Positions 1 to 64,000 of a stretch of 64,000 nucleotides of DNA are shown here, piece after piece (positions within the stretch are counted from its first letter, which is position 1; the number at the start of each line of letters is the position of its first letter). The notes below the pieces were generated by a model. It had not been told where the DNA came from. It saw nothing but the letters and a program-made list of their open reading frames with translations, and searched no databases. Both the position numbers and the translations under genes were made by a program. The stretch is taken from assembly GCA_000503835.1 (NCBI GenBank), contig CP006914.1:157218-221217 (forward strand), in the 5' to 3' direction. This stretch comes from a candidate division WWE3 bacterium RAAC2_WWE3_1 (GTDB taxonomy: Bacteria; Patescibacteriota; WWE3; UBA101185; UBA10185).

Positions 1-2631
1 CCTAACTGTGGTAGAGAAATTCAGAGACAGAGCTCTACCGAAATAGCGCAAACAATTATAAAAATTATTTCCGAGCTTAAGGATTTTAAATCAGAAAAGG
101 GTGTGAGATTTTTTCTTTTTTCTCCGATTGTGAAAGACAGAAAAGGAGAATATTCGGCCCTGTTTGATAATTTGAAAAAACAGGGAATAGTAAGAGCGCG
201 GGTTGACGGCGACATCATGAGTCTGAAAGAACGTTTCGATTTAATAAAAACAAACAAACATACAATCGACGGACTAATTTCCAGGCATTCGGTGAATCAC
301 AAAAAGGTTGGGGACTCCGCAGACGCTAAAAATACTTTTTCAGAAATTTTCGCTTCGGTCGAAACCGCTTTGCGCTTAAGCAACGGAACCGTAATTCTGA
401 CTGTAATAAAAGATGCGTCATTCGATTTTCCGGAAAATCCAAAGGACACAGAAGATCATTTATTATCCGAAAACTTTGCGTGCCCGGTTTGTAATATTTC
501 TTTACCAGAGATCGAGCCCAGAACTTTTTCCTTCAACTCACCGCACGGAGCGTGTCAGGCGTGTGACGGTCTCGGTATGCAGTTAAGGGTAAATGAGGAC
601 GCGGTTGTTAATCCCAGGTTGTCTATTTCCGAGGGCGGTATTTTACCATGGCAGAGATTATTTGAGCACCAGACCTGGACGCAGAACGTAGTTAAAAAAG
701 TTGCTCAGGTATACGACTTTTCTCTCGACACACCTATCAAAGACCTTTCGAAAGACGCGATGAAAATAATTATGTACGGTGTCGGAGACAAGAGATTTAA
801 AGTTACTTACCGCGGACAATCAGGTCATGAGCATACATATGAAGCCGGCTTTGAAGGTGTGATACCCAATCTAATAAGACGTCATAAAGAAACCGATTCC
901 GACTACATTAGAAATGAGATCGAAAAATTTATGATAGACGAAGAGTGTCCGGTTTGTAACGGCTCGAGACTTAAGAAAGAATCTTTATCGGTAGTTATTG
1001 ATTCGAAAAGCATTACGGAAATTACCGGCATGTCTATAAAAGCCGGCATAGAGTGGGTGAGAAAACTGGATGCTGTTTTAACCGAAAGAGAGCATAAAAT
1101 TTCCGACGCGATACTTAAGGAAATTAATTACAGACTGCACTTTTTGAGAGACGTTGGTTTGGATTATTTAACACTCGCCCGGTCTTCATCTCAGTTGTCA
1201 GGGGGAGAGGCGCAGCGAATCCGTTTGGCTTCGCAGATAGGCTCGGGATTATCAGGAGTTTTATACGTTCTGGACGAACCTTCAATCGGTCTGCACCAAA
1301 AAGACCAGGGAAAACTTATCCGCACACTCCATCAGCTTAGAGATCTCGGTAATACGGTATTAGTTGTTGAGCACGACGCCGAAACAATGATGGAAAGCGA
1401 TTACATTTTTGATTTCGGTCCCGGCGCAGGCTCTGAAGGCGGAAAGGTTGTAGCGGAAGGCACACCTACAGAAATAATAAAAAACTCAAATTCTCTGACG
1501 GGAAAATACCTATCAGGAAAAATAATAGTGGGCAAGAACGATAGTAAGGGAAAGATGAAAGGCGAAATGTTTATGGATTTAGATCCCCTTCCGAAAGTAA
1601 CGAAGTCCGTCGAGGACAAGAAATTAGTTTTAAAAGGGTCGACCGGCAGAAATTTGAAAAACGTGGATCTTTCCATTCCATTAGGAAAATTTGTGTGCAT
1701 AACAGGTGTTTCAGGTTCAGGAAAATCTACCTTAATCATGGATACTTTGTACCAGGGTTTGAGGCAAAACTTTGGAATGAAGATAGATCAAAAACCTGAA
1801 CCGTTTAGGTCTCTCGAGGGAGTAGAGAATTTAACGAACATAATTGCCATTGACCAAAGTCCTATAGGAAGAACTCCAAAATCTAATCCCGCAACTTATA
1901 CAAAAGTGTTCGACCATATCAGGGATCTTTTTTCACAGACTCAGGAAGCCAGAGTTAGAGGATACGGACCGGGGCGTTTCAGCTTCAACGTTAAAGGCGG
2001 AAGATGTGAGGCTTGCGGCGGCGAAGGCCAGATAAAGATAGAGATGCAATTTATGCCCGACGTTTATGTTAATTGCGAAGTGTGCCAGGGAAAAAGATAC
2101 AACAGAGAAGCTTTGGAAATTAATTACAAGGGTAAAAATATCGCAGACGTCTTAGATATGACCGTCGAAGAAGCCCTGACTTTTTTTGAAAACATTCCGC
2201 AGATTAGAAGAAGGGTTGAAACTTTGTTCGATGTCGGGTTGGGGTATATAAAACTGGGACAGCCTGCGCCGACTCTATCCGGGGGAGAAGCCCAAAGAGT
2301 TAAGTTGTCTTTAGAACTTTCTAAAAGAGCAACGGGAAGTACCTTCTATATTCTCGACGAACCTACCACAGGGCTTCACTTTGCTGACCTGGAGAATCTT
2401 ATAACTATATTCAAACGTCTTACCTCTCGGGGAAACACTGTTGTTGTAATCGAGCACAATCTGGACGTCATAGACAACTGTGACTACGTTGTCGATCTTG
2501 GCCCCGACGGTGGTGACGCGGGGGGAAAAGTAATCTTTTCCGGCCCGTTGAATGAACTTAAAGCACACAAAACTTCTTACACGGCCCTAGCGTTGAGAGA
2601 ATCGTATAAAGGTCGGGTGCAAAAGTCTTAG
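1..2631 (+). CDS. uvrA: Excinuclease ABC subunit A (UvrA), 5'-truncated by window edge
   Basis: Frame 1 is open from nt 1 (PNCGREIQRQ... zinc-finger CxxC). Two ABC ATPase modules are present: Walker A GVSGSGKST, signature LSGGEAQR twice, and the Cys-rich CEACGGEGQ / CEVCQGKRY zinc modules. Stops at 2631. Confidence 0.95.
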   Translation, partial: PNCGREIQRQSSTEIAQTIIKIISELKDFKSEKGVRFFLFSPIVKDRKGEYSALFDNLKKQGIVRARVDGDIMSLKERFDLIKTNKHTIDGLISRHSVNHKKVGDSADAKNTFSEIFASVETALRLSNGTVILTVIKDASFDFPENPKDTEDHLLSENFACPVCNISLPEIEPRTFSFNSPHGACQACDGLGMQLRVNEDAVVNPRLSISEGGILPWQRLFEHQTWTQNVVKKVAQVYDFSLDTPIKDLSKDAMKIIMYGVGDKRFKVTYRGQSGHEHTYEAGFEGVIPNLIRRHKETDSDYIRNEIEKFMIDEECPVCNGSRLKKESLSVVIDSKSITEITGMSIKAGIEWVRKLDAVLTEREHKISDAILKEINYRLHFLRDVGLDYLTLARSSSQLSGGEAQRIRLASQIGSGLSGVLYVLDEPSIGLHQKDQGKLIRTLHQLRDLGNTVLVVEHDAETMMESDYIFDFGPGAGSEGGKVVAEGTPTEIIKNSNSLTGKYLSGKIIVGKNDSKGKMKGEMFMDLDPLPKVTKSVEDKKLVLKGSTGRNLKNVDLSIPLGKFVCITGVSGSGKSTLIMDTLYQGLRQNFGMKIDQKPEPFRSLEGVENLTNIIAIDQSPIGRTPKSNPATYTKVFDHIRDLFSQTQEARVRGYGPGRFSFNVKGGRCEACGGEGQIKIEMQFMPDVYVNCEVCQGKRYNREALEINYKGKNIADVLDMTVEEALTFFENIPQIRRRVETLFDVGLGYIKLGQPAPTLSGGEAQRVKLSLELSKRATGSTFYILDEPTTGLHFADLENLITIFKRLTSRGNTVVVIEHNLDVIDNCDYVVDLGPDGGDAGGKVIFSGPLNELKAHKTSYTALALRESYKGRVQKS

Positions 2632-4349
2632 AGTATTTTTACAGAGTAACTTTTATTACGGAAATCCTTGATTGTGACGTTCTTTTCTCCGTTTTTCAAA
2701 AATATTGCTTTTTTCTGACCCGGCGCCAGAGTTTTACCCTGCACATCGTAAATGAAATATCCGCTCGTATTGTCGAGGACATACCTTTGGTAACCTTGCA
2801 AAAGTTTTAACGGATTAAAATTAATAGTTTTGGCAGCACTTAATACCGGATTGAATGCCTCATCTGAATTAGAGAATCCGGAAAAATCGACATCTACCAA
2901 TTTTTCATTATCAGAGAAACTGTATGCTCCCGCCGGGTAGGGATATTCCGAGCTTTTACCTTTTATAACGAATGCAAAATGATTGGTGTCTAATTTTGTA
3001 AAATAATCAGTACCCGACGTTGTCCCCCATGTAGGATCTATCTGAACCCATCCGTAGAAGGGGTCGTAAAATTCCGCCCATGCATGCAAAGTGTCCCCGC
3101 CTTTCAAGCTGATCGAAATAGGTTTTTCGACATTATCGTTAGTGAAAGCGTAACCGTTGATTTCCCGGGCAGGTATCCCCATTGCTCTTGCAGCTGCCAC
3201 AAAAAGATCTGTGAATTCCATACATGTAAATGAACCGCGCTGTGTTAATGCCGCGACCGCACCCTTTCTTGTTACCAGACTTTGGTTCGCCGCGGCCTGA
3301 TCATAGGTTAAATTTGAGGTTATGTAATCGTAGACGCGCTTGGCGTTTTGGGAAACATTCAGTTCAGGGTCAAAAAGCGAGGACGCAAAATTCTTGATCT
3401 CATCGTTATCGGTTTCCCAATACTTTTGTTTTTTCGTATACTCGCGGATTAGATCTTTAGGAAGGTCTGCTAACTTCCCCCCGAACTCAGGATTTATCTG
3501 CCTGCCTAAAATTTTTGCAGAACCCGTAAGTGTAATTTCCAAACGTTTTTTCGGCCCGACCCAAAATAGTGCCAAAGCGTTACCGTCTTTGTCCAGCCTT
3601 ATCTTTCTCGGTTTCGGGTCGATGGACGCGTATCTTACCTGCTGAATATTTTGAATATCCGGTGGAAGGGCGACCTCGTACACCGTTCCCAAGATTCTGT
3701 TATTTTCCAGCTGGTATTTAATGCGAAAATTAAGAGATTGGTATTTCCCGAACGCTGCTGTTACCCCCTTAGCAGAAAAACTTTCTTTAGCAAAATAGTA
3801 TGTATTCTTTCCGTTCTCAAATTTTTCCGTCACGGGTGCAGGTGAAACAAATATCTTCGGTCCCATAGAGGCGGGAATAGAGAGGACGATGTTGTAAACG
3901 GTCGTTGTTTCAGGAGTATCGATGCCCTGAATGTAAATGTTCCAGACATCTCCCATTCTTGAGGCGACCCCCTTTGTTTTGTACGTCATGGACACAACAT
4001 TTTGTTTGCCTTCGCCTATAGAATAGGTAGAGAAGGGAACAGTAATAACGGTTTCGTTTTTTCCGGGCATTTCTTTACGAGCCTCCGTTTTTTTTCCGTT
4101 GGTTTGTGCAACTATGTCGTAAATATCGAGGTACTTAGTTTTAAAGGAGTAAGTGGTTGGTACCACATCGTTCTTCAAACTGGTTATTGTAGTGTTTTGA
4201 GATACTAAAGTTTCACCGGAATCCTGAACATCGTACCTGATATCGTAGTTGATTATGAAATTTTCCTCGGTTTGCGCTCCTGTTACCGGAGATACTATTA
4301 TGGCTATTGCAACGACCAACCAGTATTTTGCCAAACCCTTTGCGGACAT
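2628..4349 (-). CDS. Secreted/anchored transglutaminase-like cysteine protease domain protein
   Basis: N-terminal signal/TM (WLVVAIAIIVSPVTGAQ). C-terminal transglutaminase-core Cys-His-Asp arrangement (GSFTCMEF ... LHAWAEF ... QIDPTW). Confidence 0.7.
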   Translation of the reverse strand: MSAKGLAKYWLVVAIAIIVSPVTGAQTEENFIINYDIRYDVQDSGETLVSQNTTITSLKNDVVPTTYSFKTKYLDIYDIVAQTNGKKTEARKEMPGKNETVITVPFSTYSIGEGKQNVVSMTYKTKGVASRMGDVWNIYIQGIDTPETTTVYNIVLSIPASMGPKIFVSPAPVTEKFENGKNTYYFAKESFSAKGVTAAFGKYQSLNFRIKYQLENNRILGTVYEVALPPDIQNIQQVRYASIDPKPRKIRLDKDGNALALFWVGPKKRLEITLTGSAKILGRQINPEFGGKLADLPKDLIREYTKKQKYWETDNDEIKNFASSLFDPELNVSQNAKRVYDYITSNLTYDQAAANQSLVTRKGAVAALTQRGSFTCMEFTDLFVAAARAMGIPAREINGYAFTNDNVEKPISISLKGGDTLHAWAEFYDPFYGWVQIDPTWGTTSGTDYFTKLDTNHFAFVIKGKSSEYPYPAGAYSFSDNEKLVDVDFSGFSNSDEAFNPVLSAAKTINFNPLKLLQGYQRYVLDNTSGYFIYDVQGKTLAPGQKKAIFLKNGEKNVTIKDFRNKSYSVKIL

Positions 4350-5727
4350 GGGTAAATGCTACAATAACTTCGTGGTTTCCTCAAATCTAAATGAAAAACT
4401 GAAGCGTATGCCTACGACGCCGGGCGTCTATATATATGAAGATGCCGAAGGAAAGATTATATACGTCGGTAAGGCTAAGAATCTAAGATCAAGGGTATCT
4501 TCCTATTTCCGCCTGACCCTGGACAGGTCATCCAAGACCTTCGCTTTGGTGGAAAAGATAAATAATATGCGTTTTATCGAGGTGGAAAGTGAACTGGAAG
4601 CACTGATACTTGAGGCAGAGCTCATAAAAAAACACATGCCGCAATTCAATATCAGTTTAAAGGACGACAAATCTTATCTGTACGTCGGCATAAAATCGGA
4701 AAAGATAAATGTTGACGGTAAACTTACAAATGTTCAGAAGATTGAAACTTTCAGAAAACCGGATACTCAAAAATACCGGTATTATTACGGTCCTTTTCCT
4801 GACGGAAGATCGGTAAGACAGTTGGTGAGAACCCTGCGCAAAATATTTCCGTTCAGGGACTGCAGTATTGCTAAATACGAAAAATATAAAAAATTGAAAG
4901 CGCCCTGCTTGTATGGTCATCTAAACCTGTGTCCCGCACCATGCGTTAACGGTTCCGGTGTCCTGGCTTTGTACCGCAGCAACATAAAGACCGTAAACAG
5001 CATATTGTCCGGAAAAACATCAAAACTTCTCAACACTCTTGAAAAACAAATGAAGGATTACTCTTCGGCTGAGAACTTTGAGAAAGCCGCCTCACTAAGG
5101 GATACGCTCCGAAAATTCCAATATGTTCGACAAAGCTTTCGTCTTCCCGGTGAATATATAGAGAATCCGTATCTGCTGGATGATATAGCAAAAACAGCTC
5201 TGGAAGATCTGGTCAGTACTGTGCCCGTGCTTAAGGAATTACCGACAAGAATAGAATGTTATGACATTTCAAACATCTCGGGTAGGGAGGCCGTGGGCTC
5301 TATGGTCGTCGCGCTCAACGGACGGATCGATAAACGGGAGTATAAGCGTTTTAAGATAAAAGCAAAAAGTACGCCGGACGACTTTTTCATGCTTTACGAA
5401 GTTTTATACAGAAGACTTTCACACGAGATTGATCCGAAGAAAAAAAGCTGGGGCCTTCCGTCGCTGATTGTTTTGGACGGGGGGAAAGGTCAGTTGTCTT
5501 CGGGGATGGAAGTTCTGACCAAGTTAAATTTAGATATACCGATGATAGGGCTCGCCAAGAGGGAAGAGACGGTTGTATATTACAATAACGGTTTTCACGA
5601 GACTTTGCCCGACACAGGCAGTCCCGGAATGCGGCTCCTGATAAATCTAAGAGATGAGAGTCACAGGTTTGCCCGGAAATATCACCACATACTTCGGAGC
5701 AGGAAAATCTTTGGTGCGGTGAAATAA
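4348..5727 (+). CDS. uvrC: Excinuclease ABC subunit C-like (GIY-YIG plus UvrC endonuclease domain, no C-terminal HhH)
   Basis: GIY-YIG motif PGVYIYEDAEGKIIYVGKAKNLRSRVSSYF. UvrC C-terminal RNaseH-like domain LDGGKGQLSSG...IGLAKREE. The ORF-track start at 4249 overlaps the upstream gene, so the ATG at 4348 is preferred; 4408 is also possible. Confidence 0.85.
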   Translation: MGKCYNNFVVSSNLNEKLKRMPTTPGVYIYEDAEGKIIYVGKAKNLRSRVSSYFRLTLDRSSKTFALVEKINNMRFIEVESELEALILEAELIKKHMPQFNISLKDDKSYLYVGIKSEKINVDGKLTNVQKIETFRKPDTQKYRYYYGPFPDGRSVRQLVRTLRKIFPFRDCSIAKYEKYKKLKAPCLYGHLNLCPAPCVNGSGVLALYRSNIKTVNSILSGKTSKLLNTLEKQMKDYSSAENFEKAASLRDTLRKFQYVRQSFRLPGEYIENPYLLDDIAKTALEDLVSTVPVLKELPTRIECYDISNISGREAVGSMVVALNGRIDKREYKRFKIKAKSTPDDFFMLYEVLYRRLSHEIDPKKKSWGLPSLIVLDGGKGQLSSGMEVLTKLNLDIPMIGLAKREETVVYYNNGFHETLPDTGSPGMRLLINLRDESHRFARKYHHILRSRKIFGAVK

Positions 5728-5746
5728 AAACGCTATAATTTAAGGC

Positions 5747-6157
5747 ATGAGGGGTATTCTAAGGACTTTAACTTTTGTGCTGATTTCGTTACTTTCGGCA
5801 AATTACGTTCTTTCTTCCCTGTTCTACGGCAGTGACAAAAAGACCTTTTTTATGGTGGCTCTGGCGCTTACGCTCTTGTTCTACCTCGGTAAACCCCTTT
5901 TAGCTACGTTTGGTTTGCCGACAAAAGGCGTAGGATTTTTGTTTATTGCGACGATACTATCTACACTGACCATCTATGTTCTCACGATTTTTTTACCTGA
6001 TTTCACCATAATGGAGACGACCCTGTCGGATTTGATTATTTTCGGCATTATGCTACCATCGAAAAGCCTGACAGCCTTTTGGTCTGTCTTATTTTCTGCC
6101 TTTATCATCTCTATGGTATATACTTTCTTCGAATGGCTGTGCTTGTCTAAAAAATAA
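5747..6157 (+). CDS. Hypothetical polytopic membrane protein
   Basis: 136 aa, about 4 hydrophobic helices, no recognisable motif. Confidence 0.45.
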   Translation: MRGILRTLTFVLISLLSANYVLSSLFYGSDKKTFFMVALALTLLFYLGKPLLATFGLPTKGVGFLFIATILSTLTIYVLTIFLPDFTIMETTLSDLIIFGIMLPSKSLTAFWSVLFSAFIISMVYTFFEWLCLSKK

Positions 6158-6158
6158 T

Positions 6159-6377
6159 ATGATAGCTTTATTTAAAACAATGCAAATTATAATTTCGGTA
6201 GTTCTGGTTTTGTTGATTCTTATCCAGACAAAGAACGCCGGGCTTTCGTCAGGCCTGAAAAACTCGTTTACAGCCTACAGGTCGCTGAGAGGCGTCGAAA
6301 AAGCAGTTTTCGTCTTAACCGCAGTACTGGGTGTTCTTCTTGTAGCAAATTCGTTTTTGCTAATTAAATTATCCTGA
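6159..6377 (+). CDS. secG: Preprotein translocase subunit SecG-like
   Basis: 72 aa, two TM helices, with ILIQTKNAGLSSGL resembling the SecG Gly-rich loop. It sits directly upstream of the dcw genes. Confidence 0.55.
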   Translation: MIALFKTMQIIISVVLVLLILIQTKNAGLSSGLKNSFTAYRSLRGVEKAVFVLTAVLGVLLVANSFLLIKLS

Positions 6378-6378
6378 T

Positions 6379-7704
6379 ATGAGTACCGTAATAATTGAAG
6401 GCGGTTCTCCGTTGCTCGGTACTGTTCAGGTTTCTGGTACCAGAAATTCCGCGCTTAAGTTGATGGCCGCCGCCATGTTCTCGAACGACGATGTTATCCT
6501 TCAAAATGTTCCCAAAATCGATGTTGTAGAAGACGACATAAAAATGATTAGGATTCTTGGGGGTAGAGCTGATTGGGCAGGGGCAGGCCGGGTTATTCTT
6601 AACGGTTCCGATATAACTTCCTACGAGGTGCCTTTGGAAACGGGTTCAAAGTACAGAACGTCTCTGCTTATGGCGCCCCCTCTACTTTTCCGATTCGGAA
6701 AAGCTTCCATACCGAAATATAAGACACGCCTTAGTGTTCCTAGACCGGTGAACAGAATACTGGAAGTGTGGAAGAGTCTTGGTATAACCATTGAAGAAGA
6801 TGAGGATTACTATTTTATATCCTCCGCTAATGCCTCCTCCGGCCATGTTAATTTTAAGATACCGAGCCACATGTCAACCGATGTTTTAATAATGACGGCA
6901 GCCTTTCTCCCCGGCGAAACCGAAATAAACAATGCTTCGGAAGAAAGTGAAATAGATGATCTTATAGATCTTATGAATGCGATGGGCGGGAACGTCGTAC
7001 GTTCGGAGCCGCGCCTAATAAAAGTGAACGGAGTAAATATATTTAAAGGCGCGTCCGTGGAAGTACAGCCGGATAAAACCGAAGCGGTCGTGTTTTCAAT
7101 AGCGGCTTTGATTACCAAAGGAAACGTTGTAATTAAGAATATAAACAGAAATATTATGGTTCCGCTGGTAAATTTTTTAACGAAAATCGGAGCCAGGTAT
7201 GAGTTCGAGCAAAATTCTATAAAGATTTGGCGGCACGATGAGGAACTTCAGGCTATGAACCTTACTATTGCGCCGACCCCGGGTTTTGTACCCGACTGGC
7301 AATCTGCCGCGACACTCCTTTTAACCCAATGCAACGGGACATCATATATTCACGATACTGTGTACACTGACCGGTTCGGGTACACTAAGGATCTGAACAG
7401 AATGGGTGCTAAGATAGAATTATTAAGGCCTTCCGAGGCCGGCATCTCTTATGTTATTAGTGACGACACCTATGATGTTGACAGATTGGGGGAGCCGTAT
7501 ACGGTAGCCAAAACGAACGGTCCTGTAAAATTAAAAGGTGAAAAGATGAATATTACGGATTTTAGATATGGTACCGTGCATGTTCTGGCCGCGCTGGCCG
7601 CCGAGGGTCGAAGTGAGATTGAGGGGAGCGACATTCTTGATTGTTACATAGAAAATTTTATGCTGAAACTTAAAAATTTAGGAGCGAAGATATGGGATCA
7701 ATAG
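6379..7704 (+). CDS. murA: UDP-N-acetylglucosamine 1-carboxyvinyltransferase
   Basis: EPSP-synthase-fold N-terminus GGSPLLGTVQVSGTRNSALKLMAAA typical of MurA. 441 aa. Confidence 0.88.
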   Translation: MSTVIIEGGSPLLGTVQVSGTRNSALKLMAAAMFSNDDVILQNVPKIDVVEDDIKMIRILGGRADWAGAGRVILNGSDITSYEVPLETGSKYRTSLLMAPPLLFRFGKASIPKYKTRLSVPRPVNRILEVWKSLGITIEEDEDYYFISSANASSGHVNFKIPSHMSTDVLIMTAAFLPGETEINNASEESEIDDLIDLMNAMGGNVVRSEPRLIKVNGVNIFKGASVEVQPDKTEAVVFSIAALITKGNVVIKNINRNIMVPLVNFLTKIGARYEFEQNSIKIWRHDEELQAMNLTIAPTPGFVPDWQSAATLLLTQCNGTSYIHDTVYTDRFGYTKDLNRMGAKIELLRPSEAGISYVISDDTYDVDRLGEPYTVAKTNGPVKLKGEKMNITDFRYGTVHVLAALAAEGRSEIEGSDILDCYIENFMLKLKNLGAKIWDQ

Positions 7705-8795
7705 GAATAATGGTGGATCTTTTATTTTTATTTGCTGCGGGATTACTTTCTTTTGTACTGTATCCCGTTTGGATAAATTTTGTTTATAAATTTCAGATGG
7801 GGGAAGAAGTACGTGAAGATGCGCCTAAGACACATTTACTGAAGATCGGTACCCCGACAATGGGTGGTCTGGTCCTGGTGTCGGTGGTTGCCGTTTTGAC
7901 TTTGCTGTTCAACCGCTCCCGAACCCAAACTCTGCTCCCTATATTTGTTGCTCTGATGGCCGGATTGCTGGGACTTTTTGAAGATTTTACCAAGGTATAC
8001 AGAAAATCCGGACTGCCGGGATTTTTTGAGTACCACTTCCGCGGAGTTTTTAAAAGAAAAAACGTACATCCGAAAGGAATTTTGGGTTTTATTTTAAAGC
8101 CGTGGCTGTATTTCAAGGAATTTTGGCGCATTGTGGGAAGTACTGATGCGAGCGGTATGCAGACGTACAAAAAATTTATAATCCAGGGTCTGATCGGAGG
8201 TTTTGTAGCTTACTGGGTGTATTTCAAACTGGGGTGGGACTATCTCTGGTTTCCATTGATAGGAGATGTACATATAGGTTTCTTTTATCCGATTGTTGTA
8301 TTTTTACTGTTTATAGTTATATTGAACGCCGTAGCTTTTACCGACGGCCTTGACGGTTTGGCCGGAGGGCTTTCGTTATTCGCATTCATATCCTTTTGGG
8401 CTGTGTCACGGGTGCTCGGGTACAATTCGATTGCGATATTTTGTGCCACTTTTGCAGGTGCCTTACTTCCCTTTTTGTATTTTAATGTTTATCCCGCGAG
8501 GATATTTATGGGAAATGTGGGGTCGCACGTTCTGGGCGGTACACTGGCGTTGCTGGCGGTTTTCCTGCATCGTGAGGTAGCCTTCCTTTTAATCGGCGCC
8601 GTATTTTTATTCGATGGGATAAGCAGTCCTCTCCAGCAGCTTTCGGTGAAGCTTACAAAAAAGAGGCTGTTCCGTTTTGCTCCCGTTCACCACCATTTCG
8701 AACTACTCGGCTGGCCCGAGACAAAAGTTACCCTGAGATTCTGGCTATTCGGCGCATTTTTCGCTTTCGCCGGAATTTTCATTGCCCTGATGTAA
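7692..8795 (+). CDS. mraY: Phospho-N-acetylmuramoyl-pentapeptide transferase
   Basis: NAVAFTDGLDGLAGG and HHHFELLGW motifs, polytopic membrane protein. Confidence 0.92.
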   Translation: MGSIGIMVDLLFLFAAGLLSFVLYPVWINFVYKFQMGEEVREDAPKTHLLKIGTPTMGGLVLVSVVAVLTLLFNRSRTQTLLPIFVALMAGLLGLFEDFTKVYRKSGLPGFFEYHFRGVFKRKNVHPKGILGFILKPWLYFKEFWRIVGSTDASGMQTYKKFIIQGLIGGFVAYWVYFKLGWDYLWFPLIGDVHIGFFYPIVVFLLFIVILNAVAFTDGLDGLAGGLSLFAFISFWAVSRVLGYNSIAIFCATFAGALLPFLYFNVYPARIFMGNVGSHVLGGTLALLAVFLHREVAFLLIGAVFLFDGISSPLQQLSVKLTKKRLFRFAPVHHHFELLGWPETKVTLRFWLFGAFFAFAGIFIALM

Positions 8796-8800
8796 GAATT

Positions 8801-9967
8801 ATGAAACCAAAAACTGTCCCTACAATGAGTAAAAAAGACAGATCCTTCGTGTTCCTGATACTGGGTTTTCTTCTCTTTGGAATAATTATTATTGCTGATT
8901 CCACAATTATTCACTCCGACAGTTTGTACAACGATCCATATAGATTTGTATTTCTTCAGGTTGGGTGGGTTCTCATGGGTTTGTTGGGGTTCTTTTTTTT
9001 CTATAAGCACGATTACAAAAAAATAGATAAAATTGCAGGGCTGATGTTCGGTGTGACCGTTATTTTTCTGTTGCTGTTGGCTTTCGTTGCGGTTCTTCCG
9101 TGCTCATCCGATATATTTTTCGCGCCCTGTATAAACGGTGCAAACCGGTGGTTTTACCTTAACGCCCCGCCCCTGCCGAAGTTGCCTTTACTTGGTGTTG
9201 TGGGATTTCAGCCGGGTGAGCTGGCCAAGCTCACATTAATAATGTATCTGGGAATAATGCTCCCAAAAAAAATACAGGAAAACAGAAACGTATTTAGTGT
9301 GTACGCGGTAGTAACGGGCCTCTTATTTTTACTCGTGATAGCACAGCCTAATATGTCTACAGCTGTCATGGTCGCGGCTATAGGAACTGTTGTATATTTT
9401 TCTTCCGGTGCTGCCGTCAAACCCCTGCTGGTTGTTGCCCCCGCAGCGCTCCTGTTGGGTGTTCTACTAATACTCAGTTCGCCGTACCGAAGAGAAAGGT
9501 GGCTTACCCAATTAAGAGGCTCCGGCAGTAACGACCGGGACGAGGGATATCACATAAAGCAGGTTCAGATCGCGCTTGGCTCGGGCGGCCTTTTCGGAGT
9601 GGGGTTCGGACAATCCCGCCAAAAGTATTATTACCTTCCCGAGGTTGCTTCAGACTCGATATTCGCGATAATAGGAGAGGAGTTCGGGTTTTTAGGTACT
9701 GCCTTGGTGATAGCGGCCTTTTCTTATTTAATTTATAGGGGATTCGAGATAGCCAAAAATGCAAAAACACTGAGAGGACGGTTGCTGGCGTCGGGTGTTA
9801 CTTCCTGGATAGGTCTCCAGTTTTTTGTGAACATCGGTGCCATGACACAACTTTTACCTTTGACCGGCGTCCCGATACCTTTGATATCTTATGGCGGGTC
9901 AAGCATGGTCTTCAGTTTGATGGGACTTGGCATCTTGGCTAATATTGGTAAGGAGACTTTAAAATGA
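8801..9967 (+). CDS. ftsW: SEDS-family peptidoglycan glycosyltransferase FtsW/RodA
   Basis: 10-TM profile and C-terminal PLISYGGSSMVFSLMGLGIL motif. Confidence 0.9.
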   Translation: MKPKTVPTMSKKDRSFVFLILGFLLFGIIIIADSTIIHSDSLYNDPYRFVFLQVGWVLMGLLGFFFFYKHDYKKIDKIAGLMFGVTVIFLLLLAFVAVLPCSSDIFFAPCINGANRWFYLNAPPLPKLPLLGVVGFQPGELAKLTLIMYLGIMLPKKIQENRNVFSVYAVVTGLLFLLVIAQPNMSTAVMVAAIGTVVYFSSGAAVKPLLVVAPAALLLGVLLILSSPYRRERWLTQLRGSGSNDRDEGYHIKQVQIALGSGGLFGVGFGQSRQKYYYLPEVASDSIFAIIGEEFGFLGTALVIAAFSYLIYRGFEIAKNAKTLRGRLLASGVTSWIGLQFFVNIGAMTQLLPLTGVPIPLISYGGSSMVFSLMGLGILANIGKETLK

Positions 9968-11079
9968 AAATCGTTATTACGGGAGGACATCATAGCTCGG
10001 CATTACCGGTTATCGACCAGTTCAGGTCGAAATATTCCGGTACGGAAATTTACTGGTTTGGGCACCGTCGTTCTTTGGCTAGCGATAAAAATGACACGCT
10101 GGAGTTTAAAGAAATTACAGCGCTGGGCATTCCTTTTTATAATCTGCAGGCAGGGAAAGTTTATAAAACATTTAATATAGTGCGTCTGCTCAAAGTTCCG
10201 TTCGGATTTATACAGGCTTTCAGGTGGTTGTTAAAAATAAAACCCGACGTTATTCTTTCGTTCGGTGGTTACCTGGCGGTTCCTACAGTAATTTCAGGAT
10301 GGTTTCTGGGTATCCCTTCCATTACTCACGAACAGACGGTTGTAGCGGGATACGCCAACATGCTTCTTTCCAAATTCGTAAAAAAAATATGTATCGGTTG
10401 GAAAGATTCGGAAAAGTTCTTTCCTATCGGAAAAATAATATATTCAGGTGTCCCCCTTAGAAAAGCAATATTTGAAATAGGATCCGATTCGTTCAGTTCT
10501 GCCAACAATCTCCCGACTATATATATAACAGCAGGTAAGACCGGTTCTCATACGATAAACGAAATCGTCAAGGAGGCGCTTCCGGAGCTCTTGTCCGTTT
10601 GTAATGTCATTCACCAGACCGGCGACCATTCCAAATATCATGATTATGAACAGTTGGAGTCGATATATAAAGAAGTCGATAGACTCGCGAACGGCAAATA
10701 CTATTTAAGAAAGTTCTTGCTGGACGAAGAGATCGGGGAAGCTTTCAACAGAGCGAGCTTGGTCGTATCCCGGGCAGGAGCGCACACCGTCACCGAGCTT
10801 TTGGCGCTGGAAAAGCCATGCGTTCTTATCCCAATACCTTGGGTGAGTCACGACGAACAAAAAGAAAATGCTCTAATACTTGAGAAATACGGACTCGCTG
10901 AGATTTTAGAGGAAAAAGATCTGAACGAAGATACCTTTTTTTCCCTGATACAAAAAGTGCTGGGCCACCTCCAGAACTATAAACTTGAGGACAGAGAGGC
11001 CGCGAAACTGGTGAATCTAAATGCCGCAGAAATAATTGCCGATGAAACATTTAAACTTACACAAAGAAACAACAAGTAG
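9964..11079 (+). CDS. murG: UDP-GlcNAc:lipid I N-acetylglucosaminyltransferase
   Basis: N-terminal ITGGHHSSALPV and C-terminal GAHTVTELLALEKPCVLIP...HDEQKENA (GT28 fold). Confidence 0.9.
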   Translation: MKIVITGGHHSSALPVIDQFRSKYSGTEIYWFGHRRSLASDKNDTLEFKEITALGIPFYNLQAGKVYKTFNIVRLLKVPFGFIQAFRWLLKIKPDVILSFGGYLAVPTVISGWFLGIPSITHEQTVVAGYANMLLSKFVKKICIGWKDSEKFFPIGKIIYSGVPLRKAIFEIGSDSFSSANNLPTIYITAGKTGSHTINEIVKEALPELLSVCNVIHQTGDHSKYHDYEQLESIYKEVDRLANGKYYLRKFLLDEEIGEAFNRASLVVSRAGAHTVTELLALEKPCVLIPIPWVSHDEQKENALILEKYGLAEILEEKDLNEDTFFSLIQKVLGHLQNYKLEDREAAKLVNLNAAEIIADETFKLTQRNNK

Positions 11080-11893
11080 ACATACACGTCCGGTACAGAC
11101 CAGCGGAAATCAAATTCTACTTAATAAAATAAGGAATCGGCGCAGAGGGATAAGGAACCCGCGTGTAATTGCGAGAAAGTATAGAATTTTCTTTAAAATT
11201 GGGGTCGTTTTGCTGGTCTTGGGATCTTTAGGTTACCTTTCCTACAAATATATCTATCTCAGCCCGAAGTTTTCTGTTAAGACCGTTTCCGTGGTGGGCG
11301 GGGGAAAGTTTGTTAATCTTCAGGACTTTAGAACTATTTCGGAACAGAAAACATTAGGACAAAGTATTTTTTCGGTCGATCCAAAGGAGCTGGAGAAGTC
11401 GCTTAAATCCAATTTCCTGGGTGCGAAAAATGTGGAAATGTCTTTGGACTATCCGGATAATCTGGTAATCAAGGTAGAGGAAAGATTACCTGTTGCTGTA
11501 GTAACCTCGGGAAAAAAGGACGCTGTACACTATTTGATAGATAACGAGGGGTATATTTTGGGCGAGGTGTCGGAAGAATTTATGAACCTTCCGAAGATAA
11601 TTTATGAAGGTGATATGAAAGTGGGTTCGTTCCTGGACGATAGAGTTGTTCCTGTAAGCATTGAAATACTTTCGGAAATAGAGAAAGCCGGTCTGAATGT
11701 GAGCAGTATCAGCTTTCGTGAGAGGTACTCAAAGCTGTACCTGGGCGCTACCGAGGTATATCTGAGCAACATGAAGGGCGTCGGGGAGTCTGTCCGAAAA
11801 CTCGAAAGACTGTATAAAAACCTGCTTCTTGAGGGAAAATCGGTAATAAAAATTGATTTACGATATGATAAAGTAATAGTATTATATGAGTAG
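11036..11893 (+). CDS. ftsQ: Cell division protein FtsQ/DivIB (POTRA)
   Basis: Basic cytoplasmic tail, single TM (IGVVLLVLGSLGYL), then a POTRA-like domain. Position between murG and ftsA supports the call. The true start may be slightly downstream. Confidence 0.7.
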   Translation: MPMKHLNLHKETTSRHTRPVQTSGNQILLNKIRNRRRGIRNPRVIARKYRIFFKIGVVLLVLGSLGYLSYKYIYLSPKFSVKTVSVVGGGKFVNLQDFRTISEQKTLGQSIFSVDPKELEKSLKSNFLGAKNVEMSLDYPDNLVIKVEERLPVAVVTSGKKDAVHYLIDNEGYILGEVSEEFMNLPKIIYEGDMKVGSFLDDRVVPVSIEILSEIEKAGLNVSSISFRERYSKLYLGATEVYLSNMKGVGESVRKLERLYKNLLLEGKSVIKIDLRYDKVIVLYE

Positions 11894-11907
11894 CTTTTAA
11901 CCACATT

Positions 11908-13164
11908 ATGCCCAAAGAAAAGATAATAACAGGAATAGACGTAGGTTCAACCAAAGTAGGTACGACTATAGCTTCGGTGTCCGAATCAAGAATTTCGGTA
12001 ATAGGTGTTTCCGGGGAAGTTCCATCTAAAGGCGTAAATAAAGGAAATGTGGTAGATATCGACAGCGCCGTCGAGGCGATAGCAGCCAGCATTGAAAAGG
12101 CGGAACGCATGGCCGGAGTTTCTGTTTCCAGCGCTTTTGTCACCATAAACGGCAGTCACGTTGAGACATTGAATTCTCACGGAGTTGTGGCAGTTTCCCC
12201 CAATCAGACGGATGAGATAAGCAAAGAAGATGTTTCCCGCGTCATAGAGGCCGCTCAGGCAGTGTCACTTCCTTCTACGCGCCAGGTTATTCACGTAATT
12301 CCCCGCGATTTTTCAATCGATTCCCAGGAAGGCATTAAAGACCCTGTCGGTATGTCGGGGGTACGTTTAGAAGTGGAAACCAACATAATACACGGTGCTT
12401 CAATTGCTTTGAGGAATATCGCGAGATGCGTAAATCAGGTGGGGGTGAACGTGGATGAGATGGTCTACGCCGGGCTTGCATCCGCCGAAGCTGTCCTGAC
12501 CGATACCGAAAAAGAACTCGGAACTTTACTGGTCGATATAGGCGGAGGGACTACATCAATGATTGCTTTCCTGGATGGCAGTCCGGTTCATTCCGCAGTT
12601 TTGCCGATCGGAGGAAAATTGATAACCAGCGATTTGGCGATAGGGCTAAGGTCGCGCCTGGAGGATGCGGAAAGAATAAAAATAAGGCTGAGCAATGAAG
12701 CTGTTCTCGCAAAAAATACCGATACCGTGAGGAAGGACGAGGACTTTGATGTTTCAGAGTTCGGGCTGGAAATAGACAGGTTGCCCCGCCAGATGCTTTA
12801 TAAAATATTAGACGCGCGCCTTGAAGAAATTTTCCGTCTCATTGCGCTGGAAGTAACAAAAGTTAATTTAAACGGCAAACTTCCTGCAGGAGTTGTTGTC
12901 ACGGGCGGCGGAGCTCTTACTGCCAATGTTGAGAGAAGCGCAAAAGTGAATTTGAAAATGCCCGTACGTCTGGGAATTCCCAGAGGGGTTACCGGATTAA
13001 TTGATGAAATTCAGGGTCCCTCATCTGCCGCGGGTGTCGGCGCTGTGCTTTACGGTGTAAAGCTTTTCAGAGGCAGTCAGCTGTTGTCATTTGATGACAG
13101 ACGGGGTAATATGAATAAAAGCTTTTCGAAGTTTGTTGACAAATTAAAATCTTTCCTGCCCTAA
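11908..13164 (+). CDS. ftsA: Cell division protein FtsA
   Basis: Actin-fold phosphate-1 motif ITGIDVGSTKVG, DIGGGTT, and GVVVTGGGAL. Confidence 0.9.
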   Translation: MPKEKIITGIDVGSTKVGTTIASVSESRISVIGVSGEVPSKGVNKGNVVDIDSAVEAIAASIEKAERMAGVSVSSAFVTINGSHVETLNSHGVVAVSPNQTDEISKEDVSRVIEAAQAVSLPSTRQVIHVIPRDFSIDSQEGIKDPVGMSGVRLEVETNIIHGASIALRNIARCVNQVGVNVDEMVYAGLASAEAVLTDTEKELGTLLVDIGGGTTSMIAFLDGSPVHSAVLPIGGKLITSDLAIGLRSRLEDAERIKIRLSNEAVLAKNTDTVRKDEDFDVSEFGLEIDRLPRQMLYKILDARLEEIFRLIALEVTKVNLNGKLPAGVVVTGGGALTANVERSAKVNLKMPVRLGIPRGVTGLIDEIQGPSSAAGVGAVLYGVKLFRGSQLLSFDDRRGNMNKSFSKFVDKLKSFLP

Positions 13165-13204
13165 AAAATTTAAATACCAAAAATAAATTTGGTATAGTGT
13201 TGCA

Positions 13205-14392
13205 ATGCAAGTTAAACCTGAGATAGAACGCTTTGCAAAAATTCGCGTTGTCGGAGTCGGAGGTGCCGGCGGTAATGTAATAAACTCCATGATCGATTCA
13301 AATCAGATCAGAGGTGTAGAATTTATCGCAATAAACACCGACGCTCAGGATCTCTCCATAAATAAAGCAGTAATAAAAATACCCATCGGTCAGGAACTTA
13401 CCCAGGGATTGGGTGCGGGTTCAAATCCCGAAATAGGCAAAAAAGCGGCTGAGGAATCCATAGATGTGATAAAAAGCAATCTCGAAGGAGCAAACATGGT
13501 GTTCATTACAGCCGGTCTTGGCGGTGGAACGGGCACGGGAGCCTCTCCTACAGTTGCAAGAATCGCCAAAGAGTCGGGCGCCCTTACTATTGGTGTAGTT
13601 ACTAAACCGTTCAATTTTGAGGGAATACAGAGAATGAGGGCCGCTGACAGAGGAATGATGGAGCTCAGAAAAGAAGTTGACGCATTAATCACCATACCCA
13701 ATCAAAAATTATTAGAAGTGGCCGACGAAGACATGTCTATTATCGAGGCATTCAGGTTGTCGGACAGTGTCCTGAACCAGGGTGTCCAGGGAATCTCGGA
13801 TCTCATCGTTATGCCGGGGTTAATCAATGTGGATTTCGCAGACGTAAAAACAATTATGAAGGACGCCGGAACTGCATTGATGGGAATAGGTATCGGCACG
13901 GGAGAGAACAGAGCGGAGGTAGCGGCTAAAGCTGCGGTATCGTCACCTTTGCTGGAACAATCGGTCGAGGGGGCTAAAGGCATACTATTTAACATCTCGG
14001 GCGGCCCTGACCTTACAATGAGAGAAGTGGATAGGGCGGCAAATATTATCAGAGGGATAGCCAGTGAGGAAGCAGATATAATATTCGGAACATCTATCGA
14101 CGATGAACTGACTGGACAGTTAAAGATAACGGTCATCGCAACAGGATTTGAAGTTCCGGAGGAAGATGATTCGATGGCCGGGTACGTCGAGAAACACTAT
14201 GGCCAGATCGCGAAAAAAGATAAACCCGAAATACCCTTTCAACAAAATGTTCATCGCGAACCAAAGACGGAAACTCCGCCTGAGGAGAAGAAACAGCCGA
14301 AACTTCCCTCCGAGATGTGGAAGCCCGAAGATGCTGAAGACGAAGACTACGGCACGGGTTTCGATATCCCTACTTTTTTGAGGCAGAAATAA
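13205..14392 (+). CDS. ftsZ: Cell division GTPase FtsZ
   Basis: Tubulin signature GVGGAGGNVIN, GGGTGTGASP, and NVDFADV (T7 loop). Confidence 0.95.
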   Translation: MQVKPEIERFAKIRVVGVGGAGGNVINSMIDSNQIRGVEFIAINTDAQDLSINKAVIKIPIGQELTQGLGAGSNPEIGKKAAEESIDVIKSNLEGANMVFITAGLGGGTGTGASPTVARIAKESGALTIGVVTKPFNFEGIQRMRAADRGMMELRKEVDALITIPNQKLLEVADEDMSIIEAFRLSDSVLNQGVQGISDLIVMPGLINVDFADVKTIMKDAGTALMGIGIGTGENRAEVAAKAAVSSPLLEQSVEGAKGILFNISGGPDLTMREVDRAANIIRGIASEEADIIFGTSIDDELTGQLKITVIATGFEVPEEDDSMAGYVEKHYGQIAKKDKPEIPFQQNVHREPKTETPPEEKKQPKLPSEMWKPEDAEDEDYGTGFDIPTFLRQK

Positions 14393-14594
14393 CGCGGCTA
14401 CAACAAACTGAAAGGTTGTCACTGCGTCAGACCGCCGTATTATTAAGATATTACAACGCACGTTTCCTTGTATCCGGACCGATTTTTTGATTTGATTTAA
14501 CTACGTTGTATTTATTTGAATAGGCTTCTCGTGTTTCGGCAATTTTTGGTCAAGGCAGTGAGAGATTGCCGGCTCGTGAGATAAAAATAAACTT

Positions 14595-17108
14595 ATGAGT
14601 AGTTTTCTCTATCGTGAGGATGAGTCGGTTTTTTCCAAGAACACGTCTATAGATTTTTCAGATAACGCAAGAAAGATTCTGGAGAAGAGATATCTTCGAA
14701 GGGATGACGCCGGTAATGTTTCGGAAACCCCCGAGCGGATGTTCGAGCGTATCGCAGACGTTATGGCTGCTCCGGATAGACCTTATACTGACTCTGAAAG
14801 GTCACGCACGGAATTTTATAATTTACTATCTTCGAAAAAATTCTTTCCGAATTCTCCAACTTTTACAGGAGCAGGAACTCCCCTTGGCCAGCTGGCCGCC
14901 TGTTTTGTATTACCTATATCGGACGATCTCGGTAAAGAAAAGGACGGAATTTTTTCCACACTTCGTGTTGCGTCCTTGATACAGCAGAGCGGGGGAGGAA
15001 ACGGATTTTCTTTTTCACGCTTAAGACCCAAGGGTTCAAGGGTCGCTGCAAGTAACGGAATTGCCACAGGACCGGTAGGTTTTTTAAAAGTATACGACGC
15101 GGCATTTGGTGAAATTGCTCAGGGTGGTGTCAGACGCGGTGCGAACATGGGAGTTTTGCGCATCGACCATCCGGATATAAGAGAATTCATTGAATGTAAA
15201 TCGAAAGAAGGAAGCGTCGCAAATTTCAATTTGTCTGTCGCAATCACAGATAAATTCATGGAGGCCGTAAAGAACGATACTGCCTACGATCTGATAGACC
15301 CCCACACATTAAAAGTTACTGAATCGCCGAAAGCTCGGGAAATATTCGACATGATCGTGGATTTTGCGCACAGAAACGGTGAACCCGGAGTTCTGTTCAT
15401 CGATACCGCAAACAAAGAAAATCCGGTGCCGCATCTGTATCAGCTGGAAGCCACAAACCCGTGCGGAGAACAGTGGTTGGGACCCTACGAGAACTGTTGT
15501 CTGGGTTCGATAAATCTGGCCGAGCATTTATCTATCGACGGAAAGCTGGATTGGGAAGAATTAAGAAAAAGTGTGGTTTCAGCAACGCGTTTTTTAGACA
15601 ATGTCGTAGAAGCCAACAGATATATTCCTGCGGTCCCTGAAATAAAGGAAGCGGCGATGGATGTCAGAAGGATCGGGTTAGGTTTTATGGCTTTAGCGGA
15701 CGCCATGTATTCCATGGGAATAAGGTATGGAAGTGAGGAAGGCCAGGAATTTGCAGCCCAGGTGTCGGAATTTATCAGATACTTTTCTATGAAAACATCG
15801 ATAGAACTGGCCAGAGAGAGGGGCCCTTTCAGAAAGATACACGGTAGTATCTACGACCCGGAAAATCTAAAATGGACACCGCCTAAGCCGATTAAAGAAT
15901 ACAAAAGGAATTTCGGCAGACCGTGGCTGGACTGGCAGTCTGTTGTAGAGGGCATAAAGACTTATGGCATCAGGAACGGTGCTCAGGCAACTATTGCCCC
16001 CACAGGAACGATTTCAACGGTCGCAGGTGTGGAGGGCTACGGATGCGAACCGGTCTTTGCCCTCGCATATTACAGAAATGTTTATCAGGCAGCCGGTAGT
16101 GAGGGAAAAATGACACTTGCGTATGTGAGCCCATTTTTCAAGAAGGCTCTAGACAGTCTGAATTTGTCGGAAGAAACCGGAAAATCCATAATCGAAAAAG
16201 TAATCGAGACCGGGACCTGCAAGAACATACTCGAACTGCCCGAAAACGTAAGAAATACATTTGTTGTTTCCGCTGAAGTTACGCCTGAAGAACACATTAT
16301 GACGCAGGCAGCTATTCAGGCTTTTGTTGACAACTCTATATCCAAGACCTGCAATTTTCCGGAAGGAGCGACCGAGGAGGATGTGGCCAAGGTTTACATG
16401 ATGGGATGGGAAACAGGATGCAAGGGTTTGACCGTGTACGTTACGGGAAGCAGACAGGAAGTTGTATTGGAAACAAAATCTACAAAAGACCAAAAGGAAG
16501 GCAAGGAGGTGGCCGAACCCGTTAATAAGGAGATACTTTTGACGGAAAAGGAAAGATCATCCGATGAAGTAACTATAAGACGCGGGTATAAATTGAGCGG
16601 GTCCACATATAAGATGATAACTCCCCAGGGCAAGGCGTTTATAACAATAAACAAAAACACCGATGGCAGACCGCTGGAGGTGTTCCTAAATGTGGGAAAG
16701 GCCGGGAGCGATGTGGCGGCTCTGGCCGAAGGTCTGGGAAGGCTGTTGTCCGGCTGGCTCCGGATGCCTCAGTACAGCCTTGAGGTAGTAAGGGAGATAA
16801 TCGTTCAACTGGCGGGAATCGGCGGCTCAAAGTCCATAGGTTTCGGCAAAAACAGGGTAAGTTCTTTACCGGACGCCGTGGCCAAGGTATTGGCCGAAGA
16901 ATTCGGCTTTACTGTAAAAGAAAACGGATTAAAAAACTCCGAGGAGAATCCGGAGTCAACGGAAGTAACGGAGACGAGGGGAGAGGAAAAACCCGCACTC
17001 CCCCACTCTTTTTCCAACACCGACATGTGTCCCGAATGCGGGAATTACACTCTTGTGCTGGAGGAGGGGTGCGCGAAGTGCTACCAGTGCGGATTTAGCA
17101 GGTGTTAG
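14595..17108 (+). CDS. nrdJ: Ribonucleoside-diphosphate/triphosphate reductase, class II (adenosylcobalamin-dependent)
   Basis: 837 aa with an RNR 10-strand barrel region and active-site region NPCGEQ. C-terminal Cys4 zinc ribbon CPECGN...CAKCYQC. Confidence 0.88.
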
Positions 17109-17123
17109 TGGTATCATCTTCTT

Positions 17124-17663
17124 ATGAAAGTTTATACAAAAGAAGGCGATTCCGGAACCTCTGCTTTGTTTGGTTCAACAAAACGCATGCCTAAATCAAG
17201 TACCGTGTTTGAGATCCTGGGTCTTGCCGACGAAGTAAATGCTACGCTGGGGTGTGCTTTGGCGTTTCTCAAAAGACCTTCTGAAACAGCACTTTTGACG
17301 TCGATTCAGGAAGATATATTTCTCATAGGTGCCTATATTGCCGGGCTGAAGTTCTCCTCCGCGGATAAGGCTGTATGGACGAAAAGAGTAACTGATCTGG
17401 AGGACAGAATAGATGCATACTCGGCAAAACTACCCATCCTGAAGGTTTTTATACTTCCGGGGGGCTCTGAGGCTTCTTCCCACATACATCTGGCGCGGGT
17501 GAAAGTAAGGGCATTAGAAAGAGATTTGGTGTCCTATAGCAGAAAAAAGTCGCTAAAATTCCTTTTGCCCTATATAAACCGACTTTCTGACCTATTGTTC
17601 GTTTTGGCACGTTATGTGAATATGGAACTTGGTAAGAAAGAAGAAATTTGGAAGAAAAAATAA
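17124..17663 (+). CDS. ATP:cob(I)alamin adenosyltransferase, PduO/MMAB type
   Basis: N-terminal KVYTKEGDSGTSALFGSTKRMPK...ILGLADEVNATLG matches the PduO-type signature (xIYTxxGDxGxT..G.R..K ... G..DE.N). Confidence 0.8.
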   Translation: MKVYTKEGDSGTSALFGSTKRMPKSSTVFEILGLADEVNATLGCALAFLKRPSETALLTSIQEDIFLIGAYIAGLKFSSADKAVWTKRVTDLEDRIDAYSAKLPILKVFILPGGSEASSHIHLARVKVRALERDLVSYSRKKSLKFLLPYINRLSDLLFVLARYVNMELGKKEEIWKKK

Positions 17664-17800
17664 TGAATAAGACCTACATATTTTTACTTATCATGCTAGT
17701 ACTTGTAATGACGGCTTTGGTCGGACTTTTAGTTTATAGGGCGCACGAAAACGATATATTTTTTTCGGGACAAGAATCTTTAGAAGTGATCAAAATCTGA
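17663..17800 (+). CDS. Possible 45-aa hydrophobic leader/mini-membrane peptide upstream of ileS
   Basis: ATG at 17663 overlaps the stop of the upstream gene. Encodes MNKTYIFLLIMLVLVMTALVGLLVYRAHEN..., below the ORF-track size cutoff. Confidence 0.2.
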   Translation: MNKTYIFLLIMLVLVMTALVGLLVYRAHENDIFFSGQESLEVIKI

Positions 17801-17817
17801 TAAAATTCTTTTGCTTT

Positions 17818-20691
17818 ATGGATAAAAAAGAGAACCCAAGTCAAAACATATCAATACCCCGGATGGAAGAAGATATCCTCCAGTACTGGCTGCAGAATAA
17901 GATTTTCGAAAAATCGGTAGAAAAGAATCCCAAAGAAAATCTATATGTGTTTTACGACGGACCTCCTTTCATCTCCGGTCTTCCGCATTATGGCCATCTC
18001 CTTGGTTCTATAGCCAAAGACATTGTACCCAGATACTGGACGATGAAAGGCAAAAGAGTAGAAAGGGTATGGGGTTGGGACGCTCACGGGTTGACTGTAG
18101 AAAATAAAGTACAGAAAAAGTTCGGGATTAAGAACAGACGTGACATCGAAAAATTCGGTTTGGAAAGATTTACGCAGGAATGTTATAACTACACACGCGA
18201 AACTTCGGCAGAGTGGGAGTGGTACGTAAATAAAATAGGAAGATGGGTTGATATCAAAAACGCATACCGAACGACAGATAAAAGTTATATGGAGACCGTA
18301 ATGTGGACCTTCAAGCAACTTTATGATGGAGGTTTGGTTTACGAAGGTATCCGCACATCTTTATACTGCACTAAATGCGGGACTCCGGTTTCGAATTTTG
18401 AAATAGCAATGGACAACTCGTACAAAGATGTCGAGGATCCCGCCATTACGGTTAAGTTTAAAATTATTACCGAAGGTCAGTTTAAGGACGCGTTCGCCCT
18501 GGCATGGACTACAACTCCCTGGACTATTCCCTCAAACCGCGCTTTGGTCGTAGATAAAGATGCGGATTACACACTTGTAGAAAGCAGCGGTACCCGCTAC
18601 ATTACTGCGGAAGCGCGCAATGACGGCGTTTTTTCAGACCGGGAATTTAAAGTAGTTAAAAAGATAAAAGGAAGTGAATTGATAGGTTTAAAATATGAAC
18701 CTCCGTTCAGATTTTATTCATCAAAAGAGGGTGAGTTCGAAATATATCATTATGACGGAATGGTGAGTATGGAAGAAGGTACCGGTATTGTTCACAGCGC
18801 GCCCGGTTTCGGAGAGATCGATTCGGAGATGGGGAAACACTTCGGTCTCACACTCATGCTGACAATAGACGATGAAGGTAAGTTTTTACCCGGAACTGAA
18901 AAAGAAAATCCTTACACGGGAGTTTTTTATAAGGACGCCGACGAGCCGCTAATACAAGACATGCTCACTGCCGGTCTTTTGTTTAAGAATGAAAAAATAG
19001 TCCACAGATTTCCTTACCACGACAGATGCGACACGCTTTTGATACAAAGAGCCCAACAGAGCTGGTTTATCGATGTGAGTTCATTAAAACCCAGAATGGC
19101 CGAGCTTAATGAGAAAATAAATTGGGTTCCTGAGCATCTGAAACACGGCAGATTCGGACAAAATATTCAGCAGCAGCCCGATTGGTGCATTTCCAGAAAC
19201 AGATATTGGGCGACACCCATGCCGGTCTGGGAAGCCGCAGACGGGGATAGAATTGTTGTTTCCTCGGTAAAAGAAATAGAAGAGCTGTCGGGTCAAAAAG
19301 TAGAAGACTTGCACCGTCCCTATATCGACAAGATAGTAATTAAAAAGAACGGCAAGGAATACAAACGCCGGCTGGAGGTTCTTGATTCCTGGCTCGAAGC
19401 CGGGTCAATGCCTTGGGCGCAAATACATTACCCCTTTGAGAACAAAGAAAAATTCGAGACCAACTATCCGGGTGACTATATCGTTGAGTACATCGCCCAG
19501 GTCAGAGCGTGGTTCAACGTAATGCACATACTTGCTACGGCGGTGTTCGACTCCAATTCTTTTAAAAATGTTATATCTACAGGCGTAATGGCCGGATCCG
19601 ACGGAAGAAAAATGAGCAAGACGTTTAACAATTACGCAGACCCCCGTCAGGTACTTCAGGATTATGGAGGAGACGCGCTCAGACTCTACTTAATGGGATC
19701 ACCTCTTATGGTTGGGGATAACGCGAACTTCGAAGAGTCGGAGTTAAGGACAAAACTTCGTAATGTTCTGAACCCTCTCTGGAATTCTTTGAAATACTTT
19801 CAGATGTACGCAGAGGTTTTTAAGTGGAACAAGTCGGAAATTACGAGGCCGGAGCATATTTTAGATATCTGGATAACTGCAAGACTGCACGAAGTAATCA
19901 GGACGGTCTCTACAGGTATTGAAGAGTATCGTGTTCCTGTTGCAGTAAGAGCTGTGGAAGAATTTATTGACGACCTTTCCAGATGGTACGTGAGAAGGTC
20001 GCGCGATAGGATATCCGCCGGAGATAAAAGTGCATTAAGTACTTTATATAAGGTTCTGCTTGGGTTTTCTAAGGCATCCGCTCCCGTTATTCCTTTTATG
20101 TCCGAAAATATTTATCAGATGCTTCGGGTATTTTCGGCAGGAGACACCGAAGAATCGGTTCACCTCGAAAATTTTCCCGGATACGACAGCGATTTTATAT
20201 TGTCAAACCAACGTTTACTGGAGGATATGAAAAGGGTCAGGGAGCTGGTTTCATACGGACTTTCGATAAGAAGCGATAGGAAAATTTCAGTACGCCAGCC
20301 GTTGGCCTCCGCCGTAGTTTCCGGAATAGAAACGCTGCCGCATGAACTTTCCGCACTTGTGCAGGACGAGCTTAACGTTAAGGATATTCAGTACGTTACA
20401 GAAGTGCCGGCGTCTTACGCTCCGGTGTCCTTCAACAATATTAATATAGGACTGGATATAAATATTACGGATGAGTTGAAATACGAAGGCTTGTCCAGAG
20501 ATTTTATAAGAAAAATACAGGAGATGAGAAAAGAAGCCGGGTTAAAGGTAGGCGAAGTCATTGAAATTACTTATCCTTCCGATTCGGACACACTGAAAGT
20601 TATCGAATTATACGGTGCCGAGATATCCAAAAAGATTCAAGCTTCAAATCTTATAGCCGGAGCGGATTTTACGGTCCGAAAAGTTAGCTAA
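17818..20691 (+). CDS. ileS: Isoleucyl-tRNA synthetase (type 2, archaeal/eukaryotic-like)
   Basis: Class I HIGH-type motif PPFISGLPHYGHLL, KMSKT at RKMSKTF, editing (CP1) domain. 957 aa. Confidence 0.9.
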   Translation: MDKKENPSQNISIPRMEEDILQYWLQNKIFEKSVEKNPKENLYVFYDGPPFISGLPHYGHLLGSIAKDIVPRYWTMKGKRVERVWGWDAHGLTVENKVQKKFGIKNRRDIEKFGLERFTQECYNYTRETSAEWEWYVNKIGRWVDIKNAYRTTDKSYMETVMWTFKQLYDGGLVYEGIRTSLYCTKCGTPVSNFEIAMDNSYKDVEDPAITVKFKIITEGQFKDAFALAWTTTPWTIPSNRALVVDKDADYTLVESSGTRYITAEARNDGVFSDREFKVVKKIKGSELIGLKYEPPFRFYSSKEGEFEIYHYDGMVSMEEGTGIVHSAPGFGEIDSEMGKHFGLTLMLTIDDEGKFLPGTEKENPYTGVFYKDADEPLIQDMLTAGLLFKNEKIVHRFPYHDRCDTLLIQRAQQSWFIDVSSLKPRMAELNEKINWVPEHLKHGRFGQNIQQQPDWCISRNRYWATPMPVWEAADGDRIVVSSVKEIEELSGQKVEDLHRPYIDKIVIKKNGKEYKRRLEVLDSWLEAGSMPWAQIHYPFENKEKFETNYPGDYIVEYIAQVRAWFNVMHILATAVFDSNSFKNVISTGVMAGSDGRKMSKTFNNYADPRQVLQDYGGDALRLYLMGSPLMVGDNANFEESELRTKLRNVLNPLWNSLKYFQMYAEVFKWNKSEITRPEHILDIWITARLHEVIRTVSTGIEEYRVPVAVRAVEEFIDDLSRWYVRRSRDRISAGDKSALSTLYKVLLGFSKASAPVIPFMSENIYQMLRVFSAGDTEESVHLENFPGYDSDFILSNQRLLEDMKRVRELVSYGLSIRSDRKISVRQPLASAVVSGIETLPHELSALVQDELNVKDIQYVTEVPASYAPVSFNNINIGLDINITDELKYEGLSRDFIRKIQEMRKEAGLKVGEVIEITYPSDSDTLKVIELYGAEISKKIQASNLIAGADFTVRKVS

Positions 20692-20710
20692 TTGTGTTAT
20701 AGTTATAGTT

Positions 20711-22045
20711 ATGCAAGACGTTTACCTGTCACTTAATAACAATATCCTCAGGCTCACATATATCGGTAAGGAAGGCTTAAAAACTTATTCCGCGCAGTTA
20801 GCCGAAGACATCGTTTCGGATACTAAAATATTGGACATTCAGCGCTATGCCGATGAAGTTACAAAGGGTATCGCTCAGTTAACAAAGATCTCTCTGGCGA
20901 AATTAGAACTTACCGTAATCACCGAACCGGAAGACACGATCCTGAGATTTATAATGGTTAACAAGCGCGACGGCGACAAAAACGAGCAGTTACTGAATGA
21001 TATGAAGTCCAAGATTACGGAAGCTTCTTTAGAGGATCTCTACTTCTCGTACCAGAAAATCGCTCCGTTCTTGTATCAGTTCATCGGTGTGAAAAAGCAG
21101 TATATGGACAACTTATTGGAACTGACGACCGCACTGGGTGTTTCTCTCAAAAATGTTGTTCCGTGGCTCATCTTAATGCCGAAATATGTGGGAACTAATG
21201 ACCCGGCGGTGTTTATATGCCGTGTGGACGGAAGTCACGCTATGGCTTTGTCCGAACTTAACGGAATATTTTACAGCGGGGTGAGTAATAAAGAGGTTAC
21301 AGCGGATCAGCTTGAAAGTTTCGTAGCCGATCTGTCGCTCTATAAGAAAAAGACGCCGGTCAAAAAAGTTTACACGCTGAACTACCGGGATTTTGACGTC
21401 AAAGGATTTGAAGTTTCCGAGATAGGACTTCCTCCGATAAACAACGAGTTCGATGATGAGTTCAAAGTCAATATGCTGGTGAACTATATGATGGATACCG
21501 AACCCGATATTACTTTTTGTCAGATGAACCTACTTAATCTAATGCCTTTGCCGTCGGTGGTAAAAAGTAACAAAAGTTTGGTCTACGCGGGTGCCGCCTC
21601 CATACTTGTTATTGCAGGAATCCTTTCCTTCTTTCTCTTTTTTAATAAGAGCGGAAAGAATGATAATTCCCAGGTTGCGTCAGCCGTTGACCAGAACGTG
21701 CTGAGCGAACAGACTTCTCAGAATGAACCTCAGCCCGTACAACCGGTTCCACTCAATAAAGCCGACCTTAAAATAATGGTACTGAACGGTTCCGGTATAA
21801 ACGGTTTAGCTGCAAGGACGAAGACCCTGCTGGAGGAAAAGGGCTACAAGATTGTGGATATAGATACTGCCAACGAAGCCCGGGAGGACACCCTGCTGAG
21901 GTTTAAAAAGGATAAACTTGCCTATAAAGAACTTATACAAGGAGATACCAAGGAGGCGTTCCCGCAGGTTGTAGTAGAGGACACTCTGGCGGACACCGAA
22001 GGGTACGACGTGCTCATAGTGGCCGGATCCACTGCCGAACTGTAG
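20711..22045 (+). CDS. Membrane protein with C-terminal LytR_C-type domain
   Basis: Central TM (VYAGAASILVIAGILSFFLFF). C-terminal DLKIMVLNGSGINGLAARTKTLLEEKGYKIVDIDTA...VLIVAGST resembles the LytR/CpsA/Psr C-terminal domain. The N-terminal 260 aa is unassigned. Confidence 0.55.
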   Translation: MQDVYLSLNNNILRLTYIGKEGLKTYSAQLAEDIVSDTKILDIQRYADEVTKGIAQLTKISLAKLELTVITEPEDTILRFIMVNKRDGDKNEQLLNDMKSKITEASLEDLYFSYQKIAPFLYQFIGVKKQYMDNLLELTTALGVSLKNVVPWLILMPKYVGTNDPAVFICRVDGSHAMALSELNGIFYSGVSNKEVTADQLESFVADLSLYKKKTPVKKVYTLNYRDFDVKGFEVSEIGLPPINNEFDDEFKVNMLVNYMMDTEPDITFCQMNLLNLMPLPSVVKSNKSLVYAGAASILVIAGILSFFLFFNKSGKNDNSQVASAVDQNVLSEQTSQNEPQPVQPVPLNKADLKIMVLNGSGINGLAARTKTLLEEKGYKIVDIDTANEAREDTLLRFKKDKLAYKELIQGDTKEAFPQVVVEDTLADTEGYDVLIVAGSTAEL

Positions 22046-22118
22046 GAAGCCGGCAGCGGAGGTTATGGCGGTTTGAAGGGAATTCTTGCCCAAACTTCAA
22101 AATTAGTGTAAGATTCCA

Positions 22119-22589
22119 ATGTTTTCTATGGATAAATACGCGATAATTAAAATAGGCTCTGCACAATATAAGGTACACGAGGGGGAAACCCTTACCGTGG
22201 ACAATCAAAACGGCGAAGTTAACGCCGAAGTGCTTCTTTTTTCGGACGGAAAAGAGACAGTTTTGGGTGCCCCGACAGTAAAAGGCGCTTACGTTAAACT
22301 TAAGATTACGGGTGCCAAAAGAGGCGACAAACTTCGTGTTTCCAGGTTCAAGTCTAAGTCAAGATACAGAAAGGTGAGGGGTTACAGAGACACCCTTTCC
22401 GAGCTATTGGTCGAGAAGATCGGTATCGGTGTAAAGCCCGCTGACGAAGAGAAAAAGACGGCCGAAGCTTCTAAAAAGATCGAAGTTAAGGCTGAGAAAC
22501 AGGGAAAGGCAGAAAAAAAGCCTGTTGTTAAAAAAGTTGCAAAAACGGCTGTTAAGGCTAAAAAGCCGGTCAAAAAGGAGATTAAATAA
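22119..22589 (+). CDS. rplU: 50S ribosomal protein L21 with Lys/Ala-rich C-terminal extension
   Basis: N-terminus YAIIKIGSAQYKVHEGETLTVD is L21-like. A K/A-rich tail follows. Confidence 0.88.
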   Translation: MFSMDKYAIIKIGSAQYKVHEGETLTVDNQNGEVNAEVLLFSDGKETVLGAPTVKGAYVKLKITGAKRGDKLRVSRFKSKSRYRKVRGYRDTLSELLVEKIGIGVKPADEEKKTAEASKKIEVKAEKQGKAEKKPVVKKVAKTAVKAKKPVKKEIK

Positions 22590-22592
22590 CAT

Positions 22593-22853
22593 ATGGCACA
22601 TAAAAAAGCCGGTGGATCAAAAGCGAGACAGGGCGGAAATGTATCGGGCAAAAGGCTTGGTGTCAAGGTATTCGGTGGATCTTCGGTAAAGGCCGGAGGA
22701 ATAATCATCAGACAGCGCGGAAGGACATTTGCTCCGGGTAAAAATACCGACATGGCAAAAGACTTTTCAATATTCAGCAAAGTAAACGGAATAGTAAAAT
22801 TTTCGTGGCTGACAAAAAAGAAAAAGAAGATCGAAGTTGTGAAATCTGAATAA
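22593..22853 (+). CDS. rpmA: 50S ribosomal protein L27
   Basis: MAHKKAGGSKARQGGNVSGKRLGVKVFGG is the L27 signature. Confidence 0.92.
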   Translation: MAHKKAGGSKARQGGNVSGKRLGVKVFGGSSVKAGGIIIRQRGRTFAPGKNTDMAKDFSIFSKVNGIVKFSWLTKKKKKIEVVKSE

Positions 22854-22858
22854 ATTTT

Positions 22859-23425
22859 TTATTTCGTTGCATTTTTCCCGCCGTTGAGTAATCTGATATT
22901 ATCGAGCGGATAAAACACCGCCAGCGCTCTTCCGATAATCGTCTCTTTTTGAATAGGCCCCCAGTATCTTGAATCCGTACTTTCGGCTCTGTTATCTCCC
23001 ATTACTATGTAATAATCCGTTCCGATTTTGTGCTCCTGACCCTCCGGTAAAAAATCTCCTGCTTTTGTAACAACATTATTTGACAGATAGGGTTCTTCAA
23101 GTTTACTGCCGTTTACGAAAACAAATCCGTTCTGTATTTTAATTATTTCTCCCGGGAGACCGATAACACGCTTTATAAGCAGATCAGACTTAGTTTTCGG
23201 GTGCCAGAAAATTATAACCTCTCCGCGTTTAATCGGATCGAATTTGATGGATAATTTTTCCGCGATAATTTGTTCCTTGTCAACCAGATAAGGATGCATA
23301 GAGCTTCCGGATACCTCCAGGAATTGTCCTACAAGTATGTAGACCAATAGAAAAACGGTTGTCCCTATCAGAAAAAGTTCTATTAAATCGACTACCGCAC
23401 TTTTGATACTGAATTTACGCGCCAT
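22859..23425 (-). CDS. lepB: Signal peptidase I
   Basis: N-terminal TM, Ser box GSSMHPYL, Lys box region, and VMGDNRAESTDSRYWGP. Confidence 0.88.
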   Translation of the reverse strand: MARKFSIKSAVVDLIELFLIGTTVFLLVYILVGQFLEVSGSSMHPYLVDKEQIIAEKLSIKFDPIKRGEVIIFWHPKTKSDLLIKRVIGLPGEIIKIQNGFVFVNGSKLEEPYLSNNVVTKAGDFLPEGQEHKIGTDYYIVMGDNRAESTDSRYWGPIQKETIIGRALAVFYPLDNIRLLNGGKNATK

Positions 23426-23504
23426 ATGGAAATTTTATAACAGTATGTAATAAATAACTAGGACGGAGATGAAAAATGCTGTAAAATAGGCCGGATAATG
23501 TAGC

Positions 23505-23577
23505 GGGTCCGTGGCTCAGTGGTTAGAGCGCTCGGTTCACATCCGAGAGGTCCCTGGTTCGATCCCAGGCGGGCCCA
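23505..23577 (+). tRNA. tRNA-Val (anticodon CAC)
   Basis: Hand-folded cloverleaf. Acceptor GGGTCCG/CGGGCCC, D-stem GCTC/GAGC, anticodon stem CTCGG/CCGAG with loop TTCACAT, T-arm CCTGG-TTCGATC-CCAGG, discriminator A. A genomically encoded CCA lies at 23578-23580. Confidence 0.85.
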
Positions 23578-23683
23578 CCATTTTTAGCAACGTTAACCCT
23601 CGCCGTCTTTATATGCTAATATCCCCCATACACAGTTAGTATATTTAGTATTGACTCTCACTAATTTTTAGCAAAGAATTATT

Positions 23684-25246
23684 ATGGGACAAAATATGGA
23701 TAATAGATCATACTCGGATTTTAATAACTCAGACAACGACCCTGGCGGCCTGCCAAATGATTCTGCTTTTCCTATCTCAATGCCCGATATAGATAATATG
23801 GAATTTTTCAGGACTCCCTCTACTAACGGCAGGAAGTCCAAAGCCTGGCATGAGAAAGAGATTCCCATTAGAATAAATTCTTTTAATAAACCGGAAGGAA
23901 TAGAGATAAATATTGAGTCGACACTAATAAAAGAACACAGGCTTGTAAAATACCCTGACGATATCTGGCAGGACTATCCGGAGGAAAACAAAGCTAAGTT
24001 AATAGATAATATAGCCTACATTTTTACAGCTCACTTGCCGATGCTGCTAAAGGGCAACATTAGGCTGGAATACAACACCGGGTATCCGCAGTGCTTTTCA
24101 TGGTCACAGCATTCTTTTATGAGGCATCTGCCCCTGTATTGGTATTACTACAGAAAAAGGGGCATAGGGGTGGTGCCGATGCTTAAAACACTCTTGAATT
24201 CAAGAGCGTATTTTTGTGACACCACGGACTCTCCTCCCGAGTTTCCTATAAGCACCGATGAGAATGTTATTCTTCCTTTTACTTTCGGTAAAGACAGTTT
24301 TTTAACTTATCAGGTTTGTCGTGAATTGAAACTTAATCCCATTTTGGTGTTTTTTAACGACCCTACATTTTGGGGTTTTGAGGGTTACCACAAAAAGATT
24401 TTGTTCGACGATTTTTTGAAAATTAATAAACACGAACATTATTTCCTGGAAAATCCCCTGGAAGGTTTAAGAGATAATGGGGACGGCTGGTTTGGGTGGG
24501 AATTGAGTCTCACCTCTTGGGCGTTAATGTGTTTACCTCTTGCGTACAAATATCAGGCAGGTTACATACTTTTCAGCAATGAAAAAAGCGTCAACGCATT
24601 TTATTATGACGACTCCGGTTTCAAAGTTGTCCCCGAGTATGAGCAGGCTTATCAGGCAACAGAAGAAATGTCCTTGCTCACGCAGGCTATGTCCGAAGGC
24701 GAGCTTTACACATCTACCTTTTTACAGGGATTAAACGATTTGGGAATAGTCGCAATTCTGAACGAAAATTACGCGAAAGAGACTTTTCCCTATCTTATGT
24801 CCTGTTGGGACGGTAGTGAAGAAAAGAGATGGTGTGGTACGTGCACCAAATGCGCAAGACTGTACCTTTATCTTTCGGCAATGGGCGTAAATCCATTGGA
24901 AGAGGCCGGTTTCGAGGACGATATGTTCAGTGAGGACAAGATAGATCTGTACAATGCCTTCGGAGAGAAGGCCTCAGGTCTGGGCTGGGATTCTTTCGGT
25001 TTGAACAAAGACGAGCAGGAACTGTCTTTTTACATCTGCGCAAAATCGGGTAATCAGGCACCGCTCGTGCAAATATTCAGGCAGTCAGAAGCGTATCTGA
25101 GAGTAGAACAGAACCTACCGGCGCTTGTAGATGAATATCTTGGTCTTCATGAGGAACATTCATCGCCGTTGATATGGAGAACACAAATAAATGAAATATT
25201 CGACAAAGCGCTGAAGAAGGTAAGAGAAAGAGTACTTAGTTTATAA
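23684..25246 (+). CDS. QueC-like PP-loop ATPase with zinc ribbon and ~200-aa N-terminal extension (function unknown)
   Basis: PP-loop-like FTFGKDS (cf. SGGxDS). C-terminal SCWDGSEEKRWCGTCTKCARL = C-x9-C-x2-C-x2-C, the QueC-type zinc motif (SCY...CGxCxxCxLR). 520 aa, far longer than QueC (~220 aa). Confidence 0.55.
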   Translation: MGQNMDNRSYSDFNNSDNDPGGLPNDSAFPISMPDIDNMEFFRTPSTNGRKSKAWHEKEIPIRINSFNKPEGIEINIESTLIKEHRLVKYPDDIWQDYPEENKAKLIDNIAYIFTAHLPMLLKGNIRLEYNTGYPQCFSWSQHSFMRHLPLYWYYYRKRGIGVVPMLKTLLNSRAYFCDTTDSPPEFPISTDENVILPFTFGKDSFLTYQVCRELKLNPILVFFNDPTFWGFEGYHKKILFDDFLKINKHEHYFLENPLEGLRDNGDGWFGWELSLTSWALMCLPLAYKYQAGYILFSNEKSVNAFYYDDSGFKVVPEYEQAYQATEEMSLLTQAMSEGELYTSTFLQGLNDLGIVAILNENYAKETFPYLMSCWDGSEEKRWCGTCTKCARLYLYLSAMGVNPLEEAGFEDDMFSEDKIDLYNAFGEKASGLGWDSFGLNKDEQELSFYICAKSGNQAPLVQIFRQSEAYLRVEQNLPALVDEYLGLHEEHSSPLIWRTQINEIFDKALKKVRERVLSL

Positions 25247-26471
25247 ACTCATCGTACAAAAGGTCCCAAAGCTCCGTGTAACCCCCATCGTAGCCTAATG
25301 CCCATATCCCCACGCCCATCAGGCTGTTGTTCTTAATGAGCTCATACTTAACAGCGAGCGACCTTTGGTTCTCGTAAAAAACCTGTCTCTGCTGTCCTGT
25401 TTCTTCGCTGATGTAACTAAAATAGGGCACCTGTCCCAGAGCATCCCACATGACTTTGGGCTTGATATTAATGAGCAAGTTCATGATAGTTTCATAAGAT
25501 TGGGATTGAGAAAAACCGATATTTTCGTTGCCGTCGATCCTCTCAGCGTATTTTTCAGGATTGCTCACGACCCAGTTATAGCCATAATACGGAACACCGA
25601 GCAACAGTTTATTCGGGGGCACTATAGCCAGATAGTCCCTTAGCATTGTCTCTATATCGTATTCGGAGTGAACATCTTTACCTCCGATGGGAGCAACGGG
25701 ACCCGCCGTGTCGGATGTCGGTCTGTGAAAGTCGTAGCCCATGATAAAAATGCCGTCACTATTTTTTGCCAGATTTTCAAGGTCTGAACTCACGCGTTCT
25801 TTGACAGGCGAATCGGCAAAAGCGGACACGACCACACCCGAGTTGCCGTATTTTTTGTCGAGTTTTTCATTTGTGTACTTGGTAAATTCAGAAAATTTTA
25901 CGGCCATTTCTTTTCCTGTATATTCAGCGTATTCAAAATTCAAATTGACGTCGGTAATACCTTTTTCATCAAGCTCGGTGTAAACATTTGTCAAAAAGGT
26001 GTCCCAGCATTCCCGGCAATTTAGAAAAGCATCGTTGTTTTCATCGCTGTGAGCTACCAATGTGAGAGCGAAATTCACCCCGAATTTTTTGCTGGCCTGA
26101 ATAAGCTGCGGAATCTTTTCGTTTTCCTTCCAATTCCGATATCCGGGTTCGGCAATCCATATTCCGTCTGCATCCTCAACGGTTTTTACAAAATTACCTT
26201 CGCCGTTTATGTAAATACCGAAATAGGCGATATCGGTCAACCTGTCCAACTCGATAAATTCCATATTTTCCAGATTCCAGTAGGGCAGATATCCGTAAAT
26301 ACGATAAGCCGGCTTTTTCCGTTCTTTAAATAGTGAAAGTATGTCGAATGAGCTTGAGTACGGTGTCAGAGGGTGATTTTTGTAATCCAATTTACTTATA
26401 TACAGGCTAAAACCGCCCAGTATCGTAACGACAAGGAATAGTACCAGAATTATTTTTATCTCGGATCTCAC
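25236..26471 (-). CDS. Membrane-anchored glycoside hydrolase family 18-like protein
   Basis: N-terminal TM. YGYLPYWN, DVNLNFEYAEY (cf. DxxDxDxE catalytic motif) and C-terminal GVGIWALGYDG are characteristic of GH18. Confidence 0.6.
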   Translation of the reverse strand: MRSEIKIILVLFLVVTILGGFSLYISKLDYKNHPLTPYSSSFDILSLFKERKKPAYRIYGYLPYWNLENMEFIELDRLTDIAYFGIYINGEGNFVKTVEDADGIWIAEPGYRNWKENEKIPQLIQASKKFGVNFALTLVAHSDENNDAFLNCRECWDTFLTNVYTELDEKGITDVNLNFEYAEYTGKEMAVKFSEFTKYTNEKLDKKYGNSGVVVSAFADSPVKERVSSDLENLAKNSDGIFIMGYDFHRPTSDTAGPVAPIGGKDVHSEYDIETMLRDYLAIVPPNKLLLGVPYYGYNWVVSNPEKYAERIDGNENIGFSQSQSYETIMNLLINIKPKVMWDALGQVPYFSYISEETGQQRQVFYENQRSLAVKYELIKNNSLMGVGIWALGYDGGYTELWDLLYDEFIN

Positions 26472-26551
26472 CTGATAATTTTAAGCGTAAATCTTCAATA
26501 AATACAGCCGTTGTTTTCGGTCTAATTACCCATAAATGATAGAATTGGTTT

Positions 26552-27772
26552 GTGGCTATTCTAAATATTCGTAGGTACAAATTTTGGATCATCCTGCTGT
26601 TCTTATTTTCAAGTACGGTGTTAGTTTCGGCACTTGTTTTTTTAAGAGATTACATAGAGTACCGTGCAGAAAAAAAGGCAATAGAAGCGGAACAAAGACA
26701 GGTATACGTTGATCGTTTAGGGACGGCGGGGTCTTCGGGCGACTGCGCCGAGGTACAGGAAGTCGAGTATTACACGTACTCAGGTGACGATTCTCTTTGG
26801 AAAGAAAACAATAAGTTCGGTATATATATTTATGCGGAAGTAGACGAATTTTTTGACCGAGCCGAAGAACTTGTCAATTCCGGTAAGGGCGATTGGGGTT
26901 ATGTACTAATCCCTTACAACGTAAAGGACAAAAGTTTCGAAAAATGGAATAACGTTTTTAAAAAACTTAACGACAAACACTTGATCCCGGTCTTTCAACT
27001 ACACGATATAGATCCGGATGACTACAAAGACCAGACCGAGGAGGCCGCCGCATTTCTGAACAGATTCGTCTGGCCCCTAAGATACAGGTACATTAGCGTT
27101 TACAACGAACCTAATGACCGTAAGTTTTGGTACGATAGGGTAGATCCCGAGGAATATGCGAAAATACTGGATTATACAATTGATGTTTTTAAAGAAGAAA
27201 ACCCGGATTTTTTTATGATGAACGGTGCCTTTAACGTAACAGCTCCGTCCGATGATAATCACATGGATTCTTTAGAGTACATGCGGCGCATGGAAGTTTC
27301 GGAGCCCGGTATTTTTAAAAAACTCGATGGTTGGGCTTCGCATTCGTATCCTCAACCTAACTTTTCGGGTGACCCGTACAACGAAGGAAGGTGGAGTATA
27401 AAAGCGTACGAAACTGAACTAAGTTATCTTAAGAAGGTACTTAAGATCGGCAAGGACCTGCCCGTCTTTATTACCGAGACAGGCTGGGCCCACGCGGAAG
27501 GCACGGATTACAACAGTAATTACCTGCCAGTCGCCACAATTTCGGAATATTTTGAAAAAGCATACGAAGATGTGTGGCTTAAGGATGGGCGCGTCAGGGC
27601 AGTGATGCCGTTCACGATAAGATATGATCCTCCTTTTGACCATTTTTCATGGCTTAACGCCGACAATGTTCCTTACGAACATTTTGATGTGATTAGGGAT
27701 ATGAAAAAGGTAGAGGGAAAACCTCCCGCACTTGTCGTAAATAAAATTAAGGTCGGGGGTTGCGGACAATGA
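26552..27772 (+). CDS. Membrane-anchored clan GH-A (GH5/GH39-like) glycoside hydrolase
   Basis: N-terminal TM. Acid/base-like YNEPN and nucleophile-like VFITETGW motifs spaced as in (beta/alpha)8 clan A hydrolases. Confidence 0.5.
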   Translation: MAILNIRRYKFWIILLFLFSSTVLVSALVFLRDYIEYRAEKKAIEAEQRQVYVDRLGTAGSSGDCAEVQEVEYYTYSGDDSLWKENNKFGIYIYAEVDEFFDRAEELVNSGKGDWGYVLIPYNVKDKSFEKWNNVFKKLNDKHLIPVFQLHDIDPDDYKDQTEEAAAFLNRFVWPLRYRYISVYNEPNDRKFWYDRVDPEEYAKILDYTIDVFKEENPDFFMMNGAFNVTAPSDDNHMDSLEYMRRMEVSEPGIFKKLDGWASHSYPQPNFSGDPYNEGRWSIKAYETELSYLKKVLKIGKDLPVFITETGWAHAEGTDYNSNYLPVATISEYFEKAYEDVWLKDGRVRAVMPFTIRYDPPFDHFSWLNADNVPYEHFDVIRDMKKVEGKPPALVVNKIKVGGCGQ

Positions 27773-29046
27773 GTCTTTCGGTAACGCACAAAAAGATAGC
27801 TGCCAACACAATCTACCAATTGATAGGAAAAGTTATAAGTCTATCCATAACGGTTTTAGCTACGGTCATTGTCACGAGAACTTACGGAAGAGAAATTTAC
27901 GGTCAGTTCAGTTTGATGCAGGCTTGGCCCGCGCTATTCTTTGTAATAGTAGATTTCGGGATTAATGCTATAGCTACCAGGGAAATTTCTAAGGATTGGA
28001 GTAAGGCAGGGAAGTATTTCGGGAACATATTGCTTATAAGGGTGATATTTTCTATTGTGCTAATGGCAGTTCTATTTGCGGCATCGAGACTTTTTCCTTA
28101 CTCGCAGGCCCTTAAGACAGGAATTACTCTGAGCTTGCTGCTTATACTTACCCAGGCTCTTTTTACGTCGACCAACATTATATTTCAGGCGAAATTAAGG
28201 TACGATCTCTCGACGATAGGTTATCTGGCCGGTTACGCTCTTATACTTGTGCTTATCTATTTTCTGTCACAGGCAAAAGTAGATGTGATGTGGATCAGTT
28301 TCAGTTATGTTGTCGGAGGATTTGTTACATTTGTCGTAAATTATTTTTTCGTCCGGTCTTTAGGTGTGAGACCGGAGTTCGTTATAGACAGGCATGTTTG
28401 GGCGTATTTGCTGACGAGTTCTCTTCCGCTTGGTTTGATGTTTGTTTTCAGCCAGATAAATTTTAAAGCTGACTCTTTGCTGCTCTCGGTACTGCCTGTC
28501 CCGTCTTTTTTAAATGCATCAAACAACGAGGCTGTAGGTTTATACGCACTTCCGTACAAGATATTTGAAGTTGCACTGGTAATGCCCACTTTTTTTATGA
28601 ATTCCGTATATCCGGTGATGGTAGTTAATATGTCCGAAGGCAAAGAAAAATTGAAAAAGACTTTAATACAGTCATTGAAATTTTTGGTTGCGGCCGCCTT
28701 AGTGTTCTCCGTGTTAGGCTATATATTCTCTCCCCTGGCAGTTAGCATTTTGGGCGGATCTGAGTTTGAGGCTTCAATACCGGTATTGAGAATACTATTA
28801 TCGGGGCTTGTCCTTTATAGTGTCACCCAGCCTTTGGCCTGGGTTATTGTAACGATGGGGTATCAGAAATATCTTCCCGGAATTTATCTGGTCAGTGGTG
28901 TCTTTAACGTGACAATGAATTATATTTTTATACCTGCTTATTCGTTTTATATGTCGGCTGTGATAACCCATCTCTCCGAGCTTTTGATTCTTATCCTTTT
29001 AATAATTACTGTCCGGAAAATATGGCGTAAGACCTATGCTGCTTAA
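27760..29046 (+). CDS. Polysaccharide/oligosaccharide flippase (Wzx/MOP superfamily)
   Basis: 428 aa, about 12-14 TM helices. The N-terminus (ANTIYQLIGKVISLSITVLATVIVTRTYG) is typical of Wzx-type transporters. Confidence 0.7.
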   Translation: MRTMSLSVTHKKIAANTIYQLIGKVISLSITVLATVIVTRTYGREIYGQFSLMQAWPALFFVIVDFGINAIATREISKDWSKAGKYFGNILLIRVIFSIVLMAVLFAASRLFPYSQALKTGITLSLLLILTQALFTSTNIIFQAKLRYDLSTIGYLAGYALILVLIYFLSQAKVDVMWISFSYVVGGFVTFVVNYFFVRSLGVRPEFVIDRHVWAYLLTSSLPLGLMFVFSQINFKADSLLLSVLPVPSFLNASNNEAVGLYALPYKIFEVALVMPTFFMNSVYPVMVVNMSEGKEKLKKTLIQSLKFLVAAALVFSVLGYIFSPLAVSILGGSEFEASIPVLRILLSGLVLYSVTQPLAWVIVTMGYQKYLPGIYLVSGVFNVTMNYIFIPAYSFYMSAVITHLSELLILILLIITVRKIWRKTYAA

Positions 29047-30202
29047 ATACTTATTCTATATGCTGCTTGGTTCTCTGTCGCTGGGGCAGTTCGCAAGGGT
29101 CGGAGATTACTATCTTTTCGATTTGGCCGCAGCAGCCTTTTCCTTTTACGGCACAGTATTCTTTCTGATTAAAAGAAACTTAAAGATCCCCCGCTACTCG
29201 ATTCTTTTTATTATTTTCTCCTTGTGGGCAGGGGCGTCTCTACTGTTGAATTTTTATCGCTACGACAATGAGGAAGGGATAACTGCGGCATTTTATCTGA
29301 TAAGATACGCGGTATATCTTTTGTCGGCTTTGGTTACTTATAACATGCTGAGTTCCGGAATTATTGACCGCGGACAGTTGGAGAAGTATCTGACTTTTTC
29401 GGCTATTTTTTTAAGTGCGGCGGGACTGGTTCAATTATGGTTACTACCGGATTTCACTATGCTGGACCCTGCACTGGGATGGGATCCTCACAAAAATAGG
29501 GTAGCATCGACATTTTTTGACCCCAACTTTCTTGGAGCTTATTTAGTAACGGTACTGACCTTGATCTTAGGAAGTATTTCCGAAGGAAAAAAAGACAAAT
29601 GCAGATTAGTTTCGGCAGGTGTATTGCTGATTTTCATATTCCTTACATTTTCGAGAAGTGCCTGGGCTATGCTGGCCGTCGTGATCTTTATATTCGGTTT
29701 ATTCAAACAGCGTAGACTGCTTCTTTTAGGCTTGTTATTGGCATTTTTGGCTTATTTTCTTGTACCCCGAGTGCAGACCAGGTTAGTAGGCATTACCGAT
29801 CCTGCAGACTCGGCAAGGTTTAGACTGGTTTCGTGGAAAAACGCTATACAGATTTCGCGGGATAATATGCTGACGGGTGTGGGGTTCAACGCCTATAGAT
29901 ATGCTCAAAAAGATTACAATTTTCTTACCGCGGATAATATTTCCTCACGCTCGGGCGCCGGCGCTGACTCAAGTCTCCTGTTTGTTCTGGCTACGACAGG
30001 AATATTCGGTGCTTTGACGTTCGTCTCCGCCCTCGCGTTTCCCTTTCTTGATAGTGTAGTTTTTAAAAGAAAGTACGGTCTTGTGATAGCGAGCCTACTA
30101 CCGGCGTTGATGCTGGAGTCCCTTTTTTTAAATTCGTTATTCTATCCTCAAATTATGTTCGTGTTCTACGCCGTTATTTTTAGCTCGTCTCCTGATATTT
30201 AA
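29036..30202 (+). CDS. O-antigen ligase/polymerase-like (Wzy_C/WaaL family) membrane protein
   Basis: Polytopic, with the FTFSRSAWAMLAVVIFIF motif region characteristic of O-antigen ligase domains. Confidence 0.65.
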   Translation: MLLKYLFYMLLGSLSLGQFARVGDYYLFDLAAAAFSFYGTVFFLIKRNLKIPRYSILFIIFSLWAGASLLLNFYRYDNEEGITAAFYLIRYAVYLLSALVTYNMLSSGIIDRGQLEKYLTFSAIFLSAAGLVQLWLLPDFTMLDPALGWDPHKNRVASTFFDPNFLGAYLVTVLTLILGSISEGKKDKCRLVSAGVLLIFIFLTFSRSAWAMLAVVIFIFGLFKQRRLLLLGLLLAFLAYFLVPRVQTRLVGITDPADSARFRLVSWKNAIQISRDNMLTGVGFNAYRYAQKDYNFLTADNISSRSGAGADSSLLFVLATTGIFGALTFVSALAFPFLDSVVFKRKYGLVIASLLPALMLESLFLNSLFYPQIMFVFYAVIFSSSPDI

Positions 30203-30911
30203 CGTGTATGATCTCTTCGTTCCTGTTTCCGGCCTCATCGGTGGCCTCGATCTTTATTTCCACGTCTCCCGGTTTAACCCCCAAAACGTACTCGAAGGAC
30301 AGATCCGGTTTTTGAATCACCATTCTGTCGTTTATCTTTAATGTGGCTTTTTCGTTCACCGTTCCTGTGATTGTGATTCTTTTGTCCAGATTTTTAACGG
30401 TAGAATCGTCTTTGGGGGAATTTACCTCGATTTTGGGTGCTTCTGTGTCGAGTACGATTGAGAAGGTTTCACCCGCGTCGCTTTCTTCATTTTTTGTGTT
30501 CACGGCTTTCGCGAAGATGGTATTCCTTCCTTTTATAAGTTCTATGGAAATAAAATTAAATATCCCGTCGGCCCCTGTGGTGGTCTGGGCAACTTCGGGA
30601 CCGTTCACGAAAAGCTTAATAATTTCGCCTTCGTTAGCATATCCGGCCAGGTTTATTTTTGTTTCTTTAGTAGCAGTGGGCACATTTGTAAGTGTTGGGG
30701 GCCTTATTCTTACTTTCACGGCTTCCTCAGTATCATTTCTGTTTTTTGACAGTAGTCCGAACGCCGAACCGAAAGTCGGGGCAAACACAAACAATGCCAG
30801 AATAACGAATACGACTAATCCTATAATTCCCAACATCGTACGTATAAGCTTTTTCGAAAGTTCTTCTTCGCCCATACCGTATTGTTTACTTCTGTACCTT
30901 CTTGTTGCCAT
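30180..30911 (-). CDS. Membrane-anchored protein with Ig-like (Big-type) beta-sandwich domains
   Basis: N-terminal TM (MLGIIGLVVFVILALFVFAP) followed by repeated beta-rich segments (ITITGTVNEKATLKIN..., VEIKIEATDEAGN). Confidence 0.45.
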   Translation of the reverse strand: MATRRYRSKQYGMGEEELSKKLIRTMLGIIGLVVFVILALFVFAPTFGSAFGLLSKNRNDTEEAVKVRIRPPTLTNVPTATKETKINLAGYANEGEIIKLFVNGPEVAQTTTGADGIFNFISIELIKGRNTIFAKAVNTKNEESDAGETFSIVLDTEAPKIEVNSPKDDSTVKNLDKRITITGTVNEKATLKINDRMVIQKPDLSFEYVLGVKPGDVEIKIEATDEAGNRNEEIIHVKYQETS

Positions 30912-30916
30912 TTTTG

Positions 30917-31807
30917 TTAAATTATCTCCTCTGTTATAAAGGTTTTAAGCTCGTCCCTCAGGTCGTCCCTCTGCATAGCGAATTTGAGAGTCGTTTTTAA
31001 GTATCTAAGGGGGTCGCCGGTCGTAAGCCATTCTCCTTCAATCGGCTGTGCAATAACGGTTTTTCCTGCCTCCGCTAATCCGTTGAGGATATCGATGAGC
31101 CAAAGTTCATCGTCCTTACCTGTGGAGGTGTTAAGTGCCGCCTCTATTACATCATAGGAGAAAACAAAGCGCCCGAACTGAACTTTATTCGATGGTGCCT
31201 GTTCCTTTGGAAGTTTTTCAAATCCTTTTTCCATGGTGTATTTGTAAGGGGCGTTTTCTTTGTATTTAATGGTTGCGTATCTGTCCACCTCCGACCACGG
31301 CACTTCCTGAACAGCGAGTACTGCCGAAGGACGTTGTTCGTGGTAAACATCTATGAGTTGTTTGGTAACCGGTACGTCGGAGAGGGTTAAGTCGTCGCCG
31401 AACATGTAAACAAAAGCTTCGTCGTTATCTATTAATTCTTTGACCGTAATTAACGGGGAGCCGTTACCGTACGGCAAGTGATTTTTCTGGCGGACATAGA
31501 CGAAGTTGGCCATTTGAGGAATTGACTGGACAATCTCCAGATATTTAAGCTTGCCGTCTTTTTCCAGGGAGTTCTCAAGATCAGACCTGTTATCAAAATA
31601 ATCTTCCATGATATGGTTCCCGGCTCTGGTGACCAGAATTATTTCTTCTATACCGGAATTAACTGCCTCTTCGACAAGGTAGTGAACAATGGGTTTATCT
31701 ATGATGGGTAGCATTTCTTTGGGTTGGTTTTTTGTTGCGGGAAGAAATCTTGTACCGTGCCCGGCCGCTGCAATTACGGCCTTAGTTACTTTGGAATATT
31801 GTTTCAT
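30917..31807 (-). CDS. galU: UTP--glucose-1-phosphate uridylyltransferase
   Basis: N-terminus KAVIAAAGHGTRFLPATKNQPKEMLPIIDKP is the GalU/sugar nucleotidyltransferase signature. 296 aa. Confidence 0.88.
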   Translation of the reverse strand: MKQYSKVTKAVIAAAGHGTRFLPATKNQPKEMLPIIDKPIVHYLVEEAVNSGIEEIILVTRAGNHIMEDYFDNRSDLENSLEKDGKLKYLEIVQSIPQMANFVYVRQKNHLPYGNGSPLITVKELIDNDEAFVYMFGDDLTLSDVPVTKQLIDVYHEQRPSAVLAVQEVPWSEVDRYATIKYKENAPYKYTMEKGFEKLPKEQAPSNKVQFGRFVFSYDVIEAALNTSTGKDDELWLIDILNGLAEAGKTVIAQPIEGEWLTTGDPLRYLKTTLKFAMQRDDLRDELKTFITEEII

Positions 31808-31885
31808 GGTTACTCAATTTTAGCATAAAAAAAGAGCAGACATTGTCCTACCGGGTGGTGGGTGTCTGCTCTCAACGGCTCGCGT

Positions 31886-32107
31886 TTACTTGCGTGGTTT
31901 ACGAGCCATGGTTGGGATGTTGGTTTTTTGTTCTTTTTTAGTCTGGCTCAAGAAACCAACGATTGCAATCAAAAAGGCTGCCCCCAGAATCACGACTGCT
32001 ACCAAACCGGCAGCGCTACCACCGGGGGAACTCATGAGCTGGTAGGCCTTTTCAATAACGAAAAAAGCGAACGTACCCATGAGCACAACAGTGAGAAAAC
32101 GAAACAT
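31886..32107 (-). CDS. Small membrane protein with basic C-terminal tail
   Basis: Start moved to MFRF (cat at 32105-32107 on +), which has an AGGAGG Shine-Dalgarno 8 nt upstream (cctcct at 32116-32121 on +). Two TM helices and a KKEQKTNIPTMARKPRK tail. Confidence 0.5.
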   Translation of the reverse strand: MFRFLTVVLMGTFAFFVIEKAYQLMSSPGGSAAGLVAVVILGAAFLIAIVGFLSQTKKEQKTNIPTMARKPRK

Positions 32108-32189
32108 TTTGATACCTCCTAAATTTGGATTAGAGGCTAATTGTACCCTATAGTACATATTTTGTCCAGTCTTAGGGATGTTTAAATGG

Positions 32190-32262
32190 AGCCGATAACA
32201 GGAGTCGAACCTGTGACCTTTCCCTTACGAAGGGACTGCTCTACCAACTGAGCTATACCGGC
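32190..32262 (-). tRNA. tRNA-Thr (anticodon CGU)
   Basis: Reverse-complement folds as GCCGGTA-TA-GCTC-AGTTGGTA-GAGC-A-GTCCC-TTCGTAA-GGGAA-AGGTC-ACAGG-TTCGACT-CCTGT-TATCGGC-T. Very close to canonical bacterial tRNA-Thr; one G·A mismatch at position 27-43. CCA is encoded at 32187-32189. Confidence 0.85.
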
Positions 32263-32370
32263 AATGCGTTAATAATACCATTACAGACGGCTCAAGCCTT
32301 AAAAATTATACTACTGGTAAGAAGGTTTAACGTAAAAATGATCGGATGACTCCCTGTTTTAGCCCGTTAA

Positions 32371-32408
32371 TTGACTTGCGTCAGGTCGGATACTACAATA
32401 CCTAGTAA
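32371..32408 (+). promoter_or_regulatory. Sigma70-like promoter (TTGACT-17-TACAAT) overlapped by inverted repeat TACTA-N7-TAGTA; near-leaderless start of blaI-like gene
   Basis: TTGACT at 32371-32376, a 17-nt spacer, and TACAAT at 32394-32399. Inverted repeat TACTA at 32391-32395 / TAGTA at 32403-32407. The ATG at 32410 has no Shine-Dalgarno. Confidence 0.5.
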
Positions 32409-32409
32409 C

Positions 32410-32808
32410 ATGAGCAATAAAAGGGTTACAGGCAAAGTATTGGGTAATCTGGAATCCGAGGTAATGGAAATTATCTGGAGTCTAAAAGGCGAGGCTTCGG
32501 TCAAATGTGTGGCCGAAATTTTAAGCAAAAAACGCAAAATCGCATATACAACCGTGATGACCGTCATGGCGAGACTAGCGAGTAAAGGTGTTCTGGTACG
32601 ACACATGAACGGGCCGAGCTATCTGTATAAACCCAAAGTTACAAAAGACCGATTTATAGCAAAAGCGGCCCACAGTATTTTTTCTTCGGCCGTTTCCAAC
32701 CTGGGTGATGAAGTGTTAGCTCATTTTATAAAAGAAATCCAAAAGATTAGTCCGAAGAAACGACAGGAGCTTTTGAAGATGCTGAACGAAGACCGAAAGG
32801 GTATTTGA
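32410..32808 (+). CDS. BlaI/MecI/CopY-family winged-helix transcriptional repressor
   Basis: EVMEIIWSLKGEASVKCVAEIL...IAYTTVMTVMARLASKGVL matches the penicillinase-repressor family N-terminal domain. No CopY-type C-terminal Cys motif. Confidence 0.8.
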   Translation: MSNKRVTGKVLGNLESEVMEIIWSLKGEASVKCVAEILSKKRKIAYTTVMTVMARLASKGVLVRHMNGPSYLYKPKVTKDRFIAKAAHSIFSSAVSNLGDEVLAHFIKEIQKISPKKRQELLKMLNEDRKGI

Positions 32809-32823
32809 CGCTTTTCTCGAATT

Positions 32824-33834
32824 ATGAAAAGAATTAATTTAAGTTTTTATGTATTACTTTTATCTTCGTTAAGTGTCGGTCTGGTTCTGACCGCCGTTTT
32901 ATATAAAGTTTCACCTTTCTTTACTTCAAGAACCCTTTTCCTTTGTCAAAAATTCGTTTCGGGCATGATGACGGAAATTCCCCGTCCGGTGTCTAACTTA
33001 CTCATTCTGGCTGTAGGGATAGTTGTAGGGACAGGGCTTTTATCTTTCCTAGTGCAACTTATCAAAACCCATATTTTCTTAAAAAAACTACTCGTAAAAA
33101 AGATTCCGGTATCCCGGGTGTTAGCAGGAGTCCTGGAAAAATTAAAACTTACAAAGAAAGTAGTTCTGGTTAAGGACGACAACCTGTTTTCTTTTTGTTG
33201 CGGTATCTTTTCCCCCTTTATAGTTGTGAGCACCGGTCTTGTGAGATCCCTGACAGTCAAAGAATTAGAGGCAGTTCTGTTACATGAACAATCTCATCTG
33301 ATAAGCAGGGATCCTGGTAAGGTCCTTCTGGGAAAAACATTTTCCTCTATGTTCTTCTTTCTGCCTATTTTTAGGGAGCTTCATAAAGATACGGAGGCAG
33401 TCAATGAACTGTTAGCGGATCAATGGGCGATCAGACACCAGGAAAATTCAACTTTTTTGCGCAGTGCCCTTAAAAAAATATTAGCGGCACCCGAAGTAAA
33501 TTTGGCAGCTGTTTCCAACGCATCCGGTCCGGACTATTTCGAGATAAGAATCCACCGTCTAGTGGACCCCGGCACAAAACACAAACTCAGGCCTTCACCG
33601 GTAAGCTTAGTGACGACCTTTTTGTTTATTTTGGTGGGGTGGTTCTCATTGCAAACTCCGGTCAATGCTTTTCATTCGGATACTATGAACAACAACGCTT
33701 ATCATTCGGATACTATTTTTTTATGTTCACACGATTGGGCCTGTTCCGAGGAGTGCAGGATTAACATTGAACAGCCCGTGAAATATATACCCGCCGACAT
33801 GCTCGTGCCCGAAAAGAAATGCGGAAACGATTAG
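32824..33834 (+). CDS. BlaR1/MecR1-like M56 zinc metalloprotease signal transducer lacking the penicillin-binding sensor domain, with Cys-rich C-terminal tail
   Basis: About 4 TM helices and an HExxH (LLHEQSHLISRD) zincin motif positioned as in the M56 family. Only 336 aa. C-terminus CSHDWACSEECRIN...KKCGND. Confidence 0.72.
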   Translation: MKRINLSFYVLLLSSLSVGLVLTAVLYKVSPFFTSRTLFLCQKFVSGMMTEIPRPVSNLLILAVGIVVGTGLLSFLVQLIKTHIFLKKLLVKKIPVSRVLAGVLEKLKLTKKVVLVKDDNLFSFCCGIFSPFIVVSTGLVRSLTVKELEAVLLHEQSHLISRDPGKVLLGKTFSSMFFFLPIFRELHKDTEAVNELLADQWAIRHQENSTFLRSALKKILAAPEVNLAAVSNASGPDYFEIRIHRLVDPGTKHKLRPSPVSLVTTFLFILVGWFSLQTPVNAFHSDTMNNNAYHSDTIFLCSHDWACSEECRINIEQPVKYIPADMLVPEKKCGND

Positions 33835-33938
33835 AATGTGTGCCGTTTTTCTATCCGGTTTCCTCTTATTTTCTTATTGACAAAACTCAGGTAGTTCTAC
33901 TACACTGAGTAGTAGTTCATTTAGAAAGGAGGTATCTT

Positions 33939-34202
33939 ATGACGGAAACTCAGAAATCAGAAACAAATACAACTCCCATTCAGGAAAGCACAGTAATCGT
34001 ACGTGTCCCCAAACCAAATCTACAGGTTGTGGTGCTGGGACTCATAGCTCTTATCACTCTTTTTCAAACTTTTCAACTGATGCGTATTAGTGCTAAAGCC
34101 AGTACGGTATCGGTAAAATCCGCTCCCGCCACTACCACTAATAGCGGAACCGGCACGGGAACCGATTCGGATGTACCGGAGTCAATGGTTGGAGGCTGCT
34201 AA
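33939..34202 (+). CDS. Small membrane protein (87 aa) ending in GGC
   Basis: Strong Shine-Dalgarno AAGGAGG at 33926-33932, one TM helix, Thr/Gly-rich tail. Confidence 0.45.
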   Translation: MTETQKSETNTTPIQESTVIVRVPKPNLQVVVLGLIALITLFQTFQLMRISAKASTVSVKSAPATTTNSGTGTGTDSDVPESMVGGC

Positions 34203-34226
34203 GTCGTTACACAGGATTGAAATACT

Positions 34227-35459
34227 ATGAACTGGAAAAGTGTTTTATCAGATGTTGGTTCCGGGGTGAGGAGTAAGAAAGAAGACTTAAATATCACGTG
34301 GCCAAAGATAATTTTGAGCATCGGATTTTTGGCCGCTGTTATCGGAGCCCTTGTTTCAACCGAAACCCTTGCAACCATCAATAAAAATATTGCCAAAGCG
34401 GAAGAAGAAGCCCGTCCTGCCGAGGTGGCGATAGTTAAGATAATTACCCCCGATTGCCGTTATTGTTTTAATGTCGACTTGGCAGTGAATGATTTTAAAA
34501 AGCAAAATGTTAAAGTAGTGGAAGAAAAAACTTTAATTTACGGTTCCCCGGAGGCCGAAGCCTCGATCAGGCAGTTTTCAATTCAAAGAATTCCTACTTA
34601 TATTGTTTCAGGAGAAATAACCAAAAGTAATATTGAGAGTTTTGTTAAAAGTACCGGAGAAGTTAGAGGAGCCGCCGAAGACACATCGACAAGCAATGCT
34701 TTTGTTTTTACCAAGGTCACACCTGTTTATATCGATACCGAAAGTAACCAGGAAATGGGCAAGGTAACGGCAACTATATTGAGCGACCCGTCGTGTACTC
34801 AGTGTTTGGACCCTAAATTGACGATAGAGGGTTTTAAAAAGTCCGGAATAAAAATAGTCGACGAAAAAGAGATAGTTTGGAACTCTTCCGAGGGTAGGAA
34901 AATTATTGATCAGTTCAAAATTACTAAATTACCCACCTTTATTCTTTCCCCTGAGATAGATATCTACGATAACGTTAGGTCAAACTGGGCTAATATCGGA
35001 ACAATAGAGCAGGATAAAACTTATGTGGCGAGAAATTTGTTCTTTCCATACAGAGACATAGAGAAGGGCGGAATATTGGGATTGGTCGATTTGGTGTATC
35101 TTGTCGATTCAAGCTGCGGCGATTGTTACAAGGTCGACACCGTCCAGAAACCCATTCTTGAACAGGGATATGGCGTTCGTTTTCGTTCTGAAAGGACAGT
35201 TGACGTTTTATCCGAAGAGGGACAACGTTTGACGAATAGATACAAAATTACTAAACTTCCCACAATACTGTTATCACCCGATGTAGCTCAGTACACAAAT
35301 CTGCAAAAAATCTGGAACGGTGTCGGAACGATTGAACAGGACGGTTGGTATGTATTCAGGGAGATGCAGCAATTGGGCGGAGCTGTTTACAAAGATTTGG
35401 CAACCAATCAGACGGTCGGAAAGACGCCTGCAGTATCCGGCACGGGGGGAGCACAATAA
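34227..35459 (+). CDS. Membrane-anchored protein with three tandem thioredoxin-fold (DsbA/Trx-like) repeats, each with a CxxC motif
   Basis: N-terminal TM, then three ~110-aa repeats carrying CRYC, CTQC and CGDC. Each is followed by a conserved ...KITKLPT(F/I)(I/L)LSP(E/D)... and ...GTIEQD..YV segment. Confidence 0.7.
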   Translation: MNWKSVLSDVGSGVRSKKEDLNITWPKIILSIGFLAAVIGALVSTETLATINKNIAKAEEEARPAEVAIVKIITPDCRYCFNVDLAVNDFKKQNVKVVEEKTLIYGSPEAEASIRQFSIQRIPTYIVSGEITKSNIESFVKSTGEVRGAAEDTSTSNAFVFTKVTPVYIDTESNQEMGKVTATILSDPSCTQCLDPKLTIEGFKKSGIKIVDEKEIVWNSSEGRKIIDQFKITKLPTFILSPEIDIYDNVRSNWANIGTIEQDKTYVARNLFFPYRDIEKGGILGLVDLVYLVDSSCGDCYKVDTVQKPILEQGYGVRFRSERTVDVLSEEGQRLTNRYKITKLPTILLSPDVAQYTNLQKIWNGVGTIEQDGWYVFREMQQLGGAVYKDLATNQTVGKTPAVSGTGGAQ

Positions 35460-35464
35460 TAATT

Positions 35465-36745
35465 ATGAACTCATTATTAGCACCATTAAAAATTATTTTC
35501 AGAGAGTCTTTTTACAGGCACGTAGCTTTCTTCACGATCCTGGCATTCGGTTACCTTTCCTATTGGCTATTTTACAAGAGCACAACTTTCGAAACCTACC
35601 TGTTAAATATGAAGACCGGGGATTTTGGAGAGTTCAGTGTTGCATACGGCGTTACTTACATATCTACAACAATTTTGACAATTATTTTATCCGGGATAAG
35701 CGTGGCTACAGTTTTTTGGCTTTACCGTCATTCCAAGTTGAGTCAGATCAGGAATATCGGCGCAAATCTTGGGGGGCTAATCGCAGCCTTTTTCGGTACA
35801 GGCTGTCCCGTATGCGGAGCGTTCTTATTGTCAGCGATCGGTGTAACAGGAGGACTGGCCGTATTTCCCTTACAAGGACTGGAACTTAAATTTTTAAGTT
35901 TGGGTCTTATCGCAGGGTCATTATTTTACGGTGTTAAGAAGGTACACGAAATGATTCACTGCGACGATTGTAATGATATCTCACACGACCGCAAAAGCCG
36001 CACAAGTGAAAAAAAAGGCCGCAGGTTTTTTATTTTGCCGCTAAGAGACACTCTTATATACACTCTGGCAGGACTTTTCCTTGTCAACCAATTTTTAATT
36101 GCGCAGGTTTCTGCGGCTATGGGTATGGTTGCTAATAAGGGATTAGTAGCCCAGCTTTTGGGCATACAAACCAGGTCTACCTACACCATAATTGCTCCCA
36201 AAATAAATCCCGACAAAAAGACCACTTCGCTTGCCGAATGGCCGACAATCACTGAAGTTCCGGCCAATCCGAATAGTGGAAACGCACTCGCCGATGCCAA
36301 GGTAGTAATGATTGCGACCGGTCAGCCTTTTTATGCCCCAGAAAATGTCTCGTTTGATGACCCGATTAATGCCCAAAAGAAATGGGGGGCATTTGAAAAA
36401 TCCATAAAACTGTCAACGGAACAGGAAGCAAGATACCAAAGACTTATCGGTACTATGATGACCTGCAGCTACTGTTGCGGCGGCCCTAAAAATGTAACTA
36501 TGAATAAAAACTGCGGATGTGCTCACGCAAAAGCCGTGAGAGGATTTTACCGCTACATGATCCAGAATTACGGCGACAAATACTCTGATGAACAATTGGT
36601 AGGCGAGTCACATCGATGGTACGCCTTGTGGTACCCGAAAGGAATGCTTGAAGATTATTTGCTGGCTACCGGTAACGAAAGTGCATTACCTCACACGTCA
36701 CACGGAGGTGCAGGTTCAGACGGAAGGCACGGAATCGCGAAATGA
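35465..36745 (+). CDS. Cys-rich polytopic membrane protein (TM CPVC, loop CDDC, C-terminal CSYCCGG/CGC cluster)
   Basis: Start reassigned to ATG at 35465 (MNSLLAPL...), immediately after the stop of the upstream gene. About 4 TM helices; GTGCPVCGAFLLSAIGVTGG lies in a TM segment. The alternative overlapping frames at 35320/35345 are rejected. Confidence 0.6.
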   Translation: MNSLLAPLKIIFRESFYRHVAFFTILAFGYLSYWLFYKSTTFETYLLNMKTGDFGEFSVAYGVTYISTTILTIILSGISVATVFWLYRHSKLSQIRNIGANLGGLIAAFFGTGCPVCGAFLLSAIGVTGGLAVFPLQGLELKFLSLGLIAGSLFYGVKKVHEMIHCDDCNDISHDRKSRTSEKKGRRFFILPLRDTLIYTLAGLFLVNQFLIAQVSAAMGMVANKGLVAQLLGIQTRSTYTIIAPKINPDKKTTSLAEWPTITEVPANPNSGNALADAKVVMIATGQPFYAPENVSFDDPINAQKKWGAFEKSIKLSTEQEARYQRLIGTMMTCSYCCGGPKNVTMNKNCGCAHAKAVRGFYRYMIQNYGDKYSDEQLVGESHRWYALWYPKGMLEDYLLATGNESALPHTSHGGAGSDGRHGIAK

Positions 36746-37089
36746 TCAATTTCATCGATTACCTCGATTTTTTCATATTTATAGGCGGAACTGTAATACT
36801 CGTAGGTATACTTTATTTTTTCTTCCGTGATTCCTTAAAGGATATTTTTATTTCGGAGGATGACATAGCGGAGCCTGAAATTTCAAAACGTTCGCCCGTT
36901 GTGGAAATATTATTTTCCGAAGACCGTAAAAATAATCCGTCATCGGCTTTGATTAAAAAGATAGGGGCGGTTTTTATAGCTATTATTATCGGCGGTTTTG
37001 TGCTGAACCAGTTCCTGATGTGGAAAATGACCTCTTCCGCTATTTCGGAAAGGCCTTTCGATATAAATATTAGTATTTCTAAAAAATGA
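36742..37089 (+). CDS. Small membrane protein
   Basis: 115 aa, two hydrophobic helices, translationally coupled to the upstream gene (4-nt overlap). Confidence 0.4.
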   Translation: MINFIDYLDFFIFIGGTVILVGILYFFFRDSLKDIFISEDDIAEPEISKRSPVVEILFSEDRKNNPSSALIKKIGAVFIAIIIGGFVLNQFLMWKMTSSAISERPFDINISISKK

Positions 37090-37096
37090 GAAAAAT

Positions 37097-37648
37097 ATGA
37101 CAACAGAAACCAAGGTTTTAATAAGTGTCGCGATAGTTACAGTCGCTCTCCTCGGAGGGGGTGTGTGGTTTATGAGTAATCAGACTGCCGGAGAACAGGC
37201 TAAACTAAGTCGACCGTTAATGGGCGAAACCACCCCGGATCAGGGAGCCGCGCACATACCGGAAGGTACAACGGCGGAATACAGCACGAATCCTCCGACA
37301 ACCGGTCCGCACTACGGAAAGTCCCAGTCCGCTGGTATTTACGATATGCCGATACCGGATGGAAACCTTTTACATAGCATGGAACATGGGGCGGTCATAA
37401 TTTGGTATAAAGCAGCCAATGGGTCAGAGGACGGAGGCTTATCCGGTCAGGATATTGAGCGGCTAAAACAGATTTTCAGCTCGGTTGCCGTTAATAAGAA
37501 AATCATGGTGCCGAGGGAAAACCTTGATGTTCCGGTAGCTCTAACCTCCTGGGGTAGATTACTTAAGCTTCAGACAATCGATGAAATCCAAATCAAAGCT
37601 TTTATGGAGACGAATGAAGACAGGGGTCTTGAAAAAGCGCCGCTCTAG
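37097..37648 (+). CDS. Membrane-anchored DUF3105-like protein
   Basis: N-terminal TM. PTTGPHY and HSMEHGAVIIWY match the conserved Gly-Pro-His and His-x-x-E-H-G segments of DUF3105. Confidence 0.6.
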   Translation: MTTETKVLISVAIVTVALLGGGVWFMSNQTAGEQAKLSRPLMGETTPDQGAAHIPEGTTAEYSTNPPTTGPHYGKSQSAGIYDMPIPDGNLLHSMEHGAVIIWYKAANGSEDGGLSGQDIERLKQIFSSVAVNKKIMVPRENLDVPVALTSWGRLLKLQTIDEIQIKAFMETNEDRGLEKAPL

Positions 37649-37790
37649 AATTTGGACCTTCTTTAATTCCGTTTCCATGAAAGAGCTGCAGCACTTTTAT
37701 GTGGGCAGTAAAGCTCCACAACATAAGGAATTTAGAAGTTTCAAACTTGTACTACACATTGTAGTATCTTTTGTGCTATAGTTAACTGAA

Positions 37791-38246
37791 ATGGGTGAAT
37801 TAATTGTAAGTAAAGACATTTTGAAGAAGGCGTCATTAAAAGGAGCCATTTCTTTTACCGTTCTCTTGTCGGTGTACTTCCTGATTCTAACGCTAGTTTC
37901 GGGATGGAACTTTGCCTGGGTGCAGTTTACGCAGTTTTGGTATTACATCCTGACTCTCGCTTTAGGATTTGGTATACAATTTACCCTTTACAGCTACCTT
38001 AGAGATGTTGTGAAACAAGCTTCTACAGGACAAGTTTTGGCTACAACAGGGGCAACGTCGACGGCAGCCATGATATCCTGCTGTGCTCACTACTTAACCA
38101 ACATCCTGCCCGTTTTGGGGGTAACAGGAATTATTACTTTTATTGGCCAGTACCAGGTTCAATTTTTCTGGGCCGGATTATTTTTTAATCTTCTTGGGAT
38201 ACTTTACATCGGAAATAAAGTTTTGAAAGTTTCGGGACGAATATGA
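37791..38246 (+). CDS. Polytopic membrane protein with MerT-like vicinal-Cys helix (MISCCAHYLTNILPVLG)
   Basis: 151 aa with about 4 TM helices. The CC motif sits within a helix followed by Pro/Gly, as in MerT TM1. Confidence 0.5.
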   Translation: MGELIVSKDILKKASLKGAISFTVLLSVYFLILTLVSGWNFAWVQFTQFWYYILTLALGFGIQFTLYSYLRDVVKQASTGQVLATTGATSTAAMISCCAHYLTNILPVLGVTGIITFIGQYQVQFFWAGLFFNLLGILYIGNKVLKVSGRI

Positions 38247-38722
38247 AGAAAACTACAGTTATTTTTATCGTTATATTAATAGTTATTTTGGTTATCGTGC
38301 TTAAAAATAGTCTTACCGTAAATATAGGCCCTAAAGATATAGGTACGCCTGCCGGCACAAACGGTTCTTTCCAAAACACAAATAGCAACAACGGCTTGGA
38401 AACAAAAGAAAGTAACGACGGTCCGGTATCCGTCACCGTTACGCCTCTTGATGTAGGGGATAACGCATCCCTATGGAGTTTTGACATCGCGCTAAACACT
38501 CATTCTGAGGAGATTGGAGAAGATCTGACTGTTGTGTCCGTGCTTATAGATGACGGAGGAAAGACATACAGACCTATATCGTGGGAAGGTTCAGCTCCGG
38601 GAGGCCACCATCGTAGCGGTGTTCTAAAATTTAGTGCTATATCACCCAGACCTAATACTCTGGAGTTAAAAATAAACAATGTCGGCGGAATTTCCGAAAG
38701 GAGCTTTAAGTGGGAGCTTTAA
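38243..38722 (+). CDS. Membrane-anchored beta-rich protein with His-rich patch (APGGHHRSG)
   Basis: N-terminal TM, then a predicted beta-sandwich-like extracytoplasmic domain. No family assigned. Confidence 0.45.
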   Translation: MKKTTVIFIVILIVILVIVLKNSLTVNIGPKDIGTPAGTNGSFQNTNSNNGLETKESNDGPVSVTVTPLDVGDNASLWSFDIALNTHSEEIGEDLTVVSVLIDDGGKTYRPISWEGSAPGGHHRSGVLKFSAISPRPNTLELKINNVGGISERSFKWEL

Positions 38723-38729
38723 AAAGTTT

Positions 38730-39323
38730 ATGAGTGAAAAGAAAGTCATTGTAATAGTTTCCGTAATCACGATAGCTTTGCTCATAGTGCCTACCTTTCT
38801 AATTGGCGGCAATAAAGGTGACAACTCTTCTAAAACTTCGACGGAGGCCGCATCTCTTAACGAGTTAGTTGGAAGATCTGCGGCTGATTTTACCCTGGAA
38901 AGTTATAATGGCGACAAAACAACTCTGAGTAGTCTTAAAGGTAAAAACGTAATCCTCTTTTTTAATGAAGGTCTCATGTGCTATCCGGCTTGTTGGGATC
39001 AGATTGCCGCTTTCGGGAAGGACACCGAATTTGCAGATAAAAATACGGTGGTATTAACTATTGTGACCGATTCAAAAAAAGATTGGGAAGGTGCAGTTGA
39101 AAAAATGCCGGAGCTTACCGGGGCAATTGTCTTACTCGATACTAACCGAAAGGTATCCGTTTCGTATAAAATGCTATCGCTTCCTTCCTCGATGCATAGA
39201 GGCCAGACTCCGGGGCATACTTATGTAGTTATTGATGCCGAGGGTATTGTTCGCTATGTTAAAGATGATGTTCAAATGGCTGTCAGAAATCAGGAGTTAC
39301 TGGCGGAGATAGGAAAACTATAA
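38730..39323 (+). CDS. Membrane-anchored thioredoxin-fold protein, Sco1/SenC- or redoxin-like (CxxxC)
   Basis: Start moved to ATG at 38730, after the upstream stop. TM anchor. GKNVILFFNEGLMCYPACW has C-x3-C in the Sco1-type position, with a conserved His about 85 aa downstream (SSMHRGQTPGH). Confidence 0.65.
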   Translation: MSEKKVIVIVSVITIALLIVPTFLIGGNKGDNSSKTSTEAASLNELVGRSAADFTLESYNGDKTTLSSLKGKNVILFFNEGLMCYPACWDQIAAFGKDTEFADKNTVVLTIVTDSKKDWEGAVEKMPELTGAIVLLDTNRKVSVSYKMLSLPSSMHRGQTPGHTYVVIDAEGIVRYVKDDVQMAVRNQELLAEIGKL

Positions 39324-39326
39324 TCT

Positions 39327-40193
39327 ATGGAACTTTTAATTAGTGCATCATTTATAGCATCGTTCTTTGCGGGAATCGCAGCACTTTTTGCCCCCTGCTG
39401 TATCACTGTTCTCCTGCCGACTTATTTCGCTTCCATTTTTAAGCAGAAATCTACCGTGTTTTTGATGACCTTTGTTTATTTTCTCGGTATCCTGTCGATC
39501 TTTCTTCCTATCGGTCTCGGAGTTTCATTTCTCACCCAGCTTTTCAGCCAATACCATGACACCATTTTCCTCATCGGCGGAATATTTTTGATATTTCTGG
39601 GGATGACTTTACTTCTCGGACAACAAATGTCTTTACCTTTCAGCGTCCACCCGAAATTAAAAGGGCAGGATTTTGTGTCGGTTTATGTCTTAGGTGTATT
39701 TTCAGCCGTCGCAACCACCTGCTGCGCCCCCGTACTAGCAGGAGTCCTGACTTTGTCGGCGCTTCCCGGATCGGTGTTCTTAGGCGGAGTTTATACTCTT
39801 GCTTATGTACTGGGCATGGTCCTGCCTCTTTTCATTATCGCCTTTACTTTAGACAAGGTCGATTTTACTCAGAAGTTCGTTGCCTTTAGAAAGAGAATCT
39901 CTTACTCTGTGCTCGGTCAAAAGGTAAGTCTGACTTTTGCTAATCTATTCTCCGGGCTAATGTTCCTGGTTCTGGGCATTGTTATAATTTACCTTGCCAA
40001 GACAAGCCAGCTGACATCCCACTCCTCATACCAGGTTTCGTTGAATATATACCTGACAAAATTTATTAACGGGATAGGACGGTTTACGCAGGTTATTCCC
40101 GAGGCAGGATGGGCTGCCATTTTCATCCTTGTCACACTGTTCGTTACTTTTACTGCCATCAGACAATTTATAAATTTAAAGAAAAGGAAGTGA
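39327..40193 (+). CDS. CcdA/DsbD_2-like transmembrane protein with two MerT-like vicinal-Cys helices
   Basis: 8 predicted TM helices. FAPCCITVLLP and ATTCCAPVLAGVL lie in separate helices. Confidence 0.6.
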   Translation: MELLISASFIASFFAGIAALFAPCCITVLLPTYFASIFKQKSTVFLMTFVYFLGILSIFLPIGLGVSFLTQLFSQYHDTIFLIGGIFLIFLGMTLLLGQQMSLPFSVHPKLKGQDFVSVYVLGVFSAVATTCCAPVLAGVLTLSALPGSVFLGGVYTLAYVLGMVLPLFIIAFTLDKVDFTQKFVAFRKRISYSVLGQKVSLTFANLFSGLMFLVLGIVIIYLAKTSQLTSHSSYQVSLNIYLTKFINGIGRFTQVIPEAGWAAIFILVTLFVTFTAIRQFINLKKRK

Positions 40194-40199
40194 TTTTGA

Positions 40200-40865
40200 A
40201 TGAATAAAAACGGACTTATTGCAACTTTGGGCACCGGGCTGATTTTGGGTTTAGTTATACTTATAAGCAATTTTAATATTCGGATAGATGTAAATAGTAA
40301 CGATGGCCGGGAGCCTATCGGCAGACAGATGACACCGCAGGCACAGGATGACTCTATGGCGGGTCATCACGGAGGTGGCACACCGGCCGACGCCACTCTT
40401 TTTAACGACTTGGTCGGTAAAACGGCGCCTGACTTTACGTTGGAAAGCTACGATGGAAAAAAGATAACTCTTAGTGAGCTGAAGGGTCAGAACGTCATTC
40501 TTTTCTTTAATGAGGGCCTCATGTGCTACCCGGCCTGCTGGAACCAGATTTCTGCTTTCGGCAAGGATACTGCATTGCAAAGTAAGGCTGTGGTACTAAA
40601 CATCACGGTCGACCCCAAAAATAACTGGAAACAGGCCGTAAATAAAATGCCTGAACTTGCCGGTGCCACGGTACTTTTTGACAGCAGTAGGGAAGTCTCT
40701 AAGAAATACGGAGTTTTAACTCTGCCGTCATCAATGCACAAAGGTCAATTTCCGGGGCACAGCTATGTAATAATAGACAAAGAAGGAACAGTTAAATTTA
40801 TCAGGGACGATGTTTCTATGGCGGTAAGAAATGATGAGCTATCTGCGGAACTGGACAAGTTGTAA
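40200..40865 (+). CDS. Sco1/SenC- or redoxin-like thioredoxin-fold protein, paralog of 38730-39323, with His/Met-rich N-terminal segment
   Basis: About 60% identical to the upstream paralog over the folded domain, with the same LMCYPACW and SSMHKGQFPGH motifs. N-terminal segment DSMAGHHGGG. Confidence 0.65.
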   Translation: MNKNGLIATLGTGLILGLVILISNFNIRIDVNSNDGREPIGRQMTPQAQDDSMAGHHGGGTPADATLFNDLVGKTAPDFTLESYDGKKITLSELKGQNVILFFNEGLMCYPACWNQISAFGKDTALQSKAVVLNITVDPKNNWKQAVNKMPELAGATVLFDSSREVSKKYGVLTLPSSMHKGQFPGHSYVIIDKEGTVKFIRDDVSMAVRNDELSAELDKL

Positions 40866-40884
40866 TTTATAAGGAGGTGAAACT

Positions 40885-41094
40885 ATGGGTATTTTTAATA
40901 ACGTACAAAGTATCTTTAAAAAGACCGGTAGTGCAGTAAACTACGTTAAAGACCCGATCTGCGGTATGAAGGTTAATCTGGATAAGGCAGAATTCAAAAG
41001 TACATATGAAGGCAAAGAATATGGTTTCTGTTCTGCAAGCTGTAAGGTTGAGTTTGACAGTAATCCCGACCAGTATGCGCTTGCAGGCCGTTAA
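40885..41094 (+). CDS. YHS/TRASH-domain metal-binding protein
   Basis: DPICGMKV...GKEYGFCSASCKVEFDSNPDQY fits the YHS domain pattern. Shine-Dalgarno AGGAGG at 40872-40877. Confidence 0.8.
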   Translation: MGIFNNVQSIFKKTGSAVNYVKDPICGMKVNLDKAEFKSTYEGKEYGFCSASCKVEFDSNPDQYALAGR

Positions 41095-41137
41095 ATATTT
41101 TCGACCGTACGGATTTTGTTAATTCCATATTTGTTTA

Positions 41138-41166
41138 TTGACAGTAGTTGTGCAGACTGATATATT
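41138..41166 (+). promoter_or_regulatory. Sigma70-like promoter TTGACA-17-TATATT upstream of arsR-like gene
   Basis: TTGACA at 41138-41143, a 17-nt spacer, and TATATT at 41161-41166. Short direct repeat TATTTC-GA-TATTTC downstream (41174-41187). Confidence 0.5.
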
Positions 41167-41195
41167 ATTGAAGTATTTCGATATTTCAATAAACT

Positions 41196-41468
41196 ATGTC
41201 AAAGAATACCTTAAAAGTTTTTAAAGCATTGGCAAACAGAACCAGGATAAAAATACTCAAAAAGCTGGTAGATGACGAGGAACTGTCCTGTCAGGAACTG
41301 ATGAAACATTTTCCATTATCACAGCCCACTCTTTCACACCACTTCGGCAAATTAATAGAAGGCGGAATTTTACGTGTAAAGAAGGACGGTGTCAGCCACT
41401 ATTATAGTGTCAATAAAACCTATCTTGCAGGCCTCGGCGTGGATATCGAAAAGATAACAAAGTTGTAA
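41196..41468 (+). CDS. ArsR/SmtB-family metalloregulatory transcriptional repressor
   Basis: LANRTRIKILKKL...ELSCQEL...LSQPTLSHHFGKLIEGGIL matches the ArsR HTH signature. Confidence 0.85.
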   Translation: MSKNTLKVFKALANRTRIKILKKLVDDEELSCQELMKHFPLSQPTLSHHFGKLIEGGILRVKKDGVSHYYSVNKTYLAGLGVDIEKITKL

Positions 41469-41488
41469 TTTAAATTGGAGGTAAAAAT

Positions 41489-42109
41489 ATGGAAAGTAAT
41501 AATGAATTTGGAAATTTAAGCGCGAACGACAGGCTAGAAAGAACAGTTGCGGCGTTGCAGCAGAGCGGATTTACGGTGGAGACAGTAGAGACAGGTAGTG
41601 AAGCGAAAGAAAAAGTTTTGAGTATTCTTCCCGAAAAAGCAGAGGTTTTTACCATGGCATCTCAAACACTGGAACAAGTAGGTTTATCGGATGCTATCAA
41701 CACTTCAGGCAAATATGATTCTGTCCGAAATAAGCTCAACGCGATGGACAGGAATACGGAAGGTCGGGAGATGGCCAGGCTGGGAGCTGCCCCGGACTGG
41801 GTAGTTTCTTCGGTGCACGCAGTTACGGAAGACGGTCACCTATTAATTGCTTCTAATACAGGTAGCCAACTTTCAGCAGAAGCTTACTCCGGCGGTAAAG
41901 TGATTTTTGTGGCAGGTACCCAAAAAATTGTTAAGGATAACGCCGAAGGTTTAAGGAGAATCTACGAATATGTTCTCCCGCTGGAAGATGTACGGGCTCA
42001 AAAAGCTTATGGCATGCATAGCAACGTATCAAAGATTTTGATTATAAATAAGGAAATAGTGCCGGAAAGAATAATTGTTATTTTGGTTAAGGAGAAGCTG
42101 GGGTTTTAA
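41489..42109 (+). CDS. LUD-domain (LutC/YkgG-like) protein
   Basis: About 200 aa with a VTEDGHLLIASNTGSQL segment resembling the LUD/DUF162 core. Shine-Dalgarno GGAGG at 41477-41481. Confidence 0.5.
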   Translation: MESNNEFGNLSANDRLERTVAALQQSGFTVETVETGSEAKEKVLSILPEKAEVFTMASQTLEQVGLSDAINTSGKYDSVRNKLNAMDRNTEGREMARLGAAPDWVVSSVHAVTEDGHLLIASNTGSQLSAEAYSGGKVIFVAGTQKIVKDNAEGLRRIYEYVLPLEDVRAQKAYGMHSNVSKILIINKEIVPERIIVILVKEKLGF

Positions 42110-42215
42110 CGGAACGCATTGTTTTTGTTTGCGATGTTTTTCGCTCCGCCATTCTCATCCCTTACACCCTATAAATTTGCCCACCAACCCTACGGGCTGT
42201 TGGTCAAATTTCTGG

Positions 42216-42287
42216 AGCGGGTGACGGGATTCGAACCCGCGACCTTTTCCTTGGGAAGGAAACGCCATACCACTAGGCCACACCCGC
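42216..42287 (-). tRNA. tRNA-Gly (anticodon CCC)
   Basis: Reverse-complement GCGGGTG-TG-GCCT-AGTGGTA-TGGC-G-TTTCC-TTCCCAA-GGAAA-AGGTC-GCGGG-TTCGAAT-CCCGT-CACCCGC-T, close to E. coli tRNA-Gly(CCC). CCA encoded at 42213-42215. Confidence 0.85.
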
Positions 42288-42315
42288 GTGTCAAAGAGAT
42301 TATAGCAACAGAGTG

Positions 42316-42347
42316 CGATAAAAAACACCCTCAGCTATAAGGGTGTT
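42316..42347 (-). terminator. Rho-independent terminator for the LysM gene (minus strand)
   Basis: AACACCCT (42324-42331) / AGGGTGTT (42340-42347) 8-bp stem. The A-run 42318-42325 on + gives a U-tract after the stem on the minus strand. Confidence 0.55.
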
Positions 42348-42370
42348 CTTAAATTCAGGAAGGTAAAAAA

Positions 42371-42871
42371 TTAGGGAAGAACCAAAACCTGCCCCGGAAT
42401 AATCAAAGCCTGTTGTCCGTTAAGCAAAAAACCTATATCCGATTCGTTCGCGTCCAGTATTTTCGTCCACTGAGTACCGTCGCCGTAAGCACCCTCAGCA
42501 ATTTCCCATAAAGTATCTCCCGATTTAACGGTGTAGGTCGCCCCCCGTATATCGCCTTCCCGGTAATCTGTGGCAACCCACTCGGCTTTAATAAGGCCCT
42601 CGGCACCGCTCTTGGAAATAGTCCCTGCGACCGTGGGAGGTAAATTTTTGTCTGACGCTCCGCTCCCGTTCAGATCACCTTCAGTTTCTTCGCCTTCTGT
42701 ATCTACACCTTCGTTTTGAAAAACAATCTCTTCCTGAGTCTTACTTATCTCTTGAGAGCTTTTGCTGAAATAATTATAAGCTGCGAAAACCAATGCCACG
42801 ATAAACAAACCCCCTATAATCAATGCTAATCCGTCTCTTTCGCCGGTATTTTCCTTCGTGTTTGCTGACAT
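42371..42871 (-). CDS. Membrane-anchored LysM-domain protein
   Basis: N-terminal TM. C-terminal YTVKSGDTLWEIAEGAYGDGTQWTKILDAN is the LysM consensus. Confidence 0.75.
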   Translation of the reverse strand: MSANTKENTGERDGLALIIGGLFIVALVFAAYNYFSKSSQEISKTQEEIVFQNEGVDTEGEETEGDLNGSGASDKNLPPTVAGTISKSGAEGLIKAEWVATDYREGDIRGATYTVKSGDTLWEIAEGAYGDGTQWTKILDANESDIGFLLNGQQALIIPGQVLVLP

Positions 42872-42918
42872 TTATGAACCTCCTTCATACGGGGGCAGAA
42901 AATATATCTATACAATGG

Positions 42919-42992
42919 CGGGATCGACGGGACTCGAACCCGCGGCCTCCGCAGTGACAGTGCGGCGCTCTAACCGACTGAGCTACGACCCC
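42919..42992 (-). tRNA. tRNA-Asp (anticodon GUC)
   Basis: Reverse-complement GGGGTCG-TA-GCTC-AGTCGGTTA-GAGC-G-CCGCA-CTGTCAC-TGCGG-AGGCC-GCGGG-TTCGAGT-CCCGT-CGATCCC-G. The T-arm is identical to E. coli tRNA-Asp. CCA encoded at 42916-42918. Confidence 0.85.
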
Positions 42993-43127
42993 ATAATGCT
43001 GGTGTTATACTAGCAATTTGTTGTTATATGGTCAATAAAATGCCTTTTTAAAGGACGGTTTGTGTTTTTGTTAAAATGCCGACTTAGTGCTAGAATTGTC
43101 GAAAATCTTATGTCGAGGAGGGATACT

Positions 43128-43388
43128 ATGCCTAAAGTTACACTGAAGGAATTTGTTCGTCAGATGCGTGCGCAGAGCATACGGCAGATTAGCGTAGAAA
43201 GCTGTTCGGACACGCCCGGCGGTATTCACACACCCTCACGGGTCGAGGAGTATTCAATCGAGGACGATTCAATCAAAAATCTATCCTCGGAAATGATGGA
43301 AGAGATTTATGAGGGTATGCGGTTTCGCCGCTCTCAGGTTAGTCTTGTCCGTCAGGTCGGTGGCACCCTCGAAGTAAAGGTGGGATAA
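43128..43388 (+). CDS. Small hypothetical cytoplasmic protein
   Basis: ATG at 43128 is preceded by GAGGAGGG. The longer ORF-track start lacks a ribosome-binding site. Confidence 0.4.
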   Translation: MPKVTLKEFVRQMRAQSIRQISVESCSDTPGGIHTPSRVEEYSIEDDSIKNLSSEMMEEIYEGMRFRRSQVSLVRQVGGTLEVKVG

Positions 43389-43494
43389 TCTGAATCCGAT
43401 TCTCCCCGCTTAAGCGGCTCTCTGTTGTTTTTTATAGAACAATAACGGGAGCCGCTTTTTTACCTCCTTCACGGAACTTTGCTATTATTTACAT

Positions 43495-45252
43495 ATGAAC
43501 GCCAACCGCATTTCCAATAAAGAAGTCGTTTCAATGATGAAGGAAGTGTTGGCGGCAATGGATGTTAAGAATTTCAACGTTTTCAGAGTGAGAGCTTATC
43601 AAAACGCCATCGCAATCCTCGATAATCTGACGGTCTCAATTTACGACTTATGGGAAAACGGCAGGTTGAAGGAAATTCCGGGGGTAGGTGTAAGCATCTA
43701 CGCCCATTTAAATGAACTATTTTCAACAGGAAAAGTTAAAGAATTCGAGGCAATCAAAAAAGATCTTCCCGAGGGAATGTTTGCTCTTATCGGCATCCGC
43801 GGAATCGGTGCAAGAAAAGCATTTAAACTTGCTACCGCTTTCAAAATAAAAACGCGTGAGAGGGCGGTTGAAAGAATTAAAGAACACGCAGAAAAAGGCG
43901 AGGTACGAGAGCTTGAGGGTTTCGGCGAAAAATCAGAAAAGGACATACTCGAATCTATCGGTCAGTTCAAGATGACCAAGAACGAGAAACAGCGCGTACT
44001 CTACTCAAAAGCCGAAGAAACCGTGGGAAGAATTTACGATTATATGAAGGAACTGGACACCACCGGTCACATTGAGGCGGCAGGCTCTTTCCGCAGGAAG
44101 AACGCCACAATCGGGGATCTGGATATTCCCGTTGCTACCGTCGATCCCGACAAAACGATAAAGCACTTTTTACAGTTTCCTGAAATAGCGGAGACTTTGG
44201 TAAAAGGCGACAAAAAATGCAGTGTCGTCCTTAAAAATGATTTGCAGGTAGACCTAAGAGTTTCTACTCCCGAGGCGTACGGTGCTATGTTGCAGTACTT
44301 CACAGGTTCCAAACAGCACAACATCCTCCTACGCAACTTTGCCCTTTCCAAAAATATGTCTTTGTCCGAATACGGGATAAAAAAGGGAAGTGACACCCAT
44401 GAGTTTCCCGATGAACCATCCTTTTATAAATTTTTAGGACTGCCTTATATCGAACCCGAGCTTAGGAACGGTTCCAACGAGATCGAGGCTGCGATAGAAG
44501 ATAAACTTCCCGAACTTATCACACTAAAAGACATTAAAGGAGAAGTACACACACATACGACTGATTCGGACGGAGTGAGTACTTTGGAAGAGATGGTTGA
44601 GGCAGCTATCGCATTAGGTTATGAGTATCTGGGAATTTCCGATCACGCTCCCAGTGTTACATCGCGCGGATACAAAGAAGTATCGGACATTATAAAAAAG
44701 AAGCGGGCGGCGATAAATAAAATAAACGAAAAACAGAATTTTATTAAAATCTTTTTCGGGTACGAAGTTAATATTCTGGCCGACGCAACGTTGGGACTGC
44801 CCGACGATGTGTTATCGGAATTGGACTATGTTGTTGCATCTATCCACACTTCTTTTAACCAGGATCGGGAGCAGGTAACCGACAGACTTCTAGCGGCAAT
44901 AGAAAATCCGTACGTGAATATTATTGGTCACCCCTCGGGAAGGTTGCTAAACCAACGAGATCCGGTAGATCCTGCCTGGGACAAAGTGTTTTTAGCCGCC
45001 CGTGACAACAATAAAATACTCGAAATAAATTCACAGCCCGACCGTTTAGATCTTACCGACGACCTGGTAAAGGAGGCAATAAGCTGGAAGGTAAAGATGG
45101 TTATAAGCAGCGATGCCCACGCAACAGACCAGTTTTCGTACATGAGATATGGGATATTTAACGCCCGCCGGGGCTGGGCCGAAAAGAAAAATATTATGAA
45201 TACGCTCGGTTTTACTGACTTTATACGGGAAGCAGGAATACGTTTGAAGTGA
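43495..45252 (+). CDS. polX: DNA polymerase X family protein with C-terminal PHP phosphoesterase domain
   Basis: Helix-hairpin-helix motifs (IPGVGVSIYAHL, IRGIGARKAFKL), Pol beta-type nucleotidyltransferase GSFRRKNATIGDLDI, and PHP His motif VHTHTTDSDG. Confidence 0.88.
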   Translation: MNANRISNKEVVSMMKEVLAAMDVKNFNVFRVRAYQNAIAILDNLTVSIYDLWENGRLKEIPGVGVSIYAHLNELFSTGKVKEFEAIKKDLPEGMFALIGIRGIGARKAFKLATAFKIKTRERAVERIKEHAEKGEVRELEGFGEKSEKDILESIGQFKMTKNEKQRVLYSKAEETVGRIYDYMKELDTTGHIEAAGSFRRKNATIGDLDIPVATVDPDKTIKHFLQFPEIAETLVKGDKKCSVVLKNDLQVDLRVSTPEAYGAMLQYFTGSKQHNILLRNFALSKNMSLSEYGIKKGSDTHEFPDEPSFYKFLGLPYIEPELRNGSNEIEAAIEDKLPELITLKDIKGEVHTHTTDSDGVSTLEEMVEAAIALGYEYLGISDHAPSVTSRGYKEVSDIIKKKRAAINKINEKQNFIKIFFGYEVNILADATLGLPDDVLSELDYVVASIHTSFNQDREQVTDRLLAAIENPYVNIIGHPSGRLLNQRDPVDPAWDKVFLAARDNNKILEINSQPDRLDLTDDLVKEAISWKVKMVISSDAHATDQFSYMRYGIFNARRGWAEKKNIMNTLGFTDFIREAGIRLK

Positions 45253-45311
45253 ATTCCTTGGAAAAAGATATATAATAGCTTTAGTAATTTTGTTACCTAA
45301 GGAGGTGCACC

Positions 45312-45854
45312 ATGGAGATACTATTAGTTATCGTTGCGTTAGCCGCAATATTTTTAATCTCGATCTATAACTCTCTTGTAACATTGAAAGTTAAGATTAA
45401 GGAAGCCTGGAGCCAGATAGACGTACAGCTTAAAAGAAGGATCGACCTTATACCTAATTTGGTAGAGTCGGTTAAAGGTTACGCCGCTCACGAAAAAGAA
45501 GTGTTCGAAAATGTTACCAAAGCCCGCGCGGCCTTGATGACAGCAGGAGACGCGAAGGCTGCCGGAGAAGCTGATATGCAGTTAACTTCAGCTTTGAAAA
45601 GCCTTTTTGCCGTTGCTGAAGCCTATCCGGAACTAAAAGCCCAGGAAGGTTTTATAAACTTGCAGAAGGAACTTTCCGATACAGAAGATAAGGTCGCTTA
45701 CTCCAGACAATTCTTTAACAGTGTCGTAAGACAATACAACGAGAAGATTGTTGCCTTCCCTTCAAACCTGATCGCCGGAATGTTCGGATTCAAGCAAGAA
45801 GCGTTCTTTGAAGCAGAAGCGCAGGACAGAGAACCGGTTAAAGTTCAGTTCTAA
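45312..45854 (+). CDS. lemA: LemA-family protein
   Basis: N-terminal TM plus the conserved LemA core ([34 protein letters not shown]). Shine-Dalgarno GGAGG at 45301-45305. Confidence 0.85.
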
Positions 45855-46321
45855 TGGACAAGCACTCGTTAAAGATAAAGATTGCCGTTCTGGCTTATTT
45901 CGAAAAAGACGGCAAGGTTCTTTTACAGAAACGAAAGAACACCGGCTGGCGGGATGGTTGGTATGGGTTAGTAGCAGGGCATGTCGATGAAGGCGAACCT
46001 TACAAATTTGCACTGTGCCGCGAAATTAAAGAGGAAGCCGGGGTTGATGTTCTGGAAGCCGATTTGGAGTTCGGGCACTTTTTATCAATTCCGTCCAAGA
46101 TCTCTGACTGCGACCGGCAGTTTTTCTACTTCATAGTTAAAAAGTGGAAAGGCACGCCGACAAATACAGAACCCGAAAAATGTGACGGGATCGAGTGGTT
46201 CGATAAGAATTCATTACCGGAAAATTTGATACCTGTAGTGAAATACGGAATGGACAAAATGCTTACCGGAGAAAAATACAGCGAGTTTGGTTGGGAAGAA
46301 GGATACACAGAACGATCATGA
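45854..46321 (+). CDS. Nudix hydrolase
   Basis: Nudix box GHVDEGEPYKFALCREIKEEAGV (Gx5Ex7REuxEExGu). Confidence 0.85.
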   Translation: MDKHSLKIKIAVLAYFEKDGKVLLQKRKNTGWRDGWYGLVAGHVDEGEPYKFALCREIKEEAGVDVLEADLEFGHFLSIPSKISDCDRQFFYFIVKKWKGTPTNTEPEKCDGIEWFDKNSLPENLIPVVKYGMDKMLTGEKYSEFGWEEGYTERS

Positions 46322-47217
46322 ACATGTATCAGCATATAAATCAAAATAAGAGGGACACAGTCATTATTGTTGCCCTGTTTATTACCGTAGTTACGGCCAT
46401 AGGATGGTTTGTGGGCGAATATTTTTATGAAGGGTCCGGCGTGACATTTTTAGGCGGCGCTCTTATTTTCTCGGGAATTTCCGGACTTATTTCTTATTAC
46501 AATTCAGACAAAATAGTTTTGGGGATTTCCGGTGCCAAAGAAGTTATGTTTGAAGACAGTCCGGATCTTCACAAACTGGTAGAAAACATGAGTATAGCTT
46601 CAGGTATTCCCAAGCCAAGAATTTATATCATTCAGGACTCGTCTATGAACGCATTTGCAACCGGACGCGATCCCGAACATTCCGTCATTTGTTTTACAAC
46701 CGGAATTGTTCAGCGGCTTGAAAAAAGAGAACTCGAGGGGGTAATCGCACACGAAATGTCCCACATCGGAAATTATGATATACGACTTATGTCTATCGTG
46801 AGTATTTTAGTCGGAACCGTCATGCTTTTGTCTGATTGGTTCACAAGAGGGGTATTTTACGGAGGTTCGAGGAAAAGAAGTTCCGACTCGAACTCGGGCG
46901 GCAGTCTATTTTTCGTGATAGGTATGGTTTTACTTATATTAAGTCCGATAATTGCCACCTTGATAAAACTTGCTATTAGCAGGAACAGGGAATTTTTAGC
47001 TGACGCCACAGCTGTTTCTATCACCCGACATCCGAAAGGGCTGGCGGATGCTCTTATGAAGCTGGGCGCCGATCAGGAAGTTTTAGAAGCAGCGAACGGT
47101 GCTACAGCCCATCTTTACATCGTAAGTCCGGTGAAAACTTTGGGAAAAGCAGTGGAAGGTCTTTTTTCCACGCACCCGCCTATCGAAGAACGCATAAACC
47201 GTCTCCTGCAGATGTAA
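46318..47217 (+). CDS. htpX: HtpX-like M48 membrane zinc metalloprotease
   Basis: TM helices and HEMSH (HExxH). The start at 46318 forms an ATGA overlap with the Nudix stop. Confidence 0.85.
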   Translation: MNMYQHINQNKRDTVIIVALFITVVTAIGWFVGEYFYEGSGVTFLGGALIFSGISGLISYYNSDKIVLGISGAKEVMFEDSPDLHKLVENMSIASGIPKPRIYIIQDSSMNAFATGRDPEHSVICFTTGIVQRLEKRELEGVIAHEMSHIGNYDIRLMSIVSILVGTVMLLSDWFTRGVFYGGSRKRSSDSNSGGSLFFVIGMVLLILSPIIATLIKLAISRNREFLADATAVSITRHPKGLADALMKLGADQEVLEAANGATAHLYIVSPVKTLGKAVEGLFSTHPPIEERINRLLQM

Positions 47218-47266
47218 ACGCCCAAAAACCTTTTAATATCCACGAAAATGCTTTAATATAAACAAT

Positions 47267-47566
47267 ATGGACAGCAGGAAAATAACAATCGAAGAGGTCA
47301 AAAAAATCGCTCAAATGTCTAAACTTAATATTGAAGGCGATGAAGAAAAGTTTTCACAACTGTTATCACAAACCCTGGATTACATAAAAATATTAGACGA
47401 ACTTGATACTTCCGAAGTTAGTGAGACATTCCAAGTTACGGGTTTAACAAATGTTTATCAGGACGGTTCACAAAAAGTAACACTTTCGCGCGAAGACGCA
47501 CTAAAAAATGTAAAGGAAACGGCACGAAATCTCGTGGTTACCAAAGGAGTTTTCGATCGTGAGTAA
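47267..47566 (+). CDS. gatC: Asp/Glu-tRNA amidotransferase subunit C
   Basis: About 99 aa. ITIEEVKKIAQMSKLNI...LDYI..L.E.DTS matches the GatC pattern. Immediately upstream of gatA with a 8-nt overlap. Confidence 0.85.
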   Translation: MDSRKITIEEVKKIAQMSKLNIEGDEEKFSQLLSQTLDYIKILDELDTSEVSETFQVTGLTNVYQDGSQKVTLSREDALKNVKETARNLVVTKGVFDRE

Positions 47567-48998
47567 ACTTAATGAACTTACAGTTTTAGAAGCGCTCGAA
47601 GGTTTGAAAAAGAAAGAATTTACTTCCGTAGAATTGGTAAAGGCCTGTTTATCCCAAATTGAAAAATACGATTCTAAAATTAAGGCCTTTTTGAGAGTTA
47701 CCCCTGAGATTGCATTAAAAAGAGCCGAAGAAGCCGACAAAGAGATTTCTACCAAAGGTGTCGAGGCCTTTATAAACAAACCTTTGTTAGGTATTCCGTA
47801 TGCGGCGAAAGATAATTATTCAACAAAAGGTGTGGAAACTACCGCGTCCTCAAAAGTTTTGGAAGGTTATGTTCCTCCGTTTGACGCTACGGCCATTAAA
47901 AGGCTGGACGAGGCAGGAGCGATTTTGCTGGGAAAAACTAACTTGGATGCTTTTGCCCACGGATCTTCTACTGAAACTTCGGACTTCGGAACGACCTTTA
48001 ATCCGTGGGACCTGACTAAGGTTCCGGGCGGCTCCTCAGGGGGCTCAGCGGCCGCTGTAGCGTCTCACATGGTGTTATTTGCAACCGGAAGTGAGACAGG
48101 GGGAAGTACAAGAGGTCCCGCGTCCTGGTGCGGTGTTACGGGCGTAAAACCCTCTTACGGCAGGGTGAGCAGGTATGGAATTGTAGCCATGGCTTCTTCT
48201 ACCGATTCTCCTGGTCCGTTAACTAAAACAGCCGAAGATGCCGCGGTAGTTTTAAGAGTTATGGCGGGAAAAGATCCGCTTGACGCAACATCCTTACAAA
48301 CAGAAGTGCCCGATTATTTAGCCGAAGGGAAGTCTTTTAGCATGAAGGGAATAAAAATCGGAAGGCCGGTGTCCTACTTTGAAATGGAGCTTGAAGAGGG
48401 AACAAGGAAAAAAGTTGATGAGGCGGTTGAGGTTTTCAGAAGTTTGGGAGCCGAGATTATTGATGTCGACATGCTGAGTCCGAAATATTCTATTGCCGTT
48501 TACACAATTCTGCAAAGATCCGAAGTTTCTTCTAATTTGGCTAGACTCGACGGAATAAGATACGGAAACGACCGCAACTCTTTCGGATTTGAAGCTAAGA
48601 AAAGAATTATGCTGGGTGCTTACACTTTAAGCTCGGGATACTACGATGCTTACTACGCGAAAGCACAAAAAGTACGGACATTAATTAAGCAAAGTTTTGA
48701 TGCTGCGTTTGAAAAAGTCGATTTGCTGGTTGCTCCTTCCATGCCGTGTGTCGCTTTGAATGTAGGCGAAAGCTCTAACTCTCCGATGTTCGGAGAAATG
48801 ATGGATGTTTTGAACGAGCCAAGCTGTATTGCGGGAGTACCGGGAATTAGCGTGCCGTGCGGGTTATACAACGGTTTACCCGTCGGTGTCCAAATAATGA
48901 GCAAAATTAACGAAGAGTCGAAAATATTCGGGGCGCTATTTAATTATCAGGGGGCGACGGGCTTTCATCTGGAAAAACCGGCGTTAATCAAGGAATAA
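47559..48998 (+). CDS. gatA: Asp/Glu-tRNA amidotransferase subunit A (amidase signature)
   Basis: Amidase signature GGSSGGSAAAVAS and KTNLDAFA. Confidence 0.92.
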   Translation: MSKLNELTVLEALEGLKKKEFTSVELVKACLSQIEKYDSKIKAFLRVTPEIALKRAEEADKEISTKGVEAFINKPLLGIPYAAKDNYSTKGVETTASSKVLEGYVPPFDATAIKRLDEAGAILLGKTNLDAFAHGSSTETSDFGTTFNPWDLTKVPGGSSGGSAAAVASHMVLFATGSETGGSTRGPASWCGVTGVKPSYGRVSRYGIVAMASSTDSPGPLTKTAEDAAVVLRVMAGKDPLDATSLQTEVPDYLAEGKSFSMKGIKIGRPVSYFEMELEEGTRKKVDEAVEVFRSLGAEIIDVDMLSPKYSIAVYTILQRSEVSSNLARLDGIRYGNDRNSFGFEAKKRIMLGAYTLSSGYYDAYYAKAQKVRTLIKQSFDAAFEKVDLLVAPSMPCVALNVGESSNSPMFGEMMDVLNEPSCIAGVPGISVPCGLYNGLPVGVQIMSKINEESKIFGALFNYQGATGFHLEKPALIKE

Positions 48999-48999
48999 T

Positions 49000-49392
49000 A
49001 TGGGATTTTTTGATTTTATATTCGGTTCAGGAACAGGATCAGCCTACGGAAGCGTGAGCCAGGAAACCGTGAGAAAAATAACATCTGACTGGGAAAACGT
49101 AAGTGTGTTACTTAAACAAAAAGGTCCTTCGCAGTTAAAACAGGCATTAATCACAGCTGATAAATCTTTGGACGCTGTTTTAAAAGAAATAGTTCCCGGA
49201 GAGACAATGGGGGAACGTCTGAAAAACGCCGTTGAGAAATTTGACAGGCCTACTTACAACAGAATTTGGGAGGCCCATAAATTAAGAAATAGCTTGGTAC
49301 ACGAGGCAGGGTTCGAGCCGGCATATTTTATGATTACCGAAGCAGTCGCTAATTTAAAAGAGGCTTTATACAAATTGGGAGTTAATGTTTAA
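49000..49392 (+). CDS. Small HEPN-like (DUF4145-type) protein inserted between gatA and gatB
   Basis: 130 aa and helical. C-terminal KLRNSLVHEAG fits the HEPN Rx4-6H motif as found in the DUF4145 family. Tightly packed with 1-3 nt gaps to both neighbours. Confidence 0.45.
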   Translation: MGFFDFIFGSGTGSAYGSVSQETVRKITSDWENVSVLLKQKGPSQLKQALITADKSLDAVLKEIVPGETMGERLKNAVEKFDRPTYNRIWEAHKLRNSLVHEAGFEPAYFMITEAVANLKEALYKLGVNV

Positions 49393-49395
49393 AAA

Positions 49396-50718
49396 ATGAA
49401 CGAAGAATTATTAGGAAAATACAAACTTGTCGTGGGGATGGAAGTTCACATCCAACCTAAAACGGGACAGAAAATGTTTTGCGGATGTGACGCTAATATA
49501 TGGGGCGCCGAGCCTAATACCCGCACCTGTCCTACATGCCTGGGATTACCGGGCGCCTTACCCGTTCCTAATTTAGAAGGAGTTAAAAAGGCGCAACTAC
49601 TGGGTTTAGCCTTAAACTGCAACTTAAACACCGATTCGAGATTTGACAGAAAACACTATTTTTACCCCGACCTTCCGAAAGGTTACCAAATTAGTCAGTA
49701 CAAACAACCTTTGTGCGAAAACGGCTCGCTTCTTTTGGAAAGCGGCAATACAGCTGATATAGAAAGAGTTCATCTCGAAGAGGACGTTGCTAAGTCTTTT
49801 CACGAAGGCGGTAAAACACTGGTGGATTTTAATAAGTCCGGACTTCCTTTAATAGAAGTAGTGACGAGACCGTGTTTCCGCTCCATTGAAGACGCTGTCG
49901 ATTACTGTAAAAAACTGCAGGTAATTTGCAGGTACTTAGGAATAAGCGAAGCCGACATGGAAAAAGGACAGATGAGACTCGAAGCCAATATTTCACTTCG
50001 TACAGCCGAGATGGAAGCAAAAAACGAACTGTCCCCTTACAAAGTAGAAGTCAAGAATATAAACTCGTTCAAATACATGGAAAAAGCTGTTCGAGCAGAG
50101 ATTGTGAGACAGCGCGAAATTTTGGAAAAAGGCGAAATGCCGAAACAGGAAAACAGGGGATACGACGAATTCAAAAATATTACTGTCGCGCAACGAGATA
50201 AAGAAGAAGCTTCGGATTACAGATACTTTCCCGAACCCGATATTCCGCCGATGGTTTTTGATGAGAAATATATTACTGAGTTGAGGGCGGTTGAAGGCAG
50301 TTTGCCTCAGATACTACGAAAAGAAATGGAAGATAAGGGCGTCACAAAAGAGCAGAGCAGGATTTTGGTGGAAGTGATGGGGTTTCCGGCTGTGGAAAAA
50401 TTTGAAAAGCTTGTAGACGGGGGTTTGGGTGCTTCTAAAGCGGCTACAGTTTTGATTAATAGAAAAGATCTTTTTGAACTGGACGCCGGAGAAATTTTAG
50501 AAAAATTAAAGGGCGAGAGTGACAAAGTTTCAGATACGGGGGAAATAAAAAAGGTTGTCGAAGCAGTTTTGGAAAAGAACCCATCCGCTGTTTCGGATTT
50601 TAAAAACGGAAAAGAAAGCGCCGTACAGTTTTTGTTAGGCAACGTTATGAAGGAAATGAGGGGTAAGGCAGATCCGGTTATTGCATCGGATTTGATAAAA
50701 GAATTCCTTACAAGGTGA
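49396..50718 (+). CDS. gatB: Asp/Glu-tRNA amidotransferase subunit B
   Basis: N-terminus GMEVHIQ..T..KMFCGC......EPNT..CP.CLGLPGALPV is GatB-specific, including the Cys cluster. Confidence 0.92.
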   Translation: MNEELLGKYKLVVGMEVHIQPKTGQKMFCGCDANIWGAEPNTRTCPTCLGLPGALPVPNLEGVKKAQLLGLALNCNLNTDSRFDRKHYFYPDLPKGYQISQYKQPLCENGSLLLESGNTADIERVHLEEDVAKSFHEGGKTLVDFNKSGLPLIEVVTRPCFRSIEDAVDYCKKLQVICRYLGISEADMEKGQMRLEANISLRTAEMEAKNELSPYKVEVKNINSFKYMEKAVRAEIVRQREILEKGEMPKQENRGYDEFKNITVAQRDKEEASDYRYFPEPDIPPMVFDEKYITELRAVEGSLPQILRKEMEDKGVTKEQSRILVEVMGFPAVEKFEKLVDGGLGASKAATVLINRKDLFELDAGEILEKLKGESDKVSDTGEIKKVVEAVLEKNPSAVSDFKNGKESAVQFLLGNVMKEMRGKADPVIASDLIKEFLTR

Positions 50719-50788
50719 TAAACATTTCGGCGGTTACCCAAAAAAGAGGCCGCACTGTTGGAATAGTCCCAATAATGCGGCCACGCGA

Positions 50789-51037
50789 CTAGTTAACAAT
50801 CAAATCTCTTGCGATGGAAAACGCGAGTACAAAGGAAACGACCGAAACGCTGAAATCAAGAAGGTTTCTGCCGTTTTTGAGCCGTTCAGTTCCAATCGCA
50901 GCCAGAATCCCGATGATTACTAACGAAACGTACCGCAGCGTTATCTCATCGAAAATAACGCGTTTTACTAAAAGCAACGCTCCCCATGCCAACAGAATTA
51001 GCACCCCAAGAGCTTTTAGCCAGTGCTTCTCAATCAT
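50789..51037 (-). CDS. Small membrane protein (hypothetical)
   Basis: 82 aa with two hydrophobic helices, divergent from polA. No further support. Confidence 0.3.
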   Translation of the reverse strand: MIEKHWLKALGVLILLAWGALLLVKRVIFDEITLRYVSLVIIGILAAIGTERLKNGRNLLDFSVSVVSFVLAFSIARDLIVN

Positions 51038-51142
51038 TTTCTCCTCCTTTTGAATGCCAGCATCTTATCACACTATGGGTCCTGGGACAACATTGAAATA
51101 TCACTCAATTATAGTGTTTCTTCAAGTGGTATCATATACGGG

Positions 51143-52990
51143 ATGGAACTAAAATTTGACCCGGCAAACCCTACATACGACTACATCACAAAAACTGATC
51201 AGGCAAACGAGGCTCTCGAAATTTTGGAAAAAGTAAAAGTGGTCGGAGTAGACATTGAAAGCACGGGTCTTGATCCTTACACCTCAACTTTGCTGCTTGT
51301 ACAAATCGGTACCGAAGATAAAAGTTATATTTTCGACGCACGAGCTCTTGAACTAAAAAATTTCACACGTTTTAAAGAATTTCTGGAAAATCCAAAGATA
51401 CTTAAAATTTTCCACAACGGTAAGTTCGACTACAAACACATCAAAATTCACATTGGTGCTGCGCCCACAAATTTATACGACACAATGCTTGCAGAAGTCA
51501 TTTTAAACGCAGGGCTCGGGCGTGGTTACTATTCCTTAAAAGACCTTACCAAAAAATATACCGGGCTGGATTTGAAAAAGGATGTGCGGGAAACGTTTGA
51601 AGGCGTGACGAATAAAACAAAAATTAATGTTGAACAATTGAAATACTCCGCATTGGACACCTTGATATTATTTCCGGTTTTCAATGAGCAGCTTGTCAAA
51701 ATAAAAAGCGAAAATCTATTAAATGTCGCCAAACTTGAGTTTGCTGCAACCCGCGCTGTAGGCGAAATGGAGCTGAAAGGCATTTATATTGATGAGAAAA
51801 AGTGGCGGGACATTATGGTGCATCTATCTGAGAGAAGAAACGCTTTAGCTAAAGAATTTCAGGAGGCCATAAGGCCTTATTACTCCAACAACATGATTGA
51901 TCTTTTCGGAAATCACGCAGATACAATAAATATAAACAGCCAGCAGCAGTTGATGGACCTGTTCAATAACAAGTTGAATTTAAATCTGCCGTCCACGGGC
52001 GATGCGTTGCTTGCTTTGCATAATGAACCTATTGTTAAGCTACTAAGAAATTACAGAGGCTACGAAAAACTATTGTCGGCGTTCGGGGACTCGCTGTTAT
52101 CAAAAATAAATCCCGTTACAAAAAGACTTCACCCGGAATTCAACCAGCTCGGTACAGCAACAGGAAGGTTCTCCTGTAATAATCCTAATCTCCAGCAAAT
52201 TCCGAGAAACTCAGAAGAAGCTCCTTTTAGAACCTGTTTCAATCCTGAGCCCGGTTATAAATTAGTTACGGCGGATTACTCTTCATTTGAAATGAGAATT
52301 CTTGCAGAGCTTTCCGGAGACGCGAAAATGATTAAAGCGTTAAACGACGGTCTGGATATTCACTCTTACACCGCATCACTTATGTTTAACGTTCCTTACA
52401 GTGATGATTTTAAAAAGAAATATCCCAGCTATAGGCAAATCGCCAAACCTATAGGTTTCGGGTTGATGTACGGAATGGGATCAATGGGATTAGCGGCCAG
52501 AATAGAAAACGAAACCGGAACACCCGTATCCAGAGAACAGGGAGAAGATTATATGAACAGGTACTTCGCGAGCTATCCAAGCGTCAAGGACTATCTTAAT
52601 AAAACGGCAAGAAAAGCTGTGAAGGACGGTTTTAGTACAACGCCCCTCGGAAGAAAACGCTGGTACGATAAACCATTAAAAGACGATCCCGATTTCAGGA
52701 AAAAGGAATCGCGTATTGAGAGGGAAGCAAAAAACCACCCAATTCAGGGAACAAACGCTGATGCGGTCAAGTACGCTTTAATATTTTTAAACGACAGGAT
52801 GAAAAAAGAGGGAATAGACGGCGGTCTTACCCTCACCGTTCACGATGAAATAGTGTCGGAGATTAGAGACGACCAGGCGGAGTATTGGGCAAAAGTGCAG
52901 TCAGACGAGATGGTAAGAGCTGCCGCACTTTTTATAAAAAAAGTGAAGATTCAAAGCGACCCGTTTGTGGGTGATGTTTGGGAACATTAA
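51143..52990 (+). CDS. polA: DNA polymerase I, Klenow-like (3'-5' exonuclease plus polymerase domains; no 5' nuclease domain)
   Basis: Start moved to ATG at 51143 (MELKFDP...). DEDD exonuclease motif VVGVDIESTGL. Family A motif B RQIAKPIGFGLMYGMG and motif C LTVHDEIV. Confidence 0.88.
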   Translation: MELKFDPANPTYDYITKTDQANEALEILEKVKVVGVDIESTGLDPYTSTLLLVQIGTEDKSYIFDARALELKNFTRFKEFLENPKILKIFHNGKFDYKHIKIHIGAAPTNLYDTMLAEVILNAGLGRGYYSLKDLTKKYTGLDLKKDVRETFEGVTNKTKINVEQLKYSALDTLILFPVFNEQLVKIKSENLLNVAKLEFAATRAVGEMELKGIYIDEKKWRDIMVHLSERRNALAKEFQEAIRPYYSNNMIDLFGNHADTININSQQQLMDLFNNKLNLNLPSTGDALLALHNEPIVKLLRNYRGYEKLLSAFGDSLLSKINPVTKRLHPEFNQLGTATGRFSCNNPNLQQIPRNSEEAPFRTCFNPEPGYKLVTADYSSFEMRILAELSGDAKMIKALNDGLDIHSYTASLMFNVPYSDDFKKKYPSYRQIAKPIGFGLMYGMGSMGLAARIENETGTPVSREQGEDYMNRYFASYPSVKDYLNKTARKAVKDGFSTTPLGRKRWYDKPLKDDPDFRKKESRIEREAKNHPIQGTNADAVKYALIFLNDRMKKEGIDGGLTLTVHDEIVSEIRDDQAEYWAKVQSDEMVRAAALFIKKVKIQSDPFVGDVWEH

Positions 52991-52999
52991 ATTTTAGGA

Positions 53000-53047
53000 A
53001 TAAAAAAGGCGACCTTGTAAGCTTGTTAAGCTGTACGAAAGTCGCCT
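53000..53047. terminator. Hairpin terminator between convergent polA and 53058-53801 genes
   Basis: AGGCGAC (53007-53013) / GTCGCCT (53041-53047) stem with an inner AAGCTTGTTAAGCT sub-palindrome. The A-run 53001-53006 on + provides a U-tract for the minus-strand transcript. Confidence 0.5.
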
Positions 53048-53057
53048 AAGAAGTGTC

Positions 53058-53801
53058 TCAGAACCTCTTTGTTGCTTCGCGGTCATCCCAAGTTCCGCTC
53101 AGAAGCTCTTTTCCATCCCATACGTAGTACATGTCGATATCTTTGTTGCTTCCGGACGGGTTGTGAAAATAAACCCTAAATATGTTGTTAATAGGTATTT
53201 CCGCAATCGCTTCCTTGATGCACTCGTCTTCGCCGATGCACATGAGGACTGTGCCGGGAAACTCCAGAAAAGCACTCGCCGGAACGAAGTCCGTATTGTC
53301 AAAGGCGTACCCTTTTTTTAGCAACTCAACTTCTTTGGGCGAAAGAAATTCCATGGGATTGAATTCCAATCGCTTTGTTCCGAAAGTTGATTGAAGTCGC
53401 TTGGTAACGGTCTTCAAGGACTCCTCCCTTAACATAAACTCCTTTGGGAATTCAATCAGGTCGCCGGTCAGGTGGATACAAGAGCTATCGTTGTCTGCTC
53501 TAAAAATCACAATGATTTCCGAGTTGTCGAACTCGGGTTCCACCTCTCTGGAGTACAAGGACATATTTCCGTCCTTGAAGGTGCGAAGATTTGCTCTTTG
53601 GATGACAACGTTTCCGGTTTCTAACCACTCTACGTGTTGTTTGAGGGTAAGCTTAATCTGTAGTACTCCTGAATGCAGGCGGGAAGCCCCGATAAATATA
53701 ACGGGATTTGTCTTATCCCCCGTCTGCACAAGATTCCTTACTGCCATGCCCTTAACAACACCTCTTGACCATATTTCAAAAAGCTGCACGCTCTCTTCCA
53801 T
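53058..53801 (-). CDS. Hypothetical protein (247 aa), no recognisable domain
   Basis: Intact ORF standing alone on the minus strand between polA and clpC-like, with a plausible terminator downstream. Confidence 0.45.
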   Translation of the reverse strand: MEESVQLFEIWSRGVVKGMAVRNLVQTGDKTNPVIFIGASRLHSGVLQIKLTLKQHVEWLETGNVVIQRANLRTFKDGNMSLYSREVEPEFDNSEIIVIFRADNDSSCIHLTGDLIEFPKEFMLREESLKTVTKRLQSTFGTKRLEFNPMEFLSPKEVELLKKGYAFDNTDFVPASAFLEFPGTVLMCIGEDECIKEAIAEIPINNIFRVYFHNPSGSNKDIDMYYVWDGKELLSGTWDDREATKRF

Positions 53802-53953
53802 GTCGTCCCTCCTTTTGTCATTTCTGATATGATTTTATCGTATAGTAGTACGATATAGTCGGTAGCGGATATTCTAGCACACAAAACCAGGTGGTCAATC
53901 TAACACGTTCTATTCTGCCACGCAACTATCTAAAACCCTTGCACTCTTAAGCT

Positions 53954-56086
53954 ATGAGTGCTAATATCTCACTCATGGTACTCTGCCACCGATGCGGACA
54001 GCGTCCTGCAAAATATCCAATAAATCAGATAGTTGACGGCAAGCAAGTCTACATGGCTCTCTGTGAAGTATGTTACGAGGAAGTTGTGAAAGAAACGTCC
54101 CAATCCGCTTCAAAACTGGATAAATACGGCCGCGATCTTACCCAACTAGCCCGTGAAGGTAAACTTGACCCCGTTATCGGCCGAAAAAACGAAATCGAAC
54201 GCGTTATTCATATACTTTCAAGAAGAACAAAAAATAACCCTGTTTTAATAGGCGACCCCGGTGTCGGTAAAACAGCTATAGTTGAGGGTTTGGCCCAAAA
54301 AATCGTTAACGGACAGGTTCCTGAGCCTTTAAGAGGTAAACGTGTGTTTATGCTGGATTTGGCTTCAATAATCGCAGGAACTTCCCATAGAGGAATGTTC
54401 GAGGGACGCCTGAAAGACATAATAACCGAGGTCATTTCGGCGAGTGGTCAGATAATCCTTTTTGTAGACGAGCTTCATACCGTTATCGGAGCCGGTAGTG
54501 CAGAAGGATCGATGGATGCCGCAAATATACTCAAACCGGCCCTTTCAAGAGGTGAATTACAAATGGTAGGTGCTACTACAATAGATGAGTATAGAAAATA
54601 TGTTGAAAGGGACGCCGCACTTGAGCGCCGCTTCCAGCCTATTATGGTAAATGAACCGACATCAGAAGATACCGTCGAAATTCTCAGAGGATTGAGAGAG
54701 CGCTACGAATCCCATCACAACGTAAAAATAACGGACGACGCGATAGTTGCTGCCGTTAAAATGAGCGATCGCTATGTTTCTGACCGCTTTTTGCCCGATA
54801 AGGCGATTGACTTGATTGACGAGGCTTGTGCGATGGTCCGCCTGTCCCAGGTAAAAGAGCCTGAAAATTTAAGAACTGTGGAAGAAGAAATTTCAAAATT
54901 AAAAACTGACGCGAGAAAAAATAAGATCAGCGATGAGGAAAAAGAACAGATAAAGAAAAGAACAGAAGAATTGGAGAAAATAAAATCGGAACTTGTTGAA
55001 ATCTGGACAAAAACTAAATTGGAGGAAATTCCCGATGTTACTGAAGACGCCGTTATAAAAGTTGTTTCCCGTGCAACCGGTATACCGCTTGAGAAATTAA
55101 ATGTTGTTGAACGCGAAAGACTTTTAAATCTCGAAAAAACAATAAAAAACAGAGTTGTTGGTCAGGATAAGGCAGTTGGTGTTTTGTCCGAAGCTATCAG
55201 GAGAGCGAGGGCGGGTCTGAAAGACCCGAAAAGACCAATCGGCTCCTTTTTGTTCCTCGGTCCTACAGGTGTTGGTAAAACTGAATTGGCAAAGACTTTA
55301 GCCGAGGCTTTGTACGGTGATGAAGACATGATTGTCCGCCTGGATATGAGCGAGTATATGGAAAAGCATTCGGTGAGTAAATTGATAGGCGCGCCCCCGG
55401 GATATGTTGGATACGAACAAGGTGGTCAGCTTACCGACATTGTGAGAAGGAAACCCTTTTCCGTAATATTGCTGGATGAAATAGAGAAAGCTCACCCTGA
55501 TACATTTAATGCCTTATTGCAAATAATGGAGGATGGGCGTTTGACTGACAGCAAGGGCAGAACAGTAGACTTTAAAAACACTATCTTAATACTTACGTCC
55601 AATGTTGGTTCGGAGCTATTAAGACGAAAAGACATAGGCTTTATCGAAGACAAGAAGAAGTCCCACGACGAGGTAGCTATAGCCGCCGACAGAAGAATAT
55701 TCGGTATATTAAAAGATTCGTTTAAACCCGAATTCCTGAACAGAATTGATGAAATTGTAGTATTTACCAGCCTGGGAAAAGAGGATATTAGGGAAATAAC
55801 CCTGAGAATGCTTGATAAAACCAGGAAAATGCTGGCTGAACAACAGCTCACGCTTGAGGTTTCTGATGGGGCAGTAGACTATCTGGTAGAAAACGGATAC
55901 AGCGAGGAATACGGGGCAAGGCCTCTCAGAAGACTAATCCAGAACGAGGTAGAAAACGCCATATCAAGCAAAATAATAGCGGGTGAAACATCCGGGGGAG
56001 ACCTTGTAGAGATTGATATTTCATCGCAAGGCGGTTTGACGGTGGAGGTTAAAAAGCCGGCGAGGGTGTCCTCGAAAAAGAAATAA
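53954..56086 (+). CDS. clpC: ClpC/ClpA-type AAA+ ATPase chaperone with N-terminal Cys4 zinc ribbon in place of Clp_N repeats
   Basis: Two AAA+ modules (GDPGVGKTA; GPTGVGKTE), a UVR-like coiled-coil linker, and a ClpP-docking IGF loop ([10 protein letters not shown]). N-terminus CHRCGQ...CEVCYEE. Confidence 0.85.
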
Positions 56087-56125
56087 TTGAAATTGCGGGT
56101 TTAATTTGCTATCCTAGCACAGTCT

Positions 56126-56659
56126 ATGGCCGATAAAGATCAAGATACAACTAAACAGGACGACACAGCTCAGCAGGATGAGCCTGTAGATGAAAGCATT
56201 GTCGAAGCGTCTGCGCAGGAAGAGGAAGCAGCCGAGGCTCCTGCAGTAGAAACCGAGGAAGAAAAGCTTGTGGAAGTCATTGAGGAAAAGGCCGAGGAAG
56301 AGTCCAAAGCCGCTGAAGAAGAACTGAAGAAGGTTTCGGAAGAAGAACCTAAAATTCCCGAATTCAGAGTCGGCGACACCATCAGAGTTTTCTACAAAAT
56401 AATCGAGGGTGAAAAGATGAGGATTCAGCCCTTTGAAGGTATCGTAATTTCATTTAGGGGTTCAGGTGTTTCAAAAACCTTCACCGTGAGAAGAATAGGG
56501 GCAGATCAGGTCGGTGTCGAAAGAATATTACCTTTGTTTTCCCCCAACATAGAAAAAATAAAAGTTGTTAAACACGGAAACGTGAGAAGAGCCAAGCTGT
56601 TCTACTTAAGAAATAAAGTCGGTAGAGAAGCAATGAGAGTAAGAGAAGCGAAGAAATAA
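56126..56659 (+). CDS. rplS: 50S ribosomal protein L19 with ~75-aa acidic N-terminal extension
   Basis: C-terminal 100 aa [30 protein letters not shown]...RRAKLFYLR is canonical L19. The N-terminus is D/E/A-rich. Confidence 0.9.
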
Positions 56660-56670
56660 ATTCCCCCCCC

Positions 56671-56714
56671 CCAACTTTAATTTAAATAAAGATTAGTTTA
56701 AGTTGGTATTTTTT
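56671..56714 (+). terminator. Rho-independent terminator after rplS, preceded by a C10 homopolymer
   Basis: CCAACTT (56671-56677) / AAGTTGG (56700-56706) stem followed by TATTTTTT. Ten consecutive C at 56663-56672. Confidence 0.55.
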
Positions 56715-56777
56715 GAGCGTTCGTTCTATAAAAAAATCGGCGCTCTCAGTTTAAAACCTGATTACGCCGATGCGTTT

Positions 56778-57128
56778 TTAACACGACCCTTTTCTTATGG
56801 GGGTGGTCGCTAAAACTTCTTTGATGGCCTTAAGTATCTTGGGTTGGATCATCGGCCAGTAAAACCCCTGTTTCCTAACGATGGTTACAGCACACGGATC
56901 CAGCGCGATTATCTTAATGCCGTCAACCTTGTTGAGCTCTTTTATAAGGCGGGCTGCAACCGGTCCGGCGATGTCTTCGGGAATGTTTTCGTTGCCCGGA
57001 GACGGGATGGGAAAGAAAAGATTTCGTGAAGACGACATAGATAGAAGTCGCTTAGTACGGTAAGTTCTAAGCTCTGTCGTTGTCGAGAGCTTTTCTATAC
57101 GGATATCTGAGATGCCTATTACAGCCAT
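56778..57128 (-). CDS. Hypothetical protein (possible degenerate CoA-binding/maturation-protease-like fragment)
   Basis: 116-aa ORF. Weak resemblance in MAVIGISD and GNENIPEDIAGPVAARL to small Rossmann-like families, no convincing motif. Confidence 0.3.
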   Translation of the reverse strand: MAVIGISDIRIEKLSTTTELRTYRTKRLLSMSSSRNLFFPIPSPGNENIPEDIAGPVAARLIKELNKVDGIKIIALDPCAVTIVRKQGFYWPMIQPKILKAIKEVLATTPIRKGSC

Positions 57129-57302
57129 ATCTTTCTCCTTTTGTTTATTATTTTTCCCGGCTTAATTTTAGACGGGGCAGTATTTAGTACTGAGATTTTA
57201 ACACAGTAGTAAAGAAGTCTCTTTGTGACGCAAAAAGGGAGACTTGGTTTTTGGCCTTGTCTCCCCCTGATTCAGTGCTTGGTCATTTGGTTTAAATTGT
57301 GT

Positions 57303-57941
57303 TTAGTGCTCTACGAATTGTCCCAGGCCGGGATCCGTAAGGACCGTCACGCCATGAAAACCGCCCGCAGGGTCGTTATAAACTTCTTCGAAGATATCAA
57401 ATTCATTCCAGAGTGGCCCGCCCGCACCAACCCAGCCGATTTTTACAAAGTATGTGTAGTGCTGGGACACCCCACTGGCATCGATGTAATCTCCGTTGAC
57501 GTGGTTTGTTAACCATCCCCTACTGAGACCGGTGGAAGTACCGTTAGCCAGGCCTCGGTCAAGCTTGCCATCACCATCACAATCGACATTCGACAGCCAT
57601 TCGTCGGACCACTTCATTTGAAGCGCGTCATCGGCGTAATCGGCGGTACTGCCCCAGTATTTTCCGTCTGCTACCCGATCTGACGTGTCATATGTCCCGA
57701 CGAAAAGGTGCGCCTGGTAGTTATAACCGAACTCATCAAAACCCACAGTAAGCGGGTTCCCGGCCGAATCCACAATGGTGCCGTCCTGAATTTTGGCGCA
57801 CCCGGTGTTCGACCATGCGGTTTCCGCGCCGGTGACAGGATCAAACCCGACAGGTTTGTCCGCTAAAACAGGCGAAACCACCATCATGACCATCACAACA
57901 GCGAGTACTGCCGAAAGAATACCTTTGGCTTTCATTTTCAC
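57303..57941 (-). CDS. Secreted hypothetical protein
   Basis: Signal peptide MKMKAKGILSAVLAVVMVMMVVSPVLA. Gly/Asp/Trp-rich mature region. Locally GC-richer DNA. Confidence 0.5.
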   Translation of the reverse strand: MKMKAKGILSAVLAVVMVMMVVSPVLADKPVGFDPVTGAETAWSNTGCAKIQDGTIVDSAGNPLTVGFDEFGYNYQAHLFVGTYDTSDRVADGKYWGSTADYADDALQMKWSDEWLSNVDCDGDGKLDRGLANGTSTGLSRGWLTNHVNGDYIDASGVSQHYTYFVKIGWVGAGGPLWNEFDIFEEVYNDPAGGFHGVTVLTDPGLGQFVEH

Positions 57942-58110
57942 TCTCCTTTTAAGAGTTTGGTTGATTTATGCGACCAAGCAGGGGATACTATAACATTTAA
58001 ATGCCTATACTAGCAAGTCGGGCATCTATAAATCACCGGGAAAAGAAAAAGCTCCATAGGATTTTTAATTATTCCTACAGAGCTTATTTTGTTATAACGA
58101 AGTTGCAAAG

Positions 58111-58422
58111 CTATATGTCAAAGGCGGGCGACCCGTTTGATTTAAGGTACTCTACGAGCTCCCGCATTTTCCCTTTCGTTACTTCTCCGCTTTTGTTATA
58201 GGCGGTTCGCAGCAAATCTTCGTGCGCCGTTTTAATTAGTGGAAAGATACCGGAAGTATGCAGGAAATTGTTCCCTTCGGTCGCCTCAGTGCGCTTGCTA
58301 AATTTTGCAAGTTCGAGGGCGAAAAAGGTGAAACAGCCCCGTTCTTCCAGAGGAACCGCGTATCTTAGGATTGTAACTTTCTCTCTGTAGTCGGATCCGG
58401 AAAACACTTTGTTAACGCCCAT
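58111..58422 (-). CDS. Hypothetical small protein
   Basis: 103-aa ORF with no motif recognised. Confidence 0.3.
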   Translation of the reverse strand: MGVNKVFSGSDYREKVTILRYAVPLEERGCFTFFALELAKFSKRTEATEGNNFLHTSGIFPLIKTAHEDLLRTAYNKSGEVTKGKMRELVEYLKSNGSPAFDI

Positions 58423-58577
58423 CTCTCCTCCTTTATTTAGTACACTCAGTGCGGAAAGTATAACTTACTATAAGGTATTTAGCAATAAATGCGGTATTTC
58501 AACTGTAAATAAAAAAGGGTAACCCTGAGACCGAAAATTCGGTTTCAAGATTACCCTTGCGGAGCAATTAATTTTCC

Positions 58578-59372
58578 TCAGCGGTTGTAATATTTTTTTG
58601 CTCCCGCGTAGAGGATTAACGTAAACAGTATTCCCATTCCGATGCCGACGAATATCTCGAAGGTGTAAGTTCTCACAACAATAACTGAGAGCTTATCTCC
58701 AAAACCACTTGTCGGTACCGGAGGAGCCGTTCGGCTTGGCTGCGGAGGCCCCGGTGTCGCGGTGTTCGGCGGTAACGGAGTATTAGTTGGGGTCGGTGGA
58801 ACCTCTGTGGGTGGTATTTCCGTCGGAGGCACCTCGGTTTGCGTCGGTGTGGGAGGCACATCAGTTGGAGGTGTAGTTCCTGTGGGAGTTGAGGTCGGGG
58901 TGTCAGTAGATGTGCTCGTGGGTGTGTCCGTCGGTGTAGACGTTGCTGTGTTCGTAGGTGTCGGTGTATTTGTCGAAGTTGATGTTGGCGTGTTGGTCGA
59001 CGTTGAAGTGCTTGTTTTTGTAGGCGTAGGTTCCGGGGTTTCCAGCACGTCGTACGGGATTAAACCTTGGTAGTCATCACCGCACCAAAATTTGTTCTCG
59101 CCCGGAATAAAACTGCACCACGTACCTATCGGTGGGTTCGGCTTACCGGGGTCCATGCAATAAGCTTGGATAATGTAACCTCCGGCTCCGCTGATCTCAA
59201 ACCGTTGATATGTACCTGATATTCCGGAGACTGCGCCGGCACCGAGATCGGCAGTAATGCGCCAACCTTGTTCCGGTAGATCCATTCCGGCGCTTACCGT
59301 TGTGACCATTACCAGCGTGGCGAAACCTGCCAGCACCGCGAAGAAAGCCAGTATAACCATAAGCTTTTTCAT
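58578..59372 (-). CDS. Secreted, C-terminally membrane-anchored protein with long Thr/Pro-rich low-complexity linker
   Basis: Signal peptide, Cys-containing N-terminal domain, ~110-aa TPTSTSTNTPT.../PPTEVPPT repeat region, and a C-terminal TM helix plus basic tail (ILYAGAKKYYNR). Confidence 0.6.
   Translation of the reverse strand: MKKLMVILAFFAVLAGFATLVMVTTVSAGMDLPEQGWRITADLGAGAVSGISGTYQRFEISGAGGYIIQAYCMDPGKPNPPIGTWCSFIPGENKFWCGDDYQGLIPYDVLETPEPTPTKTSTSTSTNTPTSTSTNTPTPTNTATSTPTDTPTSTSTDTPTSTPTGTTPPTDVPPTPTQTEVPPTEIPPTEVPPTPTNTPLPPNTATPGPPQPSRTAPPVPTSGFGDKLSVIVVRTYTFEIFVGIGMGILFTLILYAGAKKYYNR
58706..59042. repeat. Low-complexity tandem repeat DNA encoding the Thr/Pro linker (minus strand)
   Basis: Degenerate short-period repeats (ggtgt/cggtg/gtcgg on the + strand), GC-rich relative to flanks. 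Confidence 0.6.
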
Positions 59373-59375
59373 TTC

Positions 59376-60221
59376 TTAACCTCCTTGTTTGAGGACTATT
59401 ATCAGGCGCTCCGCCGAATACCAGGGGTCGCGGAACAAATTTCGGCCGCTGGTAATAATGACGATGCTTCTGTCATCCGGGTAGATGCCTATAAGTTGGG
59501 ATAGTTCTGTTGGGTTCAGTGTTTTTACTAAACCGAGGTTCTCGTAGCTGACTATTCCCGCCCCGGCCACAACGAGCTCTATAGACACTTCCTTTTGAGA
59601 GATTACTACCGGCGTGTCTTCGAGTTCCCCGATAGCCGTGCTCATCCGGCTGTCGGAAAGGTCTGTCAGCACATCGCCGCATGTTCTTCCCCCCTCAAAG
59701 TGACGTCTCAGGTACTCACCTTCAAGCTCTGTCCAAACGTATTCCTTTGTGTACCTAAAACACCCTGAGTGGGGATTTATTGTTACATTCCCGGAGTCAT
59801 CTGCCCATACACCCGCTTTGCCGGCTCCCGGCTTATATACATCGGGGCCGTTCACGGGAATGACCGGAGCAAACGTCACAGGAAACGATCCGCCTGAAGT
59901 CGGGTAGAAAACTATTGAGATGGTATCCGCGCCGTCAAACCTTATTCCTTCGAAATCGTAGGGGTTCTCCGGTAAGGACGGTTCGGGTATTATTTTAGGT
60001 ATTGGGGTCGGCAAAGACAGCATAGGTTGGGGAGTAGTCCAAACCGGTTGAAACGGAGTGGGTGTTGCTGTGTCGCCCGGTGCCATTGCCGATACGGACT
60101 GTTCTCTTGACATGGGTGTCCCATAAAAAAATTCCGAAGCTATGGGAATAACCAACTTAACGTCAAGGAATACTAAAACGATAAAAATACACAGTAGCGG
60201 AAAAATCCTCGCATTCTTCAA
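59376..60221 (-). CDS. Secreted hypothetical protein with Pro-rich N-terminal region
   Basis: N-terminal signal/TM (IFPLLCIFIVLVFL), a Pro-rich segment, and a globular C-terminal domain with two Cys. 4-nt gap to the downstream gene, so likely co-transcribed. Confidence 0.5.
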   Translation of the reverse strand: MKNARIFPLLCIFIVLVFLDVKLVIPIASEFFYGTPMSREQSVSAMAPGDTATPTPFQPVWTTPQPMLSLPTPIPKIIPEPSLPENPYDFEGIRFDGADTISIVFYPTSGGSFPVTFAPVIPVNGPDVYKPGAGKAGVWADDSGNVTINPHSGCFRYTKEYVWTELEGEYLRRHFEGGRTCGDVLTDLSDSRMSTAIGELEDTPVVISQKEVSIELVVAGAGIVSYENLGLVKTLNPTELSQLIGIYPDDRSIVIITSGRNLFRDPWYSAERLIIVLKQGG

Positions 60222-60319
60222 GTTACCTCCTTTGTTGTCAAAGTTCTGATTCTGCCCTTATTGGGTCGGAATGGCGCTAATTTTACCACCAAGCTATAGG
60301 GTTGGGAAATTGGAATATA

Positions 60320-60362
60320 CAAAAAAATCCCGTTCATTTGCTTTTAAGGCGTAGAACGGGAT
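60320..60362 (-). terminator. Rho-independent terminator for small-membrane-peptide operon (minus strand)
   Basis: ATCCCGTTC (60327-60335) / GAACGGGAT (60354-60362) 9-bp stem. The A7 run on + (60321-60327) gives a U-tract on the minus strand. Confidence 0.5.
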
Positions 60363-60371
60363 ATGACGTTA

Positions 60372-60491
60372 CTAGGGAATCGGTTTTAATAGAATACCAA
60401 CGCCGAAGACCGTCATGACGGCGAACATCACGATGATGATGGCCACAAATACATACCTGCCGATTGCTTTGAGTGTGTTTTTGTATTTCAT
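60372..60491 (-). CDS. Unannotated 39-aa single-TM peptide (MKYKNTLKAIGRYVFVAIIIVMFAVMTVFGVGILLKPIP)
   Basis: Below the ORF-track size cutoff. GGAGGGGAGA Shine-Dalgarno immediately upstream (tctcccctcc on +, 60491-60500). A terminator follows. Confidence 0.35.
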   Translation of the reverse strand: MKYKNTLKAIGRYVFVAIIIVMFAVMTVFGVGILLKPIP

Positions 60492-60499
60492 CTCCCCTC

Positions 60500-60703
60500 C
60501 TAGAAGACGTAAGATATGACGGATGACCAAAATATCAGCGCCGCTATAACAGCTGCGAGATATACGAGCACAGTTTGTGACGACAGCCTATTCCGTTGTA
60601 CCTCCATTCGCAAAAGCATCAACCCCCGGAGAAGGAAATAAACGGTCATACAGAATCCCCAAATAACGTAAATTTGGGCAAAAAATCTTCCTGTTGTCTC
60701 CAT
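60500..60703 (-). CDS. Small membrane protein (67 aa)
   Basis: Two TM helices. GGAGG Shine-Dalgarno upstream (cctcc on + at 60711-60715). Forms a two-gene operon with the 39-aa peptide. Confidence 0.4.
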   Translation of the reverse strand: METTGRFFAQIYVIWGFCMTVYFLLRGLMLLRMEVQRNRLSSQTVLVYLAAVIAALIFWSSVISYVF

Positions 60704-60814
60704 CTTTACCCTCCTCCTTCACTCTTTCTTTCGATTTTCCCCATATTACGGCTCGTTTTAATAGTAGTCAAGGCAAATGGTGGCGGAACGACCGAAACTT
60801 GCTAAACTAAGAAG

Positions 60815-61675
60815 ATGGTCGACCTTACAATATCTCAAAATTTTCTTAAAGATCCGGAGCTGGTACGAAGGCTGGTAAGTAAAGTCGGAATATCGAAAGG
60901 GGACACCGTTCTTGATATTGGAGCAGGGGAGGGGATTATTTCCGAGGTGCTTCTGGAAACGGGAGCGAGTGTTATAGCCGTGGAGCCCGACGGAAGCCTT
61001 TTTTTAAAATTAAAGCAAAGATTTTCAGGCAGACCTGACATCCAACTAGTTGACAAAGACTTTCTAAATTACCCTCTGCCTTCAGGACCGTACAAGGTTT
61101 TCTCAAACATTCCTTTTAGTGTTACTTCGGCGATAGTTAATAAGTTGTTGTTCGTGGGCAATCCTCCCAGGGAATCCTTTCTGGTTATCCAGCAGGAGGC
61201 GGCTAACAGATTTATGGGTAAGGGTGAAGGATATCTGTTTTCGTTACTAACTAGACCTTTTTTTGACACGAGCGTTTTATATAAATTTAAAAGGGATGAT
61301 TTTATTCCCAAGCCTTCGGTCGATTCGGTGATGCTCGGGGTAAGGAAAAGGAGTCAGCCTCTAATAAAACACGATCTGCGTACTATGTATGAAGACTTCA
61401 TTTGTTATGTTGTAGGACAGCAAAAACCTACTTTAAAACTCAGACTTAAAAAAATTTTTACGGCCGTTCAGTATTATAGGATTTCGGAAGATTTAGGATT
61501 CTCTACAGAAGCTACGGTAAAAAATCTTACATTCACACAATGGCTCATGTTGTTCGAAAAGTATATAAGTTTAGTCGACGCATCAAAAAAGAGCGAAACC
61601 GTCGGATCTTACGAAAATTACAGGAAAAATATTCTGCGGACAGGGAAAATCAGTAAGACTAAAATACACAGGTAA
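60815..61675 (+). CDS. rRNA adenine N6-dimethyltransferase family protein (Erm/KsgA-like)
   Basis: SQNFLKD, SAM-binding VLDIGAGEGIIS, and NIPFSVTSAIVNKL (cf. N(I/L)PYxI(T/S)). 286 aa with a divergent C-terminal domain. Confidence 0.72.
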   Translation: MVDLTISQNFLKDPELVRRLVSKVGISKGDTVLDIGAGEGIISEVLLETGASVIAVEPDGSLFLKLKQRFSGRPDIQLVDKDFLNYPLPSGPYKVFSNIPFSVTSAIVNKLLFVGNPPRESFLVIQQEAANRFMGKGEGYLFSLLTRPFFDTSVLYKFKRDDFIPKPSVDSVMLGVRKRSQPLIKHDLRTMYEDFICYVVGQQKPTLKLRLKKIFTAVQYYRISEDLGFSTEATVKNLTFTQWLMLFEKYISLVDASKKSETVGSYENYRKNILRTGKISKTKIHR

Positions 61676-61680
61676 AAAGT

Positions 61681-63144
61681 TTATCTTTTACTTGGTTGTT
61701 CAATAACAAGAGCAACACTGATTTCTGTTGTGTCATCTTCTAAACGCAAACCTTCCGGTATTACCAGTTTAACGGGTGCTACAGTAGACTCCGTTTTATC
61801 GCTTATATCCAACGGTTCGGTGGTGATTTCCTTCGGAGCTTCGATTCCCTCAGGTACCCATAACCTCAGCTTATTTGGTTCGGCTTCTATCGATTTCAAA
61901 ACAAGCCTATTTTTTAGGACGCCGACCGTTTTTACAGATACGGGAATTTCTGCAAGATAATACTTTTGGGCAGTGAGAAGAATGATATTAGGCTCGAATG
62001 ATACGATAGAAAAATTGGACGGTATCGTAATAATTTCTTTACTCACCGTCAGCTTATTTACTCCGTTTTGCAGGGTGGTGTAGTCAAGATCGATTTTAAA
62101 GTCGTTGATTGAGACCTCTCTGAAGGCATCTTCTCCCCGGGCGCTGATTTTAACCTTCACCTCTTTTGGACTGTACTCCTGTATAAGCAGACTACCCGAT
62201 GTTTTTGAAGCATTAAGCGGAATTTTATAGGTCTTTTCAACGATGCCCGTCTGAAAAGCAGCGAAGAACCATATTATCCCCGCGATGAGCAAAGCACCCA
62301 AACGGATCATAAAATCCTGTCTGATGATCTTAGCTAGCCTATTTTCCTTAGTACTTTTGGAAAACTTTGATCTTGTATATTTTTCCAGTTCCTTTTCCAG
62401 TTCCGTAAATTCCTGCAAGGTTTTCAATTTACCATCCCTGGTGACGGAGATTTTTCCGTTTTCTTCGGACACAACAATGGTAAAGGCGTCGGTCACTTCT
62501 GTTATGCCGACCGCAGCGCTATGGCGCGTTCCGTGTTTTCCTATTTCTTTAAAGTTCGTGGAAAGGGGGAGATGGACCGCGAATTTTGCAACCTTGTTGT
62601 TATTAATTAAAACCGCCCCGTCATGACCGTAAGAGTGGGGCTCGAAGATGCTGGATAACAACTCTTCAGAGATTGCTCCGTCCAGCATAATGCCCCCGTC
62701 CGTAAATTGATCAAGGCCGACCTTACCTTGTATGACTATAAGCGCCCCGATCTTTGCCTGTGCCATCCTCACGCATGCCTGAATAATCTCTGATGTTGAC
62801 GGTGACCTTGAAGTTAGGGGCAGCACCTTAATTTGTCTCGACCCGATCAGACCTAAGAATTCAAAGTATTTTCTTATTTCACTCTGAAAAATTATGACAA
62901 AAATCAGTACGGCCACACCGACAAAATATTTCAGGGCCATAAGCGTAACATATAAATTGAAGCTCTTTGCGATAAGATAAAGTCCAACGGCAAAAGCCAG
63001 TCCCAGGAATGCCATTAGGGTTCTGGTGTTGCGAAGGAATAAAAAGAGGGTGTATATCAGAAGAGCAATTATAAGGATGTCCAGAAAATCGGTTAGATAT
63101 AAATTTTCTTTTAATCGGACAAGATTGTTTATCTGATTAAACAT
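61681..63144 (-). CDS. cdaA: Diadenylate cyclase CdaA fused to YbbR/CdaR-like C-terminal domains
   Basis: 3 N-terminal TM helices. DAC-domain motifs DGAVLINNNKV, HLPLS and GTRHSAAVGITEVTDAFTIVVSEENGKIS. An additional TM and ~200 aa of YbbR-like beta repeats follow. 487 aa. Confidence 0.8.
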   Translation of the reverse strand: MFNQINNLVRLKENLYLTDFLDILIIALLIYTLFLFLRNTRTLMAFLGLAFAVGLYLIAKSFNLYVTLMALKYFVGVAVLIFVIIFQSEIRKYFEFLGLIGSRQIKVLPLTSRSPSTSEIIQACVRMAQAKIGALIVIQGKVGLDQFTDGGIMLDGAISEELLSSIFEPHSYGHDGAVLINNNKVAKFAVHLPLSTNFKEIGKHGTRHSAAVGITEVTDAFTIVVSEENGKISVTRDGKLKTLQEFTELEKELEKYTRSKFSKSTKENRLAKIIRQDFMIRLGALLIAGIIWFFAAFQTGIVEKTYKIPLNASKTSGSLLIQEYSPKEVKVKISARGEDAFREVSINDFKIDLDYTTLQNGVNKLTVSKEIITIPSNFSIVSFEPNIILLTAQKYYLAEIPVSVKTVGVLKNRLVLKSIEAEPNKLRLWVPEGIEAPKEITTEPLDISDKTESTVAPVKLVIPEGLRLEDDTTEISVALVIEQPSKR

Positions 63145-63258
63145 CTGTCACCATTGTATGAGAAAAAAGCTGTATAGTACAACAGTTTGGACAAAGATTC
63201 CTGATTTGACAGCACGGTGTTTACTTGACGACAGCCCGCTGTCGTATAACATTTAATA

Positions 63259-63516
63259 ATGCCTGAAACATTCGAAGCCTCGGACGGTACTAAGGGGTGG
63301 TTACATGTTCCTACTGAAGAAGACTTGAAGAATGAGAAAATTAAGCAGGAAGAAGCTAACAAAAACATGGAAAATCAGATACGAAAGAGGTTGGAAGAAG
63401 TAAAAAGCAGCCAGCTCCCGACCCGGGATTTAATCACGGACTTAAGAGGATTATTTGAGGGTAAAGGTTCTGACAAAGATGAGACGGTACCGAACCAGGA
63501 TGAAGTTGCCGGGTGA
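63259..63516 (+). CDS. Hypothetical small charged protein
   Basis: 85 aa, highly charged/coiled-coil-like, no motif. Confidence 0.3.
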   Translation: MPETFEASDGTKGWLHVPTEEDLKNEKIKQEEANKNMENQIRKRLEEVKSSQLPTRDLITDLRGLFEGKGSDKDETVPNQDEVAG

Positions 63517-63693
63517 CGGTTTTCAGGATGGGAAGTATCTAAAACGATTTTAGTTTTTCTTGAACTTGGTGGGATAAAAGTTCTTACACCGAATATAATT
63601 ATAAGGAAAGGTACCCGGTAGTGTCACTTGCGTGGGATTAGATAAGGATATTAGGTGTATTGGTGACGACCTATACAGCCTCTGACATGCATT

Positions 63694-63993
63694 TTAGCTA
63701 AATAAGGCTTGTACTTCAGTCTCTGTAACGTTTCCAACAGCATAAAAAAACATTTTGTCTGTTGTTAAGTACCTACTAATGACGCTGTCAACCCCTGGTT
63801 TATCAATTAAAGCAATATCATTTAAGAAATCCGTGTAGCAATAATTGTTGTCTCTTACCAGTAATTCCCGGTAGAAATGAGTATCTGTCCAGAATTGTAC
63901 TGTTTGTGTTGAAATAATTCCTGTGTTGAGTATTTTGTTTTTTATGCTGTTCAAGGATTCTTGGGGAACTCCGTCTTTTTCCAATGTTTCCAA
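63694..63993 (-). CDS. Hypothetical protein (may continue past window end)
   Basis: 99-aa ORF on the minus strand reaching within 7 nt of the window end. The true start may lie beyond nt 64000. Confidence 0.3.
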   Translation of the reverse strand: METLEKDGVPQESLNSIKNKILNTGIISTQTVQFWTDTHFYRELLVRDNNYCYTDFLNDIALIDKPGVDSVISRYLTTDKMFFYAVGNVTETEVQALFS

Positions 63994-64000
63994 TGCAGCC

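Follow-up and report, generated by a model that had tools for sequence, protein, structure and literature searches.

The open reading frame analyzed here encodes a membrane-anchored chain of three units that are predicted to be thioredoxin folds, each with an invariant CxxC motif and an invariant loop proline. It belongs to an unnamed family that is confined to CPR bacteria and DPANN archaea, in which its gene keeps fixed neighbors and is associated with copper genes. We put about even confidence in reading the protein as an extracytoplasmic thiol reductase or isomerase that serves a copper/thiol-stress module and probably receives its electrons from CcdA. The surrounding features are listed in Table 1, with positions in the window, that is, the whole 64-kb stretch of DNA that was analyzed.

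Table 1. Features of the triple-thioredoxin gene cluster, in window coordinates
Feature	Position	Strand	Remarks
Operator-like palindrome 1, TACTACAATACCTAGTA	32391..32407	+	Overlaps -10 of promoter-like site 32371-32399; ends 3 nt before repressor start codon
BlaI/MecI/CopY-family repressor, without C-terminal Cys motif	32410..32808	+	Pfam Penicillinase_R 96.2 bits (cut-off 22.6)
BlaR1-like M56 membrane metalloprotease, HEQSH motif	32824..33834	+	Peptidase_M56 46.7 bits (cut-off 31)
Operator-like palindrome 2, TACTACACTGAGTAGTA	33898..33914	+	Overlaps -10 of promoter-like site 33877-33906; 41 nt upstream of the small gene heading the operon
Small single-TM protein, 87 aa, Ser/Thr/Gly-rich linker, tail P(E/Q)SMVGGC-COOH	33939..34202	+	32/32 homologues end in SMVGGC
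Triple-thioredoxin ORF	34227..35459	+	ATG start, 410 aa
Same, aa 1-62: short N-terminal tail, TM anchor (aa 25-47), helical stalk	34227..34412	+	AlphaFold helix 25-62
Predicted thioredoxin-fold unit 1 (aa 63-177): CRYC (nt 34455-34466), loop Pro123 in RIPT	34413..34757	+	
Predicted thioredoxin-fold unit 2 (aa 178-284): CTQC (nt 34794-34805), KITKLPTFILSPE (Pro236), NWANIGTIEQD	34758..35078	+	
Predicted thioredoxin-fold unit 3 (aa 285-397): CGDC (nt 35115-35126), KITKLPTILLSPD (Pro345), IWNGVGTIEQD	35079..35459	+	Region includes tail and stop codon
Partner, N-terminal membrane module (aa 1-224), ~5 TM helices: GCPVCG in TM3 (nt 35804-35815), CDDC after TM4 (nt 35960-35971)	35465..36136	+	
Partner, predicted extracytoplasmic C-terminal domain (aa 225-426): invariant CSYCC (nt 36464-36478), CGCAH (nt 36512-36526), tail LPHxSHGGAGxDGRHG	36137..36745	+	
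Small membrane protein, 115 aa	36742..37089	+	Conserved in most related loci
Membrane-anchored DUF3105 protein, His-rich motif HSMEHG	37097..37648	+	DUF3105 96.2 bits
Operator-like palindrome 3, TACTACACATTGTAGTA	37750..37766	+	41 nt upstream of next transcription unit
Two conserved orphan genes	37791..38722	+	
4-TM orphan protein, SCCAHY inside helix	37791-38246	+	
Secreted or anchored 159-aa orphan protein, GGHHRSG	38243-38722	+	
Reductant-supply module: redoxin, CcdA/DsbD_TM, redoxin	38679..40865	+	
CcdA/DsbD_TM membrane protein	39327-40193	+	
Second redoxin	40200-40865	+	Paralogue, 62% identical to first
YHS-domain small protein, 69 aa	40885..41094	+	

Repeats, predicted fold and family

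The original prediction had described three internal repeats carrying CRYC, CTQC and CGDC, and pairwise BLASTP within the protein confirmed that these are statistically real: units 2 and 3 share 35% identity (E, 1e-20), units 1 and 2 share 36% (E, 3e-16), and units 1 and 3 share 23% (E, 9e-9). The three motifs (aa 77-80, 190-193, and 297-300) contain all six cysteines of the protein and are spaced by 113 and then 107 residues. Two further motifs had been ascribed to every repeat. KITKLPT(F/I)(I/L)LSP(E/D) follows the second and third CxxC (aa 231-243 and 340-352), as does (N/I)W(A/N)(N/G)(I/V)GTIEQD (aa 253-263 and 362-372), but neither follows the first, where SIQRIPTYIVSGE and FVKSTGEVRGAAED are the counterparts of the KITKLPT and GTIEQD segments. 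The expected N-terminal anchor was located in the hydrophobic stretch aa 25-47, which AlphaFold modeled within a single long helix; at the other end, a disordered tail (aa 398-410) separates unit 3 from the stop codon. No second copy of the gene was found in the 64-kb window.

The AlphaFold model of the protein (pLDDT, 84.3; pTM, 0.70) consists of three repeated beta-alpha-beta-alpha-beta units. In each, the CxxC is predicted to lie in the loop between strand 1 and the N terminus of helix 1 (strand 65-73, C77-C80, and helix 83-91 in unit 1; strand 180-186, C190-C193, and helix 196-205 in unit 2; strand 286-293, C297-C300, and helix 303-315 in unit 3), and an invariant proline precedes strand 3. 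DSSP analysis of the model placed the onset of the helix 2 to 3 residues past the second cysteine of each CxxC. The modeled units follow the beta-alpha-beta-alpha-beta-beta(-alpha) order of the thioredoxin fold, as had been proposed, and are best described as a variant of the classical fold because DSSP puts a helix between strands 3 and 4. Among 120 homologues, C77, C80, C190, C193, C297, and C300 are invariant, and so are P123, P236, and P345 within (I/V/L)PT, which compares with IPT in thioredoxin and makes these residues the candidate cis-prolines. The architecture is not an assembly artefact, because these homologues of ~400 aa keep the six cysteines and the three prolines; both an artefact and a recent duplication were rejected given the 23-36% identity of the repeats at the protein level and the hundreds of homologues with the same architecture.

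The best Foldseek matches of the model were the multi-thioredoxin proteins ERdj5, PDI, and PDO 1a8l (probability of 0.99 for 1a8l), and the family profile matched P. furiosus PDO in the PDB with an E value of 0.009. All Pfam thioredoxin models scored below threshold on the window protein (Thioredoxin_3, 18.8 bits with a cut-off of 24.8; Thioredoxin_2, 18.2 with 27; Thioredoxin, 16.7 with 23.5), as did its NCBIfam thioredoxin matches, while one DPANN homologue clears the Thioredoxin_2 and Thioredoxin_3 cut-offs (33 and 29.1 bits). The proteins therefore form a divergent, unmodeled family within the thioredoxin clan, and no Pfam model covers it. The window protein falls outside TIGR02187, the PDO equivalog (20.6 bits against a cut-off of 185), and outside DsbA, its units being ~107 to 113 aa long without the ~65-aa helical insertion in the AlphaFold model.

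PDO (P. furiosus 1a8l, P. horikoshii 1j08, and A. aeolicus 2ayt) is a soluble cytoplasmic protein of two units with one continuous sheet, whereas the present protein has three units, is membrane anchored, and probably lies outside the cell. The arrangement of the units also differs, since the Foldseek TM-score is only ~0.15-0.25. PDI, ERp57, ERp72, ERp46/TXNDC5, and ERdj5 likewise place thioredoxin domains in series for multivalent thiol-disulfide exchange in an oxidizing compartment; ERp46, as one report describes it, has three catalytic units (PMC8024706). However, the eukaryotic PDI family has no detectable sequence relationship to the triple-thioredoxin protein, and PDI has non-catalytic b domains and CGHC motifs where the latter has Cx(D/E/Q)C, an N-terminal anchor, and prokaryotic partners. 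The protein may be a bacterial counterpart of the multi-domain PDO/PDI-type enzymes, either by convergence or by very distant relationship.

Tandem triplication, initially considered uncommon, is so among characterized proteins but not overall, as at least 711 clusters at 50% identity have this architecture. Some relatives have two or four units. Cx[D/E]C makes up 55% of the CxxC sites in the family, and we know of no calibrated redox precedent for its CxxC dipeptides. Literature searches on DUF3105, on CPR/Patescibacteria with thioredoxin, copper, or CcdA, on multi-thioredoxin membrane proteins, and on the MVGGC motif returned nothing relevant. Many DPANN homologues have His-rich N termini, predicted to be cytoplasmic, and N-glycosylation sequons are abundant in the archaeal ones. 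From the single N-terminal anchor, the neighboring CcdA, and these sequons, we infer that the units face outward; the charge bias flanking the anchor is weak. A multivalent extracytoplasmic thiol oxidoreductase, as first suggested, is the natural reading of a three-unit chain with such an anchor.

Conserved neighbors and the link to copper

In every bacterial locus, the gene directly 5' of the multi-thioredoxin gene encodes the small single-TM protein, whose sole cysteine is the last residue of an invariant tail; the SMVGGC end and a single cysteine were found in 32/32 homologues. The trio of small-protein, multi-thioredoxin, and Cys/His-domain genes is adjacent in all 31 non-redundant bacterial loci whose flanks reach far enough, and the same trio is adjacent in three DPANN loci (L038, L040, and L042). 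It is likely that CPR and DPANN share this gene cluster.

The 426-aa protein encoded downstream had been proposed as a functional partner, and strict synteny supports the pairing: the two genes adjoin each other wherever a bacterial locus has sufficient flanking sequence. Both cysteine pairs noticed earlier are present, CPVC (aa 114-117) in a hydrophobic helix and CDDC at aa 166-169, and they vary little or not at all among 109 homologues. The C-terminal domain, which the original prediction left unmentioned, adds five invariant cysteines and four invariant histidines, and it is always kept next to the triple-thioredoxin gene. Of 28 bacterial genomes, 10 lack the membrane module with CPVC and CDDC in the adjacent gene, and in other lineages this module is encoded by a gene of its own; in stand-alone versions, CDDC is reduced to a single cysteine. 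A very basic loop directly follows CDDC, so that, by the positive-inside rule, this pair should face the cytoplasm. The AlphaFold pLDDT is low in this module.

Searches of Pfam and NCBIfam gave no match for the partner, the small SMVGGC protein, the 4-TM protein, or the stand-alone module versions, and neither sequence nor profile comparison related the membrane module, an orphan family, to any family in Pfam or the PDB. A CcdA-type conduit by homology was considered for the module and rejected (hhalign probability of 0.1% when compared with the aligned CcdA genes from these loci). The best PDB structural match of the C-terminal domain was the periplasmic domain of CcmH, a three-helix bundle whose redox CxxC (LRCxxC) comes after helix 1, with an hhalign probability of just 15-25%; membership was not adopted, and the domain is called CcmH-like as a resemblance. 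In the window lineage, the CcmH-like protein has the His-rich tail LPHxxHGGAGxDGRHG in place of the Cys-terminated LPGMVGGC, an exchange that suits a metal ligand and not a redox cysteine.

Potential reductant carriers recur in these clusters. The examined flanks of 21/31 bacterial loci contain CcdA or a second CcdA-like gene, a DsbD_TM gene stands directly 3' of the triple-thioredoxin gene in 3 DPANN loci, and the window CcdA gene stands behind operator 3. Both window redoxins carry a Sco-like CxxxC, the first being of the AhpC/TSA type with CYPAC. Thioredoxin and thioredoxin-reductase genes adjoin the cluster in one locus (L003), separate DsbA-like genes are present in some clusters, and a DUF3105 gene was found in a DPANN locus too.

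Genes for CopA, CsoR, YHS, cupredoxin, multicopper oxidase, DUF305, or DUF2933 lie within 8 kb in 21 of the 31 bacterial loci. DPANN loci also have a multicopper oxidase gene, as well as CopG/DUF411 and cupredoxin genes. Triple-thioredoxin-cupredoxin fusions occur in 4/150 cluster representatives, one of which was checked by Pfam (Cupredoxin_1, 50.1 bits; COX2, 41.7 bits). YHS domains are of a metal-binding type and usual neighbors of copper ATPases; no copper ATPase gene was found in the 64-kb window. The metal-handling link raised in the original prediction is thus supported by gene neighborhood and cupredoxin fusions, specifically for copper, and it consists of guilt by association and rare fusions.

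A predicted BlaI/BlaR-type regulon

The pattern TACTA-N7-TAGTA (palindrome TACTACA-N3-TGTAGTA) occurs 3 times in the window, with 0.04 occurrences expected, and marks three promoters of a predicted BlaI/BlaR-type regulon. The position of palindrome 1 upstream of the repressor gene is conserved in 10 related loci, that of palindrome 2 in 21-22, and that of palindrome 3 in 13. Related loci totaling 456 kb contained 54 exact sites, 48 of them just upstream of the same genes, and those among them without the repressor/protease pair contained zero. The repressor likely starts at ATG 32410, not at TTG 32371.

The sequence has the parts of a BlaI/BlaR1-type switch, with a Penicillinase_R protein and an M56 HExxH protease encoded together and an operator-like palindrome at three promoters. 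The cluster shares the repressor and protease types with BlaI/BlaR1, MecI/MecR1, and CopY, and it shares with BlaI/MecI/CopY a putative palindromic operator with a TACA...TGTA core that overlaps the promoter. In contrast to BlaR1 with its penicillin-binding domain, the window M56 protein has a short Cys-bearing C-terminal tail (CSHDWACSEEC...C) in place of that sensor, and the tail motif CSxDxxCxxxC is kept in 3/4 compared genomes. The repressor lacks the CopY copper site CxCx4CxC. The window contains no match to the classical cop box or BlaI core TACAnnTGTA, from which the palindrome differs in the spacing of its half-sites.

Proposed function and alternatives

In the proposed mechanism, the triple-thioredoxin protein would be a type-II membrane-anchored enzyme with three catalytically competent units on the outer face of the membrane. 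The BlaI-type repressor would occupy the TACTACA-N3-TGTAGTA operators at three promoters, of which the first would drive the repressor and BlaR-like protease genes, the second the operon of small-protein, triple-thioredoxin, Cys/His membrane protein, and DUF3105 genes, and the third the operon of 4-TM protein, 159-aa protein, redoxin, CcdA, redoxin, and YHS genes. The BlaR-like M56 protease, with its Cys-bearing outer tail replacing the beta-lactam sensor, would sense stress and remove the repressor. The direction of electron flow is read from the gene neighborhood, which suggests that electrons pass from cytoplasmic thioredoxin through CcdA-type proteins to the cell exterior, where the three CxxC units would spend them on keeping extracytoplasmic thiols reduced or correctly paired. 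The first candidate substrates are cysteine ligands in the two fixed neighbors, which most likely bind Cu(I): the C-terminal cysteine in the tethered SMVGGC protein and, in the CcmH-like domain, the CxxCC/CxC cluster. A wider role could be the repair of envelope proteins mis-oxidized by copper, with the tandem units providing reach and multivalency, and the conserved CPR/DPANN module as a whole would protect or service the envelope under copper/thiol stress.

A metal shuttle appears unlikely as the main function. The three CxxC motifs would then mainly bind Cu(I) or another thiophilic metal, as do MerP/CopZ-type CxxC motifs or Cu(I)-binding ScsC, and the metal would move between the small protein's Met/Cys tail, the Cys/His domain, and the membrane module that carries GCxxCG, in a MerT/MerC-like relay serving sequestration, export, or delivery to cupredoxins and multicopper oxidase. 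Copper gene neighborhood and cupredoxin fusions are consistent with this, as are the partner tails, which are classic soft-metal ligands with a Cys/Met-to-His exchange, and the His-rich N termini of many DPANN homologues; the partner's TM GCxxCG with its probably cytoplasmic cysteine pair may also recall the layout of mercury transporters. However, each unit retains the full thiol-disulfide oxidoreductase signature of CxxC and loop proline, the family consensus shows no additional conserved His or Met ligands around the CxxC sites, and CcdA-type reductant carriers, which fit redox turnover, are the tightest extra neighbor in DPANN loci. The two functions are compatible and not exclusive. Somewhat less probable still is a TlpA/Sco-type maturation factor, not a stress enzyme, that prepares extracytoplasmic copper proteins (cupredoxins, CuA-like sites, multicopper oxidase) for metal insertion by reducing their cysteine ligands. 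The four cupredoxin fusions, one with a CuA-like CxxxCxxxHxxM motif, the presence of cupredoxin or multicopper oxidase genes in the same clusters, and the Sco-like motif of the redoxins point this way, but no cupredoxin or multicopper oxidase gene is within reach of the window cluster or of many related ones, and an inducible BlaI/BlaR-type switch with CsoR/CopA efflux neighbors fits detoxification better.

The model initially put forward, a DsbA-like oxidase that introduces disulfides and is re-oxidized by a DsbB/VKOR-like downstream membrane protein, now seems improbable. It would account for the strict adjacency of the two genes and for a membrane protein with two invariant cysteine pairs, and CPR bacteria would need some quinone-independent oxidase. 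In DsbB and VKOR, which have a four-helix core and a quinone site, both cysteine pairs must be outside, whereas CDDC of the partner is predicted to be cytoplasmic, besides its reduction in stand-alone versions; the partner has no Pfam or PDB match that would place it with DsbB/VKOR or any known family, and its cysteine-pair module is absent from so many of the neighboring genes. The thioredoxin-like units lack the DsbA-type insertion, reductive DsbD_TM/CcdA genes are consistent neighbors, and some clusters have separate DsbA-like genes.

A large share of microbial diversity consists of CPR bacteria and DPANN archaea, most of which lack the respiratory quinones that the classical disulfide machinery requires. 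A broader, tentative idea is that the triple-thioredoxin protein might be the enzymatic core of an undescribed CPR and DPANN envelope system built almost wholly of orphan families (tethered ...MVGGC peptide, CcmH-like Cys/His domain, GCxxCG membrane protein, DUF3105), replacing Dsb/VKOR and periplasmic copper chaperones in quinone-less, ultra-small cells. The C-terminal Cys "arms" could capture Cu(I) or buffer surface thiols and be recycled by the multi-thioredoxin enzyme with CcdA electrons. What had been a "hypothetical protein" now belongs to a system that is defined and can be tested. Its family has a fixed redox architecture of three units and is tied to two obligate partners with unusual metal-type C-terminal tails, a predicted operator defines the regulon, and the association with CcdA and with copper genes extends across bacteria and archaea. 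The system offers targets for biochemistry (redox potentials, Cu(I) binding, mixed disulfides) and several new protein families for annotation.

In the ScsB-ScsC-ScsD systems of Salmonella, Proteus, and Caulobacter and in E. coli DsbD-DsbC, a DsbD/CcdA-type carrier feeds extracytoplasmic thioredoxin-fold proteins for copper tolerance. The present clusters resemble these in combining such a carrier with predicted thioredoxin-fold proteins among copper genes. ScsC and DsbC, however, are single thioredoxin domains that oligomerize via separate domains, whereas here tandem repeats would give multivalency; the SMVGGC protein, the CcmH-like domain, and DUF3105 have no counterpart in the Scs/Dsb systems, and regulation is of the predicted BlaI/BlaR type in the window cluster rather than the CpxR/CueR type. 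Compared with the thio-reduction chain of cytochrome c maturation, which runs from CcdA/DsbD through CcmG to CcmH, no examined cluster contains heme-handling genes, and the partner domain has CxxCC...CxCxH and metal-type tails where CcmH has LRCxxC.

Repeats and predicted fold

The 410-aa triple-thioredoxin protein contains six cysteines in total, arranged as CRYC (aa 77 to 80), CTQC (aa 190 to 193), and CGDC (aa 297 to 300), with distances of 113 and 107 residues between successive motifs. Pairwise BLASTP of the three segments confirmed that the internal repeats described in the original prediction are real, with 36% identity between units 1 and 2 (E 3e-16), 35% between units 2 and 3 (E 1e-20), and 23% between units 1 and 3 (E 9e-9). 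The N-terminal anchor was also recovered as a hydrophobic stretch (aa 25 to 47) ahead of the repeats, and aa 25 to 62 formed a single long helix in the AlphaFold model. The KITKLPT and GTIEQD segments reported after every CxxC are present after the second and third motifs; the claim was overstated for unit 1, where the counterparts are SIQRIPTYIVSGE and FVKSTGEVRGAAED.

The AlphaFold model, built on an alignment of 77 homologues (mean pLDDT, 84.3; pTM, 0.70), repeats three times the order strand, CxxC loop, helix, strand, helix, proline-bearing strand, helix, strand, strand. The proposed thioredoxin fold, with each CxxC preceded by a strand and placed where a helix begins, was thus predicted in all three units, DSSP placing the helix start 2 to 3 residues past the second cysteine. 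The six cysteines and P123, P236, and P345 were invariant in 120 homologues, the prolines lying in an I/V/L-P-T context comparable to the IPT of thioredoxin. The top Foldseek matches were exclusively multi-thioredoxin-domain proteins (ERdj5, PDI, ERp57, QSOX, and, at a probability of 0.99, archaeal PDOs), and their TM-scores of about 0.14 indicate that the three-unit arrangement is without a counterpart among solved structures. The family profile matched the Pyrococcus furiosus PDO in the PDB (E 0.009). Every Pfam and NCBIfam match to the window protein was below threshold, the family not being captured by curated models; one DPANN archaeal homologue passed the Pfam cut-offs for Thioredoxin_2 and Thioredoxin_3.

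The protein resembles PDO/PDI-type multi-thioredoxin enzymes in its predicted function and DsbD-DsbC, ScsB-ScsC, and CcdA-CcmG-CcmH in system logic. It is nevertheless not a member of any known family compared, because it misses the PDO family (TIGR02187) cut-off by a wide margin, its units lack the DsbA insertion, and its inter-unit arrangement is different.

Distribution and fixed neighbours

The protein has over 227 close homologues, each about 400 aa long, 54 to 100% identical, and annotated as hypothetical; they come from WWE3, Daviesbacteria, Levybacteria, Pacebacteria, and other Patescibacteria. A one-genome-per-species scan yielded 29 loci, essentially all of them from Patescibacteria and one from a Micrarchaeota archaeon. 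When 1.84 billion representatives were searched exhaustively with the family profile, 1006 clusters passed E <= 1e-3 and 711 passed E <= 1e-30, the named members of divergent clusters being DPANN archaea (Woesearchaeota, "DPANN group"). Exactly three CxxC motifs about 100 to 110 residues apart were present in 139 of the best 150 representatives, four motifs in 4, and two in 7; the third residue of the motif was Asp or Glu at 55% of sites. Taken with the 711 clusters, the 139 three-motif representatives show that the triple architecture, originally called uncommon, is common across CPR (Patescibacteria) and DPANN, although it is unusual among characterised proteins. Relatives with four units (about 480 to 500 aa) or two (284 to 297 aa) show that unit number varies inside the family.

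The presence of the gene cluster in DPANN archaea suggests that it has passed between domains. In the window, the cluster (about 32.4 to 41.1 kb) lies between tRNA genes, and the genes flanking the whole cluster vary among genomes, a pattern that would fit a mobile island. A CPR-type cluster encoding proteins 51 to 69% identical to the window protein was also seen in several public MAGs titled "uncultured Gammaproteobacteria"; these titles are probably taxonomic mislabels.

A gene for a small single-TM protein lies directly upstream of the triple-thioredoxin gene in all 31 non-redundant bacterial loci, and one for a Cys/His-rich, CcmH-like domain protein directly downstream wherever the contig goes on. 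The sole cysteine of the small protein is its final residue, within an SMVGGC end kept in 32 of 32 homologues; this tail matches no known sorting or modification signal. Such Cys-terminated tethered proteins are shared by CPR bacteria and DPANN archaea. The DPANN gene order (CcmH-like protein, small protein, triple-thioredoxin protein, DsbD_TM) comprises the same set as in CPR, and LPxMVGGC ends both the CcmH-like and the small proteins there. In the window's lineage the CcmH-like tail is LPHxSHGGAGxDGRHG, against LPGMVGGC in a divergent Patescibacterium (L034) and in DPANN; this exchange of Met/Cys for several His suggests a metal-binding tail rather than a redox cysteine.

As originally noted, the downstream protein (426 aa) carries CPVC within a hydrophobic helix as well as CDDC. 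That account did not include its large C-terminal domain, which has invariant CxxCC and CxCxH motifs and three more invariant histidines. The N-terminal membrane module bearing CPVC and CDDC is present in 18 neighbours and missing from 10, and it is a stand-alone gene in L034 and in a Woesearchaeote (L038), where the second cysteine pair is cut to one cysteine. No Pfam models for the partner families and no paper on them were found, and the triple-thioredoxin protein may be part of a new system common to CPR and DPANN.

Features of the triple-thioredoxin cluster and related loci
Feature	Locus or representative	Positions	Strand	Remark
tRNA-Thr gene	window	32187-32262	-	left of cluster
tRNA-Gly and tRNA-Asp genes	window	42213-42287, 42916-42992	-	right of cluster
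Palindrome 1	window	32391-32407		first base 19 nt from repressor start codon; site end 3 nt before ATG
Palindrome 2	window	33898-33914		41 nt before small gene heading triple-thioredoxin operon
Palindrome 3	window	37750-37766		41 nt before unit ending with CcdA and redoxins
Small tethered protein, SMVGGC/MVGGC end	window	33939-34202	+	
Same	L034; L038; L040; L042	7576-7914; 5758-5985; 5747-5965; 5498-5716		
Triple-thioredoxin protein	window	34227-35459	+	
Cys/His-rich, CcmH-like protein	window	35465-36745	+	
CcmH-like tail	window	36686-36742		
CcmH-like protein, tail compared	L034; L038; L040; L042	6814-7521; 4906-5727; 4799-5656; 4607-5446		
Orphan pair	window	37791-38246, 38243-38722		
Redoxins	window	38679-39323, 40200-40865		62% identical paralogues
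CcdA	window	39327-40193		
YHS protein	window	40885-41094		
Four- and two-unit relatives	P0275; P0276 (L041); P0281; P0301; L034; L035	L041 2427-3878; L034 7917-8810; L035 5110-5964		
Cupredoxin fusions	P0334 (L040); P0280; P0341; P0409	L040 6001-7470		
"Uncultured Gammaproteobacteria" loci	L008, L016, L017, L019, L020, L027, L030, L031, L033			

Candidate operators

The operon is preceded by a gene for a BlaI/MecI/CopY-family repressor (Penicillinase_R, 96 bits), adjoined by one for a BlaR1-like M56 protease with HEQSH and a short Cys-bearing tail as putative sensor. Exactly three copies of the palindrome TACTA-N7-TAGTA (consensus TACTACA-N3-TGTAGTA) lie in the 64 kb, against 0.04 expected, and each overlaps a promoter-like -10 element. 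Related loci totalling 456 kb contained 54 exact sites, 48 of them a short way upstream of the same genes, and loci lacking the repressor/protease pair had none; 24 of 32 related non-redundant loci searched (27 of 37 with duplicates) keep the site at these gene starts. Judged from sequence, the palindrome could serve as the operator of the BlaI-like repressor, and the three copies with their conserved placement would define a regulon, for which we infer repressor binding, proteolytic switching, and an inducing signal. The mechanical ORF start of the repressor (TTG 32371) falls within the promoter; the start is probably ATG 32410, about 3 nt past the operator and 10 nt past the -10 element, and the mRNA would then be leaderless or nearly so.

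Reducing-power genes, copper, and possible function

In three DPANN loci, the triple-thioredoxin gene is directly followed by a DsbD_TM/CcdA gene. Of 31 bacterial loci, 21 have CcdA or a second CcdA-like gene, and in L003 genes for thioredoxin and thioredoxin reductase adjoin the cluster. The window CcdA sits between two paralogous AhpC/TSA-type redoxins. With about an even chance of being right, we favor an extracytoplasmic, membrane-anchored, multi-unit thiol-disulfide reductase or isomerase of a copper/thiol-stress module. Electrons would reach it through CcdA, and its role would be to maintain the cysteine ligands of both fixed partners in a reduced or correctly paired state, other envelope proteins perhaps being further substrates. 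The original prediction had suggested the downstream protein as a possible DsbB/VKOR-like redox partner. A DsbA/DsbB-like oxidase pair of this kind is disfavoured and appears quite improbable, since the partner has no homology to DsbB or VKOR, many genomes do without its membrane module, the predicted position of its CDDC is cytoplasmic, and the consistent neighbours are reducing-power genes.

At least one copper-type gene, scored as CopA (heavy-metal-binding domain), CsoR, YHS, cupredoxin, multicopper oxidase, DUF305, or DUF2933, was found in the fetched flanks of 21 of 31 bacterial loci; the window itself encodes a YHS protein and, over its 64 kb, no copper ATPase. DPANN loci encode a multicopper oxidase (L038) or CopG/DUF411 with a cupredoxin (L040), and His-rich N termini are frequent among DPANN members of the family. 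A C-terminal cupredoxin is fused to the triple-thioredoxin protein in 4 of 150 representatives; one fusion was confirmed by Pfam (Cupredoxin_1, 50.1 bits; COX2, 41.7 bits) and bears a CuA-like CSVYCGQGHSSM motif (CxxxCxxxHxxM), and the remaining three have a type-1-like His...Cys...His...Met pattern. As other readings of the protein, a direct Cu(I) shuttle via the CxxC sites seems unlikely, and a TlpA/Sco-like maturation factor serving cupredoxins or the multicopper oxidase is a slightly less likely role still.

The window redoxins are AhpC/TSA-type by score, yet their CxxxC (CYPAC) is Sco-like; an MAGHHGGG stretch is present in one, and both have conserved His further along. Behind the third palindrome lies a conserved orphan pair, made up of a 4-TM protein (SCCAHY within a helix) and one of 159 aa (GGHHRSG; weak DUF5643 match), which looks like a further metal-handling pair.

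What the first reader, a model, noticed from the sequence alone, without database searches (positions are those of the whole stretch)
35465..36745. Cys-rich membrane protein with CxxC in a TM helix, CxxC in the adjacent loop and a C-terminal CSYCCGG...CGC cluster
The protein has a TM CPVC motif, a loop HCDDC motif and a C-terminal soluble domain with MTCSYCCGGPKN...KNCGCAHA, with no family assignment. The arrangement (Cys pair in a helix, then a second pair in the next loop) is reminiscent of DsbB/VKOR-type quinone-linked oxidoreductases, but the order and spacing differ. It could be the membrane redox partner of the triple-Trx protein or a metal-binding module. Note the overlapping alternative frames in the ORF track (35320 and 35345 starts), which are artefacts of a locally GC-rich stretch.
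Basis: seen in the sequence. Interest (0 to 1): 0.5.

Follow-up and report, generated by a model that had tools for sequence, protein, structure and literature searches.

The report
Cysteine-relay membrane protein of a metal-stress cassette
This gene encodes an uncharacterised membrane protein of ultra-small bacteria and archaea that lines up conserved cysteine groups inside the cell, within the membrane and outside it, and most likely passes toxic soft metals such as copper or mercury (or reducing power) across the cell envelope.

Summary
The ORF is real: 35465-36745 (+), 426 aa. All nine Cys are conserved and no Pfam, NCBIfam or PDB sequence match exists. It fuses two modules that also occur as separate proteins (1293 relatives in CPR bacteria and DPANN archaea).

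- **Membrane module.** Four helices with an invariant CPxC in helix 3 and a Cys pair in the next, cytoplasmic loop. Profile comparison puts it nearest MerT (72-77% probability). It shows no similarity to CcdA.

The DsbB/VKOR reading fails, because the loop Cys pair faces the cytoplasm.

The gene sits in a conserved cassette: a BlaI-type repressor, an M56 protease, an 87-aa tethered protein ending in invariant ...MVGGC, a triple thioredoxin, then the target. In relatives the cassette often lies next to CopA, CsoR, MerA or Cd/Zn ATPase genes.

Best reading (0.42): a thiolate relay for Cu(I)/Hg(II) across the membrane. Main rival (0.30): a relay of reducing equivalents to envelope thiols. Sequence analysis cannot separate the two.

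The parts
35465..36745 (+). Target ORF, 426 aa: fusion of a 4-helix Cys-pair membrane module, an anchor helix and an extracytoplasmic Cys/His domain
35465..35974 (+). N-module (aa 1-170): four transmembrane helices. It also occurs as stand-alone 150-220 aa proteins
35804..35815 (+). C114-P-V-C117 inside helix 3. C, P and C are invariant in all alignments
35957..35971 (+). H-C166-D-D-C169 in the K/R-rich cytoplasmic loop after helix 4. hhalign aligns it with MerT C76/C82
36041..36118 (+). Helix 5 (aa 193-218), an anchor with invariant F205, N208 and Q209. The 'GGF-x-x-NQ' motif is shared with other anchored exo-proteins of these islands
36170..36742 (+). Extracytoplasmic C-module (aa 236-426), pLDDT about 80-97. 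It is homologous to stand-alone anchored proteins whose model is CcmH-like
36464..36526 (+). Cys/His cluster C334-x2-C337-C338-x11-C350-x-C352-x-H354, invariant in 60 divergent homologues. C337, C338, C352 and H354 are also kept in the type-B variant
36692..36730 (+). C-terminal H410-x2-H413-GGAG-x-DG-x-H422 motif, invariant within the close family
33939..34202 (+). 87-aa single-pass membrane protein with a Ser/Thr/Gly linker and an invariant C-terminus ...VPESMVGGC. Stand-alone C-modules carry the same tail on their own C-terminus
34227..35459 (+). Membrane-anchored triple thioredoxin-like protein. Three CxxC pairs are always kept, with variable middle residues. Present in 45 of 47 loci
32371..32808 (+). 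BlaI/CopY-type repressor (Penicillinase_R, 96 bits). The real start is probably the ATG at 32410
32824..33834 (+). BlaR1-like M56/M48 membrane zinc protease with a Cys/His-rich C-terminal tail
33877..33915 (+). Promoter-like site TTGACA-18-TACACT overlapped by the perfect dyad CTACTAC-N5-GTAGTAG, a candidate BlaI-type operator for the small-Trx-target transcript
37791..38246 (+). 151-aa paralogue of the N-module with a vicinal CC in helix 3 (S-C-C-A-H-Y-L)
   Evidence: (HH probability 90.8%, P=1.2e-6, 144 columns)
37097..37648 (+). DUF3105 protein, a recurrent neighbour (16 of 47 loci)
38679..40865 (+). Redoxin, CcdA-like (DsbD_TM) and second redoxin: a conventional route for delivering reductant to the envelope, in the same gene string

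Best explanation
The protein is the membrane core of an inducible envelope module for soft-metal and thiol stress. It works as a cysteine (thiolate) relay that hands a thiophilic ion, Cu(I) or Hg(II) and possibly Ag(I)/Cd(II), from one Cys site to the next across the membrane.

**Shown.**
- The protein has five helices and is N-in, C-out.
- One Cys pair (CPVC) lies inside helix 3, a second (HCDDC) lies on the cytoplasmic loop after helix 4, and a 5-Cys/1-His cluster sits in an extracytoplasmic helical domain.
- The two modules also occur as separate proteins and are fused only to each other.
- The gene is always linked to a triple thioredoxin and to a membrane-tethered arm ending in ...MVGGC.

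**Inferred.**
- The outer Cys/His cluster, helped by the terminal Cys of the arm and by the thioredoxin CxxC sites, captures the ion at the cell surface.
- Ligand exchange then moves it to CPVC in the membrane and on to the cytoplasmic CxxC, as in MerP to MerT C24/C25 to MerT C76/C82.
- In the cytoplasm, whatever sink the island provides disposes of it: MerA, CopZ/CopA, a Cd/Zn ATPase, or the thiol buffer.
- The triple thioredoxin and the nearby CcdA/redoxin pair keep the outer thiols reduced.
- The inward direction is assumed by analogy only. An outward relay is not excluded.
For: **Conservation.** The CPxC and the following Cys pair are the only invariant or near-invariant side chains of the membrane module across 32 divergent members.

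**MerT similarity.**
- hhalign of that module against MerT aligns both Cys pairs in register over 70-78 columns, with probability 72-77% and P=2-3.5e-5.
- Controls score far lower: reversed 20.6 and 30 column shuffles at most 18.4, against 37 for the real comparison.
- CcdA families from the same loci give P=0.05-0.7.

**Topology.** The positive-inside rule and the architecture of homologues both give N-in, C-out.

**Outer-domain chemistry.**
- The universally kept core is CC + C-x-H plus a tail Cys, a ligand-like set. The CcmH-type CxxC is lost in type-B homologues.
- Many stand-alone relatives carry His-rich or Cys-rich cytoplasmic N-termini.
- The close family adds an invariant HxxHGGAGxDGxH tail.

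**Neighbours in relatives.**
- Cu P1B-1 ATPases score above the curated cut-off in L004, L008 and L009, and a Cd/Zn type in L005.
- A true MerA scores 519 bits against a cut-off of 454, beside a MerR-family gene.
- CsoR, a cupredoxin, an HMA chaperone, a CopM-like protein and Met-rich proteins also occur.

**Precedent.** MerT-MerP fusions show that a metal-capture domain can be fused at the outer C-terminus of MerT. L013, a MerT-family gene, carries a C-terminal GMTCAAC domain.
Against: - The MerT similarity is below the level that proves homology, and no MerT model reaches Pfam or NCBIfam thresholds.
- The window itself holds no MerA, P1B ATPase or HMA gene. Only about 9 of 47 loci have an ATPase within 6 kb.
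- The best fold match of the outer domain is CcmH, a thiol-disulfide oxidoreductase, not a metal chaperone.
- The obligatory partner is a thioredoxin-fold protein.
- Importing copper makes little physiological sense unless the aim is to clear the envelope.
- No coordinates could be read, so the geometry of the Cys cluster and of the docked tail is unknown.
Confidence: 0.42

Rival explanations
1. Transmembrane reductant relay, working like DsbD/ScsB plus CcmG/CcmH. Cytoplasmic thioredoxin reduces C166/C169. The disulfide is passed to C114/C117 in the membrane, then to the CxxC of the CcmH-like outer domain. That domain reduces the triple thioredoxin and/or the Cys of the MVGGC arm, which repair envelope proteins mis-oxidised under copper, mercury or oxidant stress.
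For: - hhalign places C334-x2-C337 in register with the CcmH LRCxxC. The match is weak (P=0.004; shuffles score at most 16).
- The triple thioredoxin abuts the gene and is present in 45 of 47 loci, with all three CxxC pairs kept.
- Cys pairs sit on both faces and within the membrane.
- Copper-stress islands of other bacteria are known to carry DsbD-like/Trx-like Scs systems (established knowledge, not tested here).
Against: - There is no similarity to DsbD/CcdA.
- A separate CcdA plus redoxin/Trx pair already lies in the same string here and in about 25-30 of 47 loci.
- The CcmH-type CxxC is not the conserved feature. Type-B homologues lose C334 and keep CC + CxH.
- His-rich segments and invariant His residues are unexpected for a pure disulfide relay.
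- The CxxC middle residues of the thioredoxin domains vary freely.
- No precedent is known for a disulfide cascade through a CxxC within one helix.
Confidence: 0.3
2. Scaffold or co-sensor. The outer Cys/His cluster is a structural zinc site or disulfide knot. The protein mainly assembles or reports envelope thiol/metal stress to the BlaR1-like M56 protease, without moving anything across the membrane.
For: - BlaI- and M56-type genes are adjacent in about 30 of 47 loci, in both CPR and DPANN.
- A Cys3His core is typical of structural Zn sites.
- Stand-alone C-modules have exactly 6 Cys, which could form 3 disulfides.
- Polar N/Q residues in the anchor helices suggest assembly of a membrane complex.
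Against: - A purely structural role does not explain an invariant CPxC inside a helix together with a cytoplasmic Cys pair.
- It does not explain the exclusive fusion of the membrane module to this outer domain.
- The cassette also occurs under CsoR control without BlaI/M56 (L008).
Confidence: 0.12
3. DsbB/VKOR-like disulfide-generating oxidase for the triple thioredoxin.
For: It has a CxxC in a helix plus a second pair nearby, and it is linked to an exported thioredoxin-like protein.
Against: - The second pair is cytoplasmic (and the architecture).
- No DsbB or VKOR model matches.
- The module is MerT-like.
- No quinone-related or respiratory genes were seen in any of the loci examined. CPR bacteria generally lack quinones (established knowledge).
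Confidence: 0.03

Closest known systems
MerT mercuric ion transporter (Pfam PF02411), including MerT-MerP fusions
   Same: - It has a Cys pair inside a transmembrane helix, a conserved L-E about 23 residues later at the outer loop, a second helix, then a second Cys pair on the cytoplasmic loop and a further helix leading outside.
- Both pairs align in register by hhalign (probability 72-77%).
- A metal-capture domain can be fused to the outer C-terminus.
   Different: - The helix motif is CPxC rather than vicinal CC.
- There are two extra N-terminal helices.
- No MerT model reaches threshold.
- The outer domain is not an HMA/MerP fold.
- There is no mer operon in the window.
- The family is confined to CPR and DPANN.
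CcmH/NrfF/CycL periplasmic thiol-oxidoreductase domain (Pfam PF03918; PDB 2hl7, 2kw0)
   Same: - It is a membrane-anchored, extracytoplasmic small helical bundle with a CxxC at the start of a helix, and it works next to thioredoxin-like and CcdA/DsbD-type proteins.
   Different: - It carries an inserted Cys-rich hairpin (CC...CxCxH) and an extra N-terminal subdomain.
- The 'LRC' signature is absent, and the CxxC is lost in type-B relatives.
- No heme-lyase or Ccm genes are present.
- Sequence similarity is weak (P=0.004).
- The fold match was not recovered with the window protein's own full-length model.
DsbD/CcdA/ScsB transmembrane reductases
   Same: They have Cys residues positioned to pass something across the membrane to thioredoxin-fold partners, and they occur in copper-stress contexts.
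   Different: No sequence or profile similarity exists. Both membrane Cys lie in one helix rather than in two pseudo-symmetric helices. A genuine CcdA is encoded separately nearby.
Flexible C-terminal Cys tails of MerA (...CC) and of high-Mr thioredoxin reductase (...GCUG)
   Same: A mobile C-terminal segment ends in a Gly-flanked Cys and shuttles a metal ion or reducing equivalents to a buried Cys site. This is an analogy for the ...MVGGC arm, drawn from established knowledge.
   Different: Here the arm has a single Cys, is extracytoplasmic, and in this cassette is a separate membrane-tethered polypeptide.

Membership tests
MerT (PF02411) | Cys pair inside the first helix of a three-helix core | tested here: met
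   C114/C117 lie in helix 3 and are invariant. The motif is CPxC, not CC.
MerT (PF02411) | Second Cys pair on the cytoplasmic loop between the second and third helix of the core | tested here: met
   C166/C169 lie in a K/R-rich loop, followed by helix 5 and an exported domain. They align with MerT C76/C82.
MerT (PF02411) | Match to the curated family model above its cut-off | tested here: not met
   No hit at E<=0.1. MerT appears in 2 of 32 module members, at E=0.47 at best.
MerT (PF02411) | Profile-profile similarity indicating homology | tested here: inconclusive
   Probability 72-77%, P=2-3.5e-5, 70-78 columns. Reversed and shuffled controls score at most 20.6 against 37. The MerT profile had only 4-5 sequences.
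MerT (PF02411) | Operon with merR, merP and merA | tested here: not met
   None in the window. A true MerA with a MerR-family gene occurs in one related locus, L006.
MerT (PF02411) | Hg(II) uptake activity | not testable with these tools
   Needs uptake or hypersensitivity assays.
CcmH/NrfF (PF03918) | Small periplasmic helical-bundle fold | tested here: inconclusive
CcmH/NrfF (PF03918) | Conserved LRCxxC redox motif | tested here: not met
   C334-x2-C337 aligns in register, but the Leu-Arg is absent and type-B homologues lack C334.
CcmH/NrfF (PF03918) | Match to the curated family model | tested here: not met
   No hit for the protein or for any of 60 module members at E<=10.
CcmH/NrfF (PF03918) | Association with heme-handling Ccm genes | tested here: not met
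   No Ccm heme-lyase or chaperone families appear among the genes called in 12 related loci.
DsbB / VKOR | Both Cys pairs exposed on the extracytoplasmic side of a four-helix bundle, and a match to the family model | tested here: not met
   The loop pair is cytoplasmic (plus architecture). No model matches.
DsbD_TM / CcdA (PF02683) | One Cys in each of two pseudo-symmetric helices, and a match to the family model | tested here: not met
   Both Cys lie in one helix. There is no Pfam hit. hhalign against two CcdA families from the same loci gives P=0.05-0.7.

The most novel reading that the evidence does not exclude
CPR bacteria and DPANN archaea share a previously undescribed four-part envelope system:
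- a membrane-tethered peptide arm ending in an invariant ...LPxMVGGC-COOH;
- a triple thioredoxin;
- a CcmH-like Cys/His outer domain;
- a MerT-like Cys-pair membrane module.

Together these would form a new class of thiol-relay transporter or oxidoreductase. The C-terminal Cys arm would shuttle a metal ion or a mixed disulfide between the parts. A BlaR1/BlaI-type proteolytic switch that senses metal or thiol stress rather than beta-lactams would turn the whole system on.
Probability: 0.35. Interest if true: 0.8.

Novelty: new variant of a known kind. Interest (0 to 1): 0.62.

Why it matters
- CPR bacteria and DPANN archaea are abundant, mostly uncultured and poorly understood at the envelope. 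This cassette is one of the few multi-gene modules they share, and none of its core parts has a family name.
- If it is a thiolate relay, it extends the MerT principle of moving a soft metal by Cys-to-Cys exchange to copper-type islands and to a new architecture with an outer Cys/His domain and a swinging C-terminal Cys arm.
- If it is a reductant relay, it would be a third solution, after DsbD and CcdA, for sending reducing power across a membrane.
- Either way it offers a testable handle on how ultra-small episymbionts survive metal or oxidant stress.
- It also suggests that BlaR1/BlaI-type switches have been recruited to sense something other than antibiotics.

Tried and rejected
- **Family and PDB searches.** Pfam and NCBIfam scans found nothing for the protein, its two modules or 92 module homologues. 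PDB sequence searches also found nothing.
- **DsbB/VKOR and DsbD/CcdA readings.** Both were rejected on topology and on lack of similarity.
- **A general C-terminal tag.** I considered that ...VGGC might be a general tag of CPR surface proteins, because the glycosidase-like ORF 26552-27772 ends in KVGGCGQ. Twenty homologues keep one near-terminal Cys in a variable context plus a second conserved Cys near the start of the domain. That pattern points to a structural disulfide, so the idea was rejected.
- **Informative fusions.** I looked for N-module fusions to HMA or thioredoxin domains, which would have decided between metal and redox. Only fusions to the two outer-domain types exist.
- **Literature.** Searches for MVGGC, DUF3105, CPR plus BlaR1, and CcmH/MerT/copper found nothing relevant.
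- **Promoter and terminator scan.** Counts were no better than chance. Only the shared dyad was worth noting.
Full report
**1. The observation**

The region holds a real gene on the + strand. The mechanical ORF starts at a TTG at 35345. The coding start is the ATG at 35465. It lies five bases after the stop of the upstream gene and behind a GGGGGGAG ribosome-binding-like run, and it is where 33 homologues begin.

The 426-aa product has nine Cys, at 114, 117, 166, 169, 334, 337, 338, 350 and 352. Among 34 homologues of 54-87% identity, eight are invariant and C166 is at least 90% conserved. H354, H410, H413 and H422 are also invariant.

No Pfam or NCBIfam model matches, and no PDB sequence does.

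**2. Who has it**

The identical protein is on record as a hypothetical protein of an uncultured bacterium (ACD_25). 386 close relatives are all unnamed proteins of Patescibacteria.

A scan of one genome per species found it in these CPR groups: Daviesbacteria, WWE3, Levybacteria, Roizmanbacteria, Woesebacteria, Pacebacteria, Kerfeldbacteria, Saccharibacteria and Parcubacteria. In more divergent form it occurs in the DPANN archaea Woesearchaeota and Aenigmatarchaeota.

**3. It is a fusion of two modules**

A profile search of 1.8 billion representatives found 1293 relatives at E<=1e-3. They show that the two halves also live apart.

- The N-module (profile positions 1-170) occurs as stand-alone proteins of 150-220 aa.
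- The C-module (about 270-400) occurs as single-pass anchored or lipoprotein-signal proteins of 200-280 aa.

In 32 divergent N-modules the only invariant residues are C114, P115, C117, G126, P135 and G138. E140 and C166 are nearly invariant. Many stand-alone members end right after the second Cys pair.

In 60 divergent C-modules the invariant residues correspond to C334, C337, C338, C350, C352 and H354, plus one Gly.

A second outer-domain type (YRPCC...DCxHG...FWFP) is fused to the N-module in proteins of 470-550 aa. It is homologous to the C-module (HH probability 96.5%, P=8e-10) but keeps only C337, C338, C352 and H354.

Every N-module fusion inspected is to one of these two outer domains, never to an HMA or thioredoxin domain. 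The two modules therefore work together.

**4. Topology**

Hydropathy, the predicted helices and K+R counts across the family give an N-in orientation.

| Segment | Mean K+R | Side |
|---|---|---|
| N-terminus | 2.8 | cytoplasmic |
| Loop 40-59 | 1.1 | outside |
| Loop 89-97 | 2.1 | cytoplasmic |
| Loop 126-138 | 0.1 | outside |
| Loop 164-192 | 4.0 | cytoplasmic |

The C-module must be outside, because its stand-alone homologues carry N-terminal signal anchors or lipoboxes. One helix separates it from the HCDDC loop, so that Cys pair is cytoplasmic. CPVC sits within helix 3.

It points instead to a relay across the membrane.

**5. What the membrane module resembles**

By eye and by hhalign, residues about 99-179 align with MerT residues about 10-95. 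The Cys pair in the helix, an L-E 23 residues later, the next helix and the cytoplasmic Cys pair all fall in register.

- Against one MerT sequence, the probability is 42%.
- Against 4-5 MerT sequences taken from plasmids, it is 72-77%, P=2-3.5e-5 and score 37.
- A reversed profile scores 20.6 and 30 column shuffles score at most 18.4.
- CcdA families from the same loci give no signal (P=0.05-0.7).

This is suggestive but not proof of homology, and curated MerT models do not match.

The window holds a paralogue of the module at 37791-38246, with a vicinal CC in the same helix (HH probability 90.8% over 144 columns). A third relative with CxxxC is common in related loci.

**6. What the outer domain resembles**

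In the full-length model the outer domain is confident (pLDDT about 80-97) but the membrane part is poor. Fold searches with that model gave nothing specific.

Profile comparison with nine CcmH sequences is weak but in register. The helix ending in R-Y...C-x-x-C matches R...L-R-C-x-x-C, and S-D-x-Q-I matches S-D-x-E-I. The score is 23.3 with P=0.004, against at most 16 for shuffles.

The domain therefore has a CcmH-like scaffold with an inserted Cys-rich hairpin. It is not a CcmH family member:

- no CcmH model matches;
- the LRC signature is absent;
- type-B relatives lack the first Cys of the CxxC.

**7. The conserved cassette and the Cys-tailed arm**

In 47 related loci (some redundant) the neighbours recur as follows.

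| Neighbour | Loci out of 47 |
|---|---|
| Triple thioredoxin | 45 |
| Small single-pass protein | 41 |
| M56 protease | 31 |
| BlaI-type repressor | 30 |
| CcdA-like protein | about 25-30 |
| DUF3105 | 16 |
| P1B ATPase | 9 |
| CsoR | 4 |

The small protein (window 33939-34202) always ends in ...P(E/Q)SMVGGC.

50 of 59 stand-alone C-modules end in the same ...LPx(M/Q)VGGC and have exactly six Cys. Type-B proteins end in ...GGCG(A/V). The tail is thus part of the outer-domain machinery. In this cassette it is supplied in trans on a flexible Ser/Thr/Gly tether.

In the P0169 model the last 17 residues have pLDDT of about 89, so the tail is predicted to dock rather than to be disordered. The coordinates could not be read.

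The triple thioredoxin keeps three CxxC pairs and exactly six Cys in nearly all homologues, but the two middle residues vary freely.

DPANN-like loci carry the same set of genes in a different order.

**8. Metal context**

Related loci place the cassette next to a range of metal genes.

- Copper P1B-1 ATPases score above the curated cut-off in L004, L008 and L009, and a Cd/Zn-type ATPase with ArsR occurs in L005.
- L008 carries a csoR-cupredoxin-copA string that runs straight into the small-Trx-target genes.
- L004 has an HMA chaperone.
- L006 has a bona fide MerA (519 bits against a cut-off of 454) with a MerR-family gene.
- L009 and L010 have Met-rich and TRASH-like proteins.
- L061 has a cupredoxin, a rhodanese and a ferric-reductase-like pair.

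Many stand-alone C-modules carry His-rich cytoplasmic N-termini.

The window itself has none of the classical metal genes. Its string continues with a truncated remnant, DUF3105, the CC paralogue, a small exported protein, redoxin, CcdA and redoxin, and then an ArsR-family gene.

**9. Mechanism**

The anatomy is a chain of thiol sites: cytoplasm (CxxC), membrane (CPxC), outside (CC/CxCxH plus the tail Cys), then the thioredoxin CxxC sites.

Two readings fit this chain.

- **Soft-metal thiolate relay on the MerP/MerT model (0.42).** I favour it for four reasons. The membrane module is MerT-like and unlike CcdA. The universally conserved outer core is a ligand-like CC + CxH rather than the CcmH CxxC. 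His-rich and Cys-rich appendages are common. The islands are metal islands. Direction is inferred only by analogy.
- **Reductant relay feeding a CcmH-like domain and the triple thioredoxin (0.30).** The fold match and the obligatory thioredoxin partner support it. A separate CcdA/redoxin route in the same string, and the loss of the CxxC in type-B relatives, weaken it.
- **Scaffold or sensor role (0.12) and the DsbB/VKOR idea (0.03).** Both are less likely.

**10. Novelty and verdict**

No literature was found on the family or the tail, and no curated family covers either module. It works like known thiol relays, so I file it as a new variant of a known kind. It is not a member of MerT, CcmH, DsbB/VKOR or DsbD.

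Its chemistry, metal against electrons, remains to be tested.

Noticed in passing
window 33939-34202 (+): An 87-aa single-pass protein has an invariant C-terminus ...VP(E/Q)SMVGGC in all related loci. Fifty of 59 stand-alone homologues of the target's outer domain carry the same tail. AF2 predicts the tail to be ordered (pLDDT about 89).
   Followed up: yes
window 32371-32409 and 33877-33915 (+): Two promoter-like sites have a related dyad over the -10 box: TACTAC-AATACC-TAGTA before the BlaI-type gene, and a perfect CTACTAC-ACTGA-GTAGTAG before the small-Trx-target genes. These are candidate operators of the BlaI-type repressor. The repressor ORF probably starts at the ATG at 32410, not the TTG at 32371.
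   Followed up: partly
window 37791-38246 (+): A 151-aa four-helix protein with a vicinal CC in helix 3 (SCCAHYL) is a paralogue of the target's membrane module (HH probability 90.8%). It is present in the loci where the outer domain lacks a fused membrane module.
   Followed up: partly
window 36742-37089 (+): This 115-aa ORF has BLAST matches in L006, L003 and 14 other related loci. It resembles the middle (last helix plus 'GGF-x-x-NQ' anchor) of larger proteins there, which carry an N-terminal CxxxC helix module and a C-terminal HxHAD...HMHA outer domain. It looks like a truncated remnant.
   Followed up: partly
window 26552-27772 (+): A glycosidase-like CPR protein ends in ...KVGGCGQ, which resembles the Cys tail. 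Twenty homologues keep a near-terminal Cys in a variable context plus a second conserved Cys near the start of the domain. This is probably a structural disulfide, not the tail motif.
   Followed up: yes
window 33650-33834 (+), C-terminus of the M56 protease: The BlaR1-like protease has no penicillin-binding sensor domain. It ends in a Cys/His-rich stretch (AFHSD..AYHSD..CSHDWACSEEC...KKCGND), a possible metal or thiol sensor.
   Followed up: no
window 38679-39323 and 40200-40865 (+): Both AhpC/TSA-redoxin genes flanking the CcdA-like gene carry C-Y-P-A-C (CxxxC) and a later G-H-T/S His. The pattern recalls Sco-type copper chaperones rather than peroxiredoxins.
   Followed up: no
P0251: A protein has a cytochrome c domain N-terminal to an N-module. 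Under the N-in topology the cytochrome would be cytoplasmic, so this is either a gene-call fusion or an extra helix.
   Followed up: no
L061 4488-10948: A type-B fusion protein sits between a P-type ATPase and a cupredoxin/COX2-like protein, a rhodanese, a ferric-reductase-like membrane protein and an NAD-binding flavoprotein. This is a possible copper-reduction context.
   Followed up: no
L018, L019, L022, L023, L025 and others: Several MAG records titled 'uncultured Gammaproteobacteria' carry this CPR-type cassette at 55-74% identity. The taxonomic labels of these binned assemblies look unreliable.
   Followed up: no

Follow-up and report, generated by a model that had tools for sequence, protein, structure and literature searches.

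The Scs systems of Salmonella, Proteus and Caulobacter pair a DsbD-family membrane reductase with one or more thioredoxin (Trx)-fold partners, one of them membrane-linked, in copper stress, and both ScsB and ScsC are reported to bind Cu+ (PMC10907172). In the CcdA-ResA/StoA systems of Bacillus and the CcdA-Etrx system of Streptococcus pneumoniae, a membrane-anchored Trx-superfamily partner is encoded adjacent to the membrane protein. Sco1/SenC is a copper chaperone for oxidases, which is kept reduced by TlpA and, in Rhodobacter, is fed by a P1B ATPase. The locus analysed here, from a 64-kb stretch of DNA (the window), encodes a CcdA with a vicinal cysteine pair in each of two helices (CC/CC), together with two redoxins. 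CC-CcdA and its redoxins belong to an accessory module that is widespread in copper-resistance gene clusters but unstudied: literature searches on CC-type CcdA, CcdA with CsoR or copper, DsbD with Fe-S in Methanosarcina and the Tso selenoprotein system returned nothing on the CC/CC clade.

A CC-type CcdA flanked by two anchored redoxins

The ORFs of the preliminary description are all present, and all of the genes discussed lie on the + strand. The central gene (39327-40193) encodes a 288-aa membrane protein that matches Pfam DsbD_TM (PF02683; E 2.1e-10, 40.7 bits, cut-off 27.1) and, over residues 6-192, Thermus CcdA (5VKV; E 5.6e-14). Its two CC pairs, both already recognized, are C24 C25 in helix 1 (APCCITVLLP, 39396-39401) and C132 C133 in helix 4 (TTCCAPVLAG, 39720-39725). 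In the 5VKV alignment C24 (PCC) and C132 (CCAP), each beside a proline, coincide with the CcdA catalytic cysteines; the first cysteine of each pair thus occupies the catalytic position, while the second is an additional invariant residue that marks the CC clade. Helix 1 of this clade also contains a one-residue insertion relative to single-Cys CcdA. Hydrophobicity, the placement of positive charges (positive-inside) and the helix pattern of an AF2 model of low confidence fit a topology of ∼7 TM, N-out and C-in, correcting the eight TM originally counted; only helix boundaries were taken from the model (pLDDT 60), which is too poor for fold searches or geometry. The protein thus has no periplasmic domains and amounts to a minimal CcdA to which one C-terminal helix is added. 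A MerT-like identity had been proposed both for this protein and for a neighbouring CC-helix protein, but MerT (PF02411) and DsbD_2 (PF13386) profiles matched neither at E≤0.01. Homology to MerT/PF13386 was therefore rejected and MerT retained only as an analogy; by sequence, the transporter is classed as a CcdA/DsbD_TM homologue.

Redoxin 1 (38730-39323) is a membrane-anchored peroxiredoxin-fold protein (Pfam AhpC-TSA, 2.2e-16), and redoxin 2 (40200-40865) consists of an N-terminal TM anchor and a peroxiredoxin-fold domain. The mechanical ORF of redoxin 1 begins at an alternative ATG at 38679, whereas in relatives the gene is predicted from the start that gives 197 aa (38730). The two proteins are 63% identical over 168 aa (E 4e-80), in agreement with the earlier estimate of about 60%, and just 4 of the 80 loci surveyed below have two redoxin copies. 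The motifs first reported are present: LMCYPACW, SSMH and PGH in both redoxins, with C-Y-P-A-C at 38979-38993 in redoxin 1 and C109-Y-P-A-C113 at 40524-40538 in redoxin 2, and the DSMAGHHGGG linker (40350-40379) in redoxin 2 only, redoxin 1 having no Met/His linker motif. Redoxin 2 also displays M179-H180 (40734-40739) and H187 (40758-40760), and Met108 and Met207 lie, like Met179 and His180, near Cys109, Cys113 and His187 in sequence.

Alignment to the peroxiredoxin 2ywn shows that Cys113 corresponds to the peroxidatic cysteine (Cys-P), and that the other members of the catalytic tetrad, Pro, Thr and Arg, are replaced by Glu105, Cys109 and His187, respectively. Glu105 is invariant in 81 redoxins, and C-Y-P-x-C, M179, H180 and H187 are 95-100% conserved in the same set. 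As three of the four catalytic residues are replaced, the result is a Cys-Cys-His triad, whose members align with Thr, Cys-P and Arg, residues that touch one another in peroxiredoxins. The redoxins match AhpC/TSA (PF00578) in both fold and profile but lack the tetrad pattern Pro-x3-Thr/Ser-x2-Cys with a distal Arg, and so, of the possibility that they are ordinary AhpC/TSA proteins, the family membership stands and the identity as ordinary peroxiredoxins is rejected. The Sco-like identity initially proposed is not supported, as the SCO1-SenC profile (PF02630) gave no Pfam match and, among the fold matches, Sco structures come far behind both peroxiredoxins and TlpA-like proteins. The proteins are thus assigned from sequence to the AhpC/TSA peroxiredoxin fold rather than to Sco. 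Etrx2 and ResA are strong structural matches, and all scores against the NCBIfam ResA and StoA models are far below the cut-offs. The CxxxC motif and His187 are conserved in the lineage of the window. Plasmid-borne relatives contain CxxC (C-Q-P-C-W, C-P-P-C-W or C-G-S-C), the C-Y-P-A-C-W of the window being one residue longer. The exchange of Thr/Cys/Arg for Cys/Cys/His is probably a catalytic site rebuilt into a metal site, and would be a clear case of such a conversion.

Neighbouring genes, distribution and copper context

Upstream of redoxin 1 are genes for the CC-helix membrane protein (37791-38246; 151 aa, ∼4 TM) and a membrane-anchored extracytoplasmic GGHH domain protein (38243-38722; 159 aa). 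The former, whose SCCAHY motif is as originally described, has conserved M94, C97, C98 and H100 (M..CC.HY), has no match in Pfam, NCBIfam or the PDB, and is present in 43/80 loci, where the GGHH gene is usually the next one. The idea that it is a half-CcdA repeat was unsupported (hhalign probability 25%, CC motifs unaligned). The GGHH protein (conserved T86-H87 and G-G-H122-H123) occurs in 33/80 loci. A DUF3105 protein (37097-37648; Pfam 2.1e-27) with conserved H53, H72, H93, E96 and H97 is found in 17/80 loci and also in the copper island of Streptomyces pFRL6. Further upstream lies a conserved block of six genes (32371-37089), which encode a BlaI/CopY-type repressor (32371-32805), an M56 sensor-peptidase (32824-33834), an 87-aa protein ending in GGC (33939-34202), an anchored protein with three Trx-like CxxC domains (34227-35459), a Cys-rich membrane protein with GCPVCG and CSYCCGG...CGCAH motifs (35465-36745) and a 115-aa protein (36742-37089). 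The block adjoins the module in loci L006, L007 and L009 and lies downstream of it in L026. On the other side of the module are a 69-aa YHS/TRASH-type metal-binding protein (40885-41094; DP.C.M...FC...C, Pfam YHS 6e-19) and a 90-aa ArsR/SmtB-family metalloregulator (41196-41468; NCBIfam HTH_metalloreg 73 bits, cut-off 55). The best promoter-like site of the region (41138-41166) precedes the ArsR/SmtB gene; promoter and terminator counts in the scan were no higher than in shuffles, and support for operon boundaries is weak.

Among 150 CcdA representatives clustered at 50%, 94 have CC in both helices and 23 have the single cysteines of canonical CcdA, while 22 one-helix fragments have CC in the helix that they cover. 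The two pairs co-vary, being either both present or both absent, and within the clade they are invariant down to ∼30% identity; together with the conservation of H187, this bears out the expectation that both features hold across homologues. The CC/CC pattern, the paralogy and the motifs are not due to chance. The clade is present in at least 574 species genomes from Patescibacteria, DPANN archaea, Actinomycetota and Burkholderiales, its hosts being mostly Patescibacteria and DPANN archaea. Public (PGAP) product names are ‘cytochrome c biogenesis protein CcdA’ and ‘peroxiredoxin family protein’, both of which are probably misleading.

The neighbourhoods of 80 CC-CcdA loci display a copper signature. 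Nearby genes include a Cu-type P1B ATPase in 57/80 loci, YHS proteins in 37/80 and CsoR in 33/80. CsoR was dropped as proof of Cu(I), as the C-H-C fingerprint at strict spacing is found in only ∼8 of 35 proteins, most others being C-H-H in the alignment. CsoR alone does not fix the metal, and the case for copper is carried by the ATPase signatures. CC-CcdA is naturally fused to CPH-type (CopB-like) ATPases, to YHS (P0250), to the redoxin and to the neighbouring GGHH domain, which is attached to the CC-CcdA C-terminus in P0282. L067 joins GGHH to YHS, and L014 joins ArsR to YHS. The fusions to CC-CcdA place YHS, HMBD, His-rich segments and ATPase on the inner face of the transporter and GGHH on the outer face. 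In plasmids of cultured bacteria (Burkholderia, Paraburkholderia, Streptomyces, Rubrobacter, Cellulomonas and Microvirga), CcdA(CC)-redoxin-glutaredoxin-like cassettes lie inside CueR/CopC/DUF2933 copper islands, and in pFRL6 BlaI/CopY and M56 genes are directly upstream of the cassette. The association with copper thus holds across phyla and is backed by fusions beyond mere neighbourhood. In Patescibacteria and DPANN archaea, few genes accompany copper ATPases as constantly as this module.

Possible functions of the module

The best explanation, to which we assign slightly less than an even chance, is that the module is an envelope thiol relay of Scs type with a role in copper homeostasis, which would operate like ScsB/ScsC or the CcdA-Etrx/ResA systems. 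A cytoplasmic thioredoxin, or a glutaredoxin-like CxxC protein, would donate reducing equivalents to the CC-type CcdA, which would pass them across the membrane to the two anchored redoxins. It is the architecture alone that argues for this direction of electron flow to an extracytoplasmic Trx-fold partner, as an anchored redoxin adjoins CC-CcdA in 77/80 loci and a glutaredoxin-like gene is present in 6/6 plasmids. The Cys109-Cys113-His187 site, close in sequence to Met108, Met179, His180 and Met207, would be kept reduced and could then bind Cu(I) that reaches the cell surface, a Cu-exporting P1B ATPase being one conceivable source, and/or restore thiols that copper has oxidised. The extra vicinal cysteines may allow the transporter itself to bind Cu(I), as reported for ScsB. 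Several observations sit uneasily with a thiol relay. No Cu ATPase was found in the 64-kb window, the CxxxC and His ligand set of the redoxins is Sco-like in the lineage of the window, and the metal-binding domains fused to both faces of the protein resemble those of a metal transporter. Furthermore, one cysteine per helix would be enough for a disulfide relay, but none of the four varies within the clade. To our knowledge, vicinal CC pairs characterize the hand-off of soft metals, as in MerT, MerC, MerF and the C-terminus of MerA, and are not typical of disulfide relays.

The invariance and co-variation of these four cysteines would be accommodated by a different reading, which we consider rather unlikely, in which the CC/CC clade is no electron carrier and the DsbD fold has been repurposed as a soft-metal elevator. 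The membrane-embedded thiols would bind Cu(I), or Ag(I), and carry it through the membrane by alternating access, in either direction: import for sensing or supply, or export. The Cys-Cys-His redoxin with its Met/His linker and GGHH would be the outer, MerP/Sco-like partners, and YHS, HMBD and the glutaredoxin-like protein the inner ones, giving a copper counterpart of the MerP-MerT relay that is sometimes fused to a CPH-type ATPase. In accord with such a conduit, the fusions to YHS, to GGHH and to P1B ATPases with HMBD and His-rich segments put putative metal sites on both faces, and the redoxins, which lack peroxiredoxin catalytic residues, have conserved Cys, Met and His ligands, with a D-x-M-x-H-H linker in about half of the partner redoxins. 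The Pfam clan of DsbD, moreover, includes the metal transporters CadD, NicO and MntP. However, the canonical CcdA cysteines and a Trx-fold partner are retained, and hence the known mechanism suffices; redoxin relatives have an ordinary CxxC; copper import would cycle futilely if an exporting ATPase stood next to the importer or was fused to it, and passive export beside such an ATPase would be redundant. The thiol-based metal delivery or translocation module first envisaged is partly supported: the MerT and Sco families are not upheld, and metal translocation, in corrected form, is the main rival of the preferred relay.

By sequence and by fold, the redoxins match peroxiredoxins best, and envelope peroxiredoxins fed by CcdA or ScsB have been described (PMC3322552). 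These data could fit a general envelope reducing pathway or peroxide defence, in which CcdA would reduce either a peroxiredoxin-like enzyme at the surface or a partner in methionine-sulfoxide/thiol repair, while the copper genes would be mere stress-island neighbours. This is improbable given the replacement of three of the four universal peroxiredoxin residues and the cross-phylum copper association with gene fusions, and the 80 loci show no recurrent Msr gene. A CcdA-ResA pair for cytochrome c maturation is favoured by nothing but the name of the Pfam family and the product names given by PGAP, and can be dismissed with near certainty, as the preliminary description had done: the window contains no CxxCH ORF, no c-type cytochrome, CcsBA/ResBC or ResB/CcsB-like family is recurrent among the 80 loci, most hosts belong to Patescibacteria or DPANN archaea, and a second CcdA-annotated gene near the pFRL6 cassette has CC in helix 1 and a single Cys in helix 4. 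The module is not a cytochrome-maturation system.

If the thiol relay is correct, the module would be a second, Scs-independent tie between envelope thiol redox control and copper; if the conduit is correct, it would be the first DsbD-fold metal transporter. The clade occurs in Patescibacteria and DPANN archaea, whose envelope biology is almost unknown, and its presence on copper-resistance plasmids of cultivable hosts opens its function to genetics.

Comparison with known systems

The redoxins differ from PrxQ/BCP and AhpE-type peroxiredoxins not only in the Glu, Cys and His that replace Pro, Thr and Arg, but also in being anchored outside and encoded with CcdA. Of the features that mark TlpA/ResA/CcmG-type extracytoplasmic reductases, a membrane anchor and W-C-x-P-C at the start of helix 1, the redoxins have an anchor, and their motif is C-Y-P-A-C-W. 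MerT/MerP likewise has a vicinal Cys pair in a TM helix, together with a two-Cys partner outside the membrane and a thiol acceptor in the cytoplasm, but there is no homology, the transporter fold is that of CcdA, the neighbours carry copper signatures, and MerA, MerR and MerP are absent from the 80 loci. The resemblance to Sco1/SenC with TlpA comprises an anchored Trx-superfamily protein, CxxxC with a distal His, and the link between a Cu-exporting ATPase and a reducing pathway; in contrast, the His of the redoxins aligns with the peroxiredoxin Arg, and no oxidase genes were found in the 80 loci or the 64-kb window.

CcdA-ResA/StoA, CcdA-Etrx and Thermus CcdA share a homologous membrane core with the transporter, but have one cysteine per helix where the CC clade has a vicinal pair and the helix 1 insertion. 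Their partners contain WCxPC and a cis-Pro, as opposed to CxxxC with conserved His and Met, and the genes around them are for cytochromes, spores or Msr rather than copper. The ScsB membrane domain has single catalytic cysteines and ScsB possesses periplasmic domains, in contrast to the minimal CC/CC CcdA with its extra C-terminal helix, while ScsC is DsbA/DsbG-like with CxxC, and the partner here is of peroxiredoxin fold with His replacing the peroxiredoxin Arg. The likeness to Scs therefore appears to be one of function and context, as opposed to membership at the sequence level.

Identity of the membrane protein and its redoxins

Redoxin 1 (38730-39323), the membrane protein (39327-40193) and redoxin 2 (40200-40865) are encoded by closely packed ORFs on the plus strand, as placed in the preliminary description; an alternative upstream start for redoxin 1, the ATG at 38679, would make it overlap with the gene before it. 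The membrane protein, initially read as a MerT-like transporter with eight transmembrane helices, matched neither the MerT nor the DsbD_2 profile and is instead a CcdA/DsbD_TM homologue (Pfam PF02683, 2.1e-10), aligning through residues 6-192 with the solved Thermus thermophilus CcdA (5VKV, E 5.6e-14). It contains exactly four cysteines, in two vicinal pairs, APCCITVLLP (pair at nt 39396-39401) and TTCCAPVLAG (39720-39725), the first Cys of each, C24 and C132, aligning with the two CcdA cysteines. A count of seven helices rather than eight, six from the CcdA core and one additional, is consistent with the positive-inside charges, the hydrophobic segments and the helix positions in an AF2 model of low confidence (pLDDT 60); the chain would begin outside and end inside, at the KKRK tail.

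The two redoxins are paralogues: 63% of residues are identical across 168 aa (E 4e-80), close to the original estimate of about 60%. As first reported, LMCYPACW, SSMH and PGH are common to both, and the DSMAGHHGGG linker is found in redoxin 2 only. In the AF2 model of redoxin 2 (pLDDT 82 overall, >90 for residues 61-221), a helix anchors the N-terminus and a disordered stretch links it to a well-predicted domain. By profile the proposed likeness to Sco was not upheld; the matches were to AhpC-TSA and Redoxin. The rival identity named in the preliminary description, an ordinary AhpC/TSA peroxiredoxin, fits the superfamily match but not the active site, which lacks three of the four catalytic peroxiredoxin residues; every NCBIfam equivalog scored far under its cut-off. 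With MerT, Sco and catalytic peroxiredoxin memberships all rejected, sequence comparison assigns the module to the DsbD_TM and AhpC/TSA superfamilies only. No NCBIfam model covers the module, and a literature search found no paper on it.

A CcdA clade with paired cysteines

Searched exhaustively with HMMER, a set of 1.84 billion representatives yielded 1435 relatives of the transporter. Of the 150 best, 94 have CC in each of the two helices (hereafter CC-CcdA), 22 are fragments with CC in the sole helix covered, and 23 show the canonical CcdA arrangement, one Cys per helix and a gap of one residue in helix 1. The clade signature, APCC[IV]xxxLP plus [ST]xCCAPVLxG, stays unchanged in members of as little as ∼30% identity, so within the clade the pairs are conserved, the check originally suggested for them. 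Scanning for the pattern in one genome from each species gave at least 574 carriers, the best 80 of which are mostly Patescibacteria and DPANN archaea, together with Thermoleophilia, Arachnia, Dehalococcoidia and a betaproteobacterium; these 80 loci are the closest relatives, and Patescibacteria are therefore over-represented.

A same-strand redoxin of this family adjoins the transporter in 77 of the 80 loci, and C-Y-P-[ASG]-C is present in 80 of their 81 redoxin ORFs. Residues conserved at 95-100% in the 81 proteins are F102, F103, E105, G106, C109, Y110, P111, C113, W114, Q116, D138, W143, D161, S177, M179, H180, G182, P185, G186, H187, D203, D204 and M207, and thus include two Cys, two His and two Met; M108 is conserved at 93%. 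About half of the partner redoxins have a D-x-M-x-H(-H)-G linker motif just ahead of the domain. As only four loci encode two redoxins, the second copy beside the window's transporter is specific to its lineage. Two DPANN loci encode N-terminally extended redoxins (L065 7110-7982, Woesearchaeota; L085 7120-7992, Aenigmatarchaeota); the former extension, FLCACCGQPLDKNNICCGMAEE, resembles the C-terminal Cys cluster of window protein 35465-36745, and the part of the latter that was read is a similar linker tail.

Copper genes around the module

Neighbours were counted within 8 kb of the 80 transporters by phmmer with window proteins as queries against raw ORFs, not gene calls; as many contigs are short, the counts are lower bounds. 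P1B ATPases occur at 57 loci, the CC-helix protein (37791-38246, with the CC noted initially, in SCCAHY) at 43, YHS (40885-41094) at 37, the GGHH protein (38243-38722) and a CsoR-family repressor (PF02583) at 33 each, DUF3105 (37097-37648) at 17, the GCPVCG protein (35465-36745) at 16, ICMT at 14 and DUF2933 at 11. In Alteromonas copper islands, DUF2933 is repeatedly found beside copper ATPases (PMC8478169). Nearly every full-length neighbouring ATPase has the Cu-type signature N-x6-YN-x4-P plus M-xx-SS, with CPC, CPH or the unusual CPD in TM4, and in many of them the N-terminus carries a heavy-metal-binding domain with YTCPMHPEV. CPD (context VVIACPDALGLAT) occurs in 18 ATPase ORFs (for example at L023, L079 and L082), which keep YN and M-xx-SS and, where both parts were read, the YTCPMHPEV domain; we know of no described CPD subtype. 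The CsoR-family repressors (33 of loci L006-L085, for example L029 6811-7077) are mostly C-H-H rather than the classical C-H-C, only ∼8 of 35 matching C-x24-H-x3-C.

The window cluster, which lacks a Cu ATPase, extends from BlaI (32371) to LUD (42109). Its conserved upstream block (32371-37089) encodes a BlaI/CopY-type repressor followed by an M56 sensor-peptidase, an 87-aa protein with ESMVGGC at its C-terminus, an anchored protein in which each of three Trx-like domains has a CxxC (CRYC, CTQC, CGDC), the GCPVCG protein (a PCYCGC-like 426-aa membrane protein lacking a Pfam match, whose GCPVCG lies in a helix and whose C-terminus bears a CSYCCGG...CGCAH cluster) and a 115-aa protein; the block also adjoins the module in other Patescibacteria (L006, L007, L009, L026). 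Candidate division WWE3 is nearly syntenic with the window (94% identity). In WWE3 relatives a 75-aa DUF2933 gene (CPLMH.FMM..HG.H; L001 7170-7397) lies between the GGHH and redoxin 1 genes; in the window it is missing, only a short overlap being left at 38679-38730. The transporter is 94% identical to a WWE3 protein and 82% to a Daviesbacteria one (P0129, P0149), both from distant Patescibacteria lineages, which points to strong constraint or to the island having moved laterally. The ∼10-kb thiol/copper cluster is bracketed by minus-strand tRNA genes, tRNA-Thr(CGT) (32187-32262) on one flank and tRNA-Gly(CCC) (42213-42287), then tRNA-Asp(GTC) (42916-42992), on the other, a layout typical of integrated islands, but its G+C (0.42-0.43) is not distinct. 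Just beyond the island's downstream end, PolX (a PHP-domain DNA polymerase of family X, 43495-45252) and, after it, a LemA-family protein (45312-45854) appear unrelated to the module. The top promoter-like site precedes the ArsR gene and a weaker one the CC-helix gene, a hint only, as counts did not exceed those in shuffles.

Relatives were also found by tblastn in 36 plasmid records. All six inspected (Burkholderia contaminans, Paraburkholderia fungorum, Microvirga, Streptomyces sp. F12, Rubrobacter tropicus and Cellulomonas) contain a three-gene cassette comprising CcdA (CC/CC confirmed), a redoxin annotated 'peroxiredoxin family' or 'redoxin', and a small glutaredoxin-like CxxC protein without TM helices. 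Surrounding copper genes vary between plasmids and include CueR, DUF2933, CopC, DUF305, DUF3105, a four-helix-bundle copper-binding protein, BlaI/CopY with M56, and heavy-metal ATPases. These redoxins have CxxC (CQPC, CPPC or CGSC) but keep the G-H before the β strand, so that the His can be assigned to the family as a whole and CxxxC to the window's branch. The module is widespread and probably mis-annotated, and cultivable hosts make it testable.

Fusions and possible function

Gene fusions point the same way as the copper neighbourhood. CC-CcdA is fused to a CPH-motif ATPase (P0253, and P0292, which also has HMBD and a His-rich stretch), YHS (P0250), a redoxin (P0242, L073) and a GGHH domain homologous to 38243-38722 (P0282); the CPH motif marks CopB-type pumps. 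The junctions are in line with an N-out/C-in topology: YHS and ATPase parts come after helix 7 (inside) and GGHH after helix 6 (outside). Other loci encode YHS-GGHH, ArsR-YHS and redoxin-PCYCGC-like fusions. YHS and ArsR/SmtB, separate adjacent genes in the window (40885-41468), form one protein in L014 (7470-7994), suggesting that the regulator senses metal through YHS.

From homology, conservation, neighbourhood and fusions, on which all functional statements here draw, we infer two main readings that fit the same anatomy, as thiol-disulfide and metal-thiolate exchange use the same type of relay. We favour, tentatively and at somewhat below even chances, an electron relay serving copper stress. 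Electrons would pass from a Trx or Grx-like protein through CC-CcdA to the redoxins, which at the surface may hold or buffer Cu(I) or repair copper-oxidised thiols. Such transfer has been demonstrated for the CcdA/DsbD_TM family, whose catalytic cysteines are retained here at their positions; the partner has a Trx fold and, among its wider relatives, a reductase-type CxPC or CxxC; and ScsB/ScsC, Cu+-binding thiol oxidoreductases in copper stress (PMC10907172), provide a direct precedent. It is less likely, though a serious contender, that the four CC-CcdA thiols carry Cu(I) itself; in its favour are the unvarying second Cys of each pair, the parallel with vicinal cysteines in MerT and MerA, and the metal-binding domains fused on both transporter faces. 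Given the replaced active-site residues and the copper context, a general peroxide or repair pathway is improbable. The 64-kb window contains no CxxCH ORF, in keeping with the early remark that cytochrome genes are not nearby, and a role in cytochrome maturation is very improbable indeed. For the favoured electron relay, the systems closest in working are Scs or CcdA-Etrx/ResA, and the module's ligand set is similar to that of TlpA-Sco.
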